Positions 1 through 64,000 of a DNA stretch of 64,000 bases are shown here, in pieces. Location of the stretch: IMG/VR virus record IMGVR_UViG_3300024518_006178, positions 12,837 to 76,836 of that record; one strand, written 5' to 3'. The stretch's first letter is position 1. The number at the start of each line of letters is the position of its first letter. Position numbers and translations under genes: made by a program. The notes under the pieces are model-generated. The model worked only from the letters and a program-made list of their open reading frames with translations, had not been told where the DNA came from and did no database searches. This DNA is from a virus.

Positions 1-586
1 CTTCCTGACCCAGGCCGAGCTTACCGGTACGCCGCCCACGACGGGCGACTTCACCGGTGTGTTCCCGGGGTACTATCTGTCATCGGTGTACGGAGGCCTC
101 GTCGCAGGGCAGCCTCCGCAGCAGCCGTTCACCAACGTCAACGTTGTCGGCCCCACCGGGCTGCGCAACTCGAACAGGTACTTCACTGAAACCCAGATGG
201 ACATTATCGCGTCCGGCGGGACGTTCATTGTGATCCAGGAGGCGGAGGATACTCCGGTATTCTGCCGCCACCAGCTTTCGACCGATGTTACCATCATCGA
301 AAAGCGGGAGCTGTCCATCACGAAGGACGTGGACTTCATCGCGAAGTTCTTCCGTAATCAGCTGAGGCCCTACGTTGGCAACCAGAACATCACGACCGTG
401 TATCTTGAGCAGCTCAAGATCGTGGTGAATTCCCTGATCGAGAGGTTGGTCGCGGACGGCCAGCTTATTAGCGGCAGCCTGATCACGCTCAGACAGTCCG
501 ATGAAGAGTCGGACACCGTGCTGGTTGAGGTTGATATTCTCGTGCCGTTCCCGGCAAACTACATCCGCGTCACCCTGTTCATCTGA
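1..586 (+). CDS. Tail sheath protein, C-terminal part (5' truncated by window)
   Basis: Sheath-like C-terminus (RHQLSTD...RELSITKDVDFIAK...VPFPANYIRVTL); frame appears open to the window edge; directly upstream of a tube-like gene. Confidence 0.8.
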   Translation, partial: FLTQAELTGTPPTTGDFTGVFPGYYLSSVYGGLVAGQPPQQPFTNVNVVGPTGLRNSNRYFTETQMDIIASGGTFIVIQEAEDTPVFCRHQLSTDVTIIEKRELSITKDVDFIAKFFRNQLRPYVGNQNITTVYLEQLKIVVNSLIERLVADGQLISGSLITLRQSDEESDTVLVEVDILVPFPANYIRVTLFI

Positions 587-613
587 GCAGGTGGAGCATA
601 GAAGGAGAAAATA

Positions 614-1414
614 ATGGCACCACTTGCAGAAGGTGGATCAGGGCGGAATCAAAGAGACACCAGTGTCGCGAATTGGCAGTGGTATGATCGTCACGTTACA
701 TCAGAGCTCAAGTCGGGCGAATTTATCTCGGCAGCAACCGTGCTGGTTGCCGCCGGGCCCCCGATGCTACAGGACGCCGGAGTAGCCGCCCAGACGACCG
801 AAAACGGCCCTCAGGCCCTGGCGGAAATTGCCTACCCTTTGGGTCTCATCGAGAACTTTGGTGTGTCCCAGAATAGGCAGCTCCAGCGCATGTTTGAGAT
901 CGGGTCCAAGAGGTCGTACTTCATCCCGGGGCGGACCATCGGGTCGCTGTCGCTCGGGCGAGTGCTCTTCTACGGGCCGTCGATCATGCGCGTGCTGTAC
1001 TCGTACTACCCGACCAACAAGAAGTACTACGGGCCGAAGGGCGGCAAACAAGGCGTCGCCAATCAGCTCGGCACGGGGCAGATGGAAGGCGTGGGCGAGA
1101 ACCTGGCCAAAAAGAACTTCATCACCACCGTCAACGATCTCCCCGGCTATGGTCGGCAGAATTCAGCGAACATCGGCAGCGAAAACGCTGACTTCTGGAT
1201 CAACTTGGCGTCGGACCTGTTCGACAAGCCCTTCGGGCTGTTGTGTCTGTTGCGCGACCATCGGGACACGCCCTACGGCGCGTTCTACCTGGAAGACTGC
1301 AATCTCCAGGCGCACCAGTTCAACATCAACGCCTCTTCGGTAATGGTTGCTGAAGGCGTGTCAGCGCAGTATGACAAGATGGTGCCCCTGGCCGTATCGT
1401 CAGGCCGCACCTAG
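614..1414 (+). CDS. Tail tube protein (contractile tail)
   Basis: AAGGAG RBS; follows sheath; tube-like beta-rich motifs (QRMFEIGSKRSYFIPGRT, YLEDCNLQAHQFNINA). Confidence 0.65.
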   Translation: MAPLAEGGSGRNQRDTSVANWQWYDRHVTSELKSGEFISAATVLVAAGPPMLQDAGVAAQTTENGPQALAEIAYPLGLIENFGVSQNRQLQRMFEIGSKRSYFIPGRTIGSLSLGRVLFYGPSIMRVLYSYYPTNKKYYGPKGGKQGVANQLGTGQMEGVGENLAKKNFITTVNDLPGYGRQNSANIGSENADFWINLASDLFDKPFGLLCLLRDHRDTPYGAFYLEDCNLQAHQFNINASSVMVAEGVSAQYDKMVPLAVSSGRT

Positions 1415-1453
1415 GATAGTGCGCTGGTCGGCCTTTAGGCTGGCCTCTTCGCC

Positions 1454-1493
1454 GGGGCAGGGACCTTTTGCCGGGGGCCCTGCCCCACTTTTT
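1454..1493 (+). terminator. Intrinsic terminator after tube gene
   Basis: GGGGCAGGG/CCCTGCCCC stem followed by T5; a second hairpin at ~1501-1522 can terminate the convergent minus-strand genes. Confidence 0.7.
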
Positions 1494-1548
1494 ATGGGCT
1501 AAAAAGAGGGGTGACCCTCTTTATTCCAGAGCCCTGTGGGCTGCTGGA

Positions 1549-1821
1549 TTACCACCCATCAGATTTGCATGCGTGCTCCAGGCACCTCTGATGGTGGGCG
1601 ATCATGCCCGCCCTGTGGCCCTGCGTGGGCCGGTTGTCGTGGGTGTATACCCACCGCTGCTGATAGGGCTCATGCAGCTCCTGCCAATAGGCGAGTTGGC
1701 CGCGATGATACTCGCGGAGCTCCCGCAGCTCTTCTGGCGTGTTCGGTCGGTTCCGAAACGCCTGCGCCATGATGGACGGCTGCGCCGCCCCATAGCTCAA
1801 CGTCGGTAGCATCCTGCTCAT
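1549..1821 (-). CDS. Hypothetical protein, paralog of 1849-2109
   Basis: AGGAG RBS; shares MLPTLSYG..QPSI..QA..RP.TP and MI.HH with its neighbour. Confidence 0.7.
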   Translation of the reverse strand: MSRMLPTLSYGAAQPSIMAQAFRNRPNTPEELRELREYHRGQLAYWQELHEPYQQRWVYTHDNRPTQGHRAGMIAHHQRCLEHACKSDGW

Positions 1822-1848
1822 ATCGATCTCCTTTTCTAGGGTTTTGGT

Positions 1849-2109
1849 TTATTTGGTCCAGAGGTCGATTGCCCAGTGATGGTGCTCGATCATGCGCCGC
1901 CGAAGATCCGGGTCATTCTTTTGTGTGAGCTTGTTCCAGAACGGCCCGTGAACGTTTTCCCAGAACTTAATCTGGGCCTGGTGTTCTCCGACCTTGTCCG
2001 ACCTCTCTCGCGGCGTGGGCGGGCGGTCGTAGGCCATTCCGGCCTGCATCAGGATACTGGGCTGGTCAACGCCGTAGGACAAAGTCGGGATCATTCCTCG
2101 GTTCGACAT
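1849..2109 (-). CDS. Hypothetical protein, paralog of 1549-1821
   Basis: GGAG RBS; tandem paralog. Confidence 0.7.
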   Translation of the reverse strand: MSNRGMIPTLSYGVDQPSILMQAGMAYDRPPTPRERSDKVGEHQAQIKFWENVHGPFWNKLTQKNDPDLRRRMIEHHHWAIDLWTK

Positions 2110-2205
2110 AGCGATCTCCAGGGGAAGGGGTTTAAGTTTTCTCTACTATTCTTATGCCTGAAAATAGGGTGGGAATTTACGGGGTAAAAAGAGGGGCGGC
2201 CCTCT

Positions 2206-2487
2206 TTATTTTTCCACCAGTATATGCGACTCAGGAATGTCTCCCACGGCGACCTCGAAGGGATGGTCGAGCTTATCGTTTAGATCGCCCAGCCTTTTCC
2301 CAAACCAGCAGTCCCCGATGACTCGCTCGACGGGCACCCACTTGAAGTTGTTGATCGGCCCACCGCTGTAGGTGGCAGTGGCCTGATATTCGTCACCACC
2401 ACCACAGGCGGGCATGAAAACCAAGGGTCTACACCACTGGCCTTTTTGAATAGTGTCGTCTTCTTCGAGCAGCTTGATGCTGATCAT
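2206..2487 (-). CDS. Hypothetical protein
   Basis: AAGGAG RBS; co-directional packing. Confidence 0.6.
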   Translation of the reverse strand: MISIKLLEEDDTIQKGQWCRPLVFMPACGGGDEYQATATYSGGPINNFKWVPVERVIGDCWFGKRLGDLNDKLDHPFEVAVGDIPESHILVEK

Positions 2488-2496
2488 GGCGGCTCC

Positions 2497-2787
2497 TTAG
2501 CAGTCGAAGTAGATGGTCAGTTTCACCTGCTTGTCGGGCCGGTCGCCACTTGGCAGCTTGACCTTTGCGCCGCCCGACATGCCAGGGTCATCCCAGAAGC
2601 CATTGGATGGGCTCTTCGCGCGCATCTCGTCAACATCGAAGTGGACCTCTTGGCTGAAATCCTTCTTCTTGATGGCATCCAGGACTCCCTTGTCGACGGG
2701 GTTGTTTTCTCCGTCCAGCTTGTCGCTGTCGATATAGCATTGTGTGGGTTCGTAGTCATGAAAGTGTTCGTCAATTTGAATGATCAT
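2497..2787 (-). CDS. Hypothetical protein
   Basis: Co-directional ORF overlapping the upstream stop. Confidence 0.6.
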   Translation of the reverse strand: MIIQIDEHFHDYEPTQCYIDSDKLDGENNPVDKGVLDAIKKKDFSQEVHFDVDEMRAKSPSNGFWDDPGMSGGAKVKLPSGDRPDKQVKLTIYFDC

Positions 2788-3004
2788 CGTCTTGCTTCTC
2801 CTTTGTCTTCCTCGAATGGTTCCAGCCTTTCACCACGGCCTTGCATAGCCCCATGACCGTGGCCTCGTCCGCGTCGAAGGGGACGAGTTCATAGGGGCCC
2901 TTGGCCCCACATTCGTCGCACGCAACGAAGACGACCCTGCCGCCCTGGAAAGCAGCCTCTTCAGACTCACAGAACGGGCAGGGTGCTAAGTCTTCGTCAT
3001 ACAT
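2771..3004 (-). CDS. Lar-family (restriction alleviation-like) zinc-ribbon protein
   Basis: Start reassigned to ATG 3004 (AAGGAG RBS); LAPCPFCES...VACDECGAKGP...WN pattern typical of Lar-like phage proteins. Confidence 0.65.
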   Translation of the reverse strand: MYDEDLAPCPFCESEEAAFQGGRVVFVACDECGAKGPYELVPFDADEATVMGLCKAVVKGWNHSRKTKEKQDDDHSN

Positions 3005-3573
3005 CACAGCTCCTTGACCGGTATCCCCAGTCGTTTGGCCGCAGCCTTGAGGGGCACAGCCCAGCCCGAGGGCTTGAGGTCCATAATCGAGCCATTCCAC
3101 GAGAAGGTCATGTAGTAGACCCTGCGCCCCACGGAATTCTTTTCCCAGTGGTGGTTGGCGATATGGATCTTCTCAGGGCGGTCCTGGTGCAGCCTGTCCA
3201 TGTAAAGTTCCACGTCACATGAGGTGATCAGAAAAGAGCCCTTCTCGGAAGAGGTCTCACCCATGAAGTTCTCGCCCCTGAACCATACAGGAATATTGGA
3301 TCGCGCCGTGCCCCAAGTCCACTCGGGCCACGTGCGGATGCTTCTCTTTACCTTGTAGCTGGCAAGGCAAACCAGCCAATCTTTCTCGAAGATCGGTGTC
3401 GGGAATCGGACAACTGCTGAGGAGCAGTCTTTTTCTTTATGTGTGGCGATTGCCGGGGTGCAATTGCCATATAGTCTGTGCCGCACCCTGCCGGAGGCCA
3501 GCATCACCGTCGCCGAGGTGGCGCTACTGAAGTGTCGGCAGGTTCCGTAATTGGGCTTGGGCCCGCTGCTCAT
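3004..3573 (-). CDS. Hypothetical protein
   Basis: Start reassigned to MSSGPK (AGGAG RBS); stop overlaps the next start. Confidence 0.6.
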   Translation of the reverse strand: MSSGPKPNYGTCRHFSSATSATVMLASGRVRHRLYGNCTPAIATHKEKDCSSAVVRFPTPIFEKDWLVCLASYKVKRSIRTWPEWTWGTARSNIPVWFRGENFMGETSSEKGSFLITSCDVELYMDRLHQDRPEKIHIANHHWEKNSVGRRVYYMTFSWNGSIMDLKPSGWAVPLKAAAKRLGIPVKEL

Positions 3574-3724
3574 GTCAAAATCTCCTGTCTCTAAGTGCCT
3601 GAGGCCTCGCTCCGGCGGGGCCATGCGTTAGGGTCTCTATTGTTCCGACAAGCGCCTGGTATTAATCGACTTGGGGGGAATAATATGTTGGACTATGACT
3701 GGACGTTATGCCATATCTGGCAAA

Positions 3725-3767
3725 CAAAATAAGGGGGAGGCGCAGTTCGGCCCGCCGCCCCCCCCTT
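3725..3767 (-). terminator. Intrinsic terminator closing the 3.78-4.30 kb non-coding element
   Basis: GC-rich stem (AAGGGGGGGGCG...CGCCUCCCCCUU) followed by AUUUUGUUU on the minus strand. Confidence 0.6.
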
Positions 3768-3777
3768 CCTATTAGGT

Positions 3778-4305
3778 TTATCGGTGTATGGTCCGTCTGG
3801 GCTCCTCCAGGTGGCTGCTAACCGCCTGCCGTCGACGCCGCGTTACGGGAGAGAAGTTCGTCAAAGCTCGGAGGCCAAAACACCTGATCACTCTGGGCGT
3901 TATCACGGCCATATCATGCCGTTTCTCCTTGCGGGATTGTTTTACCTCTTCTGAGTATCCTTTAGCATCATAACCACCGTCTGGGCCCGCATCCACGCTC
4001 CCTAAGGTGCCAGGGAAAAGGGGTAGCGGGTCGTCAAAGCTCGGGGTTGCACCTTCAAGCCTCATTCTTCAAGCCTCAATCAGTCTTCGAGAATCGTCTT
4101 CTGTCGTATCGTCTGTGGTAGTTTACGCCTGTCTCATTTTACGCACCTCCCGTCTTGGGCTACTACGACTGTCTTCCGTCTTGGTTAGCCGTCTGCTCCC
4201 CACGTCGGGTCAGGAGAGTGCTAGCTCGGCGCGACGATTGTCGACTTTTCGCCCGTTAACCGACTACCTGATCAAGACTACCGTCCGTGACTGTCTTGTC
4301 TCCGT
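3778..4305 (-). ncRNA. Candidate structured ncRNA with three degenerate repeat units
   Basis: Units of UGA(UC)AGGU...CCGAGCU-(variable stem)-CAGACGG at 173/185-nt period; dense AGAC motifs; no convincing CDS; terminator downstream. Confidence 0.5.
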
Positions 4306-4593
4306 TTAGTAGACCTTGATCCCGAATTTCTCGCAGATCTCCGGGGGGAGATCCTCGACAGGGTACCAGTTGCACTCGCACCCGTAAACGACTTTACCGG
4401 CGTCCAGGTGGATGCACGGGCATACTTCCGGCCCGTTTATCGCGCTGTTGTGGAACTCCTCGCCCTGGTAGTTCCCGAGCCCTATGAGGACGGACCTATC
4501 CTCGTTGAATGCCGCCACGCGGCAGTTTGTCATCTTGACGGTCTTGGGCTTGGGCAGAGCCTGGTGATCCATGTACTCTTTCACATTGGACAT
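4306..4593 (-). CDS. Hypothetical protein
   Basis: Start reassigned to MSNVKEY (GAGGAG RBS, GGTATAAT just upstream); LDAGKVVYGCECNW motif. Confidence 0.6.
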   Translation of the reverse strand: MSNVKEYMDHQALPKPKTVKMTNCRVAAFNEDRSVLIGLGNYQGEEFHNSAINGPEVCPCIHLDAGKVVYGCECNWYPVEDLPPEICEKFGIKVY

Positions 4594-4621
4594 ATGGGTC
4601 TCCTCTGGTGTCCTAAAGCGA

Positions 4622-5188
4622 TTATACCCCCTTTTCCTTGGGTATTTCCTGTAGCCCCATGCCGTGGGGATCGTACTCCGGCTCCTCTTCTTTGTCGTCG
4701 TCGTCGTCATCTTCGTCGTCTCTATCTTCGTCGTCAGCCTCGTCAACCCGCCCTTTTATTCCTTTTGCGTCGGCCCTCATCTCCTCAACTTTATCGAACT
4801 CCATGTCCTCGGGGTACGTCTTCTTGAGCTCCCGGATGAACTGTCGCTTGAGGGCCTCGGCGGTCCATGCGTCGATGTTTTCCAGGACGGCGGTGAAGAC
4901 CGGTATGCTGATGGCGTCGTCACCGGAGTCGGCCTCCGGAGGGTACCTCTCAAGGGCGTACTTGGTGTTGAGCCCCGAGCTTTGCCATGCCATCCGCAGC
5001 CTGTCCATGAATGCCGGATCGCCGTCGACCGGGAAATGTATGACCAGGTTGTGGAAGATCTCGTGCTCATCGGTACCGACCTCACCCCTGTTCATGGGCC
5101 TGCACAGCCACGCTATCTGGAGCGGCTTGCCGCCAAGAATGATCTCTTCGTCGTTGATCGGAACCCTTCTCATTTCTCCCATTTTCAT
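4622..5188 (-). CDS. Hypothetical protein with acidic C-terminal tail
   Basis: AAGGAG RBS; D/E-rich tail. Confidence 0.65.
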   Translation of the reverse strand: MKMGEMRRVPINDEEIILGGKPLQIAWLCRPMNRGEVGTDEHEIFHNLVIHFPVDGDPAFMDRLRMAWQSSGLNTKYALERYPPEADSGDDAISIPVFTAVLENIDAWTAEALKRQFIRELKKTYPEDMEFDKVEEMRADAKGIKGRVDEADDEDRDDEDDDDDDKEEEPEYDPHGMGLQEIPKEKGV

Positions 5189-5308
5189 CTCCTTAGTAGT
5201 CGTAGTTTTTCAACTGAATCAGAGGATAGCTTGGATGGGTGAGCTGCGTATTGCAGAAAGTCGTAGTAGTGCACGGCAACGGGTCTCCTTCTTGACCCGT
5301 CTTATACC

Positions 5309-5662
5309 TCAATAATGCTTCCATTCACCCTTCTGTAAAGCCATGTCAATATGCTCAGGATCCTGAGGGCTTCCGGCCTTTGCGATCTTTTGGGTCATCT
5401 CAACCATGTTGGGCCACGAGGCCTCGTCACATTCCATCTGCACTAGAACGTCCTTCATGTCATCCTCGTAATGACGGATGAGCGCGAACTCGATCTTGCC
5501 GTTATTTCTCTTCACGCTTATCAACACAAACCGCCAGTCCGGCCCGTACTTGAGATCGTCGAACTCGGTCCAGTCGGACCAGTAGATCTCATGCATTACA
5601 TCGTCGTCGTCAATCGTGATTGCCGGGTGGCCAGCGGGGAGGGTATATATCTCGTCACTCAT
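5309..5662 (-). CDS. Hypothetical protein
   Basis: Overlaps the stop of the LexA-like gene. Confidence 0.6.
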   Translation of the reverse strand: MSDEIYTLPAGHPAITIDDDDVMHEIYWSDWTEFDDLKYGPDWRFVLISVKRNNGKIEFALIRHYEDDMKDVLVQMECDEASWPNMVEMTQKIAKAGSPQDPEHIDMALQKGEWKHY

Positions 5663-6005
5663 TCTGTAGTTCTTTCGCCAGGTCGATTATGAAGCCCCGA
5701 AACTCTTTGTTCTTCGTGGCCATGCGACGTATGCGAGCTTCGGCAGACGTGTCGGGCCTGAACTTTGGGTCGCGTATCGTGATGGATCTTGCCTCTTGGT
5801 GCTTGCTCGCTACTGCGCCCTTTTTGGTGAGCGCGCAGATGTGCCCGTGGGCGGTGGCGGTTGTCACGTCCAGAAACTTGGCAATTTCGCCGAGGGTGGG
5901 AGAGCGATCATACAGCTCTATGTATTCACGTATGAAAGCCATTACGGCTTCCTGCTTGTCGGTGTAGTTGAGGTCGATGACGTTCTTCATCTTAACTTTC
6001 ATCAT
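5655..6005 (-). CDS. LexA-type winged-helix DNA-binding protein (no peptidase domain)
   Basis: YTDKQEAVMAFIREYI...SPTLGEIAKFL...TAHGHICALTKKG...ARSI matches the LexA N-terminal domain. Confidence 0.8.
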   Translation of the reverse strand: MMKVKMKNVIDLNYTDKQEAVMAFIREYIELYDRSPTLGEIAKFLDVTTATAHGHICALTKKGAVASKHQEARSITIRDPKFRPDTSAEARIRRMATKNKEFRGFIIDLAKELQNE

Positions 6006-6372
6006 CGATCCTTATCTTGCAGTGCTGGGTCAGGTACTGGTTAACGACAGCTCCGGCTAGATCCTTCATGGCGGCCTCCCGCCTCACGCCCTCCAGCTTC
6101 AGCTCCTGATGGGCGTCGGGGCTGACAAACACAGTGATCTCCACCGAGTCCGTGGACTTCCCGTTGATGCCGTTCAGCTTATATTTGCTTGGGCTCCCTC
6201 TGAAGTCGTCCAAGACGAGCTGCACCGTTTCCTGCACTGGCTTTTGCAGCTTCACGGCTAGCAGCTTCAGACGCTTCCTGATCGCCTTAGGGGCCCGGAC
6301 CACCAGTGGCCTGAGCCCCTTGTTTTTGTAGAACCGACTGCCTCTTGCCTGGGGTGCGCTTGACTTCGCCAT
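5992..6372 (-). CDS. Putative tandem ribbon-helix-helix DNA-binding protein
   Basis: Two RHH-like units (PLVVRAPKAIRKRLKLLA...; EITVFVSPDAHQELKLEG...). Confidence 0.5.
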   Translation of the reverse strand: MAKSSAPQARGSRFYKNKGLRPLVVRAPKAIRKRLKLLAVKLQKPVQETVQLVLDDFRGSPSKYKLNGINGKSTDSVEITVFVSPDAHQELKLEGVRREAAMKDLAGAVVNQYLTQHCKIRIDDES

Positions 6373-6392
6373 GGGGCCCTCCGTTTGGAGGC

Positions 6393-6422
6393 ATTATAGG
6401 GTTACAAGTTTACCCGCGTCAA
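6393..6422 (-). promoter_or_regulatory. Sigma70-like promoter
   Basis: TTGACG-N18-TATAAT upstream of the RHH/LexA-like genes. Confidence 0.6.
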
Positions 6423-6446
6423 GTGAAAGTGTTGGCAAAGGGTAAA

Positions 6447-6641
6447 TTAGGGGTTCTTGGAGCCTTTAGCCGGGGCCTGACCCCAAGCCTTGCCGCAATT
6501 GGGGCACTGGTGGGCCCCGCTGGCGAGTTTAGTCATCTCGCCATCCGTGGGGCGCAGGCCCTCGCTGCACTTGCAGGAGACGCCGAGCTTGGTCATCTCG
6601 CCGTCATTCTGGTTCTGGGGCGTCTTCTCGCTGCTCATCAC
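6447..6641 (-). CDS. Small zinc-ribbon protein with internal repeat
   Basis: CKC...CPNCG; DGEMTKL occurs twice at 60-nt spacing. Confidence 0.45.
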   Translation of the reverse strand: MMSSEKTPQNQNDGEMTKLGVSCKCSEGLRPTDGEMTKLASGAHQCPNCGKAWGQAPAKGSKNP

Positions 6642-7122
6642 TTTCTCCTTCTTCTGGGGTCTCGACTAGGCTGCTGAGACCCTCTTGGGTGGTCTTGGCG
6701 TGCTCGATAAGTTCCCTGGCGGTCGACTCTGAAATGTCGCATTCCTCTAGCATCATCTTAACACGATCTTCTTCAGTAGTATCGAAATCATTGGCTATCT
6801 CGTTGGCTCTGTGCGTGAGTTTTTGCATGGCCAGCATCTTGCCATTGAACTCATCTATCGTGATTACGCCCTTATCTTCTAGGATTCTGCGGATAACTTC
6901 GATCATGGACATGGCAGTGTGGTTGTTCATCGCAAGCTCGTTCATGTGCGAGATGAACTGATTGGTGACCCCCATGATCTCCTGGGTGACCATTTGGCGG
7001 ACCATGGCTCCCATCATCTGCGGGTCCATGCCGCCAGACATGGGGCTACGGGGTGGCGCGCCAGGGACAGTGTTAAAGGGTCCTCCATTTGAGGGGGCGT
7101 GCCTTCTGCGTCGTTTACTCAT
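6604..7122 (-). CDS. Hypothetical protein
   Basis: Start reassigned to MSKRRRR (GAGGAG RBS). Confidence 0.6.
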   Translation of the reverse strand: MSKRRRRHAPSNGGPFNTVPGAPPRSPMSGGMDPQMMGAMVRQMVTQEIMGVTNQFISHMNELAMNNHTAMSMIEVIRRILEDKGVITIDEFNGKMLAMQKLTHRANEIANDFDTTEEDRVKMMLEECDISESTARELIEHAKTTQEGLSSLVETPEEGESDEQREDAPEPE

Positions 7123-7633
7123 AGTAGTCTCTCTCCTCTCCCCAATCGGTGTCGTTTTCATTGACCACGTTGGCCAGATGTTCGTACTTCTGAAACTCTC
7201 TTTTCTTCTTGGCTCGCTTCTGCTGTAGGGCTTTGGCTCGCCTCCTGAGACAGTCGATACGCAGTTCTCCGGTGTCCATCCTTGCCGGGATCAGGCGCAG
7301 CCTTGCCGCGTCCCAGGACACCTTCTCGTTACTGGCTAAAATAAAAACCTCCGAATAATGAGCCTGACAGAGGTCTGTGACTTCGCACTTGGTTGAGCAG
7401 CCGTTGACCGCGCATTTTTGTCCGGGCTCGCGAGAAGCTCTGCGAGGTTCGACAAGGCTGTCCTTGCTGTGCCTCATCCTGTTGTAGTGCAAAGAGCACA
7501 TCCCCCTGGCGTAGAGCCTGGAGGAGCAACCGGACACGCGGCACTTAGGCCGCGCCCCCCTTCGGGGTTTCAGATGGTCCCATGCAACCACAGTGGTTTC
7601 CGGGAACGAAATCCTGAAGGGGGGCATTGACAT
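7115..7633 (-). CDS. Cys/His-rich putative zinc-finger protein
   Basis: Two C-x4-C...C-x2-HY repeats (CRVSGC..MCSLHY; CAVNGC..LCQAHY). Confidence 0.55.
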   Translation of the reverse strand: MSMPPFRISFPETTVVAWDHLKPRRGARPKCRVSGCSSRLYARGMCSLHYNRMRHSKDSLVEPRRASREPGQKCAVNGCSTKCEVTDLCQAHYSEVFILASNEKVSWDAARLRLIPARMDTGELRIDCLRRRAKALQQKRAKKKREFQKYEHLANVVNENDTDWGEERDYYE

Positions 7634-7635
7634 GT

Positions 7636-8349
7636 CTATTCCTCCTCGTCTTCTTCGAAGAGGTCGAGCTGTTCCAGTGCCAGGGGATAGTGGATCGCCA
7701 TCTGGCCCGAGCGATTCAGCCAGTCCTGCTCGCGCTCAGCGCCGTGCTTCTTGGATCTGGAGTACACGTCGCGAACCCACATCGTGGACTCGCGATTCTC
7801 GGGCACGTCCAGGATCTGCAAGTTCTTGACCCTGACGATGGCGGGCCGGAGCGGCTCACGCCCGAGCACGAAGGCGATGGCCTTGTCCGGGATACGGAAG
7901 CAGGGCACGCCGCCGGACTCCTCCATCATGTCGTCGTTGTCGGCGCTGTAGCTGAACTGTGGCAGAGACTCACCGGCATCGGTGCACCTTTCCAACAATC
8001 CCAGATACATCATCTTGCTGTAATGATTCTGTATGTCACCAATCACGGTATGGTCCCTGTGCTCAAGCGGGACCTTCTTGGAGCTGGACTTGATATGGAC
8101 ATGGTTGCTTTTCGTTGTCTGCATCATGTCCATGATTTCGAACAGGAACTGGATCTGAGTGTAAGTCGCCTTATACTCGTACCACTCCTTCAAATGACTA
8201 TTGCAGGCCGGGCATCGCACCTTGATCGTGCCTGCCGCCTGCCTCACCTTGAACTCTTCGAGGCAGCTGCTGGCCAGGTGGCTCAGCTCCTCGTCCGTGA
8301 GCACGCTCACGTCAATCGTTGCCGTTGCCGGTACGCTGGTCGGGGTCAT
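7636..8349 (-). CDS. Hypothetical protein with CPAC motif
   Basis: Long ORF coupled to the recU-like gene. Confidence 0.6.
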   Translation of the reverse strand: MTPTSVPATATIDVSVLTDEELSHLASSCLEEFKVRQAAGTIKVRCPACNSHLKEWYEYKATYTQIQFLFEIMDMMQTTKSNHVHIKSSSKKVPLEHRDHTVIGDIQNHYSKMMYLGLLERCTDAGESLPQFSYSADNDDMMEESGGVPCFRIPDKAIAFVLGREPLRPAIVRVKNLQILDVPENRESTMWVRDVYSRSKKHGAEREQDWLNRSGQMAIHYPLALEQLDLFEEDEEE

Positions 8350-8879
8350 TTCTTTCTCCCTAAGGCCATCAGGTAATCCGGAACACCGTCCCGGTCTACC
8401 ATCGGGCAGACATTTTCGATCATCGAAGGGCGGATACTCTTAACGAGCTTTCCCTTCTCTTTTCTTATACCGTAAACGTTTGCCATAAAGTCGTCGAGGA
8501 ATTGCCAGTCAAGCATGTATGTAACGCCAAGGTCTGATATATTCCAGACCACCGCTGACCACGCCCCGGCCTTGCCGTAGCGGATCAGCTCCTTGATTTG
8601 GTGCATCTTCAGGCCGGATTTATTCTTGAGGTCTATAGGTAGGCGCTCTTTGTGTTCCTTGGCCTCCATACAAATGAAGCGACCGGATCCGACCCAGATG
8701 CCCTCGTAGTCGAATCCGGTCCTGGCCAGGTAGACCACCTTGCCGCGCTTTACTGTTGTGGGAACTTCTTTCTTGTCGATGTACGCAATGTCCTGATTGG
8801 CATACATCATGTGGGTGAGCTCTAGAGTCTTCTCAAAGCCCCTCCCTCGATTGGCGAAGGATGATGCTGGTATGCCCAT
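8346..8879 (-). CDS. recU: RecU-family Holliday junction resolvase
   Basis: NRGRGFE, KKEVP, DYEG, EAKE and HQ motifs of RecU. Confidence 0.8.
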   Translation of the reverse strand: MGIPASSFANRGRGFEKTLELTHMMYANQDIAYIDKKEVPTTVKRGKVVYLARTGFDYEGIWVGSGRFICMEAKEHKERLPIDLKNKSGLKMHQIKELIRYGKAGAWSAVVWNISDLGVTYMLDWQFLDDFMANVYGIRKEKGKLVKSIRPSMIENVCPMVDRDGVPDYLMALGRKK

Positions 8880-8888
8880 AGAGCGGCC

Positions 8889-9245
8889 TCATTTTTGGAC
8901 TTTGACCTCCATGCCCATCTCGACGCTAAGGTCATGGGCGGCAGCCTTGAGGAGGTTCTCCATGGCCATATATAGCGGGTTACTATTTTCAGCGCTAGCA
9001 GTAATTTCATCTTTTTCCTCTCTCTCCACGGGCTGCCCCTTTTTGGACGTTGCGAGCTCGCCAAGCGCCTCCTGTACCGCATGTTCGAAGAGCTCCCTGG
9101 GCATCATGGGCTCCAGGTTTATGGGCTGAGTGTGGACGTTGCGGGGGGCTATATCCCCCGCGCTGTTTTTTCTCATCCAATGCCCCTTGATGCGCACCCG
9201 GCCCTCGCGGAGCGTGACCTCGATGATTTCAAACCATACTTCCAT
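8889..9245 (-). CDS. Hypothetical protein
   Basis: AAGGAG RBS. Confidence 0.6.
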   Translation of the reverse strand: MEVWFEIIEVTLREGRVRIKGHWMRKNSAGDIAPRNVHTQPINLEPMMPRELFEHAVQEALGELATSKKGQPVEREEKDEITASAENSNPLYMAMENLLKAAAHDLSVEMGMEVKVQK

Positions 9246-9248
9246 GGC

Positions 9249-10214
9249 CTACTCCTTTTTTCTGTAGATTGTGCCTGACCTCCAGCTGGGCCAGGCGAAC
9301 GCGATGTGCTTGAAGTCATTCTCGTCGTTGAATCGGTCGGTGATTCTATCCCCAAGCTCCTCACGCCAGCGTGAACCATCATTGTTTGTGATGTAGATGC
9401 TGGACTTCTGGTTGTCTATGCGCCCATGGATTATGTACGAGAGCTTCTCGAATTCCCAGGCCGACCCGCTTTGTAGACCCACTTCGTCGACCACGAGTAT
9501 CGGGACCTCGGTGAGAAGCTTCAGGCGGTTGGTCTCGGCCAGCGCGTCATTGCCGCCGTAGCAGGCCTTGATGCTCAAGAACATCTGGGTGGCGTTCACC
9601 ATGAGCAGGTCGCGCGGCAGGTGCCGGTGGATGATCCCCAGCAGGATCATGCAGGCCGTCATGGTTTTACCGTTGCCGGGCTGTCCGGTGAAGACGAGGG
9701 ACTGACCGGACCCGTCCTCCCAGTTTTCAACCCAGTGCTTGGCAAATTTGACCAGGCGCTTCATTTTGTCCCAGTGCTCGGGAACGTGGTTCTTCAGGTG
9801 CGCGGCACCCGTATTTTTGGAATCCGTGACGAACTTGTCGAAGGTCATCCCTCTGTACTTCGCCGGGATTCCCCGGTCAATGGTCAGGTCATCGATTTTC
9901 CGTTGCCGGGATCGATCACTGGCTCTCTGCCTGGCGTTGTCACGCTCGTTGTCCCGACAGACACTACAGGGGTAGAAGCCCCAATACCTATTCTGGGTCT
10001 CAACGTCCACGCGTACCCGGGGCTCTATAGGGCTGCCGCAGTCCGTACATGTTTTGGGCTCCGGCTTATCCTTCGGCGGCACGATCTTAGGCATCGCCTT
10101 CGCCAAGGCTGACTTCATCGAGAGCGGACCTTGGGGCTTCCGCTGAGGTGTAGGAGTCGTAGTCGAAGTTTCTGGTTGGTCCCTTGGGCCCTTGCTTGCT
10201 CCGTCCGTTGGCAT
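9249..10214 (-). CDS. DnaC/IstB-like AAA+ helicase loader
   Basis: N-terminal CxxC..CxxC; Walker A GQPGNGKT; Walker B LVVDEVG; ITN; DRITDRF; W.SWR. Confidence 0.85.
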   Translation of the reverse strand: MPTDGASKGPRDQPETSTTTPTPQRKPQGPLSMKSALAKAMPKIVPPKDKPEPKTCTDCGSPIEPRVRVDVETQNRYWGFYPCSVCRDNERDNARQRASDRSRQRKIDDLTIDRGIPAKYRGMTFDKFVTDSKNTGAAHLKNHVPEHWDKMKRLVKFAKHWVENWEDGSGQSLVFTGQPGNGKTMTACMILLGIIHRHLPRDLLMVNATQMFLSIKACYGGNDALAETNRLKLLTEVPILVVDEVGLQSGSAWEFEKLSYIIHGRIDNQKSSIYITNNDGSRWREELGDRITDRFNDENDFKHIAFAWPSWRSGTIYRKKE

Positions 10215-11289
10215 ATTTGCCCTCCATAATGTTTCTCATGCTGGAGCTATTCTTGATGAACCATACAAGGTCCGCCACCCACCCGTTGTCGCCGCGACAG
10301 TGTGGGGAATTTTTAGCTTTAACTATGGCCTCTGCCCATTTTTCGGCAAAGAACTTGTCTTTGAAGCGGGTGTTTATCTTTTTGAGTCGATCATCGTCTT
10401 TGGCCAATGGAGTGATCGAGTTCGTCAGGATAGACTTCCCGCCTGTTCGCATGCCGTTCCAATACAGCCTGACCAGTTCGAACCGCGCCAACTCCGCCCT
10501 GCTGGCGTGCTTCTTGTCTCTCATCATATTCGTGAGGTGGGCCGCCATCTTGGCGGCCATGGCCACGGGCAGGATCTCTTCGGATGATTGCCCGCGATAT
10601 GTGCCCACCCGTATGTTTTCGAGGACTTCGTCGTACTTTGTTTCGCTCTCCGCCAGTATCACGAAGTCCCTATTGTATACTAGCACGCTGTCTGTTGAGG
10701 CGGATGCCAGCTTCATTAGATTGATGCTTACGGCGGGGTTGGGAAGAGACGCTAGGCCGCTAAAGTCGTACCGGTGACTCTCCTCCTGCGCCCTTGCATC
10801 CTCTTCCTCATTGTCAAACAGCGTGTCGTTTTTCTGCTCAAACGTATCAAGATGGCTGTCATCCAGTGGAACCAGAGTAGGTTGCCCCTCGGTGTCAGAA
10901 GCGGCCTGGAATACCGAAGGGAAATTATCCGCGCCGCCCTTGTACTTGTTGATGGATATTACCCAGCAGTCATCCTTCCTGGTCGCCCCTCTAGCCAGCA
11001 CCTCGATGAATTTGATTTCCTCAAGATGGTTGAGGGCCCTGCGTATGGATGTGGTGGAGATCTTGAGGTCTGCCTCGTGGACCGCCCCGTGATCCCTGCC
11101 GAAGGAGAGCATGGCGGCCAGCTCCTTGATTGGAAACGAGATCTTGCCCCGGTCGACCCCCTTGCTCTTGGCGTAGCAGAGCATGTAAGTGTAGAGCATG
11201 AATGACAGGGGCCTGGCGAGGAATTTTTCCGAGTGGTCCCAAATGCCGTGGCTCAATGGAGCAAAGAACTCGGGGGTGTTGTCGCTCAT
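10087..11289 (-). CDS. Phage replication initiator (wHTH, O/DnaD-like)
   Basis: HTH-like TTSIRRALNHLEEIKFI; C-terminal GWVADLVWFIK...IMEGKY typical of phage replisome organisers; directly upstream of the DnaC-like gene. Confidence 0.7.
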   Translation of the reverse strand: MSDNTPEFFAPLSHGIWDHSEKFLARPLSFMLYTYMLCYAKSKGVDRGKISFPIKELAAMLSFGRDHGAVHEADLKISTTSIRRALNHLEEIKFIEVLARGATRKDDCWVISINKYKGGADNFPSVFQAASDTEGQPTLVPLDDSHLDTFEQKNDTLFDNEEEDARAQEESHRYDFSGLASLPNPAVSINLMKLASASTDSVLVYNRDFVILAESETKYDEVLENIRVGTYRGQSSEEILPVAMAAKMAAHLTNMMRDKKHASRAELARFELVRLYWNGMRTGGKSILTNSITPLAKDDDRLKKINTRFKDKFFAEKWAEAIVKAKNSPHCRGDNGWVADLVWFIKNSSSMRNIMEGKYANGRSKQGPKGPTRNFDYDSYTSAEAPRSALDEVSLGEGDA

Positions 11290-11419
11290 GATCGCCTCCG
11301 TATGCGTTTTCTGCTCTTGATAACATGATTCCTCCAGGCGTCAAGGTGCGCATTTTGCCGCACTCAATATATTGCATATACCGTATTTTCAGCCCCAAGA
11401 TATGGGGCCGGAGCAACGT

Positions 11420-11446
11420 AAAAAGGACCGGGCTTTCGCCCGGCCC
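11420..11446 (-). terminator. Intrinsic terminator after UvrD
   Basis: GC hairpin (CCGGGC/GCCCGG core) with U-tract on the minus strand. Confidence 0.5.
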
Positions 11447-11509
11447 CTAGTTGGGTCCAGATGTGAAGTCTATCAGTGTTAGGCGGTAGATGCGGGGGGA
11501 AGGGGGGAG

Positions 11510-13315
11510 TTACTCATGCAGTTCCTCCAAGAAAACGGACCGTTCCATCATGCGGTCCTTGCCCCGATACAATCGCTTGCGCACGTGCGACAAGACCAGA
11601 TCGCCCATTGACCGAGACATGCCGACATACAGTAGTCGACGCTCCTCTTCAACGAGATCGCGCTTTTCATCAGTGTCCGCCATATTATTCAGCGGGAACA
11701 TTAGATTCTCAAGGGCCGGGATGAATACCACGGGAAATTCAAGGCCCTTTGAGGCGTGCACCGTCATCATGCGGACGCTATCTTCATCTTCATGAATGTC
11801 GTCCTGGCTAGTGACCTCGTGCAGATGCTCCAGATAGTTTTCTAGAGTTATCTCGTCCGTGCTTCCGGCGCGCCATTCTCCGATAAAATACAGCAGGTCC
11901 CACAGGCTTTTACAGCGCGACTCCAGGCCCTCGGCTTCATACACGTCATCTAGCCACTTATGTGCAATTAGCACCTGATCTTCGAAGCTGGCGTCGTGAA
12001 GCTTCTTTATGTCGAGTAGCCACTGTGTATCCTTCAGGGTTCTCTCCCTGTAGTAGAGAAGCGTGGACTCCAGAAGCGTTATGTTTGCCGACGCCGCTCT
12101 GGCCTTGATGGTGGCGATTTTGGATCTGCTCAGCCCCAGGTGGGGCATGCGCATGACCTGCTCAAACGGCAGCTCATCCAGAGGATTGCGAGCAAGCTTA
12201 AGCAGGGAGTGAAACAGTCGCACTTCCTCCAGGTCCAGGAACTTGAGCCTGGTGCCAGCAATGACGACAGGTATATGTTGACTGGACAGGTTCTGCGCTA
12301 TGTGTGACTCCACAGCATGTGTGCGACACAGCACGGCTATATCCTTAAAGGGCACGCCCTTGGCGGACAGGCCCTTGATTTTGGTGGCAATGCCAGCGGC
12401 CTCTTCATCCTCGTCGTCAAACACCCTGATAGCGAGGTTTCCGTCGGTCTTTGTGCTTACCAGGGTCTTGGCGCTGCGATTGTAGACATTGTTGGCGATA
12501 AGCCTGTTGCAGGCGTCGGCTACGACAGTAGGGCAGCGATACGTAGTGTTCAGGATCACGTCTTTGTGCTTGGGGAACGCCATCTTCAGTCGCTCGATAT
12601 TGCGAATCTCAGCCCCACGGAAGCCGAAGATGGTCTGATCAATGTCGCCGACCGCGAACACGTTCTTGTGTTGGTCGGCCACCATCTTTGCTATGGAGTA
12701 GTCCTCTTGGCTCGTATCGTTCATCTCATCCAGGTGCACATACCTGAACATGTTGGCGTAGTACTTGACCGACTCGGGGTGCTTCGTGAACAACTCTATG
12801 GTCTTGCTCAGAAGCATGTCGTAGGTCACGGCGTTGTTCTTTCTGAGCCGTATCATGACCTCGCGGAGCACGCGCGCCCGGCTTTCAGGCACGGTGCCCC
12901 TGTGGAACTCATTCAGGAACGTCTTGGGCTTTGTCTTTATGTGAAGATCCTGATGTACCGCCTTGATTATGTCCATCAAGTCACGGTCATCATATACGCT
13001 GAAGTTCTCCTTTAGCCCGGCCTTGAAGTACCAGGTGTAGAGGACTCTGACGCAGAAGGCGTGGATCGTTGTGATCCACAACTGGCTGGCGACTGTCTCG
13101 CCGAGCGCCTCTGTGAGGCGCGTCCTCATCTCCTTGGCCGCCGCCTTCGTGAAGGTGAAGGCCAGGATCTCTTTGGGTGAGGCCCCGTGGTTTTCCACTA
13201 GGTTGATAATGCGTGAGACGAGAACCCGAGTTTTTCCCGAGCCTGGCCCCGCCGTCACGAAACAGGACGTGATCGTGTCTACTGCTTCTTGCTGTTGCTG
13301 GTCGAGGGTGACCAT
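11510..13315 (-). CDS. UvrD/PcrA-like SF1 DNA helicase
   Basis: AGPGSGKT, TFTKAAA, TIHAF, DEMND, VGDIDQTIFGFRGA, YR, TVHASKGLEF, EERRLLYVGMSR. Confidence 0.95.
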   Translation of the reverse strand: MVTLDQQQQEAVDTITSCFVTAGPGSGKTRVLVSRIINLVENHGASPKEILAFTFTKAAAKEMRTRLTEALGETVASQLWITTIHAFCVRVLYTWYFKAGLKENFSVYDDRDLMDIIKAVHQDLHIKTKPKTFLNEFHRGTVPESRARVLREVMIRLRKNNAVTYDMLLSKTIELFTKHPESVKYYANMFRYVHLDEMNDTSQEDYSIAKMVADQHKNVFAVGDIDQTIFGFRGAEIRNIERLKMAFPKHKDVILNTTYRCPTVVADACNRLIANNVYNRSAKTLVSTKTDGNLAIRVFDDEDEEAAGIATKIKGLSAKGVPFKDIAVLCRTHAVESHIAQNLSSQHIPVVIAGTRLKFLDLEEVRLFHSLLKLARNPLDELPFEQVMRMPHLGLSRSKIATIKARAASANITLLESTLLYYRERTLKDTQWLLDIKKLHDASFEDQVLIAHKWLDDVYEAEGLESRCKSLWDLLYFIGEWRAGSTDEITLENYLEHLHEVTSQDDIHEDEDSVRMMTVHASKGLEFPVVFIPALENLMFPLNNMADTDEKRDLVEEERRLLYVGMSRSMGDLVLSHVRKRLYRGKDRMMERSVFLEELHE

Positions 13316-13770
13316 CCTTGCTCCTTGAGTATGCCCGTAATGTCAGGGGGCTGAAGGTCCTTGGGCTTGATCCACTTGCCGCCATCATCCTTATACCCGC
13401 CTGGGCCGAATTTTTTCAGGTTGTGGCCGTCAACCTCTTCGAGAAGCTTCTCGTCCTTGATGCCGCAGGCGCTGAGCGTGCCGGTGGTCACGACCGATAT
13501 GTCGGCGCAACCGTCAGCGACCTCGACAAGGTTGACTTCCTCTTCGGGCATGAATTTCAGGTCGTCGATCCGAACCGGATAGTGGATGCCGTCTCCGTGC
13601 AGCAGCGTTGTTATGCCCAGGCCCTTCCAGATTGTCTCCAGCGCCTCCTCCAGAATAAGGCGAGCACGAAGGATGCGCGTTTCCTCGTCCGGGACGGTAG
13701 GCGTGTCAGGGAGCTCCTGCTCCGCCTTTTCCATGAAATCTTCGACCCGTTTTTGATGTGGTGTCTGCAC
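13279..13770 (-). CDS. MazG/PRA-PH-like all-alpha NTP pyrophosphohydrolase
   Basis: LRARLILEEALE...VEVADGCADISVV...EVDGHNLKK...GKWIKP; GTG start overlapping the upstream stop. Confidence 0.8.
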   Translation of the reverse strand: MQTPHQKRVEDFMEKAEQELPDTPTVPDEETRILRARLILEEALETIWKGLGITTLLHGDGIHYPVRIDDLKFMPEEEVNLVEVADGCADISVVTTGTLSACGIKDEKLLEEVDGHNLKKFGPGGYKDDGGKWIKPKDLQPPDITGILKEQGWSPSTSNSKKQ

Positions 13771-14387
13771 TAGTCGGCTCCTCTTCTGATGTTTTGTGTT
13801 GTGTATGCGGCTTGTCGAGCCTCGGCGATCCACTTAATGATCACCTGCATGGGGTGGTTAACTTTAGCTGAAAGCATCTGACCCCCTATAACATAGTGGA
13901 TCATGGGGTGGGTGTTCTGTCCGAGTTCCACGCTGGCTATGGCGAAGGGGTCAACGACCAGGAGAGAGACTTCGTCGTCTTCCCCGTCTTCGTGCTCGTG
14001 GAACATTTCCTCGAAACACACCAGCCCAGCCATTTTGGCCTCTTTCGCCACGGCCTTGAAGGTCGCCCTTCGGTCCCCATTTGGCTTCGCTCTCGCCACC
14101 GTCTCCTCCGCCTTAGGTGCTTCGGCCTTGCCGTTGCTGGTCACGTGGTCGGCTACAGCAACCCTGAAATCCATCAGCTCGGTCCAGGTTGTTATGCCCG
14201 TGCCCTTCATGGCTAACACTTTATCCTTATTTAGTTTTCGGAGTTCGCCGATTGTTTGGATCCCGAGGACCTCAAGGACCCTATTGCTTCGCGTCCCAAG
14301 GCGAAACCGTTCCGGGGCCTCTGTAAGGAGTGTGTCTTTGGTGATTGGGCCCTTAGTCCTGGTAATTGGTTCAGGCGTCTTCTTCAT
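13770..14387 (-). CDS. Protein with RNA polymerase alpha-CTD-like N-terminal domain
   Basis: LGTRSNRVLEVLGIQTIGELRKLNKDKVLAMKGTGITTWTEL parallels the alpha-CTD pattern LSVRS.N.L...GI.TIG.L....LL...NLG..S..EI. Confidence 0.7.
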   Translation of the reverse strand: MKKTPEPITRTKGPITKDTLLTEAPERFRLGTRSNRVLEVLGIQTIGELRKLNKDKVLAMKGTGITTWTELMDFRVAVADHVTSNGKAEAPKAEETVARAKPNGDRRATFKAVAKEAKMAGLVCFEEMFHEHEDGEDDEVSLLVVDPFAIASVELGQNTHPMIHYVIGGQMLSAKVNHPMQVIIKWIAEARQAAYTTQNIRRGAD

Positions 14388-14961
14388 CCTCCCCCTCCTC
14401 TGTTTCCTCGTTAATGAAGTCCAGGATGCCGCGCAAGATAGCGAGCGCCCGTGTCTTCAGGGCCTGGGCCTCAGCCACGAGCGCCTGGGATATTTCCACG
14501 TCCCCAAGTCCACTCTGGAACGTGATGGCCAGGATCTGGTTGGCCAGGATGTTGATCTGTTTGGCCGCCTTAAGCTGCTCGGCCATCTCCTCGTCGCTCA
14601 AATGCTCAAGGGCCAGGGCAATCTTTTGGATGATCTCCTCGAACCCCAAGCGTTCTTCGTGGGCGGCCTCATATCCACTGGTGATGCCGAGGCTCCCAAG
14701 AAGGCCCCCCTTTTTTTTTACGCTGGGCATAGTAAAGGGATTGGGGGCAGCTGGAACGACTGGCACCGTGTGTACATATTCCCTTGGAGTCCCCAGTGCC
14801 CCGCCCGAGCTTAGCGGTCCGCCTATAATGTCTCCTAGACCAGAGGAAGTCCCGGCAGTGTTTATGACCCCAAGCATAGCCTGCACATCCTCGGCTGCAT
14901 TGTTCGACGTGTATTGCATGGCTTCGTAAAGGGGCCCAAACTTTTTTTTGGTATCCGGCAT
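14371..14961 (-). CDS. Hypothetical protein
   Basis: AGGAGAG RBS. Confidence 0.55.
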   Translation of the reverse strand: MPDTKKKFGPLYEAMQYTSNNAAEDVQAMLGVINTAGTSSGLGDIIGGPLSSGGALGTPREYVHTVPVVPAAPNPFTMPSVKKKGGLLGSLGITSGYEAAHEERLGFEEIIQKIALALEHLSDEEMAEQLKAAKQINILANQILAITFQSGLGDVEISQALVAEAQALKTRALAILRGILDFINEETEEGEDEEDA

Positions 14962-14972
14962 AGTTCTCTCCT

Positions 14973-15013
14973 AAAAAAATAGGGGAGGGGTTTGCCACCC
15001 CCCTCCCCTCTTT
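14973..15013 (-). terminator. Intrinsic terminator (possibly bidirectional)
   Basis: AGGGGAGGGG/CCCCTCCCCT stem flanked by A7 and T4. Confidence 0.65.
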
Positions 15014-15024
15014 TGAGTGTTATC

Positions 15025-15402
15025 CTAGCTTTTGGCCTCGACCTCGGCCTCGGCCTCGACTTCGTCCTCCTCGCCTTCCTTCTCCACGCCGTCCGCGATA
15101 CGGCGCTCTTCGAGGATGTGCAGCGCCAGGTCGATGCGCAGCATGTTCTTGGACTTGAGCACGAGGGCGGCTCGATTGAGATCATCCTCATAGTGCGGTT
15201 GCGTCAGGTGGCGCGCACAGATGCGTTCGAGATCGTCCGCCTGCTCGCGCCACGTCGTGAGCAGCTCGTTCAGCTCCTCGGTCTTCAGCGCGCCCAGGGC
15301 CTCGTAGCCCTTTTGAAGGATCTCCGTCTTGATTTCGGGCTTGTTTGAAATGTCGATGACTCCAACCCATTTGTCACCGAGCTCAAGGTCTGGTACCGGC
15401 AT
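15025..15402 (-). CDS. Hypothetical protein
   Basis: GGGAG RBS; acidic tail. Confidence 0.6.
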   Translation of the reverse strand: MPVPDLELGDKWVGVIDISNKPEIKTEILQKGYEALGALKTEELNELLTTWREQADDLERICARHLTQPHYEDDLNRAALVLKSKNMLRIDLALHILEERRIADGVEKEGEEDEVEAEAEVEAKS

Positions 15403-15414
15403 AATCTTCTCCCG

Positions 15415-15927
15415 TTAAAAAGGAACTTCGTCGTCTCCAATGTCGAACGGTTCGTCATTTCGTGTGTCATGTCGAGCTGGTGCTCGTTCTTCTCGCTGTG
15501 GCCTGCGATCTTCCCGTTCCTGTTCGTGCCCTTGGCTCTGGCGCTGCGGCCTTCTTTCTCGGTTTTGCCCTCCCCCTCCGCTGTCATCGCCCTTTTTCCC
15601 GGTAAACGACCAGCGGTCGCAAATTACCTTTATCTTGCTACGGTTGCCGCCAGTGGTCTTGTCTTTCCATTCGTCCATGCCCAGGCGTCCTTCGATGAAG
15701 ACATTGTCGCCCTTGAAGTGGTACTTGACGAAATTCTCGGCGGTCCTTTCCCACATCTCCACGTCGATCCAGGCGACCTTCTCTTCGTAGGAGCCGTCAG
15801 CCAACTTCTTTTTCGATTGGATCACGGCCATGCGAACATTGGCGACGGCTGCGCCGTTGCCCGTGTACTTGACCTCGGGATCGCGCCCGAGGTTTCCAGC
15901 AATGAGTACCTTGTTGAACTCCATCAT
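15415..15927 (-). CDS. ssb: Single-stranded DNA-binding protein
   Basis: NKVLIAGNLGRDPE, EGRL, acidic DDEVPF tail. Confidence 0.97.
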   Translation of the reverse strand: MMEFNKVLIAGNLGRDPEVKYTGNGAAVANVRMAVIQSKKKLADGSYEEKVAWIDVEMWERTAENFVKYHFKGDNVFIEGRLGMDEWKDKTTGGNRSKIKVICDRWSFTGKKGDDSGGGGQNRERRPQRQSQGHEQEREDRRPQREERAPARHDTRNDEPFDIGDDEVPF

Positions 15928-15950
15928 TTTCTCCTTATACCCTAACCGGG

Positions 15951-16412
15951 CTAATCTTTGCCTGGCGTTAGTCCAGGCGGTTTTTGCCGGAGATACATCT
16001 CCAGCACTTTCTCTCCGATGATGCTCTTGAGCTTATTGTTGTCCGCCTGCAAGACGCCTATGCTCTTTTGGGCGGCGGCCTTATCCATGTCCGCACGCTC
16101 GCGAATCTTGGACATTTCTATTTTTACTATGCCCAGCTCGCTCCTGGCTTCCCTGTAAAGGCTTTCGAGCTCTGTGGCCCTATTGTTTCTGCTGAAGTGT
16201 ATCCAGCTGGTTATGGCCGCCCCGACGGATAAGACCACAAGAACGACGCCCATAATCCAGCGATTGGCGGATATTTTGAAGTTTTCCATGTCGTGATTGT
16301 GGCTCATCTTCTTGATGGCAAGCTCATGGTCACGCTTGTCAGACTCCGCCCAATCTTTCATAACATCGTCATTTTCAGTACTGGGTTTCGTCTTTGTGTT
16401 TTTCTTCGCCAC
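15951..16412 (-). CDS. Single-pass membrane protein with coiled coil
   Basis: GTG start with GGAGG RBS; TM segment WIMGVVLVVLSVGAAITSWIHF. Confidence 0.55.
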   Translation of the reverse strand: MAKKNTKTKPSTENDDVMKDWAESDKRDHELAIKKMSHNHDMENFKISANRWIMGVVLVVLSVGAAITSWIHFSRNNRATELESLYREARSELGIVKIEMSKIRERADMDKAAAQKSIGVLQADNNKLKSIIGEKVLEMYLRQKPPGLTPGKD

Positions 16413-16512
16413 GTCCCCTCCTTCCTGTGAAAATAAGTGCTGTCGGATCAAAAGTGGCATCCTGGTATAGCAGCCAGGCTTATGTGGCCCCTCCCCGACA
16501 GCACTTTGCCGG

Positions 16513-18618
16513 TTACAACTCAACGGGCGTGCCCATGTCGTGAACACGCCACCCTTTATACATACCTTGAGTGGCTGCCATATCAGTGACTCGCTCGTTA
16601 CATGAGGCGAGCATGACATTGTCCAGCCCACCCGCCACGTCGTCCAGTGCTTTAACGAGGAACCCGAAGCTGTTCGCGTCGAGCTCCGCCGCCTCGATAC
16701 AAAGCGCCTTGACAGGCGGATCTGCGAGCTGGATCAGCGCGACCACGAGGGCTGCGCCAAACAGGATCTTCTCGCCTCCGGACAGTGTGAGATACGGTAT
16801 CTTGATCGAGTTCTCGACCTTGAAGATCTCAAAGACCTCCTTGCCGTTTCTGTCGAACAGGTTGAACTCGATCTTGTACCCGTGACTCTTCAGGAGCTCG
16901 TTGACCTTCTTCCTGATTGGGCCAACCACGTCCTTCATGATCTTGGACTGCAAGCCCTTCGGCCCCAGCGCCTTGGCCAGACCGACGGTGCTTTCCATCG
17001 TCTCCTCGGCCTCGGCGATCTTGGCCACACACTCCTGGAATTGATGTTCAAGATGCTGCGCCCTCCTGGCCTTCCTTAGGCGCTCTTCCAGGGCGTCAAT
17101 CTGGGTGGTCATGGTCCTAAGAAGCACATCTGCGGCCCCGAGGCCGACAGGTGCCGCTGTTCCGTCGAGGATGGTCTGGTTCTCCCCCTTGGCCTTGCGC
17201 AGATTGACAAGAGCATTCGCATGCTCCTCATTTCGCCGCTGCGCATCCTTGGCCTCGAATCGCAGCTTGTTGAGGTCGGCCTCCTTGAGCTGCAACGCCC
17301 TGGTCTTTTGGGCCCGGCTGTCGCTGAGGCTGTCTCGCATCTCATATGCAGCCCTCCACGCATCATGGGTGCTCCGGCGTGCCTCGGCGTGATGCCCGTC
17401 CAGGGTGCTTTGGAGGTCCTGCGCCTGCTTTCGAAAGCTATCCTGTGTGTCGCCAAGTTTGTCGAGCATGCCATTAAGGAGGTCCTGTTCAACCGCATCG
17501 GGCCCCATAATCTCATGGAGCAGAGGCAGAACAACTTCGTTAATTGTATGAATCTTTGTGTCGCATTCCAATATTGCTTTGGCGCAGGCGTCGCTGGAGT
17601 CGTCAGCCTTGTTCCACAGCTCTTCTTTTTCTTTGGCATCAGAAGTCGCCGTTAGTACCGCAGCTTTGAGCTCCTCGACCTCCTGCCTTATGGCTTCCTC
17701 GTGACGCTTCGCCTGCTCAACTGCGGTCTTGGCGGCTTCAATGTCGGGCAGCTTGTCGGCCACCTCCTCCACAGCAATTAGCTCGCCCTCCAGGGCGCTC
17801 CTTTTGGCGATCAAGGATTGACGGGTCGTGCCCATTACCTGAGCCCCCGCCATCTCTTTCTCGATCTCAGTTTTCTGTCCACGAAGCTCCTTCAGTTGAC
17901 CATCAAGAACTTGGGGGTCTTCGTGCTCCTCCATCTGTGCCGTCTGCTTTTCTTCAAGTAGGCTGTCATGCGACTTAGCTAGGGATCTAACCACTGCCTT
18001 GAGGTCAAGCGCCTCCCTCGTGAATATGTCCACCATGCTGGCGAGGTTGTCAACAACGTTGACGTTGTCGCGCCAGCGCTCTTGAACCCACCCGTGATGG
18101 GCTTCGGCGATACCCTCGAAGGCTTTGGCCTTGTCCCACCCCAGTTTCTCGGGTGACGACAGTCCAAAGACGAAGTCCCGCTTCCTGGTGTCGGACATGC
18201 CCAGGAACTCGTCGAGATCGAACATGATGCTGAAGCTGCCCACCTCGTCGACGATGGCCTTCTTGCGCTCCTCGTCGTTTTGTGCTCCGTGAGCCCTCGA
18301 AGAGTGGTGTTCCGTTCTTGTCTTATGGGTGACGGACCCGTCCTTGTGTTTGGTCTTCGCCCTTTTATATATGCGGCTGAACGTAGATCCGCCCTCAAGG
18401 CTGCCCAGCACGAGTAGGTGGTCCCCCGTGGAGACCTGTAGAATTGAGTCCGCCGTCTTGCCCACCTTGGGCAGGTAACCGCTCAAGAGGAGCGTTAGCG
18501 CCTCAAGATATGTCGATTTTCCAGAGCCGTTCGGGCCGACAAAGATCTCCCGGCCCGACAGCTTTGTGTCAAACGATGCGCCCTTAAAGTTCTGGACGCT
18601 TAGTTCCTCAACCTTCAT
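16513..18618 (-). CDS. SMC/Rad50(SbcC)-like ABC ATPase
   Basis: VQNFK, GPNGSGKST, long coiled coil, LSGGE signature, variant Walker B/D-loop LCIEAAELD. Confidence 0.85.
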   Translation of the reverse strand: MKVEELSVQNFKGASFDTKLSGREIFVGPNGSGKSTYLEALTLLLSGYLPKVGKTADSILQVSTGDHLLVLGSLEGGSTFSRIYKRAKTKHKDGSVTHKTRTEHHSSRAHGAQNDEERKKAIVDEVGSFSIMFDLDEFLGMSDTRKRDFVFGLSSPEKLGWDKAKAFEGIAEAHHGWVQERWRDNVNVVDNLASMVDIFTREALDLKAVVRSLAKSHDSLLEEKQTAQMEEHEDPQVLDGQLKELRGQKTEIEKEMAGAQVMGTTRQSLIAKRSALEGELIAVEEVADKLPDIEAAKTAVEQAKRHEEAIRQEVEELKAAVLTATSDAKEKEELWNKADDSSDACAKAILECDTKIHTINEVVLPLLHEIMGPDAVEQDLLNGMLDKLGDTQDSFRKQAQDLQSTLDGHHAEARRSTHDAWRAAYEMRDSLSDSRAQKTRALQLKEADLNKLRFEAKDAQRRNEEHANALVNLRKAKGENQTILDGTAAPVGLGAADVLLRTMTTQIDALEERLRKARRAQHLEHQFQECVAKIAEAEETMESTVGLAKALGPKGLQSKIMKDVVGPIRKKVNELLKSHGYKIEFNLFDRNGKEVFEIFKVENSIKIPYLTLSGGEKILFGAALVVALIQLADPPVKALCIEAAELDANSFGFLVKALDDVAGGLDNVMLASCNERVTDMAATQGMYKGWRVHDMGTPVEL

Positions 18619-19739
18619 TGCTTCTCCTTCTGTTGTCTGGCTTCCGCCTTGAACGCCCCGACTAGGGCATCAACATTGTGATCTGGGGCCTTGCTAAGGT
18701 CGTCGCACTCTGACAGGTCAGGTGCAAGCGCATGTACCCGCTCACGGAACTTATCTCCTAAACTGTCCCGAACTTTCTTCAGATATAGGAGGTTTTCCTC
18801 GCGATTCCCGAGGACATTGTCCTGCTCGAATAGTGTCTGCTGCTCCTCCACGCTTTTCTTGTTCTGGTCCATGTCGTCCGAGGAGAGGTCGCCTTCGACA
18901 GCGGAGTTCTCTTCGTTACCAAACTCCACCTCTGTTTCAACCTGAAGGACCTCTACCTCTGCTGGCGGGCTGTCTCCGGAGACCGCCTGTGCCGCCATTT
19001 TCTTGAGCCCGTCAACAGTTTGGTCGTGCTGCCATCCGATGACGGGCACGTACGCATAGCCTCCCTGTTCGGGCTGAACAACAGACTGGGCAATGGACGG
19101 GTGTCGCTTCATTGCATTTCTGCGACAGATGGTGCTGGCAATTCGTTCGGCAAACTTCTGTCGAGTGATGTGACCCGTGAGGACGGATGTGATTTCCGGA
19201 TGGGTAACGTCCACGGACAGGCCCGTGTTCAGCATCATGGGCACCCACATGTTGCCGTCCGCATGTTTGTCATGCATCGCCTTAGTGGTGAACCGCCCGC
19301 AGTCCGGGAATTTCTTCACCTTGTTCCAAGCGTCGGAGGCGAAGTATTGCACCAGATCAAAACGCAGCCGCTCCTGGGTGATGCACCAGTTGCCGATTGG
19401 CGACAGCCCAATGGCTAGGCACTCAACGGTGACAACCTTAATGGCCCCATCTTTGCTGTATTCGATGTACGGATTCTCGACCATCGTGGTCTCCGGGAAG
19501 CCCCGGCGCTCAACCGTGATGCTGATCTGTGGCGGTTTGATGACCGTAAGTCCGGCCACGCGATTCAACTTGTCCAGGCCACTGGCGGTGATCATGACCG
19601 AGCCACCCGGCACTGCGCACAGCTCTTTCTCTCTGACGCCCAATTCGATCTCTGATTTCACCGCACACATTTGTCCGTCGTCAGTCCTCTTCACGAAGAC
19701 CTGACCGTCGCCAAGAGTGGCGATTTCTCTGCTGCCCAT
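18615..19739 (-). CDS. Putative single-strand annealing/recombination protein
   Basis: Start reassigned to MGSREI (AGGAG RBS); FAERIASTICRRNAMKR resembles the RecT/Bet-type helix; acidic linker; coupled to the SMC-like ATPase. Confidence 0.4.
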   Translation of the reverse strand: MGSREIATLGDGQVFVKRTDDGQMCAVKSEIELGVREKELCAVPGGSVMITASGLDKLNRVAGLTVIKPPQISITVERRGFPETTMVENPYIEYSKDGAIKVVTVECLAIGLSPIGNWCITQERLRFDLVQYFASDAWNKVKKFPDCGRFTTKAMHDKHADGNMWVPMMLNTGLSVDVTHPEITSVLTGHITRQKFAERIASTICRRNAMKRHPSIAQSVVQPEQGGYAYVPVIGWQHDQTVDGLKKMAAQAVSGDSPPAEVEVLQVETEVEFGNEENSAVEGDLSSDDMDQNKKSVEEQQTLFEQDNVLGNREENLLYLKKVRDSLGDKFRERVHALAPDLSECDDLSKAPDHNVDALVGAFKAEARQQKEKQ

Positions 19740-19773
19740 ATGGGTTCTCCTTTTCTCTAAGTTTCCTCTATTT

Positions 19774-19801
19774 ATTGTACAAGAGTGAAACAATGTGTCA
19801 A
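19774..19801 (-). promoter_or_regulatory. Sigma70-like promoter
   Basis: TTGACA-N16-TACAAT. Confidence 0.6.
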
Positions 19802-20478
19802 CCAGCCATCTCTCTTATTCTTTCACGGGATATATCGACACATTTGGCCAGGTACTTCTTTTGTTTGAGGTGGTACATGATGAGGTTCAGGCAGCCATGC
19901 CTCCTGGATAGCACGGCGGCTGCGATTGCGTTGATGGACTTCTCTCCAGCCAGAAGGAGGTAGTCTTGGGGTTGCGAGTCCTTCAGTGGGCCCATGACCA
20001 TCTTTGCTATCTTGCGCGTGTCGGACGACTGTATGCCAAGCTGGGATGGGACCAGGGTGACAACCTCGCCAAACGAGCTCGCCGAGCTTACGTCGTGGGA
20101 ATCAGTGGAGGCAAACACCTTGGGGTCCTGATTCGTCTTGGGCTTCCGGCACCTCGACACAGGGAAATAGAGCGTCCTGGGGATGAAGTCGGCGGCGTCA
20201 TGGTTATAGATCAGGAATCTGACCCTTTGGCTTATGGTGGCCGCCATGGCCGCAGCAACCGCTGAATAGACGGCAGGTCCGTCCAGCAGAAACATATCAT
20301 CTGGATGGAACGAGTTAATATTCCGGGCCAATTTATTGAATATCCTGCCTGGGGCTAAACTGAGCCTGTTGGCGGAAGGCTTGGCGTCCACCAAGTCGTA
20401 AAGCTTGATCACCTCGCCGAATCTGGCAGCCTTCTCAAGGTTAGCTGCGTGGTGGCATGTAATGAACACTCTTGGCAT
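19798..20478 (-). CDS. Hypothetical protein made of two tandem homologous domains
   Basis: Start reassigned to MPRVF (AAGGAGG RBS); repeated VF...A..FGEV..L...P.D..LL.G....A.AAA. Confidence 0.65.
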   Translation of the reverse strand: MPRVFITCHHAANLEKAARFGEVIKLYDLVDAKPSANRLSLAPGRIFNKLARNINSFHPDDMFLLDGPAVYSAVAAAMAATISQRVRFLIYNHDAADFIPRTLYFPVSRCRKPKTNQDPKVFASTDSHDVSSASSFGEVVTLVPSQLGIQSSDTRKIAKMVMGPLKDSQPQDYLLLAGEKSINAIAAAVLSRRHGCLNLIMYHLKQKKYLAKCVDISRERIREMAG

Positions 20479-20508
20479 AAATTGGCCTCCTTTTGGGTTT
20501 CGGCTAAG

Positions 20509-20516
20509 CTTATACC
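20509..20516 (-). promoter_or_regulatory. GGTATAAG promoter-like motif (one of several copies)
   Basis: Same motif precedes minus-strand genes at 5301, 15934, 49957, 52823, 56674 and 61012. Confidence 0.6.
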
Positions 20517-20541
20517 ATAAATAAGAGAGGGTCTGTTTGTA

Positions 20542-20569
20542 TTGACATGGAGTAGAATGTAGATACAAT
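20542..20569 (+). promoter_or_regulatory. Sigma70-like promoter of the tail operon
   Basis: TTGACA-N16-TACAAT at the divergent junction. Confidence 0.6.
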
Positions 20570-20590
20570 TGTACTACATGGAGGGCAGTC

Positions 20591-20938
20591 ATGGATATAA
20601 GGCCTGACGACGCAGGGTTTCAGTTCTTGAGCGAGCGCAAGGAGCATTCGATCAATCTGCGGGTGGGTGAGAACCTGCTCAGCTGGATCGATGATCACGC
20701 CAAGGATACCGACACGAACAGGTCCGCTGTAATCATTAGGGCCCTGGTCGAGTATGCGTCCAGGGTGGACGGCATGCGTGTTGCGACCCTGAATAAGAGC
20801 ATGCAGGAGCTGATCGAGAATATGGCAAATAACCTAGAGCTTGTTCCCGGCAAAGACGGTAAGTTCCGTCTTGAAATGGTCGATGCGGAAGTGGTCCGCC
20901 TCGATGGCGAAGAGGTCAGCGTAAAGAAAGGAGCGTAG
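20591..20938 (+). CDS. Ribbon-helix-helix transcriptional regulator
   Basis: SINLRVGENLLSWIDDHAKDTDTNRSAVIIRALVEY. Confidence 0.7.
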   Translation: MDIRPDDAGFQFLSERKEHSINLRVGENLLSWIDDHAKDTDTNRSAVIIRALVEYASRVDGMRVATLNKSMQELIENMANNLELVPGKDGKFRLEMVDAEVVRLDGEEVSVKKGA

Positions 20939-20943
20939 ATCAA

Positions 20944-21546
20944 ATGAACAGAGGACAAGGAGCTACAGAGGAAGCGGGGATGGTCAGGTTAGATCCTGAA
21001 AGGCCAGCGCCCAGCCAGCAGCAGCCGGAGCCGCCACCGGAGCCGCCCCCGGTAGACGAGGATTCTACTCTGGATGAAGTTGCCAAGAAACTCACCGGAG
21101 AGGACGCGAGGGCCGAACAGCAGAAGATTGAGGATCAGGAGTTCCTGGAGGACTACAAGGACCTCGACCTCATGCGCCTCGTCACAGAGGGTTTCGTGAC
21201 ACATGAGGCGGAGATCTTCAAGGATTTCCGAGTCGAGCTTCGTACGCTTACCGAGGATGAGGACCAGGAGGTTCTGAAGTATATGCAGGACCTTACCGGG
21301 TCGAACTGGTACGTGAGCGACATGTCCGCCCGATACACGCTGTCGATTGCCATGATAAAGGTTAATTCCGTTGAATTTGGCAAGGACAGGGGCGAGCGGC
21401 ACGAAAAAATTGGGAAGTGGGGCAAGCCTATCAAGCTCGCCATCCTGAAAGAGTTCCGGCAGCTGTGCAAAGCTGTCGCCCTGAAAATGGAGGGCCACTC
21501 GGGAAACTGGTTAGAACGTCTGCTGATTGGGCAAGACTGGATCTAA
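20944..21546 (+). CDS. Tail assembly chaperone (G-like)
   Basis: Upstream of tape measure; slippery heptamer near its 3' end. Confidence 0.7.
   Translation: MNRGQGATEEAGMVRLDPERPAPSQQQPEPPPEPPPVDEDSTLDEVAKKLTGEDARAEQQKIEDQEFLEDYKDLDLMRLVTEGFVTHEAEIFKDFRVELRTLTEDEDQEVLKYMQDLTGSNWYVSDMSARYTLSIAMIKVNSVEFGKDRGERHEKIGKWGKPIKLAILKEFRQLCKAVALKMEGHSGNWLERLLIGQDWI
21501..21507 (+). other. Programmed -1 ribosomal frameshift site G GGA AAC
   Basis: In-frame X XXY YYZ heptamer; the -1 frame is open to 21890. Confidence 0.8.
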
Positions 21547-21890
21547 AATTAGCAGGCGTTGAGCTGCCGCATGGCTCCGTGAAGGAAAGCGTCTTGGTTC
21601 AAGCCCGACTGAGACGCGAGCGGATAGAGGCGATGAAGGTGTTGGCCATCTGCACCTCCTCAGTAAATCCAGAGAAAGCGGGGGAGTTGGTCAAGGAATT
21701 GGTTAAAATGATGTTCCCGGAAGAGAGAGACTACGAGCGAGAAGAGATGGAGCGCAAGAAGAGGATAATGCTGGCGTACAGCGACAAGGCGTTCCTGCTC
21801 ACTGGAGACGGCAGAGGCGCGTGGCAGGCGTCCCTCGTTGATGGGGAAGGTAACGAGGTCGGGGATCCGTTTCTTGACGGGAGTATCTAA
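21501..21890 (+). CDS. Tail assembly chaperone frameshift extension (GT-like)
   Basis: -1 frame ORF (GKLVRTSADW...) ending at the tape measure start. Confidence 0.7.
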   Translation, partial: GKLVRTSADWARLDLKLAGVELPHGSVKESVLVQARLRRERIEAMKVLAICTSSVNPEKAGELVKELVKMMFPEERDYEREEMERKKRIMLAYSDKAFLLTGDGRGAWQASLVDGEGNEVGDPFLDGSI

Positions 21891-24800
21891 TGCCGCCAGC
21901 TGATATGGGGTCAATGCACGCTCAGTACATGGCAGGGCAGGCTGCGTCTTCGGTGCAGGCTGGCTCCGCGTCCATGCAGCATACGATGCAGAATATGTAT
22001 GCTGCCACATCCATGGGCGCTCAGACTGCCATGAGCGGCGTGCAGATGGCCGCTGGCTCTGTCTATAACGGGGCCTCCTCGGCCCTGGGTCAGGCGTACT
22101 CCGTGGCGCAGGGGGCTGGAGGAATGTTCCAGCCCCCTGTCGGGGTCCCCTCTCCTGCGGGCGGAGTAGGAATTCCAGACGTGGTCCATGGCGCGGCTGT
22201 TGGTGCCATGACCCTGGGCGGAATGGCGGGAGGTATTGCGGCGTGGGGTCCGGCAGCAGCGGCCACTAACCTTGCGATGGGAGGCACGGCGGCTGCGAAA
22301 GCCACGGGATTCTTCGGCGGGTTTGGTTCGATAGTCGGGCAGAACTACGCCGCTGGTGCGGCCCGAGGAGGGATGCTGCGCGGGATCGGGACCGCAGCCC
22401 TGGGCGGTGCGGGAGCGCTGGCTGTCCCTCTCGTTGCGACGGCAGCTATTGAAAAGGCCTTTTCAATCGGCGCTGAGCAGATGACTCAGATCCGAGATAT
22501 TAATAACACCATGGCCAATAACATGGGCAGCTTTGGTGTTAACGATCAGAACATCTTGTCTCCTGGGCAGGCCAACTTTCGCAGGACGGCAGAGAATATT
22601 ACGAACTACGTTGGCAATATTCAGGAGATCGGTCGCGGCCAGGCTGGCAAGTTTGTTGAGGGCGCTATGCAGATGGGCCTCTTTGAGGGGGCGGGCGCAG
22701 AAGGCGGCGACGGCATTACTGGCAGAGCCAGAAAGCTGGCCGATGCGATAAAGGAAAGCTCTCGCCTTCTGAATACGTCCATGGAGGAATCCCTCCAGGT
22801 CATGGGCGAGCTTCGCCAGGCTGGATTCAAGGATCCCATTGGCTCGGCGACAAGCACCATGGTGGGCAATAGGGGCATGGCTCGGGCGACAGGCGGAGTA
22901 TTTTCTGCGGAGCAGATGCACGGCTACGGCATGCAGCGAGCGATGCAATTCCGTGGTGCTGGCGTTGCTGGTGAGTTCGGCTATTCGTCGGCGACCCAGA
23001 ATCTGACCACCGCCACCGTAATGATGCAGCAGAACTCAATGCCCGATTGGCTTGCCATGAACCTCGGGGGCAGGCAGGGCGTCGCCCAGGTGCTCCAGCA
23101 GAGCATGGGCTCGTTCATGCAGTCCGGTCTCGGCCAGATGAATGTCATTGCTCAGGCCCAGGGGGCCGGTGGTGGCAACTTCAGCCAAATGGCTCAGGCT
23201 GCGTCGGGACAGCTTAATGATCCCATGCAGGCCGCGATGACTTTCGGTGGCCTCCCTCAAATGATGGAGGATCAGGGTCCGCAGATGATGCAGGCCATGC
23301 AGGCCACGAATCTCTTGTCGGTTGGCCAGCAGGTGCTCGGGCCGAAGTTCGGTCAGTCCGGAGCAGAGCAGCAGATCACAGCTCTAACAGGCATGCTCTC
23401 AAAGAGTCAGGCCCTCTCGCAGCAGTTCGGCGTCCAGGATATTAATCAGGCGCGCGCCGTAGCTACGTTTGCCGTTTCGGGCGGGGAGGCTATTCAGCAG
23501 CAGATGAATGCGCGGAGACAGGAGGTTAGCGAGACCCTCACCGAGGACTACATGTCTCGGAACTACGGTATTCGTGGAGCTATGTACAAGGCCTCGGGCG
23601 CTGTGCAACGATTTGGGCAGAGCATAGCCAAGCCGATAGGCGACATGTACACGGGCGCTATGGGTGCCGCCCAGGAGCTCACCCAAGATATAAGCCACAT
23701 GTACTACGGAACGCGCCGGGAAGTAGTCGGTAGCACCATGGAGGATCTGGCTGGTGGGATGGCCGACAGAATCCTCGGCATTAATCAAGAGGGACCGGGG
23801 CTGCTAACGGGAACAGGCGCGGCCACCAGTGAAGCTGGGTTCGAAAGGTTGCGTGGGCAGGGTCTCACTCAAAAGATAAGCGCCCAAGAATATCTTAGAA
23901 ACAGGAAAAAATACGTTATCGAGGGCGGGAGCGAGATGGCGTCTCTGATCGCTGAAAAGGGGGCGAAGGCGACCGTAACGGATTACGAGCTGGCAACAGG
24001 GCAAGGGGATGCGGGTGCGGCCTTGCACGAGAAAGAGAGCCTCGCCATGGTCGAAGTTGCCCAGGTCAGCGTCCTTCAAGGTGCGAACCAGAGCGCGGCA
24101 AGGGTCAAGCTGGCAGCAGAACAAAACCTGGAGGGGGCTGAGGATTATAGTGCCGTTCTTAAGGCCACGCTCAGGTCGGGCGACCGTCTTGATTTTGCGG
24201 GCGGGACCACGGCTATTGAAAAAATGATAGTAGATCCGACGGGCATAGGCAGCAAGATCTCCGCGCTGGAGGGCCGTATTGGTCGAGGGGGAGGTAGAGA
24301 CACCGCCCTTATGGGCGAGCTAGCTGCGCTTAGAGAGGAGCAGGCGGACGAAACCGCAACTCCAGATCAGATGAAGCGAAGAAGGGAGGCGATGGAGTTC
24401 AGGAAAACATATCAGACTGGCCTGCGAGGAAGACTCGGTAAGTACAAGGACATGGGGGCCATAATTGGGGCCTATAAGGCGGGCGACGTGACCGCAGCGG
24501 ACTTGATTGGCTCGGCGGCATTCGGCGCTGGCGCTGTCGAGGCCATGAAGGGCGGGGCGACTCCGGAGGAGGCCGCTGTAAAGCAACTGGAGGTTCTTGG
24601 GCTAAACGTGGCGAAGGACGAAAGGCTACAGAAGGAGCTAGGCTCTCACGGCGCATCCTCAATAGAGAATCAGACGGACGACCCAGAGGCGGCCCTGGAC
24701 AATATAGCGAACTTCATGTTCGGGAGGGACGTGAAGAAGCCGCGAGTGACGGGCATAGGCAGCATGGGTGCGTTTACTGGGCAGGCCGTTGGAATAGATC

Positions 24801-25630
24801 GGTACACGGAGCGCGTGGGTCCGGCATTTAAGGATCTCACAGCGGTTCAGAAAAAAGGCTTGCAGAAGAATCTTGGAAAGCTGGGCGAGATAGGCAAGCT
24901 TATGCGCGCCGGGGAAGATGTGGAGGCGAATCGGCTGGCCAAGCAAGTTATTGCCGGGATAGGCGGAGACAAGAGCGACTTGACGGCCACTAAACTGATG
25001 ACTATGGCCGAGGACGAGCATTCTGCGATAAGCGGTGCGGCCAAGTCGGCAATGTCTGTATACGAAAAAGGCGCGATAGGCCGATGGACAACGCAAATGT
25101 CCATGGCGGCATCAGAAGTTGATCTGAGTGATGTAAAGGACAAGGGCCTCAAGGAGAGCCTGACAGGGCTAATGACGGGGCTTTCAGGTGCGTCCGGTCG
25201 CGGCTACGAGGCCCTTGTGGCGGAGCTTGATAAGCAGGAAGACGTTATACAGCAGCTTGGCGGCAGAGGCATTGAGGAGCTTCGGAAGAAGGGGTCTGGC
25301 GGCAGGGCGTTGGCGAAGCTTATTGAGGGCAAGATAGGCAAGGATAGGGAAGAAATGAAGCTGGATCCCGAGGAAGTGAAAAGATCCATCATGGAGACGG
25401 ACGTTACCGGCGCAAGGACAGTCGCCCGGGACGGTGGTCGACAGGCTGAGCTCGACGTGGTCACCCGAGAGATGTACATGAACATGAAGGCTGAGCGCCA
25501 GGTGATGAGCCAGATGGCCCAAGCCATGGCCATGGTGACAGACAAGCTGGAGGGTATGGGTGGCGGCAACGAGCGCGTTGGTGTTGTTCCGACTAGCGGG
25601 TCAAGAGGCCCACGGACGAGGTTAAAATAA
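21890..25630 (+). CDS. Tail tape measure protein
   Basis: 1246 aa, Ala/Gly/Met/Gln-rich, helical; follows the G/GT chaperone. Confidence 0.8.
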   Translation: MPPADMGSMHAQYMAGQAASSVQAGSASMQHTMQNMYAATSMGAQTAMSGVQMAAGSVYNGASSALGQAYSVAQGAGGMFQPPVGVPSPAGGVGIPDVVHGAAVGAMTLGGMAGGIAAWGPAAAATNLAMGGTAAAKATGFFGGFGSIVGQNYAAGAARGGMLRGIGTAALGGAGALAVPLVATAAIEKAFSIGAEQMTQIRDINNTMANNMGSFGVNDQNILSPGQANFRRTAENITNYVGNIQEIGRGQAGKFVEGAMQMGLFEGAGAEGGDGITGRARKLADAIKESSRLLNTSMEESLQVMGELRQAGFKDPIGSATSTMVGNRGMARATGGVFSAEQMHGYGMQRAMQFRGAGVAGEFGYSSATQNLTTATVMMQQNSMPDWLAMNLGGRQGVAQVLQQSMGSFMQSGLGQMNVIAQAQGAGGGNFSQMAQAASGQLNDPMQAAMTFGGLPQMMEDQGPQMMQAMQATNLLSVGQQVLGPKFGQSGAEQQITALTGMLSKSQALSQQFGVQDINQARAVATFAVSGGEAIQQQMNARRQEVSETLTEDYMSRNYGIRGAMYKASGAVQRFGQSIAKPIGDMYTGAMGAAQELTQDISHMYYGTRREVVGSTMEDLAGGMADRILGINQEGPGLLTGTGAATSEAGFERLRGQGLTQKISAQEYLRNRKKYVIEGGSEMASLIAEKGAKATVTDYELATGQGDAGAALHEKESLAMVEVAQVSVLQGANQSAARVKLAAEQNLEGAEDYSAVLKATLRSGDRLDFAGGTTAIEKMIVDPTGIGSKISALEGRIGRGGGRDTALMGELAALREEQADETATPDQMKRRREAMEFRKTYQTGLRGRLGKYKDMGAIIGAYKAGDVTAADLIGSAAFGAGAVEAMKGGATPEEAAVKQLEVLGLNVAKDERLQKELGSHGASSIENQTDDPEAALDNIANFMFGRDVKKPRVTGIGSMGAFTGQAVGIDRYTERVGPAFKDLTAVQKKGLQKNLGKLGEIGKLMRAGEDVEANRLAKQVIAGIGGDKSDLTATKLMTMAEDEHSAISGAAKSAMSVYEKGAIGRWTTQMSMAASEVDLSDVKDKGLKESLTGLMTGLSGASGRGYEALVAELDKQEDVIQQLGGRGIEELRKKGSGGRALAKLIEGKIGKDREEMKLDPEEVKRSIMETDVTGARTVARDGGRQAELDVVTREMYMNMKAERQVMSQMAQAMAMVTDKLEGMGGGNERVGVVPTSGSRGPRTRLK

Positions 25631-26079
25631 TGGGCGTAGAAGACGTTGATGATCCTCTGGATTTCACGAAGATCAATGCCGTACCGGAAGATCTTCCGCC
25701 GCTCCCGCCGCAGTCGAGAGAGCTGCCGCAGAGAGCCTCGGATGATGGGCAAAGATTTATTGCCAGCCAGCTGCTGTCGGCCAACTATGCGTGGCAGACC
25801 AGGGATATTTTCGCGTCCGGGGAAAGAGATTTGAGTGGTCCGGTTAACGCCAATAGGTGGCAAGCCAGGGGCATCTTTGCTCAGACCATATCAGCCGAGG
25901 ACACGGAGCAGGAGCTCGCCGATTCGGACGAAGCCCGCACCGAGCTGGGCGTGCCCTTGGTTGATCCGGAGTTGTTCGTCGGTCTCCGTCCGCCAGGGAA
26001 CGCCGCCAGCGTCGTGGCGCAATTCGTCGAGGCGATGGGCATTGAGCAGGCTTATGTCGATGACGTGAGGGAAATCTAA
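25630..26079 (+). CDS. Hypothetical tail/baseplate-region protein
   Basis: TAATG coupling on both sides. Confidence 0.6.
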   Translation: MGVEDVDDPLDFTKINAVPEDLPPLPPQSRELPQRASDDGQRFIASQLLSANYAWQTRDIFASGERDLSGPVNANRWQARGIFAQTISAEDTEQELADSDEARTELGVPLVDPELFVGLRPPGNAASVVAQFVEAMGIEQAYVDDVREI

Positions 26080-26483
26080 TGGCCGAGATTAAATTTCCGG
26101 TAGCGGCACAGATAACCCTGACTGACATTGGTCCTGACGATAAGATCCGTCTGTGTGACTTCGGTGGGACCCAGGCCGAGAGAGAGGGTAAGTATCGCCT
26201 GTCCGTCGCCTACAAGTTGCTTCATAAGCGTAAGCAGCTTGAGGACTCGGACTACGATCCGACAGATCCCGCCGGGGCGGTTTCAGGTGTCCCCGTTACG
26301 GCTGACGAGTATCGTCAGGCAACAGACAACCTGGAGCAAATCCTGATCCCTCTCGATGAAGAGGAGGTGTTTACCAGTAAGCACCTCATATTCTCCGCAT
26401 CATCCATATCTGGAGTAGCGGACGAAGAGAACGACTACTATAGGAACTTGCTTGAGACGGCAAGGGACTTCATAACGAGGTAG
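26079..26483 (+). CDS. Hypothetical tail/baseplate-region protein
   Basis: TAATG coupling. Confidence 0.6.
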   Translation: MAEIKFPVAAQITLTDIGPDDKIRLCDFGGTQAEREGKYRLSVAYKLLHKRKQLEDSDYDPTDPAGAVSGVPVTADEYRQATDNLEQILIPLDEEEVFTSKHLIFSASSISGVADEENDYYRNLLETARDFITR

Positions 26484-26485
26484 CC

Positions 26486-27454
26486 ATGGCTCTTAGAGCG
26501 CTTGATCCGAGGCAGGCTGGCGAATACGCCCAGGTAGCTCAGTTTGAGCTGTCTGACGACCCAACAAGGCAGGGCTATCTTGCCAATGTGGGCGTGCCGA
26601 CCGACCCACGAGACAAGATATTCGGGAGCATCGTGAGCCGCCTGGCTGGCGACAGCTTTTCGGCTACGACGCTCAGGCAGAACGTGATAAATCGGCGCAA
26701 CTCGACGTACAGGTCGACGCAGCTGAAGGAAGAGACGGTGGCGTCGCTCAGGATAGTCGCCGGTAAGACCGAGCCCAATGGGGATTACAGTAACTTCTCC
26801 AATATGGGCGGCGGCGTGACCATCTTTGGCACGGACCAGTTCGCGTTGCAGTCCGCTGCCGAGTCTGATTCTGAGCGCGTCCAGATTGTTGAGACCTTCG
26901 GCGAGCCGGTCGTGTTCTTCTACGGTCGCAGGCCCAGGGTGTTCAGCTACAACGGCTTCCTCTTCAATTCTGGGCAGACCCAGAGCCTGATCCCGGCAGC
27001 GAGCACGGATACCTTCCAGCGGGGGTCGGGGGAACAGTCCAAACTTTGGCGCGACAACTTCAAGATGGCCTACGACCTGTTCCTCCGGGGCACCAAGGCC
27101 GTGGAGTTCAAGGCCAGGTGCTACCTGACGTATGACCGTGTTGTGCGTGAAGGTTTCCTGATAAGCATGAACATGAGCCAGGACATTCGCCCCAACATGG
27201 TCCAGTTGGCCTTCCAGATGTTCGTCATGAGAGAGATCAACGTCGACTCCGTGATGGCCATGGCGACCAACACTCTTGACGGGGTCCCGGCACCGGCGTC
27301 TCCGGCGGATGCGGATCCGGAGGCTGTCGCCAAGCGCGTCAGCCAGGGCGGGCGCATCTACCTGGATAGCCTGTCCGACACTAATTCCGTCGAAACCGGC
27401 CCCGTGGACTTCCCGCTGCCGACCGTTAGCCAAGCTGGACAGGATGTGGGCTAA
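26486..27454 (+). CDS. Putative tail tube initiator/baseplate protein
   Basis: ERVQIVETFGEPVVFFYGRRPRVFSYNG motif; lies between tape measure and hub. Confidence 0.5.
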   Translation: MALRALDPRQAGEYAQVAQFELSDDPTRQGYLANVGVPTDPRDKIFGSIVSRLAGDSFSATTLRQNVINRRNSTYRSTQLKEETVASLRIVAGKTEPNGDYSNFSNMGGGVTIFGTDQFALQSAAESDSERVQIVETFGEPVVFFYGRRPRVFSYNGFLFNSGQTQSLIPAASTDTFQRGSGEQSKLWRDNFKMAYDLFLRGTKAVEFKARCYLTYDRVVREGFLISMNMSQDIRPNMVQLAFQMFVMREINVDSVMAMATNTLDGVPAPASPADADPEAVAKRVSQGGRIYLDSLSDTNSVETGPVDFPLPTVSQAGQDVG

Positions 27455-27468
27455 GCCCAGGGACAAGT

Positions 27469-29628
27469 ATGGCATCAGAAGGTCGCTACGATTATAAGCT
27501 CTACATAGAGGGCATCGAGGTACCATTCACCTCGGCGTCGATCACTGCCTCAGTGAATTCTGTTGGCCAGTGCACGATTAATATGCCGCCTGCGACCAGC
27601 CTCAGGCTCATAAGGCCCAGGTCCTTGGTGCACATCTTTTGGCTCGACGACTATCAGGGGCCTCTCCCCGGCGGCGAGTTTCAGGAGAGGTCTGTCTGGC
27701 GACTGTTGTGGGAAGGGGAGGCGATTGGCTACAGCTACAGCAAGTCAGCTGCATCCAGAAGCATGACCCTGACCTGTCAGGACATGACCAACTATTGGCA
27801 GACGACCCTGAACTACCAGCTATCTGCCGATCAGGCTGGCTACCAGAAGACGAAGAAGAATCTGGCAATTGGAGCAAAGAAGGCGGACGTGGTGGCGTTC
27901 CAGCCGATCACGCAGTTCTATAACAAGTTCTTTGAGGGCCGGAACTTTGTGGACGCCCTGCTGGAGATGCTAAAGTCGTTTACGGACGACCTGGTTCATT
28001 ACAGCGCCATCAATGACAGGGTGAAGCTCAACCAGAAGATAGACGTTGTTGAGGATCTGGAGTCCCGAGGACTGCTCTCGTCCCGGGTGGGGGCGGAATG
28101 GATCAGGGGCATATTCGGCAACCAGGGCGGAAAAATATCGCTGCTCCAATTCGTAAACACCCTAAAGCAGCTAATATTCTACGTGCATACGCCTGTCGTA
28201 GCGCCGCCGTTCAGGAAAGATGGCTCGTTCACGAGCACCATCTTGCTGCCGCAGATACACATGACGTTGCCGCCAAGATGCAACTGCTTCTTCCCTGACA
28301 TGATCACCAGCCTTAACTTCGGGAGGAACTTCCTCGCGGAGCCCACGCGCATGCTGTTGTCCACAAAGAACGTGTGGGCTCAGAATGAGCTGTTCAATTC
28401 GCTATATGTTGCCCCCGCAGTGCTTGGCGAAGCTACCGACAGCGTGGTCATAGCGAACAACCAGGGTGGCGCAAAGCTCACCCCAGAACAAGCGGTGAAG
28501 TTTAAGGGGGCGCAGGCCATACCGGCCCTGACAGAAGAAGAGGTAGAGAAGGGGATCATAGGCACTGAGGTGGGCCTGCCGTTTCCTAAATTCGCCGCGA
28601 TGACTGGCAGGGGCGACGTTAACGAGACGGCCAAGAAGGTGGCGGAATTTCAGTTCCAGCTTGCCCGCATCACAAACAGGTCGGCCACCATGGTGATGCA
28701 GTTCAACCCGTGGCCCGTTGTTGGTTTTCCGTGCGCCATGTTCGATGCAGTTCAAAGCTACTTTGGAAGCGTTGTGAATATCACGCACAATATATCCACC
28801 AGCGAAGGCTCGATGACCCATATCGACACCAATATGGTTCGGGAGATGATTCCATCGGACGGCACAAACTATGTCTATATGCCCGACTGGATAAACAAGA
28901 AGTATCACCCCGACAAGGTCGTCGGCCCCAATGGTACATACTCGACGCTCCTCGGCTGTGACGGCATGGTGCCTCTTGGCATTGATGATGCAAGGGCGGC
29001 GCTCGCCCCGGCGACGGTGGGTCCCCAGAGGCCCTCAACCAGTCCATTAAGCGGGAGCGTTATCGGGTCCGTCTTCGGCAATTTCATTCAGGAAGAGCAG
29101 TCGCTCCTCAACGCCCTCGGCTTCGCGTCAAGTGGGCAGTGGGACCTGACTGCGATAGCCGATCAGATATTCGAGCTGGAAAGGCCAAGCCTGATCACAG
29201 GCGAGACGCGCGCCCCGAGCGGGGAGTACGACAAGCGTGTCATCAAGGGGGATAGCTGGCAGTATTGTCAGGCGTTCATACGCAGGAGCTGCGCCACATT
29301 CAAAGAGGTGTGGTCGGGACTGTACGGCATGTTCGTGGAGGATGACGCCGACTTCAATCCCCCCATATCTGTCCCGTCGGATCTGTCATTCGACGCTGAG
29401 ATCTTCCGGGGCAACAACGGGCAATTGGAGTTCGTGGGAGATTCCAGGCTGTTGGGGACGCCGTTCGATTACAGCCCAAACCCGGATGACATACCGCCTG
29501 ACAGAATCGTGAGGCCCCAGAGTCGGAACGGACAAAACGTGGACGTAACTACAGCGGGGCACAAAAGATTCCCCATTTGGCTCTATCGACAGGAAACTGT
29601 TGATGAAAGAGCGATTGACGGGAGATAA
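27469..29628 (+). CDS. Putative baseplate hub protein
   Basis: YKLYIEGIEVPF N-terminus, beta-rich, VVNITHNI; position in the cluster. Confidence 0.55.
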   Translation: MASEGRYDYKLYIEGIEVPFTSASITASVNSVGQCTINMPPATSLRLIRPRSLVHIFWLDDYQGPLPGGEFQERSVWRLLWEGEAIGYSYSKSAASRSMTLTCQDMTNYWQTTLNYQLSADQAGYQKTKKNLAIGAKKADVVAFQPITQFYNKFFEGRNFVDALLEMLKSFTDDLVHYSAINDRVKLNQKIDVVEDLESRGLLSSRVGAEWIRGIFGNQGGKISLLQFVNTLKQLIFYVHTPVVAPPFRKDGSFTSTILLPQIHMTLPPRCNCFFPDMITSLNFGRNFLAEPTRMLLSTKNVWAQNELFNSLYVAPAVLGEATDSVVIANNQGGAKLTPEQAVKFKGAQAIPALTEEEVEKGIIGTEVGLPFPKFAAMTGRGDVNETAKKVAEFQFQLARITNRSATMVMQFNPWPVVGFPCAMFDAVQSYFGSVVNITHNISTSEGSMTHIDTNMVREMIPSDGTNYVYMPDWINKKYHPDKVVGPNGTYSTLLGCDGMVPLGIDDARAALAPATVGPQRPSTSPLSGSVIGSVFGNFIQEEQSLLNALGFASSGQWDLTAIADQIFELERPSLITGETRAPSGEYDKRVIKGDSWQYCQAFIRRSCATFKEVWSGLYGMFVEDDADFNPPISVPSDLSFDAEIFRGNNGQLEFVGDSRLLGTPFDYSPNPDDIPPDRIVRPQSRNGQNVDVTTAGHKRFPIWLYRQETVDERAIDGR

Positions 29629-29630
29629 TC

Positions 29631-30332
29631 ATGGCCAACCTCACTAGCGAACAGGCCGTCACCATATGGCGGCAATGGAGCATGGATAAGGATCCACAGA
29701 AGCTGAGTCAGCTGCTGAGCTATGTGCATCCGACGATCCAGCATCGGGTGGGACAGTTCGCCTCGGCTCCCGTGGCGAACGTAAACATCGAGGCGCAGGC
29801 CAAGAAGGAAGCCGTACTGGCGATGCAGAGCTTCGACCCGTCGAAAGGCGCGTCGCTTAGGACCCACGTGTCGAACAGGATGCAGAAGGTCTTTCGATAC
29901 GTGTCTCAGAGGCAGAATATCGGCAGAATTCCCGAGCACCGGGTCACGAAGATCAGCCTATTCAAGACGGCCAAGGATGAGTTGTTCCAGAAGTTCGGGC
30001 GTGAGGGCACGACCATAGAGCTGGCGGAGTACCTCAAGTGGTCGCCACAGGAAGTCGCCAGGATGGAGGCCGAGCAGAGGAAGGACCTCGGGCACTCCCT
30101 AAGCTTCCAGGACCAGGCCTTCACGGACTTCAGTCGAAACATGGAGACGATCAACTTTGCCTATTTCAGCATGACGCCGCAGGAGCAGTTGGTGTACGAC
30201 TACTCGGTTGGCGCTCACGGCAAGCAGAGAATAAAGGCCAGTGAGATCGCACGGAAGCTGGGGGTGTCCCCGTCCCAGGTGTCCAAGATCAAGCGGAAGA
30301 TCTCTGAGAAGATCATGAAGCACACGAGGTAG
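29631..30332 (+). CDS. Sigma-70-family RNA polymerase sigma factor
   Basis: Region 2 FDPSKGASLRTHV..R; region 3 GREGTTIELAEYL; region 4 HTH EIARKLGVSPSQVSKI. Confidence 0.85.
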   Translation: MANLTSEQAVTIWRQWSMDKDPQKLSQLLSYVHPTIQHRVGQFASAPVANVNIEAQAKKEAVLAMQSFDPSKGASLRTHVSNRMQKVFRYVSQRQNIGRIPEHRVTKISLFKTAKDELFQKFGREGTTIELAEYLKWSPQEVARMEAEQRKDLGHSLSFQDQAFTDFSRNMETINFAYFSMTPQEQLVYDYSVGAHGKQRIKASEIARKLGVSPSQVSKIKRKISEKIMKHTR

Positions 30333-30334
30333 AC

Positions 30335-32251
30335 ATGAGTCGCGTATCCGAAATCCAGAAAGAGGGCCGGGAGGTAGTTGATCGCCTCACCGAGCGCCTT
30401 CGTCAGGATGCGGCTACGATTGACGTGTCCAATAACGACCCGTTATCGCAGGCTGTCCAGGCCATAATAGCGCAGGTCACCGACCTCTCGAAGGCCACGG
30501 CCCTTCTTGGTGGTCTTATGGACGACTTTGGATCGGTTCCCCAGTTCGAGAAGAGCGTCAAAAATCTCGCGAATCTCGCCGTGAGCTCGATACTCAACCC
30601 TGGGTCCGCGAATCGTCTGGCAACAATGCTGAAGAGCGGAGCAGCTGATTTTGCGGCATCCGCGCTTAGGGACTCCTCCCTGAGCTCTGATTTGGCGGCG
30701 GTGACCGGAAGGGCCTCGTTTGGTGACCTGGCAAGGCCGTCACGAGCAAGGGGTAGCAGCGTATTGCACGGTGACGGCAGCACCGTGACGGAGGTCGAAA
30801 GGAAGAACTACGATCCGACCAGACAGGCGTTCAACACCGCCTTCGGCGTGGTCGGCATGTCGATGGGCCTTGCGCCGGTAAATATCGTGGGAGGTATATC
30901 TGCCGGGGCGATAAGCTTTAACAACCTCCTGACGTTCGGCGTAGATAAGGTGGAAAGGGTCCTGGATATTCAGCGACGAGTCATCGACTTGATAGCAACC
31001 CTGCCCGCAGAGTTCTTTGAGTCGAAGTTCGTCGATAATGTTCGCCAGGCGGCAAACTTCTGCCGTGATGCCGACGTGTCGCTCACCCAGGTGAGGTCGC
31101 AATTGATCTCCCTCGGGGCGTTCCCCAGGTCGACCTTTAACAACGCTAAGGAATCGATCAGAAAGGCCGACCAGGCCCTGGCCGGGCCTCCGTCAGAGAG
31201 TTTTCCTCTTGCCGAGATATTCGCCCTATTGGACGAGATGGAGAAGGCTCTTGTAGATTTGGAGGTTTGGCTGGCTGACACGGAGAATCGAACAAAGGCC
31301 ATACTGGATGGCCTCGTTCCGTTTCTTGCTGGCAGGGCGCTAGGCGCTTCCTTTGCTGGTCTCATACAGCTTTCCCAGGATAATCTGCGGGGTCTCATAG
31401 AGAACATGGAGGCCGCCCTGAAGCGTCCTTCGAAGGCGATAATAAACCCTCTGCTGCCCATATGGCGACTACAGCTTCAGACTCTGAACAATACCATGTG
31501 CGGTTTGGGGGAGTTCATCGCCACCTACCTGGACGAGGATCCAGATGGCTTTATTGGCGAAATTACGCTGGCCCAGGATGCTCTCAGGGCGCTGCCAGGA
31601 TTCGAAGAGAGTATAAAGCTGTTCATTTCGTCGCAGAGAGCCTTTATCCGGACGACGAAGAAGATACTTGATGTGAATACTGGCTTTGGGGCTTTGGCGG
31701 CCTTCGCCTCGCAGGGCATCGTATCTGCGACACAGAGCCTCAGCGACATTAACTCCATCAAGGATGCGCTCGATCTTTTCCCTATTCCCGACGCCTTGGT
31801 GGTGGAAGCTACGGAAACTTTAGCTAAAATGTTAGAGCAGTTTGGCTTCGATAGGGCGGCAGGGGCATTCAGGACAGGCGATTTTGACTCGCTGTTCGCC
31901 ATGAATGCGCTCACGGCCACCTTCAGCGGGGCGGCCCTAAGCAGGGTGACGGACTGGATAAACTGCATAGGGACCCTTCCGACGGCGCAGCAATCGGACA
32001 GTGAGTTGGCGGACAAGGTTCAGGAGGCCCTGTATCAGATTCGCCAGAAGGAGCAGCTGGCCGCTCAGACATTCAACCAGTGGAAGGTGAAGGCGGCCCA
32101 GAGGATCGACGAGGTGCAACTGCCGTTGGTGCAGAAGCTGGATGACGCCATCAACAGATTGACGAGCAACATGATAGGGACGCCGTGTGGCGAAGGGACT
32201 ACAGCTAAAGTAGTTGGGTTCCTTGAACAAGTTGGGGGGCAAATTCTCTAA
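30335..32251 (+). CDS. Hypothetical helical virion-region protein
   Basis: 638 aa ORF tightly packed in the operon. Confidence 0.6.
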   Translation: MSRVSEIQKEGREVVDRLTERLRQDAATIDVSNNDPLSQAVQAIIAQVTDLSKATALLGGLMDDFGSVPQFEKSVKNLANLAVSSILNPGSANRLATMLKSGAADFAASALRDSSLSSDLAAVTGRASFGDLARPSRARGSSVLHGDGSTVTEVERKNYDPTRQAFNTAFGVVGMSMGLAPVNIVGGISAGAISFNNLLTFGVDKVERVLDIQRRVIDLIATLPAEFFESKFVDNVRQAANFCRDADVSLTQVRSQLISLGAFPRSTFNNAKESIRKADQALAGPPSESFPLAEIFALLDEMEKALVDLEVWLADTENRTKAILDGLVPFLAGRALGASFAGLIQLSQDNLRGLIENMEAALKRPSKAIINPLLPIWRLQLQTLNNTMCGLGEFIATYLDEDPDGFIGEITLAQDALRALPGFEESIKLFISSQRAFIRTTKKILDVNTGFGALAAFASQGIVSATQSLSDINSIKDALDLFPIPDALVVEATETLAKMLEQFGFDRAAGAFRTGDFDSLFAMNALTATFSGAALSRVTDWINCIGTLPTAQQSDSELADKVQEALYQIRQKEQLAAQTFNQWKVKAAQRIDEVQLPLVQKLDDAINRLTSNMIGTPCGEGTTAKVVGFLEQVGGQIL

Positions 32252-32676
32252 TGAGTGACGATGTTAGAGTAGTGGTGCCGAACGAGTTCAATTACTTGAA
32301 GCGCACGAGCACCAACAATCCGCAGCCCGCCAGGGGGATGGAAAAGCTCGTTCAGGAGGTGTCAAAAGCCATCCTGACCGAACCTGGCCGGGACATATTT
32401 GCCCCGGAGTACGGCATGGGGCTGAGGCAGATGATGCCCGTAGCTGCACGGAGCACCTCCGAAGAGGGCCTGCTCGGCGACGTTACTATCGGCCTGTCCA
32501 GGATCGAGTCAAGCATAAAGGCTCACCAGTCGACAGAGAAGAACGAACAGGAAGAGATGTTGCGCAGTCTGTCTCTTCTGGCTGTCAGGTTTGACCAGCA
32601 AAACCTGAAGTGGGAGATCTGGATACAGGTCGCCAATCAGGCGGGGCAGACAGCAACAGTCCCGATGAATCCATAG
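32251..32676 (+). CDS. Baseplate wedge subunit, gp25/W-like
   Basis: KAILTEPGRDIFAPEYGMGL motif. Confidence 0.75.
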   Translation: MSDDVRVVVPNEFNYLKRTSTNNPQPARGMEKLVQEVSKAILTEPGRDIFAPEYGMGLRQMMPVAARSTSEEGLLGDVTIGLSRIESSIKAHQSTEKNEQEEMLRSLSLLAVRFDQQNLKWEIWIQVANQAGQTATVPMNP

Positions 32677-32686
32677 GGGTAAAAAA

Positions 32687-35143
32687 ATGGCACGTTTTGA
32701 GTTGCCGGTTCAAAATTTCCTGATCACGAAGCTTCGTGAGAACTTTCCCGATATTAATCTTCGGGAGGGGTCTGCGTTTCGTGACATGTTGGTCAAGCCA
32801 GCGACGCTGCTTTTCCAGCCCTTCCGGGATCAGGTTCAGATCTTGAAGCGGAACACCTCTATCAGCAACTTCTCGTTGATGCTTGACGATGAGTTCGATC
32901 AGCTAGTGTCCAACTTCTTTGTCGAGAGGAGAGAGGGGGACCTGGCGTCCGGCATCGTGCGCGCCTTCTACAATGTCGCTCAGGACTCGCTGATCAACAC
33001 GACGACAGCTTTTTTCACAGAGGATGGGCGGATATACAATCCCACGAGTCCGGTTGCGGTCACCGCTGCGGAGATGGCGCTGAATATAGAGGGCAACCTC
33101 TTCTTCGTGGACATTGCCGTCCAGTCTTCTGAGACCGGGGCGAACAAAAATGCCGATATTGGAGAGGTCTCGTTTGTGTCTAGTGGCCCTGCGGGGATTG
33201 TCCAGGTTACGAACAGCAATCCGATCACGGCGGGCACCAACAGGGAAACCAATACCAGGCTCTACTCGCGGACGAAAAGCTCTATCGCGGTCCGGGACCT
33301 TGTGACCAAGCGCGCCATCACGGCGGTTCTTTTGGAGACGTTCACCTCTATTCGCGAGCTGCGCGTCTTCGGGTTCGGCGATACCGAGATGGAGAGAGAT
33401 ATTTCCCCCGTTGCCATCACCGGGCAAGAGCAGGCCTCAGGCGTGGGTACGGGAGCTACGCCGCTGATCGTTGCTACCGATACGGACATGGACTCGACGG
33501 TTGCCTTGTACATATTCACCTCGGCGGCGGCAACGTTTCTTACGGATGGAATCAAGCGCGGCATGAGGCTCGATGTGGTCGCAATTTTCGGGGCCGCTGG
33601 AACTATCATAGAAGAGGTTGTGGACGAGAACACCTTGAGAACGTCGCAGCCTGCTGGGTCTACCATGTCAGGCCTGACGTACTCCGTTACCGACCTCTCA
33701 AATTCGGTATTCGAAGATCTGACGGCTGAATTCACTGAGCTTATGGAGGGGTCAGCCATAAGCCTTAGCGGCACGGCGTTCACGGTGCACCCGCTGCACG
33801 ACACGATTGTTTCGGAGTTTTTGAGCCCGACTCGACTGAAGCTGGGTGTGGGCTATCCGGAGGACGTGACCACGCCCGAGTTGGACTACACCATAACTTC
33901 CGTGGCCAACATAGAAAATATCCACACCGGTGGCAAGGTCGACGTGTATTTGGACACAAACAGCTTGGCCGAGAGCGACATTCTTGTCCAGGTACCGGCA
34001 GACCTGAAGGTCTGGGTCAACCGTATCGTTCAGGATGGCGAGGTCGTTCTGGGGGAGTCGACGCTCACAACGGAGATCTATGACTTCCTGGCCAATGGGG
34101 TCACGCTGGACGATCAGCTTGAGCTTCTAGAGGGCCCGAACGTGGGCGTGTATGACATTGACACTGTGGGTCAGTTTGAGCTGGATGTTGACATTCCGGG
34201 CGGTTGGCCCAGGGATGAGAAGGGCACGAGGTTCAGGATAATCCGGTCCTTCTACATTGATGGGGAGCCGTTTAATGTCCCCGTCATCAACGGAGTGTCA
34301 GGCGTGCAGCTTGACCCCGGAGACCTGTCAGAGCTGGCCGACCTGGGGGTCGGAGGGATTGTGGGGGGCACCGTGCTCGTCGGGGTGAACGGCCAGGGGG
34401 CCATAACCTCGAACATATTGGAAGACAACACCGTAGATTTCGTGGCCCTTGGCGTCGAAGAGGGATTCCGACTCGTCATGCCAGATCCTCTCTTGGAGCT
34501 TGGCGGCAACACGCTGGGGACGATAATCGAGGTAATCGACTCGAATAACATAAGGGTCGAACCGGCTACGGGCACGGGCACCTGGTCGTGGACCATCTCG
34601 TTCAATACTCAGGCGTATGAGATCCTGGATCCTCCGCCCAATGACTTCACTCTGGTAAGCGTGGACCCCGACACCAGGTTCTCTCCGCTACAGGACACAT
34701 ATTTCCTGTTCGACTCCCAGTGGGTGGGCAGCTATGTGAAGATCACGTATGCTGCGGACGCGACAGTCCTGTCGTCTCAGGATTTTGCGGATAGCGACGA
34801 CGAAAGAGTTGTCGCTGCCGACATACTGATAAAGCGCGCATGGCCCGCTTTTGTTGACATTGCCATGGAATACCGAGGATCCATCGAAGAGGTGGACCTC
34901 GAAGCGATCCTGGCCGACTTCATAAACTCGACCGATTTTGATGACGGTCTGGAGAAGTCCGACATAATCGCCTATCTCTACTCCTTTAACGTGAATTTCG
35001 CCACGACGAACTTCACGTGGAGCGCCACGGTGCTCACCAACGAGGATGCGAGCATATTTGTGACGGATAGCAACGTCCTGGAGATTCCACGCCTGGCGCA
35101 CTTCATCGCCAGGAACATCGAGCTCACGAAGACCGGAGAATAG
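32687..35143 (+). CDS. Baseplate J-like wedge protein
   Basis: GSAFRDMLVKP, VQVTNSNPITAGTNRETN..L..R; follows the gp25-like gene. Confidence 0.75.
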   Translation: MARFELPVQNFLITKLRENFPDINLREGSAFRDMLVKPATLLFQPFRDQVQILKRNTSISNFSLMLDDEFDQLVSNFFVERREGDLASGIVRAFYNVAQDSLINTTTAFFTEDGRIYNPTSPVAVTAAEMALNIEGNLFFVDIAVQSSETGANKNADIGEVSFVSSGPAGIVQVTNSNPITAGTNRETNTRLYSRTKSSIAVRDLVTKRAITAVLLETFTSIRELRVFGFGDTEMERDISPVAITGQEQASGVGTGATPLIVATDTDMDSTVALYIFTSAAATFLTDGIKRGMRLDVVAIFGAAGTIIEEVVDENTLRTSQPAGSTMSGLTYSVTDLSNSVFEDLTAEFTELMEGSAISLSGTAFTVHPLHDTIVSEFLSPTRLKLGVGYPEDVTTPELDYTITSVANIENIHTGGKVDVYLDTNSLAESDILVQVPADLKVWVNRIVQDGEVVLGESTLTTEIYDFLANGVTLDDQLELLEGPNVGVYDIDTVGQFELDVDIPGGWPRDEKGTRFRIIRSFYIDGEPFNVPVINGVSGVQLDPGDLSELADLGVGGIVGGTVLVGVNGQGAITSNILEDNTVDFVALGVEEGFRLVMPDPLLELGGNTLGTIIEVIDSNNIRVEPATGTGTWSWTISFNTQAYEILDPPPNDFTLVSVDPDTRFSPLQDTYFLFDSQWVGSYVKITYAADATVLSSQDFADSDDERVVAADILIKRAWPAFVDIAMEYRGSIEEVDLEAILADFINSTDFDDGLEKSDIIAYLYSFNVNFATTNFTWSATVLTNEDASIFVTDSNVLEIPRLAHFIARNIELTKTGE

Positions 35144-35145
35144 GC

Positions 35146-36183
35146 ATGGCGATTAGAAACCTCGTAGTCAACTACCCCACATCCACGACGAAGGGGGTCG
35201 TCCTGACGAACCTCATGGAGGCGCTTACCAGCACGGGAGCCTTCTCGGGTGCGGGTGCGGGCATGACGCTGGTGGAGGACAGCATTACGGGCGATGACTT
35301 CTTTGTCGTCCAGGCGGACCAGCCGACCGAGCCGCTCAGCCGGATGATATTGAAGGTTGAGTATGTGTTTGCTTCGGCGGTGGACTGGATTTGGGTCACC
35401 CCATACGAAATCTGGACTCCCGGTGCTCCGGGAGTCGGCACGAATTCTGTGAACTTTGTGGATCCGGCCCTCTCGCCCACCACCTCCCCTGATCGTCGCT
35501 CCCATCGTATCGACTTTACGAATGGCGGAAACTTCTACCTCGACTGTGACGATACGACAGGTCTGTACCTCGGAGTTCACTCTGAGTACAACCTCGCAGT
35601 CCCGGTCCAGAACACAGTGGGGCACAAGATTTGTGTTTGCAGCAACCAGAAATCATCGTTGTCAGGGAATCTGGGCGTCAACTATGGCGTGATTGGCGCG
35701 TCGCAGAACACCACCGGGACCTATTTCATGAACGTCCTTAATGCGGCCAACACCTTATTTTGGGTGCCGCCTGTGAATCATTTGGGTTTCGCGTCAAATG
35801 GTGGGTCGGCACTCTCTACCAGTACCGAGCGCGCCGCCTACATCTGCTCGCCTCCGTTTGCGAACGGAATAATATCGGGGAATAGGCAGACGCTTACCGG
35901 GCGTGGAGGCGTTGAGATTACCTTCGACACGTACAACGACGGCGAGCTTCTTTGGCCCATGCACATTATGAATGTCGGACCCCGGCACACGACGCCTGGG
36001 CCTGTCGGTATGGCCTACGGCTATCGCGGCATTGCCCACGGCCTATTTGGTTATGGTGTCGGTGCCCTGGTCGGATGGCGCAGCACGGTCATAGACGACG
36101 ACACATCAAGGAAGTTCTTCGTGTACTCTGGGGACGGATCCAGCGGCGTAGAGGCACCGAAATTCTGCCTAGAGAAGGTGTAG
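35146..36183 (+). CDS. Hypothetical virion structural protein
   Basis: Beta-rich ORF in the baseplate cluster. Confidence 0.55.
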   Translation: MAIRNLVVNYPTSTTKGVVLTNLMEALTSTGAFSGAGAGMTLVEDSITGDDFFVVQADQPTEPLSRMILKVEYVFASAVDWIWVTPYEIWTPGAPGVGTNSVNFVDPALSPTTSPDRRSHRIDFTNGGNFYLDCDDTTGLYLGVHSEYNLAVPVQNTVGHKICVCSNQKSSLSGNLGVNYGVIGASQNTTGTYFMNVLNAANTLFWVPPVNHLGFASNGGSALSTSTERAAYICSPPFANGIISGNRQTLTGRGGVEITFDTYNDGELLWPMHIMNVGPRHTTPGPVGMAYGYRGIAHGLFGYGVGALVGWRSTVIDDDTSRKFFVYSGDGSSGVEAPKFCLEKV

Positions 36184-36186
36184 ATA

Positions 36187-36687
36187 ATGGCTGACGATCA
36201 AGCTAACAACGCTTATGCGGCCTGGTCGGCGACAGTCGACAACAACATCATCGGGCTGTTTACGGGGACGACGACGCTTACGCCGGTCGACGACCTGCCG
36301 TCGGGCATACTGGAAGATGCGATTCCGCAGGGCCTCATTGCGCCTTATCGGGACGCAGTTCTGGGCACAATTTGGGAGACCGGGGATAGCGAGCCTCCGG
36401 AATTCATAGATCCAGACCCGCAGATCTTGTCGAAGGTGGTTGACGAAGATGGTAGAGCAAGATTTGTGGGCGAGGCTGGGCCTACCGATGCGCCCTATGT
36501 TACGATAAGATGGGAAGTAGACATGCAGCCCAGCATCAGAATATGCCTTCTAGAGAAGGTCAACGAGCTGATGCCGTTGCGCGAAACGATAGACGACACG
36601 ATTCAGCTGCCGACAACGCTTAGCTTGAAGGATGGGGTCGTACGCCTCACGGTGATTCCGCAAACAGATCTCCTAACGGTGACCTAA
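36187..36687 (+). CDS. Hypothetical virion structural protein
   Basis: Coupled ORF. Confidence 0.55.
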   Translation: MADDQANNAYAAWSATVDNNIIGLFTGTTTLTPVDDLPSGILEDAIPQGLIAPYRDAVLGTIWETGDSEPPEFIDPDPQILSKVVDEDGRARFVGEAGPTDAPYVTIRWEVDMQPSIRICLLEKVNELMPLRETIDDTIQLPTTLSLKDGVVRLTVIPQTDLLTVT

Positions 36688-39179
36688 TGTCACAAAAGTT
36701 CATAAGTCCAGGTCTTCCGCTTACGGATCCGAACTGGAACAACATCGCGCCGACCAGCACGCAGTTCCCTATTGTTGTTCCGGATCCTCGCGGGGAGCCC
36801 AGCATCATAGCGAGCGGAGAGGGCGGTCCGTGTCCCGTATATACGACCAGCTGCGGCATCACGACGCTGAAGTTGGATTCCGAGCAAATATTCAAGGTCC
36901 TGTCAAATTTCTGGGACTTTTACACCCAACGATGTTTCCTGGCCAAGTTCTGGGAGGGGCTAGGACAAGTCCTGGACAACGAATATATCCAGGTGTTTCA
37001 GATCGGCACGTCTCGATCCGTGAATACTGTGCCCACAGAGTGGCACTACCAGTGGATACGGCTCGACGCAACCTTCGTTGATCTCGAAGGGGTTGGGGCA
37101 ATACACGATCATTTCTTCGTGGAGTTCACGGCCACTGGCGGCGAAACCACGGTAGATATTCCCCTGGCGGTGGCTCCGCAGAGGATATACGTCTACCTGA
37201 ATGGCGTGCTGCTGTCCGACTCCGCGATTATGGGCGCATCGATAAACTGGGAATATGATGCGGGGAACAAGCAGATACTATTCTATGATCCGCTTGTCCT
37301 TGACGACCATGTGTTTGTTTCGTGGCTCGAAGAGAGCGACGTGCTTACAAATCCTCACGAGCACTACATTTTCTTCGAGCAGCCTGGCCTAGCAAAGAGC
37401 GTCTGGACTGATGCCGTCGGAGATGCGTTCGATCCGGACCTACGGAGTTCGTATGAGTCAGGGTCTGCGGACAATCCAATCAATGTGTATGCGAACGGCG
37501 TTAGGCAGGAAAGGACCGCGAACTATACGGAAGATAGCGACACGTCGCTAACCCTGCTGGATACGATCACGACCCCGGAAACGATTGCGCTCCACTGGCG
37601 CAATGCGTTCCCGGAGGCCGTCCCCCATAGCCACGACACCTTTTCTCTTCTGGTGTCAAGCCCGCAGCTCGCCGTGGAGCTGCCGTTCAATCTGGACGCA
37701 GGCGAGGCCAAGGAGCGCGTATCGGTAAATGGCGTATTGCAGATCAGGGGCATCGATTACTCTCTACAGGCCATAAACACGCTATATTTCAATGGCGACA
37801 CTCTTGTCGCCAACGACATTGTAGTCGTGGAGAGCTGGGCGGACCCAAGAGGGTTTGCGTACAAGATCGATAACTCCATCATAAGGATGCCCTTCCTTCA
37901 GAATGGCATTGACGAAACGGCCATCAATGGCCCCGACCTCTGCTTCAGGGAGGGCGTCGAGTATATAGTCGAGAACGTGCCGGATCCTGAGACGGGCGTT
38001 CAGATCAGGGTCGTTCGCATCAATCAAGCCTTGGATCTCGATGATACAGAGTGGTGGATCCCCGATCTCTATGTCAATGAGATGGTCATCGAGAAGAACT
38101 TCGGTGATCCCGTGGGCTTCATTCTGGAGAATGGCGAATTCTACAAGCTGGCAACCCGGGCGTTTTGGCATGCCCTGTGGAATGGTGCGGACATAGCCAT
38201 TGTCGAGAACACGCTCAAGGCCCTGTCGAACCTCCCCTTCACAGCAGAGGGCGGGCGCGTCACGGTTGTGCGCGACAATGGCGACGACACGTTCCTCTTG
38301 CGTCTGGATAATGGTGAGGAGTTCACCGTGCCCGTGGGGTTCCTCCCCGTCTACGAGGTGAACGACATAGTTCCGCCATTCTCTGGGCTGTCTGATGGCG
38401 TAAAGGTCTACGATAGCTTCAACTATCCTGGATGGCCGAACCTAGTAGACGACATTATTGAGACGCTGAATAAGTTTTCAGTCAACGGCCCCATATCGGG
38501 CTGGTGGGATGATGGTGGAGAGCTTGACGACGGAGGCAATTTCGACGAGTGGCCAGAGGCGACAGAGGAGGAGATCTCTGACCTGGTCGAGGCCATGAAG
38601 CCGCATCTCTTTGTTGTGGAGTTCAACGACCTTGTCTTTGCGATAGATAACCCCTCGATACCGGGCGACACGTTCTCGGCTCGCGTCGAGAATTACCTGG
38701 CCAGCATAGAGTCGCTCCTGGAGCAGCTCAAGCCCGCGTATACGAACTACGTGATAATCGTCAAACTGACAGGCGAGGAGTTCGAGGAGGACTACTTTGC
38801 TCAGTTCCCGGCGACAGACGAGCTTGACCTTGATCCCAGCATGGCTGGCACGACAGAATCGTGGGACAACTTCGATGACGGCGGGTTCTTCGACACGAAC
38901 TTCGGCGGGGTGTTCCAGACGGCGGCCACCGGAATTGACCCGGACATTAGTCTCCCGGCAGAGCTGTCGTACAACGTCGGGTTCAGTGAGATTGTGGTGT
39001 ATGTCGACGGCGTGCTCCAGGTCATAACCGTTGGGTTCAACGAGATCGACAACGTGACCGTCGAAGTCGTCGGCACGTTCTCGGGTGGCGAAGTCATCGA
39101 GATCTACAGAGACGACACGGGCGAGATCCCGTACGACCACCGTGGTCCCTCAGAGGAGGTGACTATTGTTTTGTCGTGA
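36687..39179 (+). CDS. Baseplate wedge/tail protein with repeated beta-sandwich modules
   Basis: Repeated VY.NGV.Q modules; LKPAYT motif typical of baseplate I-like C-termini. Confidence 0.6.
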   Translation: MSQKFISPGLPLTDPNWNNIAPTSTQFPIVVPDPRGEPSIIASGEGGPCPVYTTSCGITTLKLDSEQIFKVLSNFWDFYTQRCFLAKFWEGLGQVLDNEYIQVFQIGTSRSVNTVPTEWHYQWIRLDATFVDLEGVGAIHDHFFVEFTATGGETTVDIPLAVAPQRIYVYLNGVLLSDSAIMGASINWEYDAGNKQILFYDPLVLDDHVFVSWLEESDVLTNPHEHYIFFEQPGLAKSVWTDAVGDAFDPDLRSSYESGSADNPINVYANGVRQERTANYTEDSDTSLTLLDTITTPETIALHWRNAFPEAVPHSHDTFSLLVSSPQLAVELPFNLDAGEAKERVSVNGVLQIRGIDYSLQAINTLYFNGDTLVANDIVVVESWADPRGFAYKIDNSIIRMPFLQNGIDETAINGPDLCFREGVEYIVENVPDPETGVQIRVVRINQALDLDDTEWWIPDLYVNEMVIEKNFGDPVGFILENGEFYKLATRAFWHALWNGADIAIVENTLKALSNLPFTAEGGRVTVVRDNGDDTFLLRLDNGEEFTVPVGFLPVYEVNDIVPPFSGLSDGVKVYDSFNYPGWPNLVDDIIETLNKFSVNGPISGWWDDGGELDDGGNFDEWPEATEEEISDLVEAMKPHLFVVEFNDLVFAIDNPSIPGDTFSARVENYLASIESLLEQLKPAYTNYVIIVKLTGEEFEEDYFAQFPATDELDLDPSMAGTTESWDNFDDGGFFDTNFGGVFQTAATGIDPDISLPAELSYNVGFSEIVVYVDGVLQVITVGFNEIDNVTVEVVGTFSGGEVIEIYRDDTGEIPYDHRGPSEEVTIVLS

Positions 39180-39197
39180 GTTACAAATGTATATACA

Positions 39198-39226
39198 TTG
39201 CCAGCGAACACCATGGCGGCTATAAT
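39198..39226 (+). promoter_or_regulatory. Sigma70-like promoter for the fibre/lysis genes
   Basis: TTGCCA-N17-TATAAT. Confidence 0.6.
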
Positions 39227-39247
39227 TGAGCCCCAAGGAGAAGAGAT

Positions 39248-39724
39248 ATGAAGCGACTGGATGAAAAATTTACGGGCCCCTCCGGCGAGGTGCTAATCGA
39301 GGGGTTCGGCCCTGACGGTGGGCGAGTTCTCGTGCGCAAGGCCAACTTGATCGTGGATCGCGGCAGAGAGCTCATGGCTGATTACTACGGAGGCATATTC
39401 TCCGACCCGATTGCCCAGATCGCTCTGGGCGACAATGGGGATCCGGGCAACACGCCTCCGCCCCCGGCTGTAGGGGATACTGCGCTCGGAGGCGAGATTG
39501 TTGGAGGCCGCAAGCCGCTTGGGTCCACCACTAGACCCACCCTGCTCAGGACCGAGTTCCAGGTGACGTATGGCACAACGGAGGCCAACACCACGATGAA
39601 CGAGGCGGGGCTTTTCGCTGGAGCCATCGCCCCCGCGCCCATTATGGTGGCGCGTGTGGTTTTTGCACCGTTCACAAAGACAATCGCGCTCACGCTGACG
39701 ATCACGTGGAAGATAACGTTCTAG
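39248..39724 (+). CDS. Tail fibre attachment/collar-like protein
   Basis: NLIVDRG...IALG...DTAL.GE...NEAGLF...LTITWKITF. Confidence 0.65.
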   Translation: MKRLDEKFTGPSGEVLIEGFGPDGGRVLVRKANLIVDRGRELMADYYGGIFSDPIAQIALGDNGDPGNTPPPPAVGDTALGGEIVGGRKPLGSTTRPTLLRTEFQVTYGTTEANTTMNEAGLFAGAIAPAPIMVARVVFAPFTKTIALTLTITWKITF

Positions 39725-39737
39725 TAGGGACCCTATA

Positions 39738-41714
39738 ATGTCACAGAATATCACGCTAGAGTCCAAGGCTAAGCGGTCTTCTATTATCCAGAATAGAAGG
39801 TTTCTCGGCATACTCCCCGGCGGGAAGTATAAGGGTTTCTATATTACGGCCAGCGGCTCCAACCTGGTCCTGGGGCTGTCGTCGATCAATCCGGCGACGC
39901 TCCTTGACGACGGAACAAACATTCTTCTCACCGAAGAGGGCATCCGGATCGAGGAGGATGCTGATATTGCCGCTGTTGTCACCCTGGCACCCGGGGATCC
40001 GGATCCTAGAATCGACCTGGTGGCAACGAAGCATCGATACAGTGCCGCAAATGAGCCAGCAGAGCACGTTGTCATACCTGGTTTGGCGGCTCCTTCGCCT
40101 ATTGCGCCGGACATTCCTGTGGATGGATTCCAGTACGTGGTTCTCGCCCAGGTAACGGTTGGCGCGTCGGCAACGGATGTTGATCAAACCGACGTGAACA
40201 ATCTGTCGCTGGTGGCGATTAGCGTGACGACCCAGCCGCTGGTGTCGCTTTCGGACGTTAGTCCGAGTGAAGCGGACGCCTTCCAGAATATGAATGCGCC
40301 GAGTCTGGCGAATCCCACGGCCACAATTCAGGACATTACCGACGCCCTATTGGGTTTTGTTGCGAGCGTAGACGACCTCGGGCACTGGAAGGTGTCGGCG
40401 CAGAGCACCCCTTCCAGTAGTGTCGATGTGACCGGGGGAAGAGCCTACAACCCCGAGATGGATACGACTACGGTTATTGCGGCGGGCACCGTGGGCCCGT
40501 TTGCGGTGGTACCGAGCGGCGGGGACACGCGAACAGACCTCATTGTCGTCAATCAGACGACCCAAGCCTTCGCGGTGCGTTCTGGCGTCGTGAACGGCGC
40601 TATCGGCCAACCGTTGTTTGCCGACTATCCCGTGGCGCGCGTATTCGTAAATGAGACTTCAGGGGTTGTGATTGATGCGGCGGATATTACCGACGTAAAG
40701 CCCCTCTTCTGGAGGCACGACCAGAGGGTGTCCGGCCTCTTCTATGAGGATGGAAGCCCGGTCGATTCTGGCGTTGCGGACGGGCTACAGGCCTCTGAGG
40801 CGTCGTCGCCTGGCTCCGGAAACCGGTATCTTACGAATGACGACCTTGATTTGGCCGGGGCCGACTCGATTGGATACGTGCCGAGCGCGGCTGGCAACTG
40901 GGTGATCACCGCCCCCGACGATGTTGCCAACGCCCTTGACCGTGCTGTCGCCAGGCTTGCCTTGGTCGAAGAGATTCCGATTGTCAATAAAGAGCTCTTC
41001 ATAGGCGAAACGCCATCGACCATAACCAAGGACAATTACTACGTCAATGCTGGTATCAAATGCACATTGGTGGATAATCCTGCGGCACCGACAAAGAGGC
41101 GCACGTATACGGCCCCATCAACCATAACGGGCACGGTGTCGTCGAGCGGCCTAAACGGCTTGGACTTCGGCACGTTGGCCATCAACACTTGGTATCACAT
41201 TTACCTCATTGGCGACTCGACGAATATAAGCCCTCTGGCGACAGTGTTCTCCGCCAATGCCTCGGCCCCGACGTATCCAACCGGATACGATATATCTAGA
41301 CGCATAGGATCCATGCGGACAAATGGTTCCAGCGAGGCGCTGCGGGCAAGCAGCTTCGATGGGTGGACCAGCATGTGGAGTCCGCAAATAGCGGCGCTGT
41401 CCTCCCCCGTCGTGCTTCCAGGGGCCACCATTGGTCTAGGGGTGCACGTCCCTCCCGGGTGCCGGAAGGCGCGTATGACGGTCGACTATGCGGCCTCGGG
41501 GGGCGACACGCTGTACACGGCGATAGGCACCCTCGCGCCCACTAATGATGTGAATATGTGGAAGCGAGTGGTGGCTCATGTGGGGGCCGTGGCGGATATA
41601 CAGGTCCAGTGGATGCAGCATCTGGACGGCTCATCCCAATTTTATGTCGCCACTGCATCGGCACTCGCAACCCTTTTCGACGTTCAGGTTGACGAATATT
41701 TCGAGGAACTCTGA
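39738..41714 (+). CDS. Tail fibre protein
   Basis: PRIDLV and TRTDLIV modules; C-terminal WYHIYLI...PTGYD..RRIGS domain. Confidence 0.7.
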   Translation: MSQNITLESKAKRSSIIQNRRFLGILPGGKYKGFYITASGSNLVLGLSSINPATLLDDGTNILLTEEGIRIEEDADIAAVVTLAPGDPDPRIDLVATKHRYSAANEPAEHVVIPGLAAPSPIAPDIPVDGFQYVVLAQVTVGASATDVDQTDVNNLSLVAISVTTQPLVSLSDVSPSEADAFQNMNAPSLANPTATIQDITDALLGFVASVDDLGHWKVSAQSTPSSSVDVTGGRAYNPEMDTTTVIAAGTVGPFAVVPSGGDTRTDLIVVNQTTQAFAVRSGVVNGAIGQPLFADYPVARVFVNETSGVVIDAADITDVKPLFWRHDQRVSGLFYEDGSPVDSGVADGLQASEASSPGSGNRYLTNDDLDLAGADSIGYVPSAAGNWVITAPDDVANALDRAVARLALVEEIPIVNKELFIGETPSTITKDNYYVNAGIKCTLVDNPAAPTKRRTYTAPSTITGTVSSSGLNGLDFGTLAINTWYHIYLIGDSTNISPLATVFSANASAPTYPTGYDISRRIGSMRTNGSSEALRASSFDGWTSMWSPQIAALSSPVVLPGATIGLGVHVPPGCRKARMTVDYAASGGDTLYTAIGTLAPTNDVNMWKRVVAHVGAVADIQVQWMQHLDGSSQFYVATASALATLFDVQVDEYFEEL

Positions 41715-41716
41715 GC

Positions 41717-43459
41717 ATGGCACAGTCACAGCATCCAGAATTCGGCCAGAATAGATTCAGTATTGCTCTGGTTGACGGCCTCAAAAACATCGTGGACCCG
41801 GGTGTTTACTCCGGGTTCAAGGTGGTGGTGGTTACAGCCACCTTCGACATAGAGATTCGCAACCTGGGCGTGGTGGGTCGAGCCAAGACGACGAGCGGCG
41901 TCACCATCGAGGATAACGACACCTCTAGCGCCCTAGATACCATCTCCGTTATTCCGACCCCAAACTTGGGCGAGACAAGAATCATTGTGGCCGTAATGAG
42001 GTATGCCCATTTGTTGAGCGCGGTTGCGACCTACGAGTTGGTTTATGGAGCTCAGACTGCTGGCGTGCCCGTAAAACCTGTTATCCCTACGGACGCGATA
42101 GAGCTAGCGTCGTGGGAGCTCCCAGAGACTGCGGCGGACATGGACGACGCGGTGAACTTCACCAACGTGCTCGAAAGCAATGTCGCTGGCCAGCCCTTGG
42201 CTCCTGCTGACGCCACCAACATTTCTGACATTCTTTTGACCGGTGCTGACGGTGGGTCTGAAGACAAGTGGTCCCGTTCTGACCACTCGCACAACCACAA
42301 CAACCTGTCCGCTGTGCCGACAGGGTCGCCTCACGACCTGGGGCAGATTGGTGTCGCCCCAACGACCGCTGGCGACTGGGTGGCCCCGCCGACGGACGCT
42401 CAACTGGCGCTCGATGAGCTTGCGGCTCGCCTCACCACCGCAGTCGCGCCTGAGGATATTGGTGTGGCGGCGGCGGCAGGAACATCGAAAGAAGCTGCTC
42501 GTGCCGACCACGAGCACGATCATGGTGACCTAACGGGCAACGTGGCCACGCACCACGATACTGTCCAATCGGTTCATACTCAGGCCAATCCAGCAGCCTG
42601 GGCTACACCCGATGGGGGCACCGTCAAGGCGCACCTGGATGAGCTGGCGGGCGTTGGTGCGGCCAGCGTGCTTTATGAAACCACGGGCCTTTCCATAGAG
42701 TGGGGCTCGACCATTGATCAAGCAGTCGTAAAGGAGGGCTTGAGCGTAGTCCTTTACGACGAAATGGCGGGCGTGCCCGGAATAAGCGCCACGCCGACGC
42801 TGGCGCTGGGTGCCCGGTATACCGCTGACCTCACGCTTGATAAAACGACCGCAACAAGCGCCTTGGGCCGTGACGTTGCAGGTGCTTTCTCAATTGACAC
42901 ATGGGTTGGGCTTTTCGCCATCGGCGACACGTCCGGCGTAGCGAGCCCGTCGTTCATCTTCTCCCAGGACTTCACCAATGGTCCGACCTTGCCTGGCACC
43001 TATGATGTTTTCCGGCTTCTGTCGATGGGCCGGAATGATGGCAGCGGGGAGCTTATCCCTAGCCGCAAGATCGGCAAGACTACAATGTACCTGGATGAGC
43101 AGCTGGTGTTTTCAGGAGCCCCGCCTATAAGCACGATGGACGGGATCACCACGAGTGAGTTTATGCCGACCGAGGATTTGGGCGATCTCATTGGGCACTA
43201 CGGCGCTAATGGTGGTTCCGGGTCCAACCAGGTCTCGACGATGTGGCTGGCCCACGGGAGCAAAATTGGCGCTACCAACGAGGGCTACATCGCCCTGCGG
43301 TCGTTCGCCAACTTTTCCGGTTCCATGGCCGTGGGCAACGCGTTGAGCGTGCCCACGCGGGGTGGGGCTGCCGATAATATTGCAAAATCTAGAAACAATG
43401 GCGTCGCCTTTACGGGTGCCGATGTTCTTGTGCAGGGGTGGGATGACAACATCGTTTAA
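41717..43459 (+). CDS. Tail fibre protein (paralog of 39738-41714)
   Basis: Similar N- and C-terminal domains; RSDHSH/RADHEH His motifs. Confidence 0.7.
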   Translation: MAQSQHPEFGQNRFSIALVDGLKNIVDPGVYSGFKVVVVTATFDIEIRNLGVVGRAKTTSGVTIEDNDTSSALDTISVIPTPNLGETRIIVAVMRYAHLLSAVATYELVYGAQTAGVPVKPVIPTDAIELASWELPETAADMDDAVNFTNVLESNVAGQPLAPADATNISDILLTGADGGSEDKWSRSDHSHNHNNLSAVPTGSPHDLGQIGVAPTTAGDWVAPPTDAQLALDELAARLTTAVAPEDIGVAAAAGTSKEAARADHEHDHGDLTGNVATHHDTVQSVHTQANPAAWATPDGGTVKAHLDELAGVGAASVLYETTGLSIEWGSTIDQAVVKEGLSVVLYDEMAGVPGISATPTLALGARYTADLTLDKTTATSALGRDVAGAFSIDTWVGLFAIGDTSGVASPSFIFSQDFTNGPTLPGTYDVFRLLSMGRNDGSGELIPSRKIGKTTMYLDEQLVFSGAPPISTMDGITTSEFMPTEDLGDLIGHYGANGGSGSNQVSTMWLAHGSKIGATNEGYIALRSFANFSGSMAVGNALSVPTRGGAADNIAKSRNNGVAFTGADVLVQGWDDNIV

Positions 43460-43473
43460 GAGGAGGATAGCGC

Positions 43474-43947
43474 ATGGTACCGGCAATTATGTTGGCTCAG
43501 GTAAGTGACGAGGCGGGACAGGCTGCTCTTGATGCAGCCATTCAGGCTGCGACTGCATTGGCGCAGGGCGGCAGCGTGGTTTGGAAGATCGTGCTTATTG
43601 TGCTCACGTTGGTGGGCGCACCCTTAGCGGCGCTTGCGATCTTCTATATCAACAAGTTGATGAAGAAGACGGGCATTGAGTTCGGCGAGACCTTGCAGAT
43701 AATGGTTCGTAGTCAGGCCGACCGGGTTATCGATCAGGTGGAGGCCTGGGCCAATAAGAAAGCCAAAGAGGGAAGCAAGCAGGACAGTAAGTCCAAGCTG
43801 GCGAAGGGCCTGGCCCTGCTGACTGCTGTGCTAGAGTCTACTGGCGCAGACAAGATGGTGTCCAGCAAGCTTGAGCATATTCTTGAGGAGCGTCTCATGG
43901 CGCGTAACATCGTAAAAACCGAGGGGTCCAGCTCGGACCCTTCTTAA
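43474..43947 (+). CDS. Putative holin
   Basis: N-terminal TM segment followed by a charged helical domain (LL-H holin-like layout). Confidence 0.5.
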   Translation: MVPAIMLAQVSDEAGQAALDAAIQAATALAQGGSVVWKIVLIVLTLVGAPLAALAIFYINKLMKKTGIEFGETLQIMVRSQADRVIDQVEAWANKKAKEGSKQDSKSKLAKGLALLTAVLESTGADKMVSSKLEHILEERLMARNIVKTEGSSSDPS

Positions 43948-43959
43948 CCGGCAAAGGAG

Positions 43960-44217
43960 ATGGTGATGCGAAAGATTCTTATTCCGCTCGTTTTGGTGGC
44001 CTTGTTGCTGCCAGCGTGCAATCCGCTTTCGAAGCTGGGGCAGGACGCGGTGAAACAGAACCGCGAGAACGTGGCGTGGATGAGCACGGAGCTGACGAGG
44101 TATCTGGACAAGGACGAGAAAGAGGACAAGGACACGCTGGACGACGTGAGACTGGGGATCAAAAAGGCCATGAGCCTGGCTCTCAAGATCGAGAAACAGG
44201 TCAAGGAGGACAAATAA
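43960..44217 (+). CDS. Lipoprotein (possible spanin component)
   Basis: MRKILIPLVLVALLLPA-C lipobox. Confidence 0.6.
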   Translation: MVMRKILIPLVLVALLLPACNPLSKLGQDAVKQNRENVAWMSTELTRYLDKDEKEDKDTLDDVRLGIKKAMSLALKIEKQVKEDK

Positions 44218-44546
44218 TGGGAACCGAAGAACAAATCTCCAAGCTGGCGGACTCGCTCAAGGATCAAATCGTGAGCGACGCGGCCACAGTCATCAAGGAC
44301 ATGACCGCTGAAGACACGGAGTTCTTCGCGGATCTGGCCAAGCGATACGCCAAGGCGTATTTCAAGAAGAAGACGGGCGACGCAGATGATCAGGCGTCCG
44401 CCGAGAGGAGCATCGAGGCTCTTGACATTGCCATGGGCTCCAAGGTCGCCGAGCGTGGGCTCGACTTCATTGAGCACGGCCAGGACATGTTGATGAGCAT
44501 CCTGAAGACCGTGGGCAAGACCGTGCTCACGCTCGCCCTTGCGTAG
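44217..44546 (+). CDS. Hypothetical protein
   Basis: Start reassigned to MGTEEQ (TAATG coupling, AGGAGG RBS). Confidence 0.6.
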   Translation: MGTEEQISKLADSLKDQIVSDAATVIKDMTAEDTEFFADLAKRYAKAYFKKKTGDADDQASAERSIEALDIAMGSKVAERGLDFIEHGQDMLMSILKTVGKTVLTLALA

Positions 44547-44555
44547 GAGTAGGCC

Positions 44556-45164
44556 ATGAGCCTAGCCATCGAGTGGACCGTTGTGGAGGGCGCGTTCAGC
44601 TACACTGTTCAGCGCTCTCCAGCTGGCGGAAACAGTTTCGTAGATATAGCTACGGATGAGTCGGGGCCGGTGTATATAGATACAACGAACCCCAGTGACT
44701 TCACGTTGCTATATCAGGTCATCGCCATAGACTCGAAGGGCGATGAGCTTGGATCCAATCCGACCACGCCGCTCACCATCTATGAGGTGGATGAGACGAC
44801 GTTGTGCTGCCTGTCTGGTAGGCTTGTCGATGCCACGGGGCGACCCCTGGATGACGCCGAGGTGCGCATCTATGAGCGTCCTGGGGACGAAAAGTTCTAT
44901 CAGGACCTGCGGACAAACATCGGTGACGATGCTCATCAGTTCTCGGATGCGGATGATCTTATTGAGGCCTCCTGGGAGCGGGAGGTCCAGACGGATGGCC
45001 AGGGCCGATTCCAGATCTACCTGCTGCGCAACAAGCTGTTCGTCGTGTTCGAGCCAAGGACGAAGCTAAAGCTGTGGTTCATGGTCCCGGACCAGGTCGC
45101 TGTCGGTCTGCACGAGATCGAGGGCACATTCGGATACCGGATCAGGATACACAATCCGTTCTAA
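44556..45164 (+). CDS. Virion-associated protein with FN3-like and transthyretin-like beta-sandwich
   Basis: W..VEGA.SY.VQR; LSGRLVDATGRPL...TDGQGRF. Confidence 0.5.
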   Translation: MSLAIEWTVVEGAFSYTVQRSPAGGNSFVDIATDESGPVYIDTTNPSDFTLLYQVIAIDSKGDELGSNPTTPLTIYEVDETTLCCLSGRLVDATGRPLDDAEVRIYERPGDEKFYQDLRTNIGDDAHQFSDADDLIEASWEREVQTDGQGRFQIYLLRNKLFVVFEPRTKLKLWFMVPDQVAVGLHEIEGTFGYRIRIHNPF

Positions 45165-45174
45165 GGGTTAGAGA

Positions 45175-46521
45175 ATGCCTACACCGACTGGCGTAACGAT
45201 GACGATCAACACGGGCGACGAGGCCACAAACGACCTCGACGTGACCCTGAGCATCGCCGCCACAGGCGCGGATGAGATGCGCTTCTCGAACAACGGCGGC
45301 TTTAGCTGGTCGCCGTTCGAGGCGTACGCCACATCCAAAGCCTGGAACATGTCCGACTTCGATGGCTTGGCCAGCGAGGGCATTAAGACGGTCCTCATGG
45401 AGGTCCGGGATCTTTTTGATGACGAACGAGCCCAGGTAACGGACTTCATCCTCTTCGACGTGCCCGTCCCCAGGATCGTTTTTGATGCGCTAACACCGCC
45501 GTTTCAGAGGTCGGACACCAATATAGTCGAAATACCCTACGCGGGATTCGAGGACTCCCTGGCGGCTGCTGACGCCGTGGCTCTTCTTGGTGCAGAGATT
45601 GATACCAGCGGGCTATTTACTGGGGGTGAATTAGACCTTCTGGAGCTCCCTGGCGACTCCCTGAATGACGGAAGGGTGGGCCTGCTCTTCTCAAATGCGG
45701 GAGAGAGCCTGGTCTTTGTGGCGGATCTCCTCGGAACATTTGGCATGGAGATCGCCAGCGCTGCAACACGTGTCCGCCTGAAGCCCCAGTTCGGGTCGAA
45801 AACCGGCGACTGGGCTGTGTCCCCGGCATTTACCATTCAGATACAGGATCCTCCTGTCACTGAGGAGCTGGGCCGGAAGACGATTCCGGGGCGCGCTATC
45901 ACGCTCGTGGCCTATTTCCGGAACGCCCTCAATGAGCTTGAGGACCCCACGGTTGGCCCGACCCTGGAGGAGGTTTTGGACTCGACGGACACCGATCAGC
46001 TCGGTGGGTCTGTTCCAATGGTGTCGACGGTTGCTGGGGTATGGACCTATAGCTTCACGCCAGCGGTCACCGACCCGGTGGGGCAATGGCGATACAGGGT
46101 CAGCTACGAGATGGGGGGACCCGTTGGCGCAGAAGAGCTGCTGGGATTCTTCATCGTAGAAACCCCCACCGTGGCTTCGTTCCCGCTTCAGAACGACACA
46201 TGCGTGCTGTACGGCGATCTGTTTCTGGGCGACGGAATGCCCTTCGAGAATGCGCTGGTCCAGGTCGCGCCCCACCATTTGTCGGATCCCGAGCTGGGGA
46301 ATACGACCAGCGTCTCTACCTCGCGCAGGGAAGTTCTTACGGATGCAAACGGACATTTCGAGATAGAGATGATCAGGAATACAGAGGTAGTGGTGCGAAT
46401 TCCCGATCTGGGCTACAAGCAGTTCGGTAAGATACCCGACGATGACGCCGCCGAGTACAAGACTATTACCACCCTGCTGCCGACCGGCACGCGAGATAAG
46501 TTCGGCAACAGGGTCCCATAG
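45175..46521 (+). CDS. Virion-associated Ig-like multi-domain protein
   Basis: INTGDEATN..VTL...EMRFSN; C-terminal domain resembles the preceding gene (TDANGHF). Confidence 0.5.
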   Translation: MPTPTGVTMTINTGDEATNDLDVTLSIAATGADEMRFSNNGGFSWSPFEAYATSKAWNMSDFDGLASEGIKTVLMEVRDLFDDERAQVTDFILFDVPVPRIVFDALTPPFQRSDTNIVEIPYAGFEDSLAAADAVALLGAEIDTSGLFTGGELDLLELPGDSLNDGRVGLLFSNAGESLVFVADLLGTFGMEIASAATRVRLKPQFGSKTGDWAVSPAFTIQIQDPPVTEELGRKTIPGRAITLVAYFRNALNELEDPTVGPTLEEVLDSTDTDQLGGSVPMVSTVAGVWTYSFTPAVTDPVGQWRYRVSYEMGGPVGAEELLGFFIVETPTVASFPLQNDTCVLYGDLFLGDGMPFENALVQVAPHHLSDPELGNTTSVSTSRREVLTDANGHFEIEMIRNTEVVVRIPDLGYKQFGKIPDDDAAEYKTITTLLPTGTRDKFGNRVP

Positions 46522-46523
46522 CT

Positions 46524-46555
46524 AAAAAAGGGGGGCGGCAATGCGCCCGCCCCCC
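46524..46555 (-). terminator. Intrinsic terminator at convergent junction (ends the retron operon)
   Basis: GGGGGGCGG/CCGCCCCCC stem with U6 on the minus strand. Confidence 0.65.
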
Positions 46556-46560
46556 GTGTA

Positions 46561-46749
46561 CTACCTCTTCTTCATTCGAGTCCCGGTCAGCGTCAGCACG
46601 CTGCTCGGCTCGAACATCATTGGGTCAGAGTCTCCTTGTTTGTTAGACCTGACCCTCTTCGCGATCTGCGCGCCGAAGTACAGCGCGGCACCTAAATACA
46701 TCGAAACCTCGATGCCAACATCGACCCAACTAACAGCAGTTCTCTTCAT
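46561..46749 (-). CDS. Small hydrophobic protein
   Basis: GGAGG RBS; hydrophobic stretch VGIEVSMYLGAALYFGAQI. Confidence 0.4.
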   Translation of the reverse strand: MKRTAVSWVDVGIEVSMYLGAALYFGAQIAKRVRSNKQGDSDPMMFEPSSVLTLTGTRMKKR

Positions 46750-46797
46750 GCTTCGCCCTCCAGGTTTTGACTCCCAACATGGGAGCTTTTTCCGGGG

Positions 46798-47136
46798 CTA
46801 CTCAGGAATCGTCATAGGGATACCATTTAGCGACTTTTCCTTAGGGTCGATAAGCAACGTTCGGTCAAGGACCTCTCCTTCTGATGGGTCACTGACCTTG
46901 CCAGACTTCTTCGAGCTTCCGGTCTTGATACGACGGTATAGCTTGTCGTCTTGAAGTTGCTCGATGAGGGCCTGCATCCTTTTCACCGTTTTCACGCAGG
47001 CTCGCCTTCTTGCAAGAGTGACCTCGTCCAGATCTTGAGTGCTCATCATCCGTGTGATCTGGACGTGCTGACGGGACGCCTCTTCCATCTGTTTTGTATA
47101 TACCCTAATTAGGATCTCTCTTTCTAGTTTTGTCAT
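46798..47136 (-). CDS. Hypothetical protein translationally coupled to the RT (candidate partner/effector)
   Basis: ATGA overlap with the RT stop; GGAGG RBS; basic and helical. Confidence 0.65.
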   Translation of the reverse strand: MTKLEREILIRVYTKQMEEASRQHVQITRMMSTQDLDEVTLARRRACVKTVKRMQALIEQLQDDKLYRRIKTGSSKKSGKVSDPSEGEVLDRTLLIDPKEKSLNGIPMTIPE

Positions 47137-48482
47137 ATCAGTAGGACCTCCCACTGCGTTTTCATTCTATTTGTTCTTTCCGGATTCACCATTTGGAAGA
47201 ACGCTAGGTTTCCGGACACCCATCCGGTGAATCTTTTGGGCGACACGCCCGCCTTTTTGGCCGCAGCCGGTATACCCAGTACCTTGGCGTTGTGGATCGC
47301 CGCTCGCACGCGACGGAACTTCTGGCGAGAGATATTGGGCTTCTCGTTTGCCACGAGACCTGTTACCCACTGTCTGCGCCCCCTTCTCATGATTTTGGTC
47401 TTTGCCTCATTCACCTGGAATCCCTCCTCTGCGACTATCCGTTTTACGACGCTGATGATGCCATCCACGGCACCGAGGACGTAATTAGGGTTGTCTGCCC
47501 TGCTGAACGAGAAGGTTATGTCGTCCGCGTATCTTGTGTACGTCCACTTTTGGCGGCCCAGGTAGCTCTGTAGCTTCTTGTCTAGGCGGTAGGTCACCAT
47601 GTTGGACAGACGTGGGCTGGTCGGTGCCCCCTGCGGCAGAGCGCCCTTCCATGTGGATATGGCCGTGATTATTCCGGCCACCTTAGTGTCGAGCCCCACG
47701 CTTTTTAGGGCTCCGAATACGCGCGGGAACCCAATCGAAGGGAAGAAGTCCTTTAGGTCTAGGCTGATCACAATGTCCTTACCCGAATGCCGCTCGGCAT
47801 TCTCGCGAATGCTAATGCCGGGCTCAAATCCCACGGATGCCGGATGGGCTGGGACCTGATAGAGGACGTGTTCGAGTATGGCTTTTTGCAGCCACTTGAG
47901 TGCGCTGTTCGGGGCGGTGATCTCTCGCTGCCCTGTTCCGTTCCTTTTCGGGACGAACCAACTGTGGTACAGCGTTGGGTCCTTGTGGGCTAGACGCCTC
48001 AGCATCCAGGTGATAAGTCGGTTCTTTCTGCCAACAGCCATGGCCAGATCGAACGACGTTTTTAAGTCCGAGATCTTTATGGTGGGAACCTTGACCGGCT
48101 GAGAGATGATGAAGCCATACTCCTCATTCATAGGAGCGCATCTCTTGCATACCGCCTTCTTCATGGGGTAGCAGATCTTGTAGTGCGTGCAGGCACCACA
48201 GATCGGGGACGCCAGCCAGTTCATGCAATTGCGACGATTGTTCTTGTTGTTGTGTTGCCAGCAGGCGAACCTATTGGCACAGGCTTCACATACGGAGGCG
48301 TGCGTCTTGCCGCCCAGGACAAACGGTGTGCTCCAGAATATCTTGCTGACAGTTACGGCACCTTCGTAGCTTTTTTCCGCAGGGGTTGTCTGCACGACCC
48401 CCTGGCTCGACTTCACTTTCCTCAAGAATACAGGGTGTCGCTGCCCTTTGTGATCAAGGAAATAGCAGTCATCTGGCTTCAT
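47133..48482 (-). CDS. Retron-type reverse transcriptase with N-terminal Cys-rich domain
   Basis: PKRNG..REI.AP, NAERH (region X), DLKDFFPSI, LPQGAPTSP.LSN, YTRYADD, QWVTGL (region Y); 9 Cys in aa 65-115. Confidence 0.93.
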   Translation of the reverse strand: MKPDDCYFLDHKGQRHPVFLRKVKSSQGVVQTTPAEKSYEGAVTVSKIFWSTPFVLGGKTHASVCEACANRFACWQHNNKNNRRNCMNWLASPICGACTHYKICYPMKKAVCKRCAPMNEEYGFIISQPVKVPTIKISDLKTSFDLAMAVGRKNRLITWMLRRLAHKDPTLYHSWFVPKRNGTGQREITAPNSALKWLQKAILEHVLYQVPAHPASVGFEPGISIRENAERHSGKDIVISLDLKDFFPSIGFPRVFGALKSVGLDTKVAGIITAISTWKGALPQGAPTSPRLSNMVTYRLDKKLQSYLGRQKWTYTRYADDITFSFSRADNPNYVLGAVDGIISVVKRIVAEEGFQVNEAKTKIMRRGRRQWVTGLVANEKPNISRQKFRRVRAAIHNAKVLGIPAAAKKAGVSPKRFTGWVSGNLAFFQMVNPERTNRMKTQWEVLLI

Positions 48483-48541
48483 ATCTTCAGCTCCTATCTT
48501 TAGTTTCCAATCGTCTAGGTTGCCAAATATCTCGAAATGGC

Positions 48542-48897
48542 TTTACTCGCAGAGTAAATGCATGAGAGATATTGTCGCAATCGTAAGTGTGTGTCGAGAA
48601 CGATAGATCCCAGACGGCGAGACGCCGTCACAATATACATAGGAGTTGCTAAGGCAGGCCTGCTTTACTTGGCGCGGCGGCTGGATGCGTCCGCCGCCTC
48701 GGCGGAAGCATCTCTTCCTAAAACCGACGCAATTAACACGTTGTGTTGTGGAGAAACAAAAGTCCACCAGGGGCGAAGCGCCCCTGTAATGTACCAGGCC
48801 CTTGCTTGACTATACGTGGTCCACCCAGATTGGACACGGCATCACAAAATACTCTTCCGTAACGGCGATGCGCCGTTGAAATACACCAAGGGCTTTA
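48542..48897 (-). repeat. Array of degenerate hairpin repeats between retron ncRNA and RT
   Basis: Five hairpins; three share GGCGAnnCGCC-N5-AATRYAC..AGG (plus strand, 48616, 48772, 48864). Confidence 0.6.
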
Positions 48898-49189
48898 TCT
48901 ACCGGCTGGCTGCTAACGGACCCCTTTGCTTTCATGGCTGGTCAGTAAAGATCCAGCTTTCTATGCGCGGACGCAAGGCGACCGTTGGACGTAGCGAGGA
49001 GCAACGAGGACAGCATGCGCAGCGTGATCCCGCAGTTGCCCACAGCGGTGTCCGTAGGTCGCCTGAGTACGCACAGCGGAAAGCGTTAAGGATCTTTCGA
49101 GACCTGCCCTGAGGGGTTTTGTCGTCTATTTCTCTGTGGAGGCCGAATCGGTCCCCGCCTGCCCGCTAATGGGCTACCCAGCCGGTAGA
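48898..49189 (-). ncRNA. Retron msr-msd RNA
   Basis: Perfect 12-bp a1/a2 inverted repeat TCTACCGGCTGG (48898-48909 / 49178-49189); two short msr hairpins; nested long msd hairpin 48920-49117. Confidence 0.8.
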
Positions 49190-49201
49190 ATGGAGGACGG
49201 C

Positions 49202-49936
49202 CTATTTCATTGGAATAAGCATCAGCCGCCACCCTAGTTTATCCGTCTTGACCCACCAATTGCGCGATTCTGTTTCGACGGCGCACTTTAGTGGAAGACT
49301 GCGGTGTACCGGGCAGTCTTCCATGTGTATCTCGAAGTACCCGTCCTTGTTCTTAAAGCACTTGTTTATGTGGCCCAATTCTCCATCAAGATCGACGCGT
49401 CTTCTTTTGCGGACGCATTCCCGTAGCTTGCTGCGAAAATCAGCAAAAGGCTTTAGTTTGAAGCGTGTCTTTACCTGGACCTGTATGGCATACGCATGTA
49501 TTGCCGTCTGCCATGCGGGGTAGTACGTCGACTGAGCGGAGGCGTCCCCTATGCAAATATCTTCGACGTTATAGTCGATCACACACGGATCCACCAGATA
49601 TTGCATCATATACGGCCTTCGCTCTTCGGCCAATGAGGGCACCCTTGCATCTACCCAGATCTCATCCCCGCTATTGGATTTATCTACCTGCACGATCTCT
49701 GGCAGTGCAATGGGCTTGGCGTCACAGAGCCATTCGATTGGCTCCGATAGACTCTTGCAAAGCGTCAGGGAAGTCATCGCTGAAAGCTTTGCGATGCTGA
49801 ACCCCTTCTCTTGGCCTTCCATGGCGTGCTCACAGGCACGAACCTTTTGAATGTCATGCGCATGCTTTGCGGATCTTAATTGCTCCCTCAATATCGCCAT
49901 GACTCGGGGGGCAATGTCTTGATATGTTGCTGTCAT
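49202..49936 (-). CDS. Hypothetical protein heading the putative retron operon
   Basis: AAGGAGG RBS; GGTATAAG motif upstream; stop ends 12 nt before the a1 arm. Confidence 0.65.
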   Translation of the reverse strand: MTATYQDIAPRVMAILREQLRSAKHAHDIQKVRACEHAMEGQEKGFSIAKLSAMTSLTLCKSLSEPIEWLCDAKPIALPEIVQVDKSNSGDEIWVDARVPSLAEERRPYMMQYLVDPCVIDYNVEDICIGDASAQSTYYPAWQTAIHAYAIQVQVKTRFKLKPFADFRSKLRECVRKRRRVDLDGELGHINKCFKNKDGYFEIHMEDCPVHRSLPLKCAVETESRNWWVKTDKLGWRLMLIPMK

Positions 49937-49964
49937 GAGCGTCCTCCTTCGTCGCTCTTATACC

Positions 49965-49994
49965 AAAAAAAGGGCGGGGGTCACCCCCGCCCTT
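49965..49994 (-). terminator. Intrinsic terminator abutting a GGTATAAG motif
   Basis: AAGGGCGGGGG/CCCCCGCCCTT stem, U7. Confidence 0.7.
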
Positions 49995-50002
49995 AAGTTT
50001 GG

Positions 50003-51103
50003 CTATTGAAGCCACTTGCCGAAGCGAGTAGTGTTGTAGATCATCTGTCCAGCCACGTTTTGCAGCTTTTCCTTGCGATCCATTGAAATCTCCGCCAGCG
50101 CGCCTGCCATCGCAATGGCCTGCACGGCGTCGAACAGAGTGACGGTCGTGGCCACGTTCCAGAACTCCTCGACCGCCCTTCGTTGGCCTATATCCAGGGC
50201 GAACGCATCGAAGACGCGCTCCCTGAACTCATCAGGGTCCAGGATCTTTACGTGTTGTGTGGCCTCGACTTCGTTGAGGCTCGCCTCCATCTTCTCGATG
50301 AGAAACTCGACGGAGGCCTTGAACTCCTTGTCGAAGTCCTCCTTCTTCTTCAGATGTGTGCGACGGAACCCCTGGTATCCCGTCATGATAACGCCAGTGC
50401 TGTCCGTGGCGTTCACGGTGAGTAGCTCGCATGCGAGGCTGCCGCAACCGATCTCGGAGTTCTTCAGTCTGATGGCCCCGTGAATCTCCTTGCCGCAGAT
50501 CGTGCGCACCATGTCCGGGTTGCGCAGATCCACGTACAAATTCGTCGGGGAATGGGTGAACGTGAGCGACCATCCGGGCTGGTTCGGCAGGTAGCTGGAC
50601 AGCAGATCCATGGCCTCAATGTGGTCGTAGACCTCGTAGCGACTGGTTAGGATCCCGCGAATCTTCTGTGCCCCAGAGTTCTTGTCGAACCGAACGAACC
50701 ACTTCTTGTTCTTGGGCATGTGGTTCAGCCAGTGATTGGCATGGGCGTCCAGGCGATCTCCGCCAAGACCTATGGTCTCCATGCAGCGCGTGAAGTACAT
50801 GAACGGGATTTTCAGCCGCTGACAGAACAACTGAACGGCATGCGGCTCCATGGGGAACATCGCCGTTACCCCATCCTTCTGATCTTCTGGGACATTGGGG
50901 TCATCCAGCATATTCAGAAGGCTGGACCGAATCAGGGTGGGATCCGGGTGCTGTCTGCTCAGGGTGAAGTCAAATACTTCGATCTCCTCGTCCGAGTAGA
51001 ACTCGGCGCGAGCGGCCAGGAGGTCCTTGAAGTCGGGTATCGTAATTGGTGTGTCATGGAGACTGTGTTGCTCCATCGTTTTGGTCGGTGTTGTTGTCAC
51101 CAT
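50003..51103 (-). CDS. DUF932-like phage protein
   Basis: A..LFCQRLKIP..Y, IRGILTSRY...D, LKNSEIGCGSL, RRTHL, TLFDAVQAI. Confidence 0.6.
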   Translation of the reverse strand: MVTTTPTKTMEQHSLHDTPITIPDFKDLLAARAEFYSDEEIEVFDFTLSRQHPDPTLIRSSLLNMLDDPNVPEDQKDGVTAMFPMEPHAVQLFCQRLKIPFMYFTRCMETIGLGGDRLDAHANHWLNHMPKNKKWFVRFDKNSGAQKIRGILTSRYEVYDHIEAMDLLSSYLPNQPGWSLTFTHSPTNLYVDLRNPDMVRTICGKEIHGAIRLKNSEIGCGSLACELLTVNATDSTGVIMTGYQGFRRTHLKKKEDFDKEFKASVEFLIEKMEASLNEVEATQHVKILDPDEFRERVFDAFALDIGQRRAVEEFWNVATTVTLFDAVQAIAMAGALAEISMDRKEKLQNVAGQMIYNTTRFGKWLQ

Positions 51104-51725
51104 CTGCCTCCTGAATGAACGCCTTCAGCTCCTCTGCCTTGGCGTTTGCCTTTTCGATCATTTCTACGCATGCCTCCATCGTAATGCACTTTGTCACTTC
51201 CTGCACGAAGTGGCTGCGCCAATGCTCCACCTCAAGCACGTCAAGGTGTTCTTTTTGCAGCCACAGGGCGGCGTCGATGAGGCTGCGCACATCTTCGGAC
51301 CAAGCTTCTTCGTCACTCCAGCTGTTTCTGCGCCTCCTTCTTCCCGGCCCGAATGTTTCCTCGGAGGTGGGGTTGTCCTCCAGGCTGTCATCGGAGTAGT
51401 CGTCCACGTCAACCGGCAGGACCTGCATCACTTTCGCGACAGCTATTGCCTTCTTCCGATGCTCTCCGGCTTCCACCAAGAGTCTTTTGGCCAGATCCTT
51501 CTTTGTGTGGGCGACGTTTATAATGCGCGCTAGACGATCTCTTACGTCCCTATAGTCCAGCTCTTCCTCTATGTGTTGCCCAACGACGTGCCTGCGGAGC
51601 TTCAACCGATTGTTAGCTATCTTGCGAACGCCATCGAACGCCTCCGCAGTCGCAGGCTGATAGGCATCTTCCATGAGCTTCACGCCAACGCGCTTGCCCT
51701 TTGCTCGCGTAGTTTTGTTTGACAT
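51054..51725 (-). CDS. Hypothetical protein
   Basis: GAGGA RBS; co-directional. Confidence 0.55.
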   Translation of the reverse strand: MSNKTTRAKGKRVGVKLMEDAYQPATAEAFDGVRKIANNRLKLRRHVVGQHIEEELDYRDVRDRLARIINVAHTKKDLAKRLLVEAGEHRKKAIAVAKVMQVLPVDVDDYSDDSLEDNPTSEETFGPGRRRRRNSWSDEEAWSEDVRSLIDAALWLQKEHLDVLEVEHWRSHFVQEVTKCITMEACVEMIEKANAKAEELKAFIQEADGDNNTDQNDGATQSP

Positions 51726-51727
51726 TT

Positions 51728-52030
51728 TTAGTCCTCGTCTGCGTCAATGGTCTCTGCGATTTCAAGCTGCCCCCGCAGGTACTCACAGTTCGTGCGTAAC
51801 CTGTCGACTTTGTCTTTGCTCTTCAGCTTCCAGTCGATCACGAAGTTGTGGATGCCCTGGCGCTGAATGACTGGGTGGGCGTGGCCCACCCAGTCTGGTT
51901 TGCCGAACTGTCCCTGTATTCTGTCGTACACTTCCAGAACCTTGAGGCAGATTAAGATCCTCCGCCTCCTGTCATGGTCGGTTACCAGCGGGCTTATCTT
52001 TGATCTTGCTCTAAACTTCTTCTTCTTCAT
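51728..52030 (-). CDS. Hypothetical protein
   Basis: GGAG RBS. Confidence 0.55.
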   Translation of the reverse strand: MKKKKFRARSKISPLVTDHDRRRRILICLKVLEVYDRIQGQFGKPDWVGHAHPVIQRQGIHNFVIDWKLKSKDKVDRLRTNCEYLRGQLEIAETIDADED

Positions 52031-52056
52031 TTTTCTCTCCGGTTACGCTTTTTTGG

Positions 52057-52788
52057 TTATTCCTCTATCATTGCGTCCATTGGGTCGGGCTGTGCGGATG
52101 GATCCGCATAGAACACGGTCTCTTGTGTTGGGGCGTCGGTGTCGATTGTCTCTACGTCTTGTGTCTCGGCATCGGTGTCGATCACTTCCGCACCCGTTAG
52201 AATTTCAAGAAGCTCAGCCGCCTCCGACGCGGTGGCCGTATGGCTGCTCACCTTGTCTTCGAGTTCACGCCGTCTCTTGTTGTTATTGACCTCAATCTTC
52301 TGAGGGTCGTCGTCAGGGGAGCAGTGCAGGAGGCGGTCCTCATGCAGCTCGTTCTCGACACCCGGCTCGTCGTCGAGACCCGGAAGCGGGCGCTTTATGA
52401 AATCCCTAACCTCCTGGTCCGCCTCGTCGGGTATGCTGGCCTCGTGTCCGCATCTGCGGCAGTCCTTGACCTTTCGTGTGTGAACGGCCTTGCAGGAGGG
52501 GCACTCCTTGAAGCCGTATTTCTCTGTGCGCTCCGCCAGGAGCTGAGTCGTGTTGGTTAGATCCGCAGCCGAGCGGGCCTGCTGCAAGGTCGTAACCTTG
52601 CTGAACAATGTGAAGAAGCAGTTCGCGCCGTCCCCCTCGATGGTGGCGCACGCTATCGTGTTTTGCAAGCTGACGAACGGCTTGCCAAGATGGTCTCGGC
52701 ACACCTCGTCGAGGGCGAAGTTATAGGCGTCCTGCCCGGTCCAGATGTGCTCCTTGCCCCTGGTATCCTTATACTTAACAACAGCCAT
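52057..52788 (-). CDS. Hypothetical zinc-ribbon protein with acidic repeat tail
   Basis: CPSC...CRRC; EVIDTDAETQ/ETIDTDAPTQ repeat; AGGAGG RBS. Confidence 0.6.
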   Translation of the reverse strand: MAVVKYKDTRGKEHIWTGQDAYNFALDEVCRDHLGKPFVSLQNTIACATIEGDGANCFFTLFSKVTTLQQARSAADLTNTTQLLAERTEKYGFKECPSCKAVHTRKVKDCRRCGHEASIPDEADQEVRDFIKRPLPGLDDEPGVENELHEDRLLHCSPDDDPQKIEVNNNKRRRELEDKVSSHTATASEAAELLEILTGAEVIDTDAETQDVETIDTDAPTQETVFYADPSAQPDPMDAMIEE

Positions 52789-52835
52789 ACCGGTCCTCCT
52801 AAGTAAGTGTCTCGAACACAGACTTATACCGTAAT

Positions 52836-53243
52836 TCAGTCTGTTTTGGTTTCAGGCGGGAAGCCGTCCTTCAGGATCGGCGCAACGAACTCATATATGT
52901 CCCATGCGCTGCCATCTATGGCTTCATCGTATTTGCCGTGGTTCTGAACGGCGTCCGCAAATTCAAACTCTTTGCACCCCGCCTCGATGCCGTCCACCTG
53001 CATGGAAACCTTGATCCACAGTTTATGCATGGTGCTCATGCGCTGCGGAGTATATACGTTCGGCGTGTCTTTGCAGGTTTCGAACAACCCGGAGAAGCGC
53101 GCGCGCCAGTCGGCCACAGATACGACAAGCCGCGTCATAGATTCGGTTGCCCACTCTATTTTATTCAAGTCCAGTAGCTTTCTCAGGCGCTCCACTATGG
53201 GCTTATGGAACTCGTTCATCACAAACTGGCTGTGATCCAGCAT
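52836..53243 (-). CDS. Hypothetical protein
   Basis: AGGAGAG RBS. Confidence 0.55.
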   Translation of the reverse strand: MLDHSQFVMNEFHKPIVERLRKLLDLNKIEWATESMTRLVVSVADWRARFSGLFETCKDTPNVYTPQRMSTMHKLWIKVSMQVDGIEAGCKEFEFADAVQNHGKYDEAIDGSAWDIYEFVAPILKDGFPPETKTD

Positions 53244-53254
53244 AAGTTCTCTCC

Positions 53255-53292
53255 TAAAAAAATAGGGGGGAGAGGCAAAGCCCCTCCCCCCT
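53255..53292 (-). terminator. Intrinsic terminator
   Basis: AGGGGGGAG/CTCCCCCCT stem with U-tract. Confidence 0.65.
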
Positions 53293-53309
53293 ATGGGTTT
53301 CTCATTTTG

Positions 53310-53885
53310 TTATTCTTCGTCGGGATCCAGATGCATGTCCTCTGGGAGCATGTCTGGAATCTCGGGCTTGTCCTCGTCCTCGTCTTCGTCGCCGTGCGCC
53401 TTGCGCCAGTACCTCTCCTCAAATATCCTTTCGGCGTTCGTTGTAGACTCCCCCGAGGCGGGTCCAACCTTGTCGTCGGAGCCTTCCTCCCGGAGTCGCA
53501 GGTCGACTTGCGGAATGTCGTCCTTGTCGATAAGCGCCTTGGGTGCTCCATCAGGCATATACGCTTCAACGTGCGTTATGATGCCAAGCTTTTTGTCTGT
53601 CACAACATGAAGCCCGGCGCACGAGAATAGGAGCTTTTCATCTTCAGGGTGCGCCTCTACCAGGGCTTCCTTCACCTGGTCCCAGGTGGACTCCTTCATC
53701 TTGTTCATCAGGCCCTTCTGCTTCTCGACGCGCTGAATCAATTCGATCACTTCGTTTTGCATGCGATCTATTTCTTCTGACTTCGCCTCCAGCATTGCGA
53801 AGTCGGACGCCATATCCTTAGGGAACGGCCAGGTCTTCACCGGTTTGGGTTTTTCCTCTTTGTCGCCGTCCTTGCCTTCTGACAT
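53310..53885 (-). CDS. Hypothetical protein (coiled coil, acidic tail)
   Basis: TAATG coupling. Confidence 0.6.
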   Translation of the reverse strand: MSEGKDGDKEEKPKPVKTWPFPKDMASDFAMLEAKSEEIDRMQNEVIELIQRVEKQKGLMNKMKESTWDQVKEALVEAHPEDEKLLFSCAGLHVVTDKKLGIITHVEAYMPDGAPKALIDKDDIPQVDLRLREEGSDDKVGPASGESTTNAERIFEERYWRKAHGDEDEDEDKPEIPDMLPEDMHLDPDEE

Positions 53886-54085
53886 TACTGCCCCTTTCGC
53901 TGCGTGGACTGAGGATCATTCGTATCCTCATAGTCTTGGATTGAGCGCTTGAGCGCGTTCAGCTCGATTTCATGAATCTTGGCCTGTTGGAGTTGGCCGT
54001 TCTTCTTGGCGGAGGCGACAGAATCGGCAAGCTCCTTAGCTTTGCGCCGCATCTTTGTCACCTCTTTGAGTTCTCTTTTAATCAT
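53885..54085 (-). CDS. Small coiled-coil protein
   Basis: Coupled ORF. Confidence 0.5.
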   Translation of the reverse strand: MIKRELKEVTKMRRKAKELADSVASAKKNGQLQQAKIHEIELNALKRSIQDYEDTNDPQSTQRKGQ

Positions 54086-54368
54086 TGTTTTCCTCTTGTT
54101 CTAGGAGTGAGCTTAGGCTGTCAGCCAGACGTGCCTGTTCTTTCGTGAGCCGCTGCCTGCGGCTTATGAGTTGTCGCACCTGTTTTTGCTGGCCATTCCT
54201 GAGCTTCCATTCCAGACGACGGATGCAAGCCTCAAGGGCCACCTTGTTATTCTGCATCTTCTCCCGAAGCTTGTCCACCATCTCGGTCGGATTCTTCGGC
54301 AGCAGATCCTTCAGGCTCGTCATCTGGCGAGTTCTTTCCCTCCTCTTCGGGCGAATCTTCTTCCCCAT
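54078..54368 (-). CDS. Small basic coiled-coil protein
   Basis: GGAG RBS; coupled ORF. Confidence 0.5.
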   Translation of the reverse strand: MGKKIRPKRRERTRQMTSLKDLLPKNPTEMVDKLREKMQNNKVALEACIRRLEWKLRNGQQKQVRQLISRRQRLTKEQARLADSLSSLLEQEENND

Positions 54369-54591
54369 CAGATGAAATCTCCAGTACTTTAATGTCGTAT
54401 GCCAGATCTTTGAGGTATTTTTCCTGCGTGCTTATCTCGTCCTTTAGCTCCTTGGCCCGGCCCTCCTTGCTGTGGCCAATAGCCAGCTCAAGGAGTCGTT
54501 TATTGTCGATAAGGTCCTTCTCTATGGTCTTGACCTCATCCCGCTTCAGCTCAAGCTGTCCGGATTCTTCTTGTGGCACCGTGGGAATCAT
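54247..54591 (-). CDS. Small coiled-coil protein
   Basis: ATGA overlap with the upstream gene. Confidence 0.5.
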   Translation of the reverse strand: MIPTVPQEESGQLELKRDEVKTIEKDLIDNKRLLELAIGHSKEGRAKELKDEISTQEKYLKDLAYDIKVLEISSDGEEDSPEEEGKNSPDDEPEGSAAEESDRDGGQASGEDAE

Positions 54592-54899
54592 GCTTCTTTC
54601 CCCCTGAGTTGCACCATTCGATCTATTTCATCCTCAAGTTCTGTCTCAGCCGCCGCCAACTTCTTCAACAGAACATTAATGACGGCGCTTTTGGCCAGGA
54701 TGCCTGAGCGCTTGAGGCGTACTCGTTCTTGGGCGAGAGACTCTTGCAGTTTGTCTCGTTCCCGCCGCTTTTTTTCGATGCTCCGGGCGAGCTTTACCTC
54801 GTTCATTAGCCCGGGGGCTACATGGACTTCGCCAGGCTGACGACCGTCGTCATGATCATCTTCAGAGCCAGGCTGGGTTCTATAGACTTTGCCTGCCAT
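54588..54899 (-). CDS. Small coiled-coil protein
   Basis: AAGGAGG RBS. Confidence 0.55.
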   Translation of the reverse strand: MAGKVYRTQPGSEDDHDDGRQPGEVHVAPGLMNEVKLARSIEKKRRERDKLQESLAQERVRLKRSGILAKSAVINVLLKKLAAAETELEDEIDRMVQLRGKEA

Positions 54900-54916
54900 G
54901 CCCCCTCCTTTTTAGT

Positions 54917-55192
54917 TGGCGTCAGGCGGGATTTTCACCCGCTCGGAGGATACCGCTATCCGCTAGCCTCACAGATGCGCTGCCCGTAATTATTCCAACG
55001 AACCCATCCTGGGCTCTGAGGCGGCTACTTTTCGTGCCGTTCTGACGCCGTTGGCCTAGGTGGCCCGCCAGGCGGGGCTCTTCAGCACCCCACCTAGCAG
55101 GCCAGCGTGCACCAGACCCAGTTGGTACACGCCTTTTCTCGGGCGAAGAGACCATAGCCGCATCCTTTCGGGTAGCGGACACCCCCTCGCCC
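54917..55192 (-). ncRNA. Candidate highly structured ncRNA (two pseudoknots, T-loop hairpin at 3' end)
   Basis: At least eight mutually compatible helices found by eye, a GAAA tetraloop and GCGGG-UGAAAAU-CCCGC; fills the whole intergenic space. Confidence 0.6.
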
Positions 55193-55198
55193 AAACCA

Positions 55199-56638
55199 TC
55201 ACATGCTTTCGAACAGAAACGAGGCAGCGCTGCCCTGTTTATCCTCGTCCATTATGTCCTTGGCATCCACGACTCCGCCATTACAAAACTTGTTCATGAC
55301 GCCGTGGTCGCCCTCGCTGCGGTAGTAGTACGGCTCGATCAGCACGCCGTAGCACGTCACCTCCATCTCGTCCCGCCAGGCGAGCCAGTTGCGGAGCCAT
55401 TTGTCCTCAACATCGCACTCGCCGTCAGTGATCATTATTATGTCCGCGCGAGGGTTTTCGTCAACCTTATCGGCGGCCATGTCCAGGGGGCGCTCGAAAT
55501 CGGTGCCACCCCCATAGAACCATTCGACGAAGTCCAGAACCTGTCCGGTCCCATACTTGCCATGGTCGAACTCGAAGCACTTGATGTTTGTGGAGTGTGA
55601 GAAGTGAATTCCCACGAATTTCCGCTTCTGGACGTTGCAGATCTCCAGCAGGCCTAGTGCCACAGCCTTTGACCATACCTCACGGTCGCCGGACATGGAT
55701 CCCGAATTGTCGATTGCGCACACAATTGGACCCTTGGTCTGCTTTTTGCGATCCCGCAGAGAGTACTGCAAGATTTCGCGACTCGCAATCCGCTTGAAGA
55801 GATCGATCTCCATCATTGGATCACACACGTTGAATAGCTCCTGGGGGAGCATTCTGTCGAGACGGTCTCCGACCTCGACGGAATAGACCTCTTCGTTGCC
55901 CTTGGAGATCTTGGTGCGCTGCGATGATAGCGCGAGATTCTTGAACCGGCCCACGAGCTTGGCCAGTTTGCGGAGAATTTGGCTGCGCCGAATCCTCTGC
56001 GCGAGAGCGACCTTCTCCTTGAATGGGAGCTTGTGGGCGATACCGGCGTCTGATCCCCAGCACGTCGTCGCCTGGTTCATGTCGTTCGCTTCCTGGGCCG
56101 CCTCTCGCATGGCGTCCTGCATCGCCCGCTGGAGCTTCTTCTCGTCCGGCGAGCGATCCTTCGGGTTATCCTTCTTGCCCCTCTTGGGCATCTTCTTCAC
56201 TTCAGGCAGGAAAGTTACGAGGTGATCGGTGAGCACCTCGGTCGCGATGGCCGCCCCGAACTCATCCAAAACAGTGTGAGCCCGCAGCTCCTTGTAGATG
56301 TTCTCGCCCAGCATGCGCCCGGCAATGTCATGGTTGGCTTCAAACCCAGGCTTCATTCGCCGGGCCTCGATCTGGTCCGGGGTGTACTTGTAGAGACCAT
56401 CAAAAACGTCCTGATGGAACTCCTGGAACGTGGGCAGCTTGGCTGCGTGTCGGTCTTGTTGGCTGGAGAGCTTTTCCGACTGCTCTTTGATCTCCCGGAA
56501 GACACGCTTGTCGAACTTGTCGCACCTGATAGCCTGTTCCTGGTCCCCAGCCTTTTTCTTGCGGCCCCGACCTCTCAGTCGAACACCATAGTCCTCGTCC
56601 GGCACCCGGCTGGGTGCACTACCTTCCACTTCTCCCAT
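55199..56638 (-). CDS. VWA domain protein (ViaA/CoxE-like MoxR partner)
   Basis: MIDAS DNSGSM, GGGTDF, IMITDG. Confidence 0.9.
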   Translation of the reverse strand: MGEVEGSAPSRVPDEDYGVRLRGRGRKKKAGDQEQAIRCDKFDKRVFREIKEQSEKLSSQQDRHAAKLPTFQEFHQDVFDGLYKYTPDQIEARRMKPGFEANHDIAGRMLGENIYKELRAHTVLDEFGAAIATEVLTDHLVTFLPEVKKMPKRGKKDNPKDRSPDEKKLQRAMQDAMREAAQEANDMNQATTCWGSDAGIAHKLPFKEKVALAQRIRRSQILRKLAKLVGRFKNLALSSQRTKISKGNEEVYSVEVGDRLDRMLPQELFNVCDPMMEIDLFKRIASREILQYSLRDRKKQTKGPIVCAIDNSGSMSGDREVWSKAVALGLLEICNVQKRKFVGIHFSHSTNIKCFEFDHGKYGTGQVLDFVEWFYGGGTDFERPLDMAADKVDENPRADIIMITDGECDVEDKWLRNWLAWRDEMEVTCYGVLIEPYYYRSEGDHGVMNKFCNGGVVDAKDIMDEDKQGSAASFLFESM

Positions 56639-56686
56639 GTCATCTCCTAACAAAAGTTGCCGTTGACGATCAGCTTATACCATAAA

Positions 56687-57667
56687 TCAATACGTATTGA
56701 ATGTCCGCCCTACAATCCCCGCACCAGGGAATTTGTCGGACATTACGGTCAATTCATCATAGTCGCGTAGCCAGCCGTAGGCAACGCGCTGGAAGCGAGG
56801 CGGGCGGGTCTTAAATAAGCTTCGGGTTCTTCCATTGGACCACCCCATGCGACATTTCGCGGTGCCCCGGGTCCGATAGAAGAAGTTGATGCTCAGGCGC
56901 TCTGATGGGTCAGCGGGGACATAGTAGCGCCCACGGGGGCCGAACATGTAGGCGAGCACCGTGTGCTTTTTCGTATCGCCAGCGACGATGCAGACCTGAT
57001 GATCATGACCCAAGGGCTTGCGCCCTATTCCGTACATATACCTCGACCCGGATGGTCCGTCCACCCATATGTCTGCCATTTCCCGGGCACGGGCTACGAA
57101 CAGATCCCATATCTGACTGGTTGAGATCTTGAGGAGGCATTGCTGCCGAGGGACGATTGCGTCCCACAGGAAGCTCATCGCATAGGATGGCACCTCGTTG
57201 AGCGCCTGCTTGGGCCAGGTCATAGCCATGGGTTCGTACCGTGGGTCCGTCATGTACCTGGCGCACGCCCGGCCTTTATCGGGGTCCAGGCTCTTGAAGA
57301 CCTGCTTGTTGCTTTTGAATATGTCCCGGAGCTCGACGGCCAGTAGGACCGGCTTCTCACGCGCCAGGACAATGACCCTCCAGCGGTTTCTATACATGAT
57401 TGGCTTGGTGATGGGGCGCGCAATATCCTCCACGTCCTTGTCGTCCATGGGAGACCGCTGTTGCAGTCTCGCCATGGTTGACGAAATACGCGACAGCGAG
57501 GCCGTGAGCTCCTTGTGTTTCTTGACCGTGTCGTCCCAGTGGTATGTTTCCCCAGACGTGATCATGTCCATCTTGAACTTCGTGGCTTCCTCTAGTTGGC
57601 CTTTCACCTCTTTGTGCTCGTCGATAATGTGGTCGAGCGCCTGCACGCGAATGTCCAGGTATTTCAT
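56687..57667 (-). CDS. Hypothetical protein
   Basis: Start reassigned to MKYLDI (ATGA overlap, GGAGG RBS). Confidence 0.6.
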   Translation of the reverse strand: MKYLDIRVQALDHIIDEHKEVKGQLEEATKFKMDMITSGETYHWDDTVKKHKELTASLSRISSTMARLQQRSPMDDKDVEDIARPITKPIMYRNRWRVIVLAREKPVLLAVELRDIFKSNKQVFKSLDPDKGRACARYMTDPRYEPMAMTWPKQALNEVPSYAMSFLWDAIVPRQQCLLKISTSQIWDLFVARAREMADIWVDGPSGSRYMYGIGRKPLGHDHQVCIVAGDTKKHTVLAYMFGPRGRYYVPADPSERLSINFFYRTRGTAKCRMGWSNGRTRSLFKTRPPRFQRVAYGWLRDYDELTVMSDKFPGAGIVGRTFNTY

Positions 57668-58575
57668 ACTTTGCCCTCCCACGTGTTCACCGGGAACCCC
57701 GTTAAGCGGTCGCGTGCGGCCCTGTGGAATCGCCGAGGAGACCTGTCGAACGTGCCGGATCCTCGGCCAAAGCACATGCCAAATAGAATGTTTACTCGGC
57801 TCTGTCCACGGTGGCTGTCTAAAACATCCAGGTTGTGAAGATAGAACGGCTCGTACACCTTGAATTCGTATGCGAATTTAGGGTTCGAAGTTGAAACCAC
57901 CAAACCCACACATGAGCCCTTCAGCCCGGCCCCTGCCAGTACGTTGTGGCCTCCCTGTATGGTCATGTAGTGCCCCACGCCGGGGAGAAGCTCATTATAC
58001 AGCTCCTTCGCCGTGAACTTCCGAAAGGCCTTACGCCAATCTATTTGCTTGGCAAGAGCCACCTTGAGCTCGGGAATTATCGTGAGGCTTCTGGTCGTCT
58101 GAGTGACCCATCGATGCTGCCCCATATCGAAAACGATATGTTTATGCTCTGCGACCTTCTTAAGTTCATCCCAACCGTAGTGTCCGCCGGGGATGTTTAT
58201 AGTGAGCTGATTTTCGACCCCTTTGTTTGTGTCCATGAAGGTGAATTCAGCGGATAGAGACACCCCTCTTTGACAGGGTCGCCCCGTTGTCAGTGACGAC
58301 AGCTCGGGCCACTTGACGTGCTTCAGCTTGGCCATGTTTTTGCATTTGGGGATGATACTCATGGAGGCGGCAAGGGCGACCTTGTCGCGGGCGATACCTC
58401 GCCTCACTGTGTCCAGCGCCCTGTCCTCTGAATATTTAGTCATGTTTGTGTTGTCGCCCACAAGGAGATGCGCGTACTTCTCGTCTTTCTCTGCGAGATC
58501 CGACCTGATACGCTTAAGCTTCTTTACGTGCTTCCGCATCATCTTCTCGTGGAAGTCTCCGATGTTTTTGAACAT
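57664..58575 (-). CDS. Hypothetical protein
   Basis: Start reassigned to MFKNIG (GGAG RBS). Confidence 0.6.
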   Translation of the reverse strand: MFKNIGDFHEKMMRKHVKKLKRIRSDLAEKDEKYAHLLVGDNTNMTKYSEDRALDTVRRGIARDKVALAASMSIIPKCKNMAKLKHVKWPELSSLTTGRPCQRGVSLSAEFTFMDTNKGVENQLTINIPGGHYGWDELKKVAEHKHIVFDMGQHRWVTQTTRSLTIIPELKVALAKQIDWRKAFRKFTAKELYNELLPGVGHYMTIQGGHNVLAGAGLKGSCVGLVVSTSNPKFAYEFKVYEPFYLHNLDVLDSHRGQSRVNILFGMCFGRGSGTFDRSPRRFHRAARDRLTGFPVNTWEGKV

Positions 58576-58589
58576 TTGTCTCTCCGGGC

Positions 58590-58624
58590 AAAAAAAAGGG
58601 GTGGGAGCCGAAGCTCCCACCCCT
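58590..58624 (-). terminator. Intrinsic terminator after the MoxR ATPase
   Basis: GGGGTGGGAGC/GCTCCCACCCC stem with U8. Confidence 0.75.
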
Positions 58625-58636
58625 CAGGTTCTCTGT

Positions 58637-59968
58637 CTAGATGTTCATGTTCAAGCTGCTGAGGTCGACGCCGAGATATTCGGAGACGATCTCGCTCTGC
58701 ATGAGCGTCACCTTGTCGCTCAGTTCCTCGTACCGAGCGGTTGGCCTGTTGCGGTCCGAGATCTGCTTGATCACGCCCTTCATCTTCTTCTGGATGTTCT
58801 TGAGCTTCTTGTTGCCCTCGACAGCCAGCTTCTGGACCTTGTCTTCGTCCTTCTCAACCTGCAAGGAGCGAAGCACGTCCTCGGCCTCTTCGTAGAACTG
58901 CACGATCTGCTGGCGCAGCGGGTTGACCGCCTGAAGTACCAGCGCTCTGACCGCCCGGATCTCGTCCGGCGTCGGGTTGTGCCAGAATACGTGCTGCAAG
59001 AAGTCGAGACAGTCCTCGTCGGCCACATCCTTGTCCTGCATGAATGCGCTGGCCTTGACGACGTGGAGCGCCTGCCGCCAGCGCCTGTTGGAGTGGATGT
59101 ACCCCGCGTTATGGATTTCGTGCCGGAGCTCGATCATTTTATCCAAGATCGCGTCCGGGATTTCCACGTCGTTCACGGCCTCCTGAGCCGCCGCGAGCTC
59201 GAACTTGGTGACCGTGGTCACGGGCCGGGGATTCTCGTCCATGCGGAACATGTTGCGAACGGACCCCTGCTCCTTCAGGTAGTGGAATATGAACCTGAAC
59301 AGGAACCGGTCATAGAACGCCTTGCACTCATCCTCGGGGACTTCGTTTGAGGCGATGATGACCGACATGGTCTTGGCCTTGTGGACCTCGCCGTTGACGG
59401 CGAACTTCCGGTCCAAAATTATGTCAAGCAGCTTGTTCAAGGTCGTGCTGTTGGCCTTGAAGCCCTCATCGAGGAAGGCCAGCTCGCAGTCGGGCAGCAT
59501 GCCCGTCCAGTCCTTCTCGAACTTGACCGAGGCGCTGCCATCGGGGTTTTCCCTCTTCTTGTAGAGAATCTCCCTGACGAGCAGCTCGTCGGGCGGGAGG
59601 TCGCGTGACAGCAGCTTATAGAACTGCGACGTGCCCACGCGCTTGCAGAATTCCGTGCTCATCATCGACTTGCCGGTTCCCGGGGGGCCCAGCAGGACGA
59701 TATGGTTCTTGGTCAGGGCTGCGAGGACGACGCCCTCCCCCTGTTCTTCGTGTTCGAAAGGCGCAATCTCCCGCGCAATCCGAGTGAATTTCTCCGCCAG
59801 CGACAGTGTGGCCACATCCACCTTCTGCTTTTCTTCGACCTCCGCCACGGCGGCGGCGAGCTCAACATGCTCTTTTTCTGCTTTTTCCTGTCCGTCATTC
59901 GGCTTCTTCTCGGCCAATTGGATTCTCCCGTTCCTCGATTTGTTCCACTTGTGTGGAGCCACACTCAA
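58637..59968 (-). CDS. MoxR/RavA-family AAA+ ATPase
   Basis: LLGPPGTGKS, FLDEGFKANSTTLNKLL, ASNE, AFYDRF, SNRRW. Confidence 0.9.
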   Translation of the reverse strand: MSVAPHKWNKSRNGRIQLAEKKPNDGQEKAEKEHVELAAAVAEVEEKQKVDVATLSLAEKFTRIAREIAPFEHEEQGEGVVLAALTKNHIVLLGPPGTGKSMMSTEFCKRVGTSQFYKLLSRDLPPDELLVREILYKKRENPDGSASVKFEKDWTGMLPDCELAFLDEGFKANSTTLNKLLDIILDRKFAVNGEVHKAKTMSVIIASNEVPEDECKAFYDRFLFRFIFHYLKEQGSVRNMFRMDENPRPVTTVTKFELAAAQEAVNDVEIPDAILDKMIELRHEIHNAGYIHSNRRWRQALHVVKASAFMQDKDVADEDCLDFLQHVFWHNPTPDEIRAVRALVLQAVNPLRQQIVQFYEEAEDVLRSLQVEKDEDKVQKLAVEGNKKLKNIQKKMKGVIKQISDRNRPTARYEELSDKVTLMQSEIVSEYLGVDLSSLNMNI

Positions 59969-60146
59969 GACAGTCCCTCACATCCAGGACTTCTACGTCT
60001 TCACGTTCGACGATTTGTGTGTCGGCGAGATGATCGATTACTCGGCCCTCTCCATCGACAATAACTTCACAGCCGTAGTATCTTGCTAAGGCGCGAAACT
60101 TAGCATCGTTTCCGCAGTTAGCGCACTTATACCTCTTTCTCTCCAT
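59895..60146 (-). CDS. Small zinc-ribbon protein
   Basis: CANCG...CLECG. Confidence 0.55.
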   Translation of the reverse strand: MERKRYKCANCGNDAKFRALARYYGCEVIVDGEGRVIDHLADTQIVEREDVEVLDVRDCLECGSTQVEQIEERENPIGREEAE

Positions 60147-60157
60147 AACTTGTGCGT

Positions 60158-60931
60158 CTAAACCGCAACTAGTGCGACGTGGACCTGGATCCCCAGCTCT
60201 TTACTGGCCTGGAATATCCGGACGCCCTTGCCTTCCTCTATTGCTGTAATAATATTCCTTATATCTTCGCCCCGACCCGTCTCGTCACCGATCTCCTCCA
60301 GCTCGTCCATCTGTTCCTGGTAGGCGGCAATGCAATCCGCGCTGAGAATACTTACCTCTTTCCGAACAGCTTCATCGTCCGCATTCTCAAGTATGCGCGC
60401 GGTATCGCCACACACAAGAATGTAGGTATCTTTCAGGGCGGGCTTCGGGCCGCGATTCACCCTCTTCTTTTTCTTGCCCTTATCGCTACGCGTCCTTCTT
60501 TTCTTCTTGCCGCCCTTCTCCGGGGGGGTCTCGTCCACTTTCTCTTCATTTTCGTTGTTTACCACAGGACTCTCCTCTATGGTGTCTTGCTCTTCGGTGT
60601 CGTCATCTGCCTCTTCGGGATAATCTTCGTCGTCTTCACTAGTGTCGCCCTCGGGAGCCTCCTCTGGGCTTGACTGGCTAATTACGCCGCCCCCCTCCTG
60701 GCTATTTATCATATCCCTGCGCTCTTCCCATTGCTCGGACTGGGCATCCTGAAGAAGGGGCGCTATCTCGTCTAGCTCCTCTATGGAGACGAGCTTGATC
60801 TCTGCGCACATGTGTAGGTCAGTGTCCACGCACCTTGTCATGCACGACCCCACGGGCCGCTCGAAATTGACAAGAGGGCACTGGATATAGGGCACTTGGC
60901 CCTCTCCACGGTCAATAAGTCCTTTTCCCAT
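60158..60931 (-). CDS. Hypothetical protein (Cys-rich N-terminus, acidic and basic tracts)
   Basis: AGGAGAGG RBS; first gene of the minus-strand block. Confidence 0.6.
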   Translation of the reverse strand: MGKGLIDRGEGQVPYIQCPLVNFERPVGSCMTRCVDTDLHMCAEIKLVSIEELDEIAPLLQDAQSEQWEERRDMINSQEGGGVISQSSPEEAPEGDTSEDDEDYPEEADDDTEEQDTIEESPVVNNENEEKVDETPPEKGGKKKRRTRSDKGKKKKRVNRGPKPALKDTYILVCGDTARILENADDEAVRKEVSILSADCIAAYQEQMDELEEIGDETGRGEDIRNIITAIEEGKGVRIFQASKELGIQVHVALVAV

Positions 60932-61043
60932 TTTCCTCTCCTTTCTCTATTTTCGTTGTTTTACGACGTTTCTCTCCTTATGGGTAAGGCGGCGAGTGAT
61001 CACAATAAACGCTTATACCAAAAAGCAGGGTGCTTTATCCATG

Positions 61044-61072
61044 TTGCGCTGGCTCGTCAGTTTGGATAGAAT
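61044..61072 (+). promoter_or_regulatory. Sigma70-like promoter of the head operon
   Basis: TTGCGC-N17-TAGAAT; divergent from GGTATAAG at 61012-61019. Confidence 0.5.
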
Positions 61073-61129
61073 ATAGGTAGTGGCGATCCACAACACGTTT
61101 ACAACTAAAAGGTAAACCGGAGAAACAGC

Positions 61130-62176
61130 ATGTCGTTCCTGCAAAGCGTCATAGACGTAAATGATGATCTGGCGGCAGGGTTCCCGATTGCCAGGGACTA
61201 CGTGAACGAACTCCGGGGGCTAGACATTTCAGAGCCGTCGACGCTGCCCCCAGCAGCCTTCGCTTTGAATGTCATAACGAAAACCGGAGGCGTGGTGTCG
61301 AAGTTCCCGCTGAAAACGCCGGGAGATACCGCCGCCTCCGTGTTTTACTTCACAAAGGTTGCCGGAGAGCTGCCGTCAAGGGCCAAGCGAATCGCAGCCA
61401 CATTCATCAAGGCGGCATGCGCGGGACACCAGGTCCCGGCCAGCAATGCGGTTCTTCTCCACGCCGACGACTCTGTTGAAGAAAACATGGTTAAGATCTC
61501 GGACCTGAAGGTGGCTCCGGCACGAGAGAATCTCACGAACGACGACTACGCCCTGGTGGATGACGACGGGATGCCTCACTTCCCAGTCAATACTGGTGAG
61601 CGCGTGAAGCATGCGGCGGCCTACTTCCATGAGCAGTGGATGGGTATACACCCGTCGTATCGCACGGAGATGGCGACCAAGATTGCCTCCAGGGCGGCTG
61701 AGCTGAGCGTAAGCCTGCCCGAGGAGCATATTAATGATCTCGCCCAGTACGACGCCGAGCGCTACGGGAATATCCTCAAGGTGGCCATGATCGAGCGCAG
61801 AGACTGTTTGCAGCATGACGAGGCGGCGCTCACGGTTTTGGAGCAGCTTTTGGAGAAGCGGGCCGAGCTCAAGCCGCTTGAGTTTGCCGTGGCCCTCGAA
61901 AACTTCGACCAGCAGTCCGGTCTGGACGAGCTGTGGGATTCACAGATCATCGACCCGTATCGCGCGGCCATGGGCGGCATCAAACTCGCCGCCAGGATCG
62001 ACTACAATGGGGTCAACTACACGGAAGACCAGCTTCGCAAGCTCGCATCAAGCGATGAGTTCGCAGCGAAGTTCGACGCTGGTCTCGTGTCAGAGTTTCA
62101 GAGCGACCCCGTTGTGATCTTCAATTCGCTGCCGACACCAGAGAAGAACCTCATTGTCAGCCTGATCAAGGAGTAG
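61130..62176 (+). CDS. Hypothetical head-region protein with two copies of a short motif
   Basis: FAL...KFPLKT....AASVFYF and YAL...HFPVNT..RVKHAAAYF. Confidence 0.6.
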   Translation: MSFLQSVIDVNDDLAAGFPIARDYVNELRGLDISEPSTLPPAAFALNVITKTGGVVSKFPLKTPGDTAASVFYFTKVAGELPSRAKRIAATFIKAACAGHQVPASNAVLLHADDSVEENMVKISDLKVAPARENLTNDDYALVDDDGMPHFPVNTGERVKHAAAYFHEQWMGIHPSYRTEMATKIASRAAELSVSLPEEHINDLAQYDAERYGNILKVAMIERRDCLQHDEAALTVLEQLLEKRAELKPLEFAVALENFDQQSGLDELWDSQIIDPYRAAMGGIKLAARIDYNGVNYTEDQLRKLASSDEFAAKFDAGLVSEFQSDPVVIFNSLPTPEKNLIVSLIKE

Positions 62177-62179
62177 GCC

Positions 62180-62440
62180 ATGAGCTACTCCGAGAAGCTG
62201 GCCAGAGAGCTTACGACCAAGACGCGCAAGGCGTTGTCGACCGAAGAGTTCGTCTTTCCAGAGGAAAGGCGGTACCCTATTCACGACGAGTCTCACGCTC
62301 GATCCGCCCTGTCGATGGTTTCTCGGCACGGAACTCCGGCTGAAAAGGCCCGGGTTCGGGCAGCTGTGCGTCGTAGGTATCCTCACATCGGGCAGGACGA
62401 TAAGCCCAAGGTCGCCAAACGGTTTGCAGGGACAAAATGA
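62180..62440 (+). CDS. Small head-region protein (DUF6582-like)
   Basis: RKALSTEEFVFPEERRYPIHDESHARSAL. Confidence 0.6.
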   Translation: MSYSEKLARELTTKTRKALSTEEFVFPEERRYPIHDESHARSALSMVSRHGTPAEKARVRAAVRRRYPHIGQDDKPKVAKRFAGTK

Positions 62441-63114
62441 CCGACGAAGCCGTGCAGACAGCCGAGGAAGCCTTCTTGGACGCCATCCAAGGTGAGAAGA
62501 CCGCCCTGGATAAAGGTAGGCCTGCGGCCACAAAGTGGGTGGACGATGAGACGCCCGCCTCGTGGTATGCCGCCCTCCTGATCAAGAAGTACGACAGGGA
62601 CTGGCTGGAGTGGGAGCCGGAGACGCTTTGGCGGACGATAATGCTCGACTTCAAGACCGAGCTGGACGACCTGGCGAAGGATAAGGTGAACGCGGCGAAG
62701 ACGCTGCTGCTGACGGACACATACTGGAATGACTGGACGACGTTCGAGAACGCCACGCTGGCATTCAACGACACCAATCCGAACTTTTTCCAGATACAGG
62801 TCCCGAGCCCGGCGCAAATGGCCTGGAGTGTTTCTGAGGCCAATCTAATGAGGCCCGGCGTGCCGTTCTCTGAAGAGGTGGCCGAGTACGCCAGGATAGC
62901 CTGTCAGCAAGAAGGGCTCGTGCTCTTCCCGGACGAACTACAGTTTGCGCAGCCCGACCCTCCCGGCAGGCTTGCTGTAGACATAAGGTCGGCCTGGGAT
63001 ATTGTGAAGACGCACAATACGATTGACATTGTCGAGAACGAGCTTGGTGTGAACCTAGCGCGCCTTCAGGCTGTTCGGGAGTACGTCAGAGAGAAGGCGG
63101 CGCTGAGAGGATAA
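62437..63114 (+). CDS. Hypothetical head-region protein
   Basis: ATGA overlap; WLEWEPETLW motif. Confidence 0.6.
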   Translation: MTDEAVQTAEEAFLDAIQGEKTALDKGRPAATKWVDDETPASWYAALLIKKYDRDWLEWEPETLWRTIMLDFKTELDDLAKDKVNAAKTLLLTDTYWNDWTTFENATLAFNDTNPNFFQIQVPSPAQMAWSVSEANLMRPGVPFSEEVAEYARIACQQEGLVLFPDELQFAQPDPPGRLAVDIRSAWDIVKTHNTIDIVENELGVNLARLQAVREYVREKAALRG

Positions 63115-63126
63115 TAGGAGCCCACG

Positions 63127-64000
63127 ATGCCGACTGCTGGCGGAAGCCAATCTCTAGTTTCAAACAGGCGCTCTGGGATCAACTATCCCAGCCCGTTCTT
63201 CGATATTTCGTCGACGTACGTCCCTCCGTCCATGAAGGAATTCTTCAAATGGACGAGGTTCTTCTACTACAGTCACTCCGTGATCCATCCGATCATCGAT
63301 AAGATCTCGGAGTACCCGATAACGGGACTAACCTACCAGGTCAACGACGACAGGGATGACGAGAAGCTCAGCAGGAAGGCCAGGGACAACTGGGAGAAGC
63401 TCCTAGAGGACACGCTAAGGATCAAGTCACTTCTGGTTGAGATGCTGTTGGACTACAACGTTTACGGCAACTCCTTCGTGTCCATCATGTATCCGTTCAA
63501 GAGGTATCTAAAGTGCCGAGAATGCGATCACAAGGTGTCCATAGAGCGCTCCAAGTACCAATGGAAAGACTTCAAGTTTCGCAGCAAGTGCGAGAAGTGC
63601 AACCACGAAGGCGTGTTTGACGTTAGCGATGCGAAGATCAAAAACCGCAGCATGTGTCGCCTGGTCCGATGGAATCCGTTCAACATCACCATCGATCACA
63701 ACACGATCACGGATGAGCGTACGTATTGGTACAGGGTTTCCAATAAGGACACGAAGGCCATTGTGAATGGCCGGAAATCCTGGATTGAGCGCACGCCCTG
63801 GATATTCATTGATGCGGTTCGGCAGAAGAAACAGATCAAGCTGGACCCCAAGAATATCTACCATATGAAGCGGCCCACGATTGCCGATAACGACATGTCC
63901 TGGGGCATGCCGATTATCCTTCCTGTGATCAAGGATGCCTATTGGTTGCAGATTCTTCGTAAGGCGAACGAGGCGATCTCCCTGGATCATATTGTGCCGT
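63127..64000 (+). CDS. Portal protein, N-terminal part (3' truncated; missing from the ORF track)
   Basis: GGAG RBS; frame open to the window end: YPSPFFD...IIDKISEYPIT...DYNVYGNSF...IYHMKRP...WGMPII. Confidence 0.65.
   Translation, partial: MPTAGGSQSLVSNRRSGINYPSPFFDISSTYVPPSMKEFFKWTRFFYYSHSVIHPIIDKISEYPITGLTYQVNDDRDDEKLSRKARDNWEKLLEDTLRIKSLLVEMLLDYNVYGNSFVSIMYPFKRYLKCRECDHKVSIERSKYQWKDFKFRSKCEKCNHEGVFDVSDAKIKNRSMCRLVRWNPFNITIDHNTITDERTYWYRVSNKDTKAIVNGRKSWIERTPWIFIDAVRQKKQIKLDPKNIYHMKRPTIADNDMSWGMPIILPVIKDAYWLQILRKANEAISLDHIVP

Follow-up and report, generated by a model that had tools for sequence, protein, structure and literature searches.

Repeated sequence blocks and a one-strand cluster of AGAC words in a large non-coding gap of an uncultured phage

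Phage genomes seldom contain large non-coding gaps, and those that exist have often been found to harbour regulators, for instance nut and put sites, antitoxin mimics or anti-CRISPR RNAs. The known nut, rrn and conAn2 elements lie near the start of the operon that they modify, not at an operon's end. Type III toxin-antitoxin systems (ToxIN, CptIN and TenpIN) are composed of RNA repeats, a terminator and a gene of about 190 aa, and the antitoxin repeats are tandem, near-identical and 34-45 nt long. In iteron-type origins of phages and plasmids, short repeats of the same orientation, some of them about 20 bp apart, are located in a gap beside replication genes. The boxA-like word of the B. subtilis rrn leaders has the consensus AUGAUCUUUGAAA, the core of which, GAUCUUUGA, binds NusB (PMC13753749). 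In mobile elements of Gram-positive bacteria, a small gene can be followed by a poorly conserved antiterminator RNA of 260-600 nt (PMC8191782).

Here we describe a non-coding gap of about 730 nt, one of the two largest in a 76.8-kb phage contig (IMG/VR record IMGVR_UViG_3300024518_006178) in which the genes are otherwise tightly packed. Coordinates are those of the window, the whole stretch of 64,000 nt that was analysed. The host is probably a member of the Bacillota, judging from the presence of RecU and a PcrA-like helicase and from the Atlas neighbours, which are mostly Bacillota.

The gap and its predicted transcription unit

The stretch between positions 3778 and 4305 is non-coding. The codon scores of its ORFs 3778-4065 and 4007-4309 are -0.002 and -0.145, respectively, versus 0.17-0.34 for most real genes, and no relative of the product of ORF 3778-4065 (P0003, 95 aa) was found among 5.8 billion proteins, whereas the genes on both sides have relatives. 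Both results agree with the sequence-only reading, which had taken the region to be non-coding. It is improbable that P0003 is a real orphan protein gene with the repeats inside it, although GAGG is located 8 nt ahead of its AUG, the ORF ends 8 nt short of the terminator stem, and it was called as a gene on five contigs. The two identical 14-mers described below are 173 nt apart, so that the copies sit in different reading frames, and an ORF of 100 aa and low-complexity sequence on the opposite strand indicates that long chance ORFs arise here.

The layout of the surrounding transcription unit consists of a promoter-like word near 5308, a gene for a 188-aa protein, the gene P0001, the trailer and the terminator (Table 1). 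The word GGTATAAG occurs ten times in the contig, always on the minus strand and mostly directly upstream of minus-strand genes, where about 2.3 copies would be expected for both strands together. A sigma-70 or GGTATAAG-type promoter was looked for inside the element and none was found, and the stretch is therefore most simply the trailer of the operon starting at 5308; our best guess is that it forms the 3' untranslated trailer, of roughly 580 nt, of a short, early minus-strand operon.

The 188-aa protein has no match in Pfam, PHROG or PADLOC and no relative in IMG/VR. Two relatives of P0001 (75-78% identity) were found in ENA metagenomes; a longer ORF that contains it, 4306-4746, has a codon score of 0.231, and the confidence of its predicted structure (pLDDT 39) was too low for use. 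P0007, the next gene after the terminator, was called in an identical 189-aa form on three contigs and has relatives at 60%, 53% and 39% identity. Its model (pLDDT 72.8) shows an N-terminal Ig-like beta sandwich plus an alpha/beta domain, with structure matches to generic Ig-like domains only (E >= 1.6e-3), and searches of Pfam, PHROG and PADLOC and for a nuclease-like fold gave no match to it.

The motifs and the terminator are strand-specific. A terminator downstream of the array had been claimed and is real: the hairpin 3770-3731 is followed by a U tract on the minus strand, whereas on the plus strand the hairpin is not followed by such a tract. The element is most likely read as a minus-strand RNA, as had been proposed, because the terminator works one way only, there are G·U pairs in the unit 1 and unit 3 closing stems, the trailer RNA is 57% purine, and the fold z-score of the region is -0.48 on the minus strand versus +1.22 on the plus strand, neither value being significant. 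The possible promoter variant directly after the terminator ranks roughly among the top 35 of 153,672 positions, and no sigma-70-type promoter is recognized at 3705-3720. The arrangement of a terminator and then this motif recurs at 49964 and near 2166.

Table 1. Features of the trailer and the adjacent genes
Feature	Position	Strand	Remarks
Promoter-like element ATTATTGAGGTATAAG	5301-5316	-	probable start of the unit ending in the trailer; 18.9 bits against the matrix of GGTATAAG sites
First gene of the unit, 188 aa	4622-5188	-	acidic tail; no known family; codon score 0.344
Second gene, P0001, 95 aa	4306-4593	-	Cys-rich; stop codon adjoins the trailer
AGAC-rich 5' half of the trailer	4060-4305	-	10 AGAC words, one orientation
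CCAAGACGG	4184-4176	-	within the AGAC-rich half
CCCAAGACGG	4160-4151	-	within the AGAC-rich half
Unit 1 (weak)	4189-4229	-	CCGAGCU, 4 nt, CUCUCC/GGGGAG hairpin, CAGACGG
Tandem 14-nt repeat	4053-4080	-	two copies, 93% identical; the RNA strand reads GAGGCUUGAAG twice
Unit 2	3977-4044	-	5' block CCGAGCUUUGACGA (4044-4031); 45-nt insert (4030-3986) closed by CCCGC/GCGGG; 3' block CCCAGACGG (3985-3977)
Degenerate promoter-like word GAGGUAAAAC	3948-3939		
Spacer hairpin ACGGC/GCCGU	3903-3930	-	loop AUGAUAUG; preceded by AAGGAG; readable as a four-codon minigene
Unit 3	3793-3871	-	5' block CCGAGCUUUGACGA (3871-3858); 56-nt insert; 3' block CCCAGACGG (3801-3793)
Closing option of the unit 3 insert, CUUCUCU/GGAGGAG	3856-3850 with 3808-3802	-	7-bp helix
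Intrinsic terminator	3722-3770	-	G+C-rich stem of at least 14 bp, then UUAUUUUGUUUG; dG -30.1 kcal/mol
Possible weak promoter variant AUGGCAUAAC	3705-3720	-	directly after the terminator; 7.8 bits against the GGTATAAG matrix
Next gene, P0007, 189 aa	3004-3573	-	starts with AUG after GGAGA; rare family

Repeat blocks, AGAC words and hairpins

The repeated strings listed in the sequence-only reading are all present where it had placed them. The 14-mer TCGTCAAAGCTCGG occurs at 3858 and 4031, its sole two copies in the whole 76.8-kb contig, and its part AGCTCGG occurs a third time at 4223. CCGTCTG is found at 3793, 3977 and 4189, but the 10-mer CCGTCTGGGC only at 3793 and 3977; ACCTGATCA is found at 3882 and 4266, and ACCTTCAA at 4051. 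Chance does not account for these repeats: exact direct repeats extend to 14 nt, whereas 1000 dinucleotide shuffles gave at most 12 nt, and another perfect block runs colinear with the 14-mer, the offsets being 173 and 184 nt. A search that allowed mismatches found the blocks nowhere else in the window.

Three units with a period of about 180 nt had been proposed. Units 2 and 3 are solid, being defined by the perfect 14-mer and 10-mer, but unit 1 is weak, because it shares with the others only two 7-mers and one 9-mer at differing spacings, and MAFFT and Smith-Waterman disagree in aligning it, using other copies of AGACGG (z = 1.4 for the alignment of units 1 and 2). General alignment scores between units range from z = 1.4 to 3.0 overall, MAFFT fails to bring the stems of the two or three units into register, and the 45- and 56-nt inserts of units 2 and 3 cannot be aligned with each other. 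Perfect blocks around unalignable inserts point to constraint on the blocks rather than to a decaying duplication.

In the AGAC-rich half of the trailer, the ten AGAC words compare with an expectation of 1.05 derived from the neighbouring coding block, read on its sense strand (Poisson p = 2e-7), and with a mean of 3.5 and a maximum of 9 in 2000 dinucleotide shuffles, while GTCT occurs only once on the minus strand of this half. Five of the words (at 4194, 4174, 4155, 4134 and 4114) follow one another at intervals of about 20 nt (19-21 nt). The whole element contains 12 AGAC words, every one of them on the minus strand. The longer motif CC[C/A](A)AGACGG is more numerous than the 14-mer, with four distinct sites in the trailer (an overlapping regular expression counted five, versus 0.05 expected). 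A description as three units at 180 nt understates the real pattern, which comprises two clear units and, on one strand, a cluster of AGAC(G/A)G words.

The stems of the units had been said to stay paired in a structured element, and this holds for the isolated inserts, which close at their ends by helices of 6, 5 and 7 bp. Taken alone, the closing helices of units 1, 2 and 3 have shuffle probabilities of 0.023, 0.089 and 0.011, respectively (about 0.002 when joined by Fisher's method, computed by hand). The structured state of the whole did not stand, however, as neither the region nor any single unit has a significant fold z-score, and in the full-length ensemble only the closing stem of unit 2 is favoured (P = 0.99), whereas those of units 1 and 3 have P of about 0. 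In unit 3, UUGACG instead pairs with a CGUCGA that lies within the insert. Three G·U pairs occur in the closing stems of units 1 and 3 and would be A·C mismatches on the opposite strand, and the inserts of units 1-3 have no loop or stem sequence in common. Ribosome-binding-like sites are located 7-8 nt upstream of three of the six AUGs in the trailer (rough chance estimate, about 0.035). The second copy of GAGGCUUGAAG, in a tandem repeat that was not scored by Tandem Repeats Finder, provides such a site and the AUG of ORF 3778-4065. A second minigene of the same sort as that in the spacer hairpin is recognized at about 4151-4123.

No Rfam family was found in the whole region, in line with the earlier statement that it resembled none. 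In a search of positions 3000-5000 at E <= 10, the best matches reached 12-16 bits against gathering scores of 38-45, and the whole window gave no match at the gathering score and contains no tRNA or tmRNA gene. The RNA classes that had been named, namely aptamer, ribozyme, antitoxin-like RNA and sponge RNA, were thus not backed. By eye, no motif fits hammerhead or pistol ribozymes, K-turn, 6S, T-box, Y RNA or nadA, nor a sigma-54 promoter or attC; Rfam is silent on all of these.

No homologue of the element was found in the collections searched, and it stands as an orphan of a single lineage of uncultured phage. A blastn search of the region against phage and plasmid records gave no match. 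The 14-mer alone has 119 single matches in IMG/VR, as chance predicts, and the two-block pattern has none in IMG/VR or the JGI metagenomes. Seven matches to this pattern in GTDB genomes are due to chance; they belong to unrelated taxa, show no further similarity, and six of them lie inside long open frames. Searches for syntenic relatives with the 188-aa protein, P0001 and its alignment, a 237-aa protein and the P0007 alignment found none in IMG/VR, the JGI metagenomes or the GTDB genomes, the sole exception among the protein searches being a domain of 35% identity in two 160-kb contigs, which do not share the layout.

What the trailer may be

The best explanation, which we put forward tentatively, is that the trailer is a cis-acting platform for elongation or termination factors. 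A transcript started by the GGTATAAG-type promoter near 5308 would run through the 188-aa gene, P0001 and the trailer to the long-stem terminator at 3770-3722, and the trailer RNA would bear short sequence-specific sites and no single large fold. Candidate sites are the two copies of CCGAGCUUUGACGA, the four CC[C/A](A)AGACGG sites and the dozen or so AGAC words, with variable hairpins between some of them. Such sites would place proteins on the elongating polymerase or on the RNA as it emerges, and these proteins would decide the outcome at the terminator and the fate of the transcript. Transcription of the region, binding of proteins to the trailer and an effect on termination are inferences. 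Such a platform would be alike in kind to the lambda nut sites, the boxA leaders of rrn operons and the conAn2 RNA of pLS20.

The core of the 14-mer, GAGCUUUGA, matches the B. subtilis rrn boxA-like core GAUCUUUGA at eight of nine positions, relative to which the U at core position three is missing, and the gammaproteobacterial GYTCTTTAANA at seven of 11, and the consensus of the host itself, probably one of the Bacillota, may differ from both. Three copies of GANCTTTGA exist on the two strands of the contig, and two of these are the 14-mer sites, in sense orientation. The likeness to boxA was spotted post hoc, with a probability of about 6e-4 as a single comparison and of about 0.01-0.02 when the other motifs considered are allowed for.

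A platform of this kind is made less likely by a fold stability no better than that of shuffles and by the loss of two of the three hairpins to alternative pairings. Because the hairpins have no loop sequence in common, recognition of the lambda-N/boxB type is impossible. Processive antitermination is reportedly resisted by long terminator stems, and the stem here (at least 14 bp) is of that length (PMC10325885). Read-through may be dispensable for the downstream genes, because the terminator is followed by a weak promoter-like site. The AGAC cluster is left unaccounted for by the boxA reading. A more specific proposal, which we regard as quite unlikely, is that this Bacillota phage carries a new RNA control module, in which tandem boxA-mimic words and an AGACGG array would capture host elongation factors (NusB/S10) or a hypothetical AGACGG-binding protein, and would either reprogramme termination in cis or titrate the factor from the host rRNA operons. 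If true, no nut-like or Nus-decoy element would have been described in a Gram-positive phage before this one.

Other explanations draw on the same features. The trailer might act in trans as a stable non-coding RNA, whether whole or as processed fragments (for example, unit 3 with the terminator), either as a multi-site decoy for a protein that recognizes AGAC(G)G or by pairing with transcripts that contain CCGUCU. The roughly 12 same-strand AGAC words and the four CC[C/A](A)AGACGG sites are consistent with this, as are the very strong terminator hairpin, which would shield the 3' end, and the strong ribosome-binding-like sites with minigenes between the units. The 3' block also has a 9-nt perfect complement on the transcribed strand of the retron leader (48617-48609), and 12 nt within the 188-aa gene (4973-4984) are complementary to the 5' block of unit 2. 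However, these complementarities of 9-12 nt were spotted post hoc and are at or near chance in a 154-kb search (E = 2.7 for the 12-mer), GGA motifs, on which a CsrB-type sponge would depend, number 13 versus 17.3 expected (P = 0.96 for at least that many), and we know of no protein that binds AGACGG RNA. We consider a trans-acting RNA rather unlikely. It is likewise doubtful that the region is evolutionary debris, with no present function except to end the operon, in which small-gene cassettes (hairpin, promoter-like word, ribosome-binding site, AUG and early stop) have collapsed and the blocks are old cassette-boundary repeats. Downstream of each unit there is indeed a good ribosome-binding-like site with an AUG and, four codons on, a stop (4151-4123 and 3930-3903), the 95-codon orphan ORF begins likewise, the degenerate promoter-like word GAGGUAAAAC is present, the general alignment scores between units are no higher than z = 1.4-3.0, and the fold stability shows no surplus. 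Yet perfect blocks (14 of 14 and 10 of 10) around unalignable sequence are not left by neutral decay, AGAC is about tenfold enriched even over the coding-region sense-strand background, the blocks are absent from every other gene boundary of the contig, and useless DNA of 700 nt is rarely kept by phage genomes.

A DNA-level element is unlikely. The repeats would then be same-orientation sites (iterons) for a replication initiator, a partition protein or the arm-binding domain of a recombinase, recognized as double- or single-stranded DNA, which would suit their direct and non-palindromic arrangement, the five AGAC sites 19-21 bp apart (4194 to 4114) and the location downstream of a replication/recombination module (RecU, DnaC-like ATPase and PcrA-like helicase). 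However, there is no A+T-rich unwinding segment (GC content 45-67% across 3778-4305), 5 kb separate the region from the putative initiator genes, the ORFs scanned yielded neither an integrase nor ParAB, the long blocks are spaced at 173-184 nt, unlike iterons, and the G·U pairs of the closing stems favour RNA from one strand. That the trailer serves in trans as a template or partner RNA for the phage reverse transcriptase (RT), as the sequence-only reading had also suggested, is scarcely credible. The one observation in its favour is the 9-nt complementarity to the retron leader, whereas the RT at 47133-48482 is a retron RT (PADLOC RT_XIII, E = 1e-90) located 44 kb off, and no repeats of the template/variable-region type connect other parts of the contig with this region or with the surroundings of the RT.

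The value of the element hinges on relatives or expression data. To our knowledge, almost nothing is known about Nus-type control or titration in phages of Gram-positive hosts, and should elongation or RNA-binding factors indeed bind to the boxA-like words and the AGACGG array, Nus-type control, perhaps including factor titration, would be extended to such phages. If the region is debris, the case would still be instructive, as perfect short repeats and closable hairpins in one genome would then be insufficient to call a structured RNA.

Comparison with described systems

CsrB/RsmZ sponges were rejected on the GGA count, which is below expectation, and a retron msr-msd or DGR template on the distance of the RT and the lack of any long repeat shared between other parts of the contig and either this region or the surroundings of the RT. 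The order of parts in type III toxin-antitoxin systems is the same here, and this class was rejected as well: Tandem Repeats Finder detected no repeats of the antitoxin type, the units are about 180 nt apart and mostly unalignable, and P0007, with its Ig-like sandwich and alpha/beta domain, has no match of the ToxN, AbiQ or CptN type. Same-orientation short repeats, some about 20 bp apart, in a gap beside replication genes are shared with iteron-type origins, but the trailer has no A+T-rich segment and does not adjoin an initiator gene, and its G·U pairs and terminator fit RNA better.

With conAn of pLS20-type conjugative plasmids the locus shares a small gene without a family, followed by several hundred nucleotides of poorly conserved non-coding sequence and terminators downstream (PMC8191782); about 580 nt follow P0001 here, versus the 260-600 nt expected. 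A BLASTP comparison of pLS20 ConAn1 (L123:2564-3082) with the 188-aa protein and P0001 gave no alignment at E <= 100, a weak test given that the orthologues share 13-33% identity. However, conAn2 heads a long operon whereas the trailer ends one, and the terminator here is of the long-stem type reported to be resistant to conAn (PMC10325885).

The boxA and nut sites (lambda nutL and nutR, the rrn leaders and the B. subtilis boxA-like words) resemble the trailer in that a candidate short single-stranded word stands beside a hairpin, in sense orientation and upstream of a terminator. No N-like protein was identified in our case, and the hairpins are 45-56 nt long and without a common loop. The word that resembles boxA is located here at the 3' end of an operon and not in a leader, and exists in two tandem copies, 173 nt apart.

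Repeat structure of the region

The repeat element at 3778–4305 is real, non-coding and strand-specific, and it is an orphan. Two gaps in the contig are larger than all others: the one that holds the element (about 730 nt) and one of 719 nt (48483–49201) directly upstream of the retron reverse transcriptase (RT) gene. Every string quoted in the sequence-only reading was found exactly where it had been placed, and that description of the region is largely right, although too tidy. The 14-mer (5' block of units 2 and 3), the 10-mer CCGTCTGGGC (their 3' block) and the 9-mer ACCTGATCA each have two copies in the whole contig, all within the element, and the longest exact direct repeat is 14 nt, whereas 1000 dinucleotide shuffles of the region gave at most 12 nt. 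The perfect blocks recur colinearly, offset by 173 and 184 nt, and therefore the pairing of unit 2 with unit 3 is real; the third unit that had been claimed, unit 1, is weak, because it has only 7-mers in common with the others, at different spacings, and aligners choose other AGACGG copies for its 3' end.

The region has further features beyond those in the sequence-only reading: on its minus strand, AGAC words number 12 and GTCT only one. Ten AGAC words were observed in 4305–4060 versus 1.05 predicted from the neighbouring coding sense strand (p = 2e-7), several of them spaced by 19–21 nt, and CC[C/A](A)AGACGG occupies four distinct sites versus 0.05 expected. The Rfam comparison that had been proposed returned nothing, no tRNA genes were found, and phage and plasmid records contained no DNA match to the region. 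The two-block pattern is absent from IMG/VR and JGI metagenomes and gave only chance matches in GTDB genomes, and five flanking-protein queries retrieved no syntenic relatives.

Features of the element and its surroundings (window positions)
Feature	Position	Strand	Remark
P0001	4593–4306	minus	95 aa, upstream of the element
Unit 1	4189–4229		
Tandem repeat	4053–4080		14-nt unit
Unit 2	3977–4044		
Unit 3	3793–3871		
Terminator hairpin	3770–3731	minus	
P0007	3573–3004	minus	189 aa, downstream of the element
Retron RT	47133–48482	minus	
GGTATAAG sites	5308, 8471, 13397, 15941, 20516, 49964, 52830, 56681, 60133, 61019	minus	

Probable transcript and promoters, and phage background

A minus-strand RNA is favoured, because the terminator is one-way, the inserts close at their ends, and both the G·U pairs and the purine content point to the same strand. 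The terminator hairpin (stem of 14 bp or more, dG about -30 kcal/mol) is followed by a U tract on the minus strand only. The inserts of units 1, 2 and 3 can close through helices of 6, 5 and 7 bp (shuffle probabilities 0.023, 0.089 and 0.011; about 0.002 when combined by hand), on the plus strand three G·U pairs from the closing stems of units 1 and 3 would turn into A·C mismatches, and the trailer RNA, from the P0001 stop to the terminator, is 57% purine. One inner hairpin of unit 3 has the opposite strand pattern. The proposed tandem array of structured RNAs is only partly supported. Fold z-scores were not significant for the whole region or any unit on either strand, and the full-length ensemble favours the unit-2 stem only. 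We read the element as an RNA that has local hairpins and short sites instead of a single large structure.

All 10 copies of GGTATAAG in the contig are on the minus strand (about 2.3 expected over both strands), mostly just upstream of minus-strand genes. A T-rich run, usually TTTA(T/C), precedes most of them, (T/C)TGAC lies exactly 35 nt upstream at three sites, and the copy at 49964 is directly behind a terminator. GGTATAAG is probably a phage-specific promoter of minus-strand (early) operons. The copy at 5308 precedes a 188-aa gene, near-matches occur at 2166 and 3720, and the simplest map would run from a promoter near 5308 through the 188-aa gene, P0001 and the 580-nt trailer to the terminator. 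Promoter scans found neither a sigma-70-type nor a GGTATAAG-type promoter inside the element. Since a weak variant (7.8 bits, 3720–3705) follows the terminator, read-through may or may not be needed for the genes downstream. Terminators rich in G+C with a GGTATAAG-type motif directly behind them form a recurrent operon boundary (49964–50000 and 2150–2205, minus), in weaker form at 3770–3705. Two near-consensus sigma-70-type promoters (11/12 matches), TTGACA-16-TACAAT (19774–19801) and TTGACG-18-TATAAT (6393–6422), both minus, coexist with these sites, and thus the phage appears to use host-type promoters as well. Within the 188-aa gene, 4973–4984 is a 12-nt perfect complement of unit 2's 5' block (over 4035–4046) and a 10-nt complement of unit 3's, on one presumed transcript; the 12-nt match has an E of 2.7 over the whole contig, yet the site is <1 kb away.

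The source is a phage, represented by a 76.8-kb IMG/VR contig (window, bases 12837–76836) of 56% estimated completeness. Among the proteins it encodes are RecU, an HNH endonuclease, a LexA-type winged-helix protein, a DnaC-like ATPase, a PcrA/UvrD helicase and an SMC-like ATPase. Its relationship to cultured phages is very remote: helicases of Firmicutes phages share about 32% identity with its own, and one large structural-module ORF at 41717–43459 had zero matches in the search for cultured-phage relatives. Because the helicase's Atlas neighbours are mostly Bacillota, the host probably belongs to that phylum. Minus-strand gene blocks lie on both sides of the element, and for P0001 and P0007 relatives at 60–78% identity exist, the few protein relatives being from ENA and Logan contigs. 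The P0007 family is very rare (1.8 billion representative proteins yielded three relatives, and the 5.8-billion set one more), with an invariant RTWPEWTWG motif and a predicted Ig-like beta sandwich ahead of an alpha/beta domain. At 55199–59968 (minus) is a pair unusual for a phage: a VWA-domain protein of 484 aa and, close to it, a MoxR-type AAA+ ATPase of 443 aa.

Possible roles and known systems

Our best guess, a tentative one, is a cis-acting platform: trailer sites would load elongation or RNA-binding factors, which would set the outcome at the downstream terminator. It draws on a boxA-like word, the hairpins, the terminator and the conAn2 precedent. The 14-mer contains GAGCUUUGA, one mismatch from the core GAUCUUUGA of a boxA-like B. 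subtilis consensus, which may differ from the host's own; binding of this consensus by B. subtilis NusB has recently been shown (PMC13753749). Two of the three GANCTTTGA copies in the contig lie in the element, in sense orientation. However, the boxA match was noticed post hoc, the element ends the operon instead of starting it, the hairpins have no common loop, and the AGAC array is unaccounted for.

It is unlikely that the element is a trans-acting decoy or small-RNA source. Remnants of a decayed cassette are just as improbable, the sequence between the perfect blocks of units 2 and 3 being unalignable. An iteron-type DNA array is a still poorer candidate, and no A+T-rich segment occurs in the region. 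The ORF at 3778–4065 (minus) is called as a gene on five contigs with identical products, but a real orphan protein is very improbable: under a codon-usage model for which the long ORFs of the contig served as training set it scores -0.002, and the ORF at 4007–4309 (plus) -0.145, both below the 0.17–0.34 per codon of real genes. No relatives of its product were found among 5.8 billion proteins, though P0001 and P0007 have some, and the two identical 14-mers are in different reading frames. A partnership with the RT is scarcely credible. The idea of an RT template in trans is not supported: the enzyme is of retron type (best PADLOC model RT_XIII, E 1e-90) and no template/variable-region type repeat joins the element or the RT neighbourhood to any other contig sequence. 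The RT has about 130 extra N-terminal residues. At 48608–48617, within a GACGGCG/CGCCGUC hairpin, the RT sense strand reads GCCGUCUGGGA, which is perfectly complementary over 9 nt to the CCCAGACGG block that units 2 and 3 share; the match could be fortuitous, as any 9-mer is expected about 0.6 times in the contig.

The order of repeats, terminator and 189-aa gene resembles that of type III toxin–antitoxin loci, but short tandem repeats of that kind are lacking and P0007 resembles no nuclease in family or in fold. The trailer has no excess of GGA motifs. Terminator stems of at least 14 bp, the length class found here, are reported to resist conAn antitermination (PMC10325885), which argues against the cis-acting platform; its precedent, conAn2, is a poorly conserved antiterminator RNA of 260–600 nt located behind a small gene in plasmids of Gram-positive bacteria (PMC8191782).

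What the first reader, a model, noticed from the sequence alone, without database searches (positions are those of the whole stretch)
48138..48482. RT carries an N-terminal tandem CxxC-x5-C metal-binding domain
Seen: about 130 aa precede the RT core, with Cys at 65, 68, 74, 86, 95, 98, 104, 112 and 115 (CEACANRFAC, CGACTHYKIC, CKRC). Established: CxxC-x5-C is the spacing of [4Fe-4S] ligands in WhiB and Cas4/AddB proteins, and it also occurs in Zn sites. I do not recognise such a fusion among standard retron RTs. Inference: it may be a fused sensor/effector or an RNA-binding module for the hairpin array.
Basis: partly seen in the sequence, partly recalled or inferred. Interest (0 to 1): 0.7.

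Follow-up and report, generated by a model that had tools for sequence, protein, structure and literature searches.

The report
Phage retron enzyme with cysteine-cluster front domain
A reverse transcriptase kept by a lineage of large uncultured phages carries a previously undescribed front domain with eight never-changing cysteines that almost certainly hold two metal centres; its job (probably gripping RNA/DNA) is still untested.

Summary
The 449-aa ORF at 47133-48482 (-) is a retron-type reverse transcriptase (RT). Its core starts near residue 133, behind a 132-aa extension. All 10 Cys of the protein lie in residues 1-115.

In 14 homologues (37-60% identical), eight Cys are invariant, with spacing C-x2-C-x5-C-x10-22-C-x8-C-x2-C-x5-C-x7-C. 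C6 and C115 are not conserved. The two halves align in register, which suggests a tandem duplication.

Translation from M1 is supported. AGGAG lies 8 nt upstream, equivalent Shine-Dalgarno (SD) sites occur in two related phages, and residues before M107 are conserved.

The domain matches nothing in Pfam, PDB sequences, the ESM Atlas or 1.8 billion representative proteins outside its own small family. That family sits on 50-166 kb contigs; three are held as virus records. It is not homologous to the Cys-free N-extension of the nearest cellular RTs, which are true type XIII retron RTs.

AlphaFold could not model the Cys segment, so the metal (Zn or Fe-S) and the role remain inferred. I favour a non-catalytic, basic, two-metal nucleic-acid-docking module. 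It has no conserved His, Asp or Glu.

Earlier notes of this scan report similar Cys-rich phage RTs on other DNA. Verdict: a new variant of a known kind, of moderate interest.

The parts
47133..48482 (-). Whole RT gene (449 aa plus stop)
   Evidence: ORF list and translation. Pfam RVT_1 at 8.9e-26. Retron RT profiles at 1e-90 to 1e-60. Foldseek best hit is retron Ec86 RT 7v9u, E 5e-23.
48087..48482 (-). N-terminal extension, residues 1-132, specific to this phage RT family
   Evidence: Retron profiles and the hhalign comparison with type XIII RTs align only from about residue 119-136 onward. No Pfam, PDB or Atlas match.
48297..48482 (-). Basic, beta-rich sub-part, residues 1-62 (S46, K47, P53 invariant)
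   Evidence: The AF2 full-length model places six short strands in residues 7-61, with pLDDT about 55-75. Family identity is 36% and pI 7.9-11.0, above 9 in 13 of 14 members.
48147..48290 (-). Cys8 segment, residues 65-112: C-x2-C-x5-C-x11-C-x8-C-x2-C-x5-C-x7-C, two repeats of C-x2-C-x5-C-xn-C
   Evidence: All eight Cys are invariant in 14 sequences, and only the C3-C4 spacer varies, from 10 to 22. The halves align in register, P = 0.003. Net charge is +2 to +11.
47136..48086 (-). Retron-type RT core, residues 133-449 (NAERH 228-232, YADD 318-321, VTG 373-375)
   Evidence: These motifs are invariant in alignments A1 and A3. Structural match to retron RTs.
48491..48495 (-). Shine-Dalgarno AGGAG, 8 nt before the ATG at 48482
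   Evidence: Read from the sequence.
48483..49201 (-). 719-nt structured non-coding leader (candidate msr-msd bounded by a perfect 12-bp inverted repeat at 48898-48909 / 49178-49189, followed by small GC hairpins)
   Evidence: Fold z-score -3.66. The 12-bp long-range inverted repeat is observed once against 0.03 expected.
46798..47154 (-). Small helical ORF (118 aa from the GTG) overlapping the RT stop; positional counterparts exist in L001 and L002
   Evidence: ORF list. Weak alignment at 31% and 22% identity with the ORFs that overlap the RT stop in L001 and L002.

Best explanation
The N-terminal 132 residues are a genuine, translated domain specific to a small clade of retron-type reverse transcriptases. 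Those RTs are carried as a fixed-position gene by a lineage of large uncultured phages.

The core of the domain is a duplicated C-x2-C-x5-C-xn-C unit. I infer that its eight invariant cysteines hold two metal centres, most likely two tetrahedral Cys4 zinc sites, possibly cross-braced. These would fold an otherwise poorly conserved, basic, aromatic-rich 50-residue segment.

I further infer that the module is non-catalytic and acts as a docking surface. Most probably it binds nucleic acid: the long structured leader or template RNA next to the gene, or the nascent cDNA. That would place it at the entrance of the RT, much as Cys-rich fingers do in eukaryotic retroelement RTs.

Shown: the domain exists, is translated, is conserved, is duplicated, is restricted to this family, and is fused to an intact retron-like RT. 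Inferred: metal binding, the identity of the metal, and nucleic-acid docking.
For: - Eight Cys are invariant at fixed spacing in 14 sequences that are only 33% identical elsewhere in the segment.
- The two halves align in register: C65/95, C68/98, C74/104, C86/112.
- Strong SD sites lie before the long start in three phages, and an independent gene call of the long form exists (P0127).
- No His, Asp or Glu is invariant in the segment. The only other invariant or near-invariant residues are N70, R71, W89 and Y105.
- The segment is always net basic, +2 to +11, with pI 8.2-9.7 and 3-8 aromatic residues.
- The spacing CX2CX5CX7 followed by a fourth ligand equals the experimentally Zn-containing DnaI module CX2CX5CX7H (PMC1636449).
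- The RT core is intact and retron-like: NAxxH, YADD and VTG are invariant, and Ec86 RT is the best structural hit.
- The gene sits at the same genome position in three related phages. RT divergence (49% and 37%) is similar to that of its neighbours.
- Two of the three loci have long, strongly structured, repeat-bearing non-coding DNA directly upstream, with z-scores -3.7 and -11.
Against: - There is no structural model. AF2 gives pLDDT 31-44 for residues 63-112 with 14 sequences, and 40 for the domain alone.
- No homology to any known zinc finger or RNA-binding domain was found.
- CX2CX5C is at least as typical of [4Fe-4S] sites (PMC3439918).
- The third and fourth ligands of each half do not form a second CxxC knuckle, as they would in classical zinc ribbons.
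- The whole protein is basic, so the charge of the segment is weak evidence.
- The third locus (L002) has an ORF, a terminator and only about 220 nt upstream. Association with a long leader is therefore not universal.
- Binding was not tested.
Confidence: 0.45

Rival explanations
1. The eight cysteines ligate two [4Fe-4S] clusters. Each CX2CX5C triad would be completed by a remote fourth Cys, as in Dna2/AddB/Cas4, WhiB-like proteins, EndoIII/MutY and NUBP1, and possibly swapped between the halves as in 2x[4Fe-4S] ferredoxins. The clusters would act as a structural staple for nucleic-acid binding, or as a redox/iron/NO-sensitive switch on reverse transcription.
For: - CX2CX5C is a recurrent Fe-S signature in nucleic-acid enzymes (PMC3439918).
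- Three clustered ligands plus one distant ligand fit a cubane better than a classical zinc knuckle pair does.
- Eight Cys in about 50 residues equals the ligand density of clostridial ferredoxins (my own knowledge).
- C86-x8-C95-x2-C98-x5-C104 resembles the EndoIII C-x6-C-x2-C-x5-C loop (my own knowledge).
Against: - No profile similarity to WhiB, Cas4, EndoIII or ferredoxin families, even at E up to 10.
- No Pro or Gly follows the Cys residues, as is common in ferredoxin motifs.
- A Zn precedent with the same spacing exists (DnaI).
- Sequence alone cannot decide the metal.
Confidence: 0.3
2. The Cys8 module is a metal-stabilised protein-protein interaction domain. It would work like the Zn module of the DnaI N-domain, which binds the helicase. 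Possible partners are the small co-translated ORF downstream, another phage replication protein, a host factor, or further RT copies (oligomerisation).
For: - The DnaI CX2CX5CX7H Zn module mediates helicase binding (PMC1636449).
- A small helical ORF overlaps the RT stop in all three loci and is weakly conserved.
- Solved retron RTs work in assemblies with effectors (titles of hits).
Against: - No similarity to DnaI_N in Pfam.
- No co-variation test is possible with three loci.
- The basic, aromatic character points more towards nucleic acid.
Confidence: 0.15
3. The N-terminal domain is the retron effector itself, a fused toxic or enzymatic module, by analogy with the RT-Toprim, RT-TIR and RT-protease single-gene retrons.
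For: No recognisable effector is encoded nearby; there are no PADLOC hits for ten neighbours. Single-gene retrons with fused effectors exist (Mestre et al. 2020, PMC7736814).
Against: - Known fused effectors are C-terminal and are recognisable enzymes.
- This segment has only about 50-130 residues and no invariant His, Asp, Glu, Ser or Lys catalytic candidates apart from S46 and K47.
- The gene behaves as a vertically kept phage gene rather than a defence-island cargo.
Confidence: 0.05
4. Annotation artefact: translation really starts downstream (M107 or M118), and the Cys-rich stretch is untranslated leader.
For: One gene caller started the L002 homologue inside the domain (P0121, 396 aa).
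Against: - The open frame and invariant residues extend far upstream of M107 in 14 sequences.
- Strong SD sites lie at the long starts in three loci.
- Another caller gives the 461-aa form (P0127).
- The P0121 start would cut between the two conserved triads.
Confidence: 0.02

Closest known systems
Type XIII retron reverse transcriptases (RT clade 10 of Mestre et al. 2020; the myxobacterial Mx162/Mx65 kind, by my recollection)
   Same: This is the best-scoring RT profile (RT_XIII, 1e-90), and in the FastTree of RT cores the family forms a clade apart from the other RT hits, the sampled ones being type XIII. The retron motifs NAxxH, YADD and VTG are shared. Both have an N-terminal extension before the RT core.
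   Different: - True type XIII RTs score 1e-162, and their extension of 118-316 aa (mostly 150-250) has no Cys in most members.
- hhalign finds no homology before residue 119.
- The phage clade lacks the roughly 18-residue finger insertion.
- No WH-SWIM or HEAT/ARM partner genes are present.
- It is carried by phages, not inherited in bacterial chromosomes.
Retron Ec86 (Eco1) and Eco2/Ec67 RTs (solved structures 7v9u, 9lm3)
   Same: The RT core fold matches: Foldseek E 5e-23 and 2.6e-21, at about 30% identity.
   Different: Those RTs start about at the core (Ec86 RT is about 310-320 aa) or carry a C-terminal Toprim domain. Neither has an N-terminal Cys-cluster domain.
CX2CX5C [4Fe-4S] sites of Dna2/AddB/Cas4-type nucleases and WhiB-like proteins
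   Same: The ligand spacing C-x2-C-x5-C plus one remote Cys occurs, and it occurs twice here (PMC3439918).
   Different: There is no sequence-profile similarity. There is no nuclease domain for the cluster to staple. Two adjacent copies sit in 48 residues. The metal is unknown.
Zn-binding module of the Bacillus subtilis DnaI N-domain (CX2CX5CX7HX16C)
   Same: The second repeat has the spacing C-x2-C-x5-C-x7-C. DnaI shows that this spacing can bind Zn (PMC1636449).
   Different: No Pfam DnaI_N match. All ligands here are Cys. The unit is duplicated and fused to an RT.
Cys-rich nucleic-acid-binding modules of eukaryotic retroelement RTs (R2 N-terminal zinc finger, L1 ORF2p C-terminal Cys-rich domain, retroviral NC CCHC knuckles). 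This is an analogy from my own knowledge.
   Same: The architecture is similar: an RT joined to a small, basic, Cys-based metal module that holds RNA or DNA.
   Different: The spacing differs (CX2CX4HX4C in NC) and there is no His. No homology is detectable. Here the function is only inferred.

Membership tests
Retron-type reverse transcriptase | RT palm/finger motifs with YxDD | tested here: met
   Pfam RVT_1 at 8.9e-26, residues 177-372. YADD 318-321 is invariant.
Retron-type reverse transcriptase | Retron-specific NAxxH and VTG motifs | tested here: met
   N228, A229 and H232 are invariant, as is the T374-G375-L376-V377 stretch; V373 is nearly invariant.
Retron-type reverse transcriptase | Best profile and fold matches are retron RTs, not group II intron, DGR or Abi/UG RTs | tested here: met
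   PADLOC retron RT models score 1e-90 to 1e-49. NCBIfam St85, TIR and Ec67 retron models score about 1e-66 to 1e-69, against group II at 4e-15 and Drt2/3 at 1e-9. Foldseek top 17 hits are retron RTs.
Retron (whole system) | Adjacent msr-msd ncRNA bounded by inverted repeats, with a branching G | tested here: inconclusive
   The window has a perfect 12-bp inverted repeat enclosing 268 nt, followed by G, against 0.03 expected, and a structured leader. No such repeat of 9 bp or more occurs in L001 or L002. There is no Rfam retron hit.
Retron (whole system) | Production of msDNA | not testable with these tools
   Needs expression and nucleic-acid analysis.
Retron (whole system) | Associated effector gene or fused effector domain | tested here: not met
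   None of ten neighbouring ORFs hits PADLOC. Pfam and PHROGs give nothing effector-like. A small conserved downstream ORF of unknown function remains a candidate.
Type XIII retron | RT belongs to the RT_XIII clade | tested here: inconclusive
   RT_XIII is the best model, but at 1e-90 against 1e-162 for true members, and the runner-up is close at 4.5e-81. In the tree the family is a clade apart from the other RT hits and is not nested within them.
Type XIII retron | Linked WH-SWIM (cluster 114) and HEAT/ARM (cluster 216) genes | tested here: not met
   No PADLOC hits in the neighbours. The feature is defined in PMC7736814.
Type XIII retron | Homologous N-terminal extension | tested here: not met
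   hhalign of A3 against A4 aligns residues 119-449 only. Type XIII extensions have no Cys.
WhiB-like / Cas4-AddB-Dna2 Fe-S proteins | C-xn-C-x2-C-x5-C ligand pattern | tested here: met
   The pattern is present twice. It is a motif match only.
WhiB-like / Cas4-AddB-Dna2 Fe-S proteins | Sequence or profile homology to the family (Wbl fold or PD-(D/E)xK nuclease) | tested here: not met
   No Pfam hit for the N-domain at E up to 10. No PDB sequence hit.
WhiB-like / Cas4-AddB-Dna2 Fe-S proteins | Bound [4Fe-4S] cluster | not testable with these tools
   Needs anaerobic purification, UV-vis, EPR and metal analysis.
Classical zinc ribbon / CCHC zinc knuckle | Paired CxxC knuckles, or CX2CX4HX4C spacing | tested here: not met
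   The spacing is CX2CX5CX7-22C, with no His. The only possibility is a cross-brace between C65xxC68 and C95xxC98. No zinc-finger Pfam hit is better than E 6.5.

The most novel reading that the evidence does not exclude
The domain holds two [4Fe-4S] clusters. To my knowledge that would be the first iron-sulfur-containing reverse transcriptase. It would read or gate the unusual multi-unit structured RNA arrays that accompany these phage-core RTs, so that cDNA synthesis by a phage-owned, effector-less retron is switched by the redox or iron state of the infected cell.
Probability: 0.2. Interest if true: 0.8.

Novelty: new variant of a known kind. Interest (0 to 1): 0.55.

Why it matters
In the Mestre et al. 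classification, the domains fused to retron RTs are C-terminal (PMC7736814). An N-terminal, family-specific Cys8 metal module is outside that scheme.

The domain marks a clade of RTs that large phages keep at a fixed genome position. The RTs diverge at the same pace as their neighbours. That argues for a role in the phage's own life cycle rather than a borrowed host defence.

If the module docks the adjacent structured or arrayed RNAs, it would explain how these RTs choose templates, and it could be useful for retron-based DNA-writing tools. If it carries Fe-S clusters, it would extend the list of nucleic-acid enzymes with such clusters to reverse transcriptases.

The finding is directly testable by standard biochemistry.

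Tried and rejected
**Searches for relatives of the N-domain**
- Single-sequence search of residues 1-135 against 1.84 billion representatives found only its own family.
- A profile of three N-domains against 5.8 billion proteins found no stand-alone form among shorter or similar-length proteins. Among longer proteins it found only family RTs.
- Pfam at E up to 10, PDB sequences and the ESM Atlas gave only spurious hits: DOCK DHR-2, a designed Kelch protein, RING at E 6.5.

**Structure**
- AF2 of the N-domain alone (3 sequences) gave pLDDT 40. The full-length model (14 sequences) leaves residues 63-112 at pLDDT 31-44. No fold search of the domain was therefore meaningful.
- Foldseek against PDB and BFVD matched only the RT core.

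**Collections**
- A GenBank phage collection tblastn gave no record covering the N-domain.
- The N-domain profile in 800 sampled Myxococcota and Planctomycetota genomes gave one hit that is spurious, with stops and no Cys pattern.

It showed only a tRNA-like array and collagen-like coding repeats.
- Four literature searches on phage retron RTs with Cys or zinc domains found nothing relevant.

**Readings rejected**
- HNH or another nuclease: no invariant His, Asp or Glu.
- Group II intron or DGR RT: profile scores are too low.
- A downstream start codon.

Full report
**1. The observation**

The ORF at 47133-48482 on the minus strand encodes 449 residues. Cys residues lie at 6, 65, 68, 74, 86, 95, 98, 104, 112 and 115, and there are none in residues 116-449.

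Pfam places RVT_1 at residues 177-372. Full-length retron RT profiles begin to align at residues 133-136: RT-TIR_XII covers 133-437, and the Ec67 family model covers 136-438. About 132 residues therefore precede the RT core, as stated.

**2. Is the extension translated?**

On the coding strand the ATG at 48482 is preceded by AGGAG (48491-48495) with an 8-nt spacer. The two related phage loci have GGAGGAG plus 6 nt (L001) and AGGAG plus 5 nt (L002) before their long-form start codons.

One gene caller started the L002 homologue inside the domain (P0121, 396 aa). Another called the 461-aa form on a 166-kb contig (P0127).

Residues well upstream of M107 and M118 are invariant across the family, including S46, K47, P53 and the first Cys triad. 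The downstream-start refutation therefore fails.

**3. Conservation**

A search of 5.8 billion proteins found eleven full-length relatives at 47-60% identity that cover the N-terminus. IMG/VR added two loci. L001 lies on a 94-kb viral contig with 49% identity. L002 lies on a 163-kb viral contig with 37% identity.

In the 14-sequence alignment, C65, C68, C74, C86, C95, C98, C104 and C112 are invariant. The pattern is C-x2-C-x5-C-x(10-22)-C-x8-C-x2-C-x5-C-x7-C, and only the third spacer varies. C6 and C115 are not conserved, so 'CKRC' is incidental.

Excluding the eight Cys, the segment is only 33% identical within the family, against 56% for the RT core. This is the signature of a metal-ligand scaffold.

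A profile comparison of the two halves aligns them in register: C65/95, C68/98, C74/104, C86/112. Each third Cys is followed by an aromatic residue. P is 0.003, which is suggestive for so short a stretch. 'Tandem' is therefore apt: two copies of C-x2-C-x5-C-xn-C.

**4. Distribution**

- The N-domain alone (residues 1-135) found only its own family among 1.84 billion representatives.
- A three-sequence profile found only family RTs among longer proteins, and nothing among proteins of 68-237 residues. No stand-alone form or other fusion was detected.
- Pfam, PDB sequences and the ESM Atlas gave nothing meaningful.
- None of 50,697 GenBank phage records covers the domain.
- It was not found in 800 sampled Myxococcota and Planctomycetota genomes. 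The single hit was spurious.
- Family members sit on contigs of 50-166 kb. The window itself is part of a 76.8-kb IMG/VR virus record.

**5. What the RT is**

The core is a retron-type RT:
- NAERH (228-232), YADD (318-321) and VTG (373-375) are conserved.
- Retron profiles dominate.
- The AF2 model (pLDDT 76.7) matches retron Ec86 RT best, at E 5e-23, followed by Eco2, Eco7 and Ec78.

The nearest cellular relatives, at 36-45% identity on the core, come mainly from Myxococcota, Planctomycetota and similar phyla. The three tested are bona fide type XIII RTs, scoring RT_XIII at about 1e-160.

Nearly all of them also have an N-terminal extension of 118-316 residues, mostly 150-250. Most of these extensions contain no Cys. 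Profile-profile comparison aligns the two groups only from residue 119 onward.

In a FastTree of RT cores, the Cys8 RTs form one clade. Support is 0.86 without L002; L002 joins with weak support. The clade stands apart from the other 102 RT hits, the sampled ones being type XIII. The Cys8 domain is thus an innovation of the phage clade, not a diverged type XIII extension.

No WH-SWIM or HEAT/ARM partners or any PADLOC effector lie nearby (definitions from PMC7736814).

**6. Genomic setting**

The RT occupies the same position in the window, L001 and L002. A block of conserved early-strand genes lies upstream: the VWA protein, o135, o243, o223 and the 366-aa phrog_1362 protein. Non-coding DNA comes next, followed by the RT and a small ORF overlapping its stop. 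A convergent 448-aa structural-module gene closes the unit.

Neighbour identities (34-50% to L001) are similar to the RT's own 49%. The RT is therefore inherited with the phage rather than recently acquired.

Upstream of the RT:
- The window has a 719-nt structured leader (z -3.66). It contains a perfect 12-bp long-range inverted repeat enclosing 268 nt, observed once against 0.03 expected.
- L001 has 1.46 kb of non-coding DNA. Its RT-proximal 720 nt fold with z -11. It holds nine copies of a GGAAAGGTAGGC-headed unit that occur nowhere else in its 94-kb record.
- Small GGCG-loop-CGCC hairpins recur in both.
- L002 instead has an ORF, a terminator and about 220 nt.

Retron status in the strict sense (msr-msd, branching G, msDNA) is therefore plausible for the window but not shown to be conserved.

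**7. How the domain most likely works**

AF2 could not model residues 63-112: pLDDT was 31-44 with 14 sequences, and 40 for the domain alone. This is usual for small metal-dependent folds with shallow alignments. Residues 7-61 are predicted as short beta strands at modest confidence.

The reasoning below is therefore from sequence.
- (a) Eight invariant Cys in 48 residues, in a cytoplasmic phage protein, imply two four-ligand metal centres.
- (b) No His, Asp or Glu is invariant. The only other conserved residues are N70, R71, W89 and Y105, plus aromatic residues after the third Cys of each half. An enzymatic effector is therefore unlikely.
- (c) The segment is net basic in every member, at +2 to +11.
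- (d) Two of the three loci examined pair this domain with unusually long structured upstream RNA.

I therefore favour a non-catalytic docking module for RNA or DNA next to the RT, stabilised by two metal sites.

The metal is open. CX2CX5C is a classical Fe-S signature in Dna2/AddB-type enzymes (PMC3439918) and in several others. However, the B. subtilis DnaI N-domain binds Zn with CX2CX5CX7H, and the second repeat here is CX2CX5CX7C (PMC1636449). A cross-brace is also possible, in which the two CxxC knuckles (65/68 and 95/98) form one rubredoxin-like site and 74/86/104/112 form the other. I put Zn slightly ahead of Fe-S.

**8. Comparison and novelty**

The thing works like a retron RT with an added Cys-based nucleic-acid or partner-docking module. 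This is analogous to, but not homologous with, the zinc modules of eukaryotic retroelement RTs.

It is not a member of type XIII, because the partner genes and the N-extension homology were tested and not met. It cannot be filed with WhiB, Cas4 or DnaI, because only the motif matches.

Four literature searches found no description.

Earlier notes of this scan report the same kind of object on other DNA. e1-5742580 describes a phage retron-type RT with a Cys-rich front domain and a remote template array. e1-5996938 describes a phage-core retron-like RT near type XIII with Cys-cluster proteins. These notes are unverified, and I could not confirm that they concern this family.

I rate the finding a new variant of a known kind, with moderate interest.

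Noticed in passing
L001:8940-9805 (+), upstream of its RT: There are nine copies of a GGAAAGGTAGGC-headed unit, 53-93 nt apart (one gap of 337 nt), each followed by hairpins. The motif occurs nowhere else in the 94-kb viral record. The RT-proximal 720 nt of the region (9245-9964) folds with z -11. It looks like an array of msr-like units in front of a Cys8-type RT.
   Followed up: partly
window 48542-48897 and L001 8807-8826, 9484-9503, 9669-9688: Small hairpins of the form GGCG-(3-4 nt loop)-CGCC recur upstream of the RT in both phages. Examples are GGGGCGCTTCGCCCC in the window and GGCGTTTCGCC three times in L001. This is a shared RNA element, although the leaders have no alignable sequence.
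   Followed up: partly
window 48898-48909 / 49178-49189: A perfect 12-bp inverted repeat encloses 268 nt that fold into a long irregular hairpin. On the RNA strand the 5' arm is followed by GUAG. It is a candidate msr-msd. No counterpart of 9 bp or more exists in L001 or L002.
   Followed up: partly
window 44556-56653; L001; L002: The gene order around the RT is conserved in three phages: VWA protein, o135, o243, o223, 366-aa phrog_1362 protein, RT, and a convergent 448-aa protein. Identities are comparable to the RT's. The RT looks like a core gene of this phage lineage.
   Followed up: yes
window 46798-47154 (-); L001:11239-11523; L002:11205-11486: A small helical ORF of about 93-118 aa overlaps the RT stop codon in all three loci. 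It is weakly conserved (31% and 22% identity, with a DE.TL..RE.T.K.V core) and has no family match. It is a candidate accessory protein.
   Followed up: partly
L002:9902-11287 versus protein P0121: A public gene call for the 163-kb phage starts the RT 65 residues too late, inside the Cys8 domain and cutting off the first CxxCx5C triad. The long form has a strong SD site and is called on a sister contig (P0127).
   Followed up: yes
window 52057-52788 (-): This 243-aa ORF has a CPSC...x13...CRRC zinc-ribbon-like pair and an acidic tail. It is conserved in L001 (30% identity) and has no family match.
   Followed up: no
window 55199-56653 (-): This 484-aa protein has a VWA domain (Pfam 5.5e-07) and matches phrog_24053. 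It is conserved at 49% and 39% identity in L001 and L002.
   Followed up: no
G002 (record of L002) 84492-84705 and 120716-121917: There is a tRNA-like tandem array (period 75) and a long collagen-like 9/18/27-nt repeat tract in the 163-kb phage. TRF found no obvious retron-template array.
   Followed up: no
window 49957-50020 (-): A weak sub-threshold Rfam hit to suhB/mmgR (25.4 bits against a gathering threshold of 41) overlaps a strong terminator hairpin after the 366-aa gene. It is probably just the terminator.
   Followed up: no

What the first reader, a model, noticed from the sequence alone, without database searches (positions are those of the whole stretch)
54917..55192. Compact double-pseudoknot RNA with tRNA-like T-arm 3' end downstream of the VWA gene
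Seen (plus coordinates): helices TCCGCTA/TAGCGGA (54959/55173), GCGGCTA/TAGCCGC (55021/55155), GCCTC..AGA/TCTGAGGC, GCCC/GGGC, CTAGGTGG/CCACCTAG with TGGCC/GGCCA, and GCGTG.ACCA/TGGT.CACGC, plus a GAAA-tetraloop hairpin. Two pairings cross these: the 5' end GGGCGA (55187-55192) with a hairpin loop (55141-55146), and the 3' end CUGACGCC (54918-54925) with internal GGCGUCAG (55042-55049). The latter stacks on GCGGG-UGAAAAU-CCCGC, a T-loop hairpin, giving an 8+5 acceptor/T-arm mimic ending ...GCCA. It lacks the cores of tmRNA, RNase P, SRP, group I/II introns and cobalamin/FMN riboswitches. Inference: an uncharacterised phage structured RNA (tRNA mimic/decoy, ribozyme or cis-regulator of the coiled-coil genes whose RBS follows directly).
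Basis: partly seen in the sequence, partly recalled or inferred. Interest (0 to 1): 0.75.

Follow-up and report, generated by a model that had tools for sequence, protein, structure and literature searches.

The report
Orphan structured RNA after phage VWA gene
A 299-base non-coding gap in an uncultivated large phage folds into an unusually stable RNA that matches no known family. It sits where the nearest retrievable relatives carry tRNA-mimicking Y-like RNAs, but its proposed double-pseudoknot/tRNA-mimic shape and its function could not be tested because no homologue could be fetched.

Summary
The gap at window 54900-55198 (minus strand) lies between a ViaA/NorD-like VWA gene and a 103-aa ORF. 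It is non-coding and strongly, strand-specifically structured: MFE -147.4 kcal/mol, z -5.2, against z -1.9 on the plus strand. It ties as the top outlier among 426 sliding windows on its strand. Rfam and ARAGORN find nothing.

However, its perfect 7-8 bp long-range helices occur no more often than chance (4 observed, 2.4 expected). The excess stability comes from three long G·U-containing hairpins and a 3' five-way junction closed by the 8-bp helix. A fully nested fold (-147) and the pseudoknotted model (about -149) are energetically equal.

No homologue was found, so covariation is untested. One new lead emerged. In relatives L002 and L028 (VWA about 48-49% identical), the stretch between the VWA operon and the homologue of ORF103 holds YrlA-like tRNA-mimic RNAs. 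A jumbo phage pair has MoxR-VWA followed by Rsr, four YrlA copies and RtcB. The window RNA itself fails every YrlA and tRNA membership test.

Verdict: a real, unclassified, orphan structured RNA. It may be a replacement for Y-like RNAs or a cis-acting operon element. Interest is moderate.

The parts
54900..55198 (-). The whole 299-nt non-coding gap (RNA positions 1-299; position i = 55199 - i)
   Evidence: Strongly structured on the minus strand only, with non-coding codon statistics.
55139..55194 (-). H1: long hairpin (RNA 5-60). Outer stem GGGCGAGGGG/CUCUUCGCCC, inner CCGC/GCGG, tip CC-GAAA-GG.
Evidence: Pair probabilities are 0.9-1.0 for the main stems (outer 7-16/49-58, inner 21-24/38-41), 0.72-0.73 for the CC/GG tip and 0.38-0.58 for the junction pairs 17-19/43-48. 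Retained when flanks are added.
55104..55133 (-). H2: 11-bp hairpin (RNA 66-95) with an 8-nt loop
   Evidence: Pair probability about 1.0. Retained with flanks.
55062..55103 (-). H3: 17-bp hairpin (RNA 96-137) with 4 G.U pairs. Its 5' strand can alternatively pair with 136-146 (CCACCUAGGCC).
   Evidence: (I21, I22).
55042..55049 (-). 5' strand (GGCGUCAG, RNA 150-157) of the perfect 8-bp helix that closes the 3' domain
   Evidence: I18. Pair probability 1.0.
55022..55039 (-). D-arm-like hairpin (RNA 160-177), 2 nt after the closing helix
54995..55021 (-). Hairpin b (RNA 178-204), at the position of an anticodon arm but with no 7-nt anticodon loop
   Evidence: It can alternatively pair with ORF103 codons (I7).
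54948..54985 (-). Hairpin c (RNA 214-251), at the position of a variable arm. Contains the UAGCGG direct repeat and the CCUCC anti-SD-like run.
   Evidence: pair probabilities 0.4-0.67, the least defined part.
54926..54942 (-). T-arm-like hairpin GCGGG-UGAAAAU-CCCGC (RNA 257-273), abutting the closing helix with no linker
   Evidence: It is 15/18 identical to the T-arm of the L002 Y-like RNA, but that alignment is not significant (P = 0.22).
54918..54925 (-). 3' strand (CUGACGCC, RNA 274-281) of the closing helix
   Evidence: I18.
54903..54909 (-). Shine-Dalgarno AGGAGGG of ORF103 (ATG at 54899). It can pair with CCUCC (RNA 249-254) or with the 3' strand of H1.
54588..54899 (-). ORF103, the first downstream gene. 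Weak homologue of L002 ORF106, which follows the Y-like RNAs there.
   Evidence: BLASTP E = 7e-5 at equivalent positions. (codon score 0.11).
55199..56653 (-). ViaA/NorD-like VWA gene. The likely true start is the ATG 15 nt inside the listed ORF.
   Evidence: ViaA, 3e-19; database form is 479 aa.
56674..56681 (-). GGTATAAG promoter-like motif ahead of the VWA gene. The next copy downstream is at 52823-52830.
   Evidence: Ten exact copies, all on the minus strand, each shortly upstream of an RBS.
58637..59968 (-). MoxR/RavA-like AAA+ ATPase of the same module
   Evidence: RavA, 1e-34; bpMoxR, 5e-30.

Best explanation
The gap encodes a genuine, strand-specific structured RNA. It is transcribed as an internal part of the MoxR-VWA operon mRNA: the promoter motif lies ahead of the VWA gene, and neither a promoter nor a terminator lies next to the RNA.

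Its best-supported fold is two tandem multi-helix domains. The first consists of three long hairpins (H1-H3). The second is a cloverleaf-like five-way junction whose 8-bp closing helix stacks on a T-arm-like hairpin.

I infer that it is the functional counterpart of the tRNA-mimicking Y-like (YrlA-like) RNAs that occupy the same slot in the nearest retrievable relatives. On this reading it is a tRNA-like module cut out of the operon transcript by tRNA-processing enzymes: RNase P 5' of G150 and a 3' endonuclease after A282. It then acts as a stable scaffold or decoy RNA, and the cut also separates the VWA mRNA from the downstream small-ORF mRNA.

Shown: non-coding status, strand-specific excess stability, absence from known families, and synteny with Y-like RNAs. 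Inferred: co-transcription, processing, any protein partner and the function.
For: - Structure: z -5.18 on the minus strand against -1.92 on the plus strand. Top outlier of 426 windows. Both halves are independently significant. 15 of 97 pairs are G.U, which fits RNA-level rather than DNA-level selection.
- Non-coding: codon LLR -0.06, below every true-gene window. No protein homologues.
- Topology of the 3' domain: 8-bp closing helix, 2-nt linker, hairpin, hairpin, long arm, then a 5-bp/7-nt-loop hairpin abutting the closing strand.
- Synteny: L002 has VWA, one ORF, two YrlA-like hits (37.6 and 36.8 bits, E about 1e-6), a terminator, a GGTATAAT promoter and ORF106. ORF106 resembles window ORF103.
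- Independent contig L028 has the same YrlA-like RNA (35.2 bits), with two compensatory changes relative to L002.
- Jumbo phages G013/G014 have MoxR-VWA, about 3.7 kb of small ORFs, Rsr, four YrlA copies, a deaminase and RtcB, all on one strand.
- Promoter motif: copies at 56674 and 52823 only, which brackets VWA, the RNA and the small ORFs.
- M. smegmatis YrlA is cut by RNase P and receives CCA (PMC4201824).
Against: - No homologue of the RNA itself was found: GenBank phages, 80 related loci, 26 whole viral records by BLAST and two covariance models, three pattern scans for this RNA (two of IMG/VR; one of GTDB genomes; a further IMG/VR scan, looked for the relatives' Y-like region), and earlier scan notes. 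There is therefore no covariation evidence.
- No YrlA or tRNA hit even at E < 10.
- The best local alignment to the L002 Y region is only the T hairpin and is not significant.
- The T-loop lacks UUCGAAU, the D-like loop lacks GG, and there is no CCA.
- The 3' domain refolds when downstream coding sequence is included.
- Sub-threshold YrlA hits also occur in 13 of 14 control genomes because of tRNA cross-matching. The relatives' Y-like RNAs are therefore themselves below Rfam's cut-off.
- No TROVE or RtcB gene in this 56%-complete record.
- The VWA protein is NorD/ViaA-like, not Ro60-like.
Confidence: 0.35

Rival explanations
1. It is a purely cis-acting intercistronic mRNA element. The stable hairpins act as a 3'-exonuclease barrier or an RNase III/E processing site, setting different levels for the VWA gene and the downstream small ORFs. 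Alternative pairings of the G-rich Shine-Dalgarno sequence would tune translation of ORF103.
For: - No promoter or terminator flanks the RNA, and the RBS follows directly.
- The SD GGAGGGGG can pair with CCUCC (RNA 249-254) or with the 3' strand of H1. The predicted unpaired probability of SD bases is only 0.2-0.6 when 20 nt of the ORF are included.
- The 5' strand of H3 has two mutually exclusive partners (I21/I22).
- In L002 the same slot ends in a terminator plus a promoter, so it is an expression boundary.
Against: - A 280-nt, two-domain, five-way-junction fold is far more elaborate than known stabiliser or RNase III sites.
- The SD-sequestered fold is 11 kcal/mol worse than the MFE (-141.2 against -152.1).
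- No riboswitch or leader family matches.
- There are no comparative data.
Confidence: 0.3
2. It is a non-functional remnant or filler, for example a decayed tRNA or Y-RNA cluster or a recombination scar in a variable region. Its stability would be a by-product of GC-rich, G-skewed sequence.
For: - The RNA appears to be an orphan.
- It lies in a roughly 4-kb variable stretch that is absent from distant relatives, where the VWA gene is followed directly by the homologue of window 50003-51103.
- The T hairpin looks like a mutated T-arm (15/18 identical to L002).
- The perfect long-range helices are at chance level.
Against: - z -5.2 against dinucleotide-preserving shuffles, and a tie for the top rank in the window after GC regression, are not explained by composition.
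- Many helices have pair probability of about 1.0 and compensating G.U pairs on one strand only.
- Decay would erode helices, not build a 17-bp one.
Confidence: 0.2
3. It is a small protein gene: the 90-aa TTG ORF, or the 77-aa ATG ORF at 54922-55155, which has an AAGGA motif 8 nt upstream.
For: - The frame is open across almost the whole gap.
- A gene caller has called the 77-aa form on another assembly.
- A plausible SD lies before the ATG.
Against: - Codon LLR is -0.06 (90 aa) and -0.10 (77 aa), below the minimum of all true-gene windows (0.069).
- The product is Arg/Gly/Ala-rich and low in complexity.
- The only hits in 5.8 and 1.8 billion proteins are itself and repetitive low-complexity proteins.
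Confidence: 0.04
4. It is a DNA-level element, such as a replication origin, a packaging site or a protein-binding repeat array (TAGCGG/CCGCTA motifs).
For: Several short inverted and direct repeats of TAGCGG/TAGCCGC are present.
Against: - Fold stability is strongly strand-asymmetric because of G.U pairs, which DNA-level palindromes would not show.
- Repeat counts are at chance level.
Confidence: 0.04

Closest known systems
YrlA / bacterial and phage Y RNAs (Rfam RF02553; Chen et al. 2014, PMC4201824)
   Same: - It is an operon-embedded, non-coding, multi-helix RNA next to a VWA-domain protein gene.
- It contains a hairpin with a 5-bp stem and a 7-nt U...A loop stacked on a longer helix.
- It sits exactly where relatives L002 and L028 have YrlA-like hits.
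   Different: - No match to the model at E < 10.
- The T-loop is UGAAAAU, not UUCGAAU, and there is no GG D-loop.
- The helix order is that of a tRNA (open acceptor), not the capped acceptor between the T and D arms seen in YrlA.
- There is no exact GNCGAAN0-1G motif.
- There is no TROVE/Rsr gene in the record.
- It is about 2.5 times longer.
tRNA and viral or cellular tRNA-like structures (tmRNA TLD, plant-virus TLS, mascRNA-type processing signals)
   Same: The 3' domain has a cloverleaf-like order: closing helix, 2-nt linker, arm, arm, long variable arm, then a T-like arm abutting the 3' strand. The 8 + 5 bp coaxial stack is close to the 7 + 5 bp that RNase P, RNase Z and the CCA-adding enzyme recognise.
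   Different: - ARAGORN and Rfam tRNA/tmRNA models find nothing. The only relaxed ARAGORN hit is an implausible model with a 92-nt intron.
- It lacks U8, G18G19, T54-Psi55-C56, an anticodon loop and a CCA end.
Intercistronic processing or stabiliser hairpins of phage operons (e.g. T7 RNase III sites)
   Same: It lies between cistrons of one transcription unit, with long imperfect hairpins and no terminator U-tract.
   Different: It is far larger and branched (two multi-helix domains), and it matches no known family.

Membership tests
YrlA / Y RNA-like (RF02553) | Score at or above the Rfam gathering threshold (69 bits) for the covariance model | tested here: not met
   No YrlA hit at E <= 10 in window 54700-55400 and none at E <= 1 in the whole record G000.
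YrlA / Y RNA-like (RF02553) | tRNA-like T-arm (GUUCGAAUC-type loop) and D-arm (GG loop) flanking a capped acceptor-like stem-loop | tested here: not met
   The loop is UGAAAAU, the D-like loop ACGAAAAGUA has no GG, and the closing helix is open rather than capped.
YrlA / Y RNA-like (RF02553) | Ro60-binding stem with a GNCGAAN0-1G motif (PMC4201824) | tested here: not met
   No exact match. The nearest are GGCGAGGG at RNA position 8 and CCCGAAAG at position 27, each one mismatch away.
YrlA / Y RNA-like (RF02553) | Encoded next to an rsr (TROVE) gene | tested here: inconclusive
   No TROVE match in the 76.8-kb record, but the record is only 56% complete. The adjacent VWA protein is ViaA/NorD-like. 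Ro60 chains match only weakly (TM 0.22).
tRNA | Detection by ARAGORN or Rfam RF00005; canonical D-loop and T-loop; anticodon loop | tested here: not met
   Searches find none. The relaxed-threshold ARAGORN model needs a 92-nt intron and poor stems.
tmRNA (including permuted forms) | tRNA-like domain plus tag reading frame; ARAGORN or Rfam detection | tested here: not met
   (-m) find none.
Any Rfam 15 family (riboswitches, ribozymes, RNase P, SRP, 6S, introns, large phage RNAs such as GOLLD and ROOL) | Covariance-model match | tested here: not met
   No match at gathering thresholds across the window. The best sub-threshold scores are 14 bits or less, with E >= 2.
Structured RNA supported by covariation | Compensatory base changes among homologues | not testable with these tools

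The most novel reading that the evidence does not exclude
The MoxR-VWA (ViaA/NorD-like) chaperone pairs of a group of large uncultivated phages may work with tRNA-like RNAs encoded at the 3' side of their operon, parallel to Ro60-Y RNA but without a TROVE protein. On this reading the window RNA is a new, non-homologous, roughly 280-nt two-domain member of that RNA slot. It would be processed by tRNA enzymes and act as the scaffold or decoy of the module.
Probability: 0.12. Interest if true: 0.8.

Novelty: new variant of a known kind. Interest (0 to 1): 0.5.

Why it matters
If real, this is an unclassified large structured RNA in a phage that already carries other unusual RNAs. It also points to a recurring link between phage MoxR-VWA chaperone operons and tRNA-mimicking RNAs. 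I found that link in three lineages and did not see it described in the literature I searched. It would widen the set of phage tRNA-like and Y-like RNAs beyond those tied to Ro60. It would also give a tractable case of one RNA slot filled by unrelated sequences. If it is only an mRNA-stability element or a relic, it is ordinary.

Tried and rejected
Searches for homologues of the RNA, all negative:
- blastn against GenBank phages.
- blastn and nhmmer against 80 related loci.
- BLAST against 26 whole viral records.
- Covariance models of the 3' domain (R1) and 5' domain (R2) against 27 records.
- IMG/VR pattern scans built on the closing helix plus T-loop and on three loops.
- A GTDB genome scan with the T-hairpin 20-mer. 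It gave two chance hits; the Clostridia one (L125) is an ordinary terminator and the other (L126) matches only the hairpin itself.
- Earlier notes of this scan.

Protein anchors:
- VWA relatives in IMG/VR reach only 48% identity.
- GTDB genomes gave no relatives.
- ORF103 gave no relatives.
- The closer VWA homologues P0002-P0008 (55-69% identity) exist only in the protein database.

Ideas rejected:
- The VWA protein as a Ro60 orthologue. There is no TROVE match. The profile search of PDB sequences found nothing. The fold search gave VWA, NorD and Rea1 MIDAS domains; Ro60 chains match only through a poor global alignment (TM 0.22, rmsd 25). The N-terminal helical domain was not searched on its own.
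- A coding ORF.
- Sequence homology to the L002 Y-like RNAs (not significant).
- An attP or tRNA 3'-end copy, because the T-loop is non-canonical (from the sequence).

The structured gaps after VWA genes in L005, L010, L035 and L009 (z -5 to -10 where shuffles could be run; -19 for L035 from only 30 shuffles in my own script) are AT-rich arrays of perfect hairpins and long rods. They have no similarity to this RNA, and the whole-record YrlA search found nothing in or beside them.

Full report
**What is there**

The finding lies in a 299-nt gap, window 54900-55198, read on the minus strand.
- Upstream is a 484-aa ORF (55199-56653) with a VWA domain (Pfam VWA_2). It resembles ViaA, the partner of the MoxR ATPase RavA (NCBIfam 3e-19).
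- A RavA/bpMoxR-like AAA+ ATPase lies at 58637-59968.
- Downstream, a strong RBS (AAAAAGGAGGGGGCAUG) starts a 103-aa ORF, followed by a string of small ORFs.
- The window is part of a 76.8-kb IMG/VR virus record estimated to be 56% complete.

**Is it non-coding?**

A 90-aa TTG ORF (77 aa from an internal ATG) spans the gap.
- Its product is Arg/Gly/Ala-rich.
- A codon-usage log-likelihood trained on 21 long genes of the window gives -0.06 (90 aa) and -0.10 (77 aa). True-frame 90-codon windows give 0.37 +/- 0.11 and never fall below 0.069. Off-frames give -0.41 +/- 0.12.
- A word-indexed search of 5.8 billion proteins found only the window's own ORF.
- A full HMMER scan of 1.84 billion representatives added only long repetitive low-complexity proteins.

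I treat the gap as non-coding.

**Is the structure more than chance?**

Yes, for the region as a whole.
- The minus-strand RNA folds at -147.4 kcal/mol, against -120.9 +/- 5.1 for dinucleotide shuffles (z -5.18). The plus strand gives z -1.92.
- After regressing MFE on GC content over 426 sliding 300-nt windows, 54901-55200 minus ties as the strongest outlier on its strand.
- The 5' half (z -6.1) and the 3' half (z -4.2) are each significant.
- Fifteen of 97 MFE pairs are G.U. This explains the strand asymmetry and argues for an RNA-level rather than a DNA-level feature.

**Which fold?**

The MFE and ensemble give the following, in RNA numbering where position i = 55199 - i.
- H1 is 5-60, H2 is 66-95 (11 bp) and H3 is 96-137 (17 bp with four G.U pairs). 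Pair probabilities are near 1 for H2, H3 and the main stems of H1.
- The 3' domain is closed by the perfect 8-bp helix 150-157/274-281. It forms a five-way junction in this order: a 2-nt linker, a hairpin (160-177), a hairpin (178-204), a long and less well-defined arm (214-251), and the hairpin GCGGG-UGAAAAU-CCCGC (257-273), which abuts the 3' strand of the closing helix.

However, its two 'pseudoknots' are simply the H1 stem and the closing helix. They become pseudoknots only if its long-range P1 (20-26/234-240) and P2 (38-44/172-178) form.
- Perfect Watson-Crick stems of 7 bp or more number 4, against 2.43 +/- 1.62 expected (P = 0.24).
- Forcing P1 and P2 gives -125.2 kcal/mol for the nested part. 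Adding duplex energies of -10.2 and -13.8 for the two crossing helices gives about -149, equal within error to -147.4.
- Thermodynamics cannot choose between the models. Only covariation or chemical probing can.
- The 3' domain is also less robust than H1-H3. It rearranges when downstream coding sequence is included.

**Known families**

- Rfam 15 gives nothing at gathering thresholds for the whole window. In a permissive scan of the region, nothing scores better than 14 bits or E = 2.
- ARAGORN finds no tRNA or tmRNA, and none with introns allowed. At 80% of threshold it gives only an implausible model with a 92-nt intron.
- The T-like loop keeps U1/A5 and the closing G-C pair, but not the UUCGAAU consensus. 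The D-like loop has no GG. 'GCCA' is inside the helix, and no CCA follows.

**Homologues of the RNA**

None was found. The negative searches were:
- GenBank phages and 80 loci around VWA relatives.
- 26 whole viral records by BLAST and by two covariance models.
- Three pattern scans built on this RNA and earlier scan notes.

Closer VWA homologues (55-69% identity, P0002-P0008) exist in the protein database. Covariation is therefore untested.

**Context and the new lead**

A motif GGTATAAG occurs ten times exactly, always on the minus strand and shortly upstream of an RBS.
- One copy precedes the VWA gene (56674) and the next is at 52823.
- No promoter-like or terminator-like site flanks the RNA.
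- The RNA is therefore most likely an internal part of a transcript covering VWA, the RNA and the small ORFs. This is an inference.

In distant relatives (L003, L029), the VWA gene is followed directly by the homologue of window 50003-51103. The RNA and the small ORFs therefore lie in a variable stretch of about 4 kb.

In the nearest retrievable relative, L002 (VWA 48% identical), the order is as follows.
- The VWA gene, then one ORF.
- About 500 nt of non-coding sequence holding two tandem sub-threshold YrlA (Y RNA-like) hits: 37.6 bits over the full model and 36.8 bits over positions 23-85. Each has a T-arm, a capped acceptor hairpin and a D-arm.
- An intrinsic terminator, a GGTATAAT motif and ORF106.

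ORF106 resembles window ORF103 at equivalent positions (E = 7e-5). The window RNA therefore occupies the slot of the Y-like RNAs.

Two further observations bear on this.
- An independent metagenome contig, L028, carries the same Y-like RNA (35.2 bits). It is 92% identical to L002, with two compensatory changes.
- Two related jumbo-phage records (G013, G014) have bpMoxR, VWA, about 3.7 kb of small ORFs, a true Rsr (TROVE plus Ro60-type VWA), four YrlA hits, a deaminase and RtcB, all on one strand.

Cautions:
- All YrlA scores are below Rfam's cut-off.
- The model cross-hits tRNAs in 13 of 14 control genomes.
- The window RNA shows no significant similarity to the L002 RNAs. The best local alignment is the T hairpin, 15/18 identical, P = 0.22.
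- No TROVE or RtcB gene is present in this record or in L002's record, and both are only about half complete.
- The VWA protein model (pLDDT 79) matches VWA, NorD and Rea1 MIDAS domains. It matches Ro60 only through a poor global alignment.
- The literature describes phage MoxR-vWA pairs as assembly chaperones (PMC7824862). It describes Y RNAs as tRNA mimics, some of which are cut by RNase P (PMC4201824).

**Interpretation**

- Most likely (about 0.35): a tRNA-like or Y-like functional counterpart, excised from the operon transcript.
- Next (about 0.30): a cis-acting intercistronic element. The G-rich SD can pair with CCUCC (249-254) or with the 3' strand of H1, and the SD bases are only 0.2-0.6 unpaired in the ensemble.
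- Then (about 0.20): a non-functional relic.
- Coding and DNA-level readings are unlikely (about 0.04 each).

**Novelty and score**

This is a real but orphan structured RNA with no family. I rate it a new variant within the known kind 'phage tRNA-like/Y-like or operon-embedded structured RNAs'. Interest is 0.5. The strong fold and the synteny lead raise the score. The lack of any homologue, of covariation and of expression data lowers it.

Noticed in passing
L002:5325-5790 (IMGVR_UViG_3300037247_001602) and L028:2408-2624: Two tandem YrlA-like tRNA-mimic RNAs (T-arm, capped acceptor hairpin, D-arm) lie downstream of the VWA operon in a phage record with no TROVE/Rsr or RtcB gene detected. They are 92% conserved between two independent contigs, with two compensatory changes. 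ARAGORN misreads the pair as an intron-containing tRNA-Tyr.
   Followed up: partly
L122 (G014:318000-336000) and the equivalent region in G013: A jumbo-phage cluster on one strand: DUF6744, bpMoxR ATPase, VWA, small ORFs, Rsr (TROVE plus Ro60 vWA), four YrlA hits, a cytidine deaminase and RtcB. MoxR-VWA therefore sits beside a classical Ro/Y RNA/RtcB RNA-repair locus.
   Followed up: partly
window, minus strand: 5301, 8464, 13390, 15934, 20509, 49957, 52823, 56674, 60126, 61012: GGTATAAG occurs ten times exactly, all on the minus strand. Several copies are preceded by a T-rich run, and most lie roughly 5-35 nt upstream of an RBS. It is probably the phage's promoter -10 element. L002 has GGTATAAT at the equivalent place.
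   Followed up: partly
L003:1244-2031: A group I intron (Rfam 52 bits, above threshold) appears to interrupt the MoxR/RavA-like ATPase gene of a related phage. tblastx matches to the window ATPase stop at 1187 and resume at 2041.
   Followed up: partly
L005:4534-4969, L010:4468-4967, L035:1667-2715, L009:4916-5312: The non-coding gaps after VWA genes in several distant phages are also extremely over-structured (z -5 to -10 by the fold tool or my script; -19 for L035 from 30 shuffles only). They contain many perfect hairpins and long rods and are unrelated in sequence to the window RNA. L035 has a sub-threshold gyrA-RNA hit on the opposite strand (37.9 against 45 bits).
   Followed up: partly
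window 1351-1800: This region is strongly over-stable on both strands (residual z about -3.4). It contains perfect hairpins followed by T-runs, and is probably a bidirectional terminator region.
   Followed up: no
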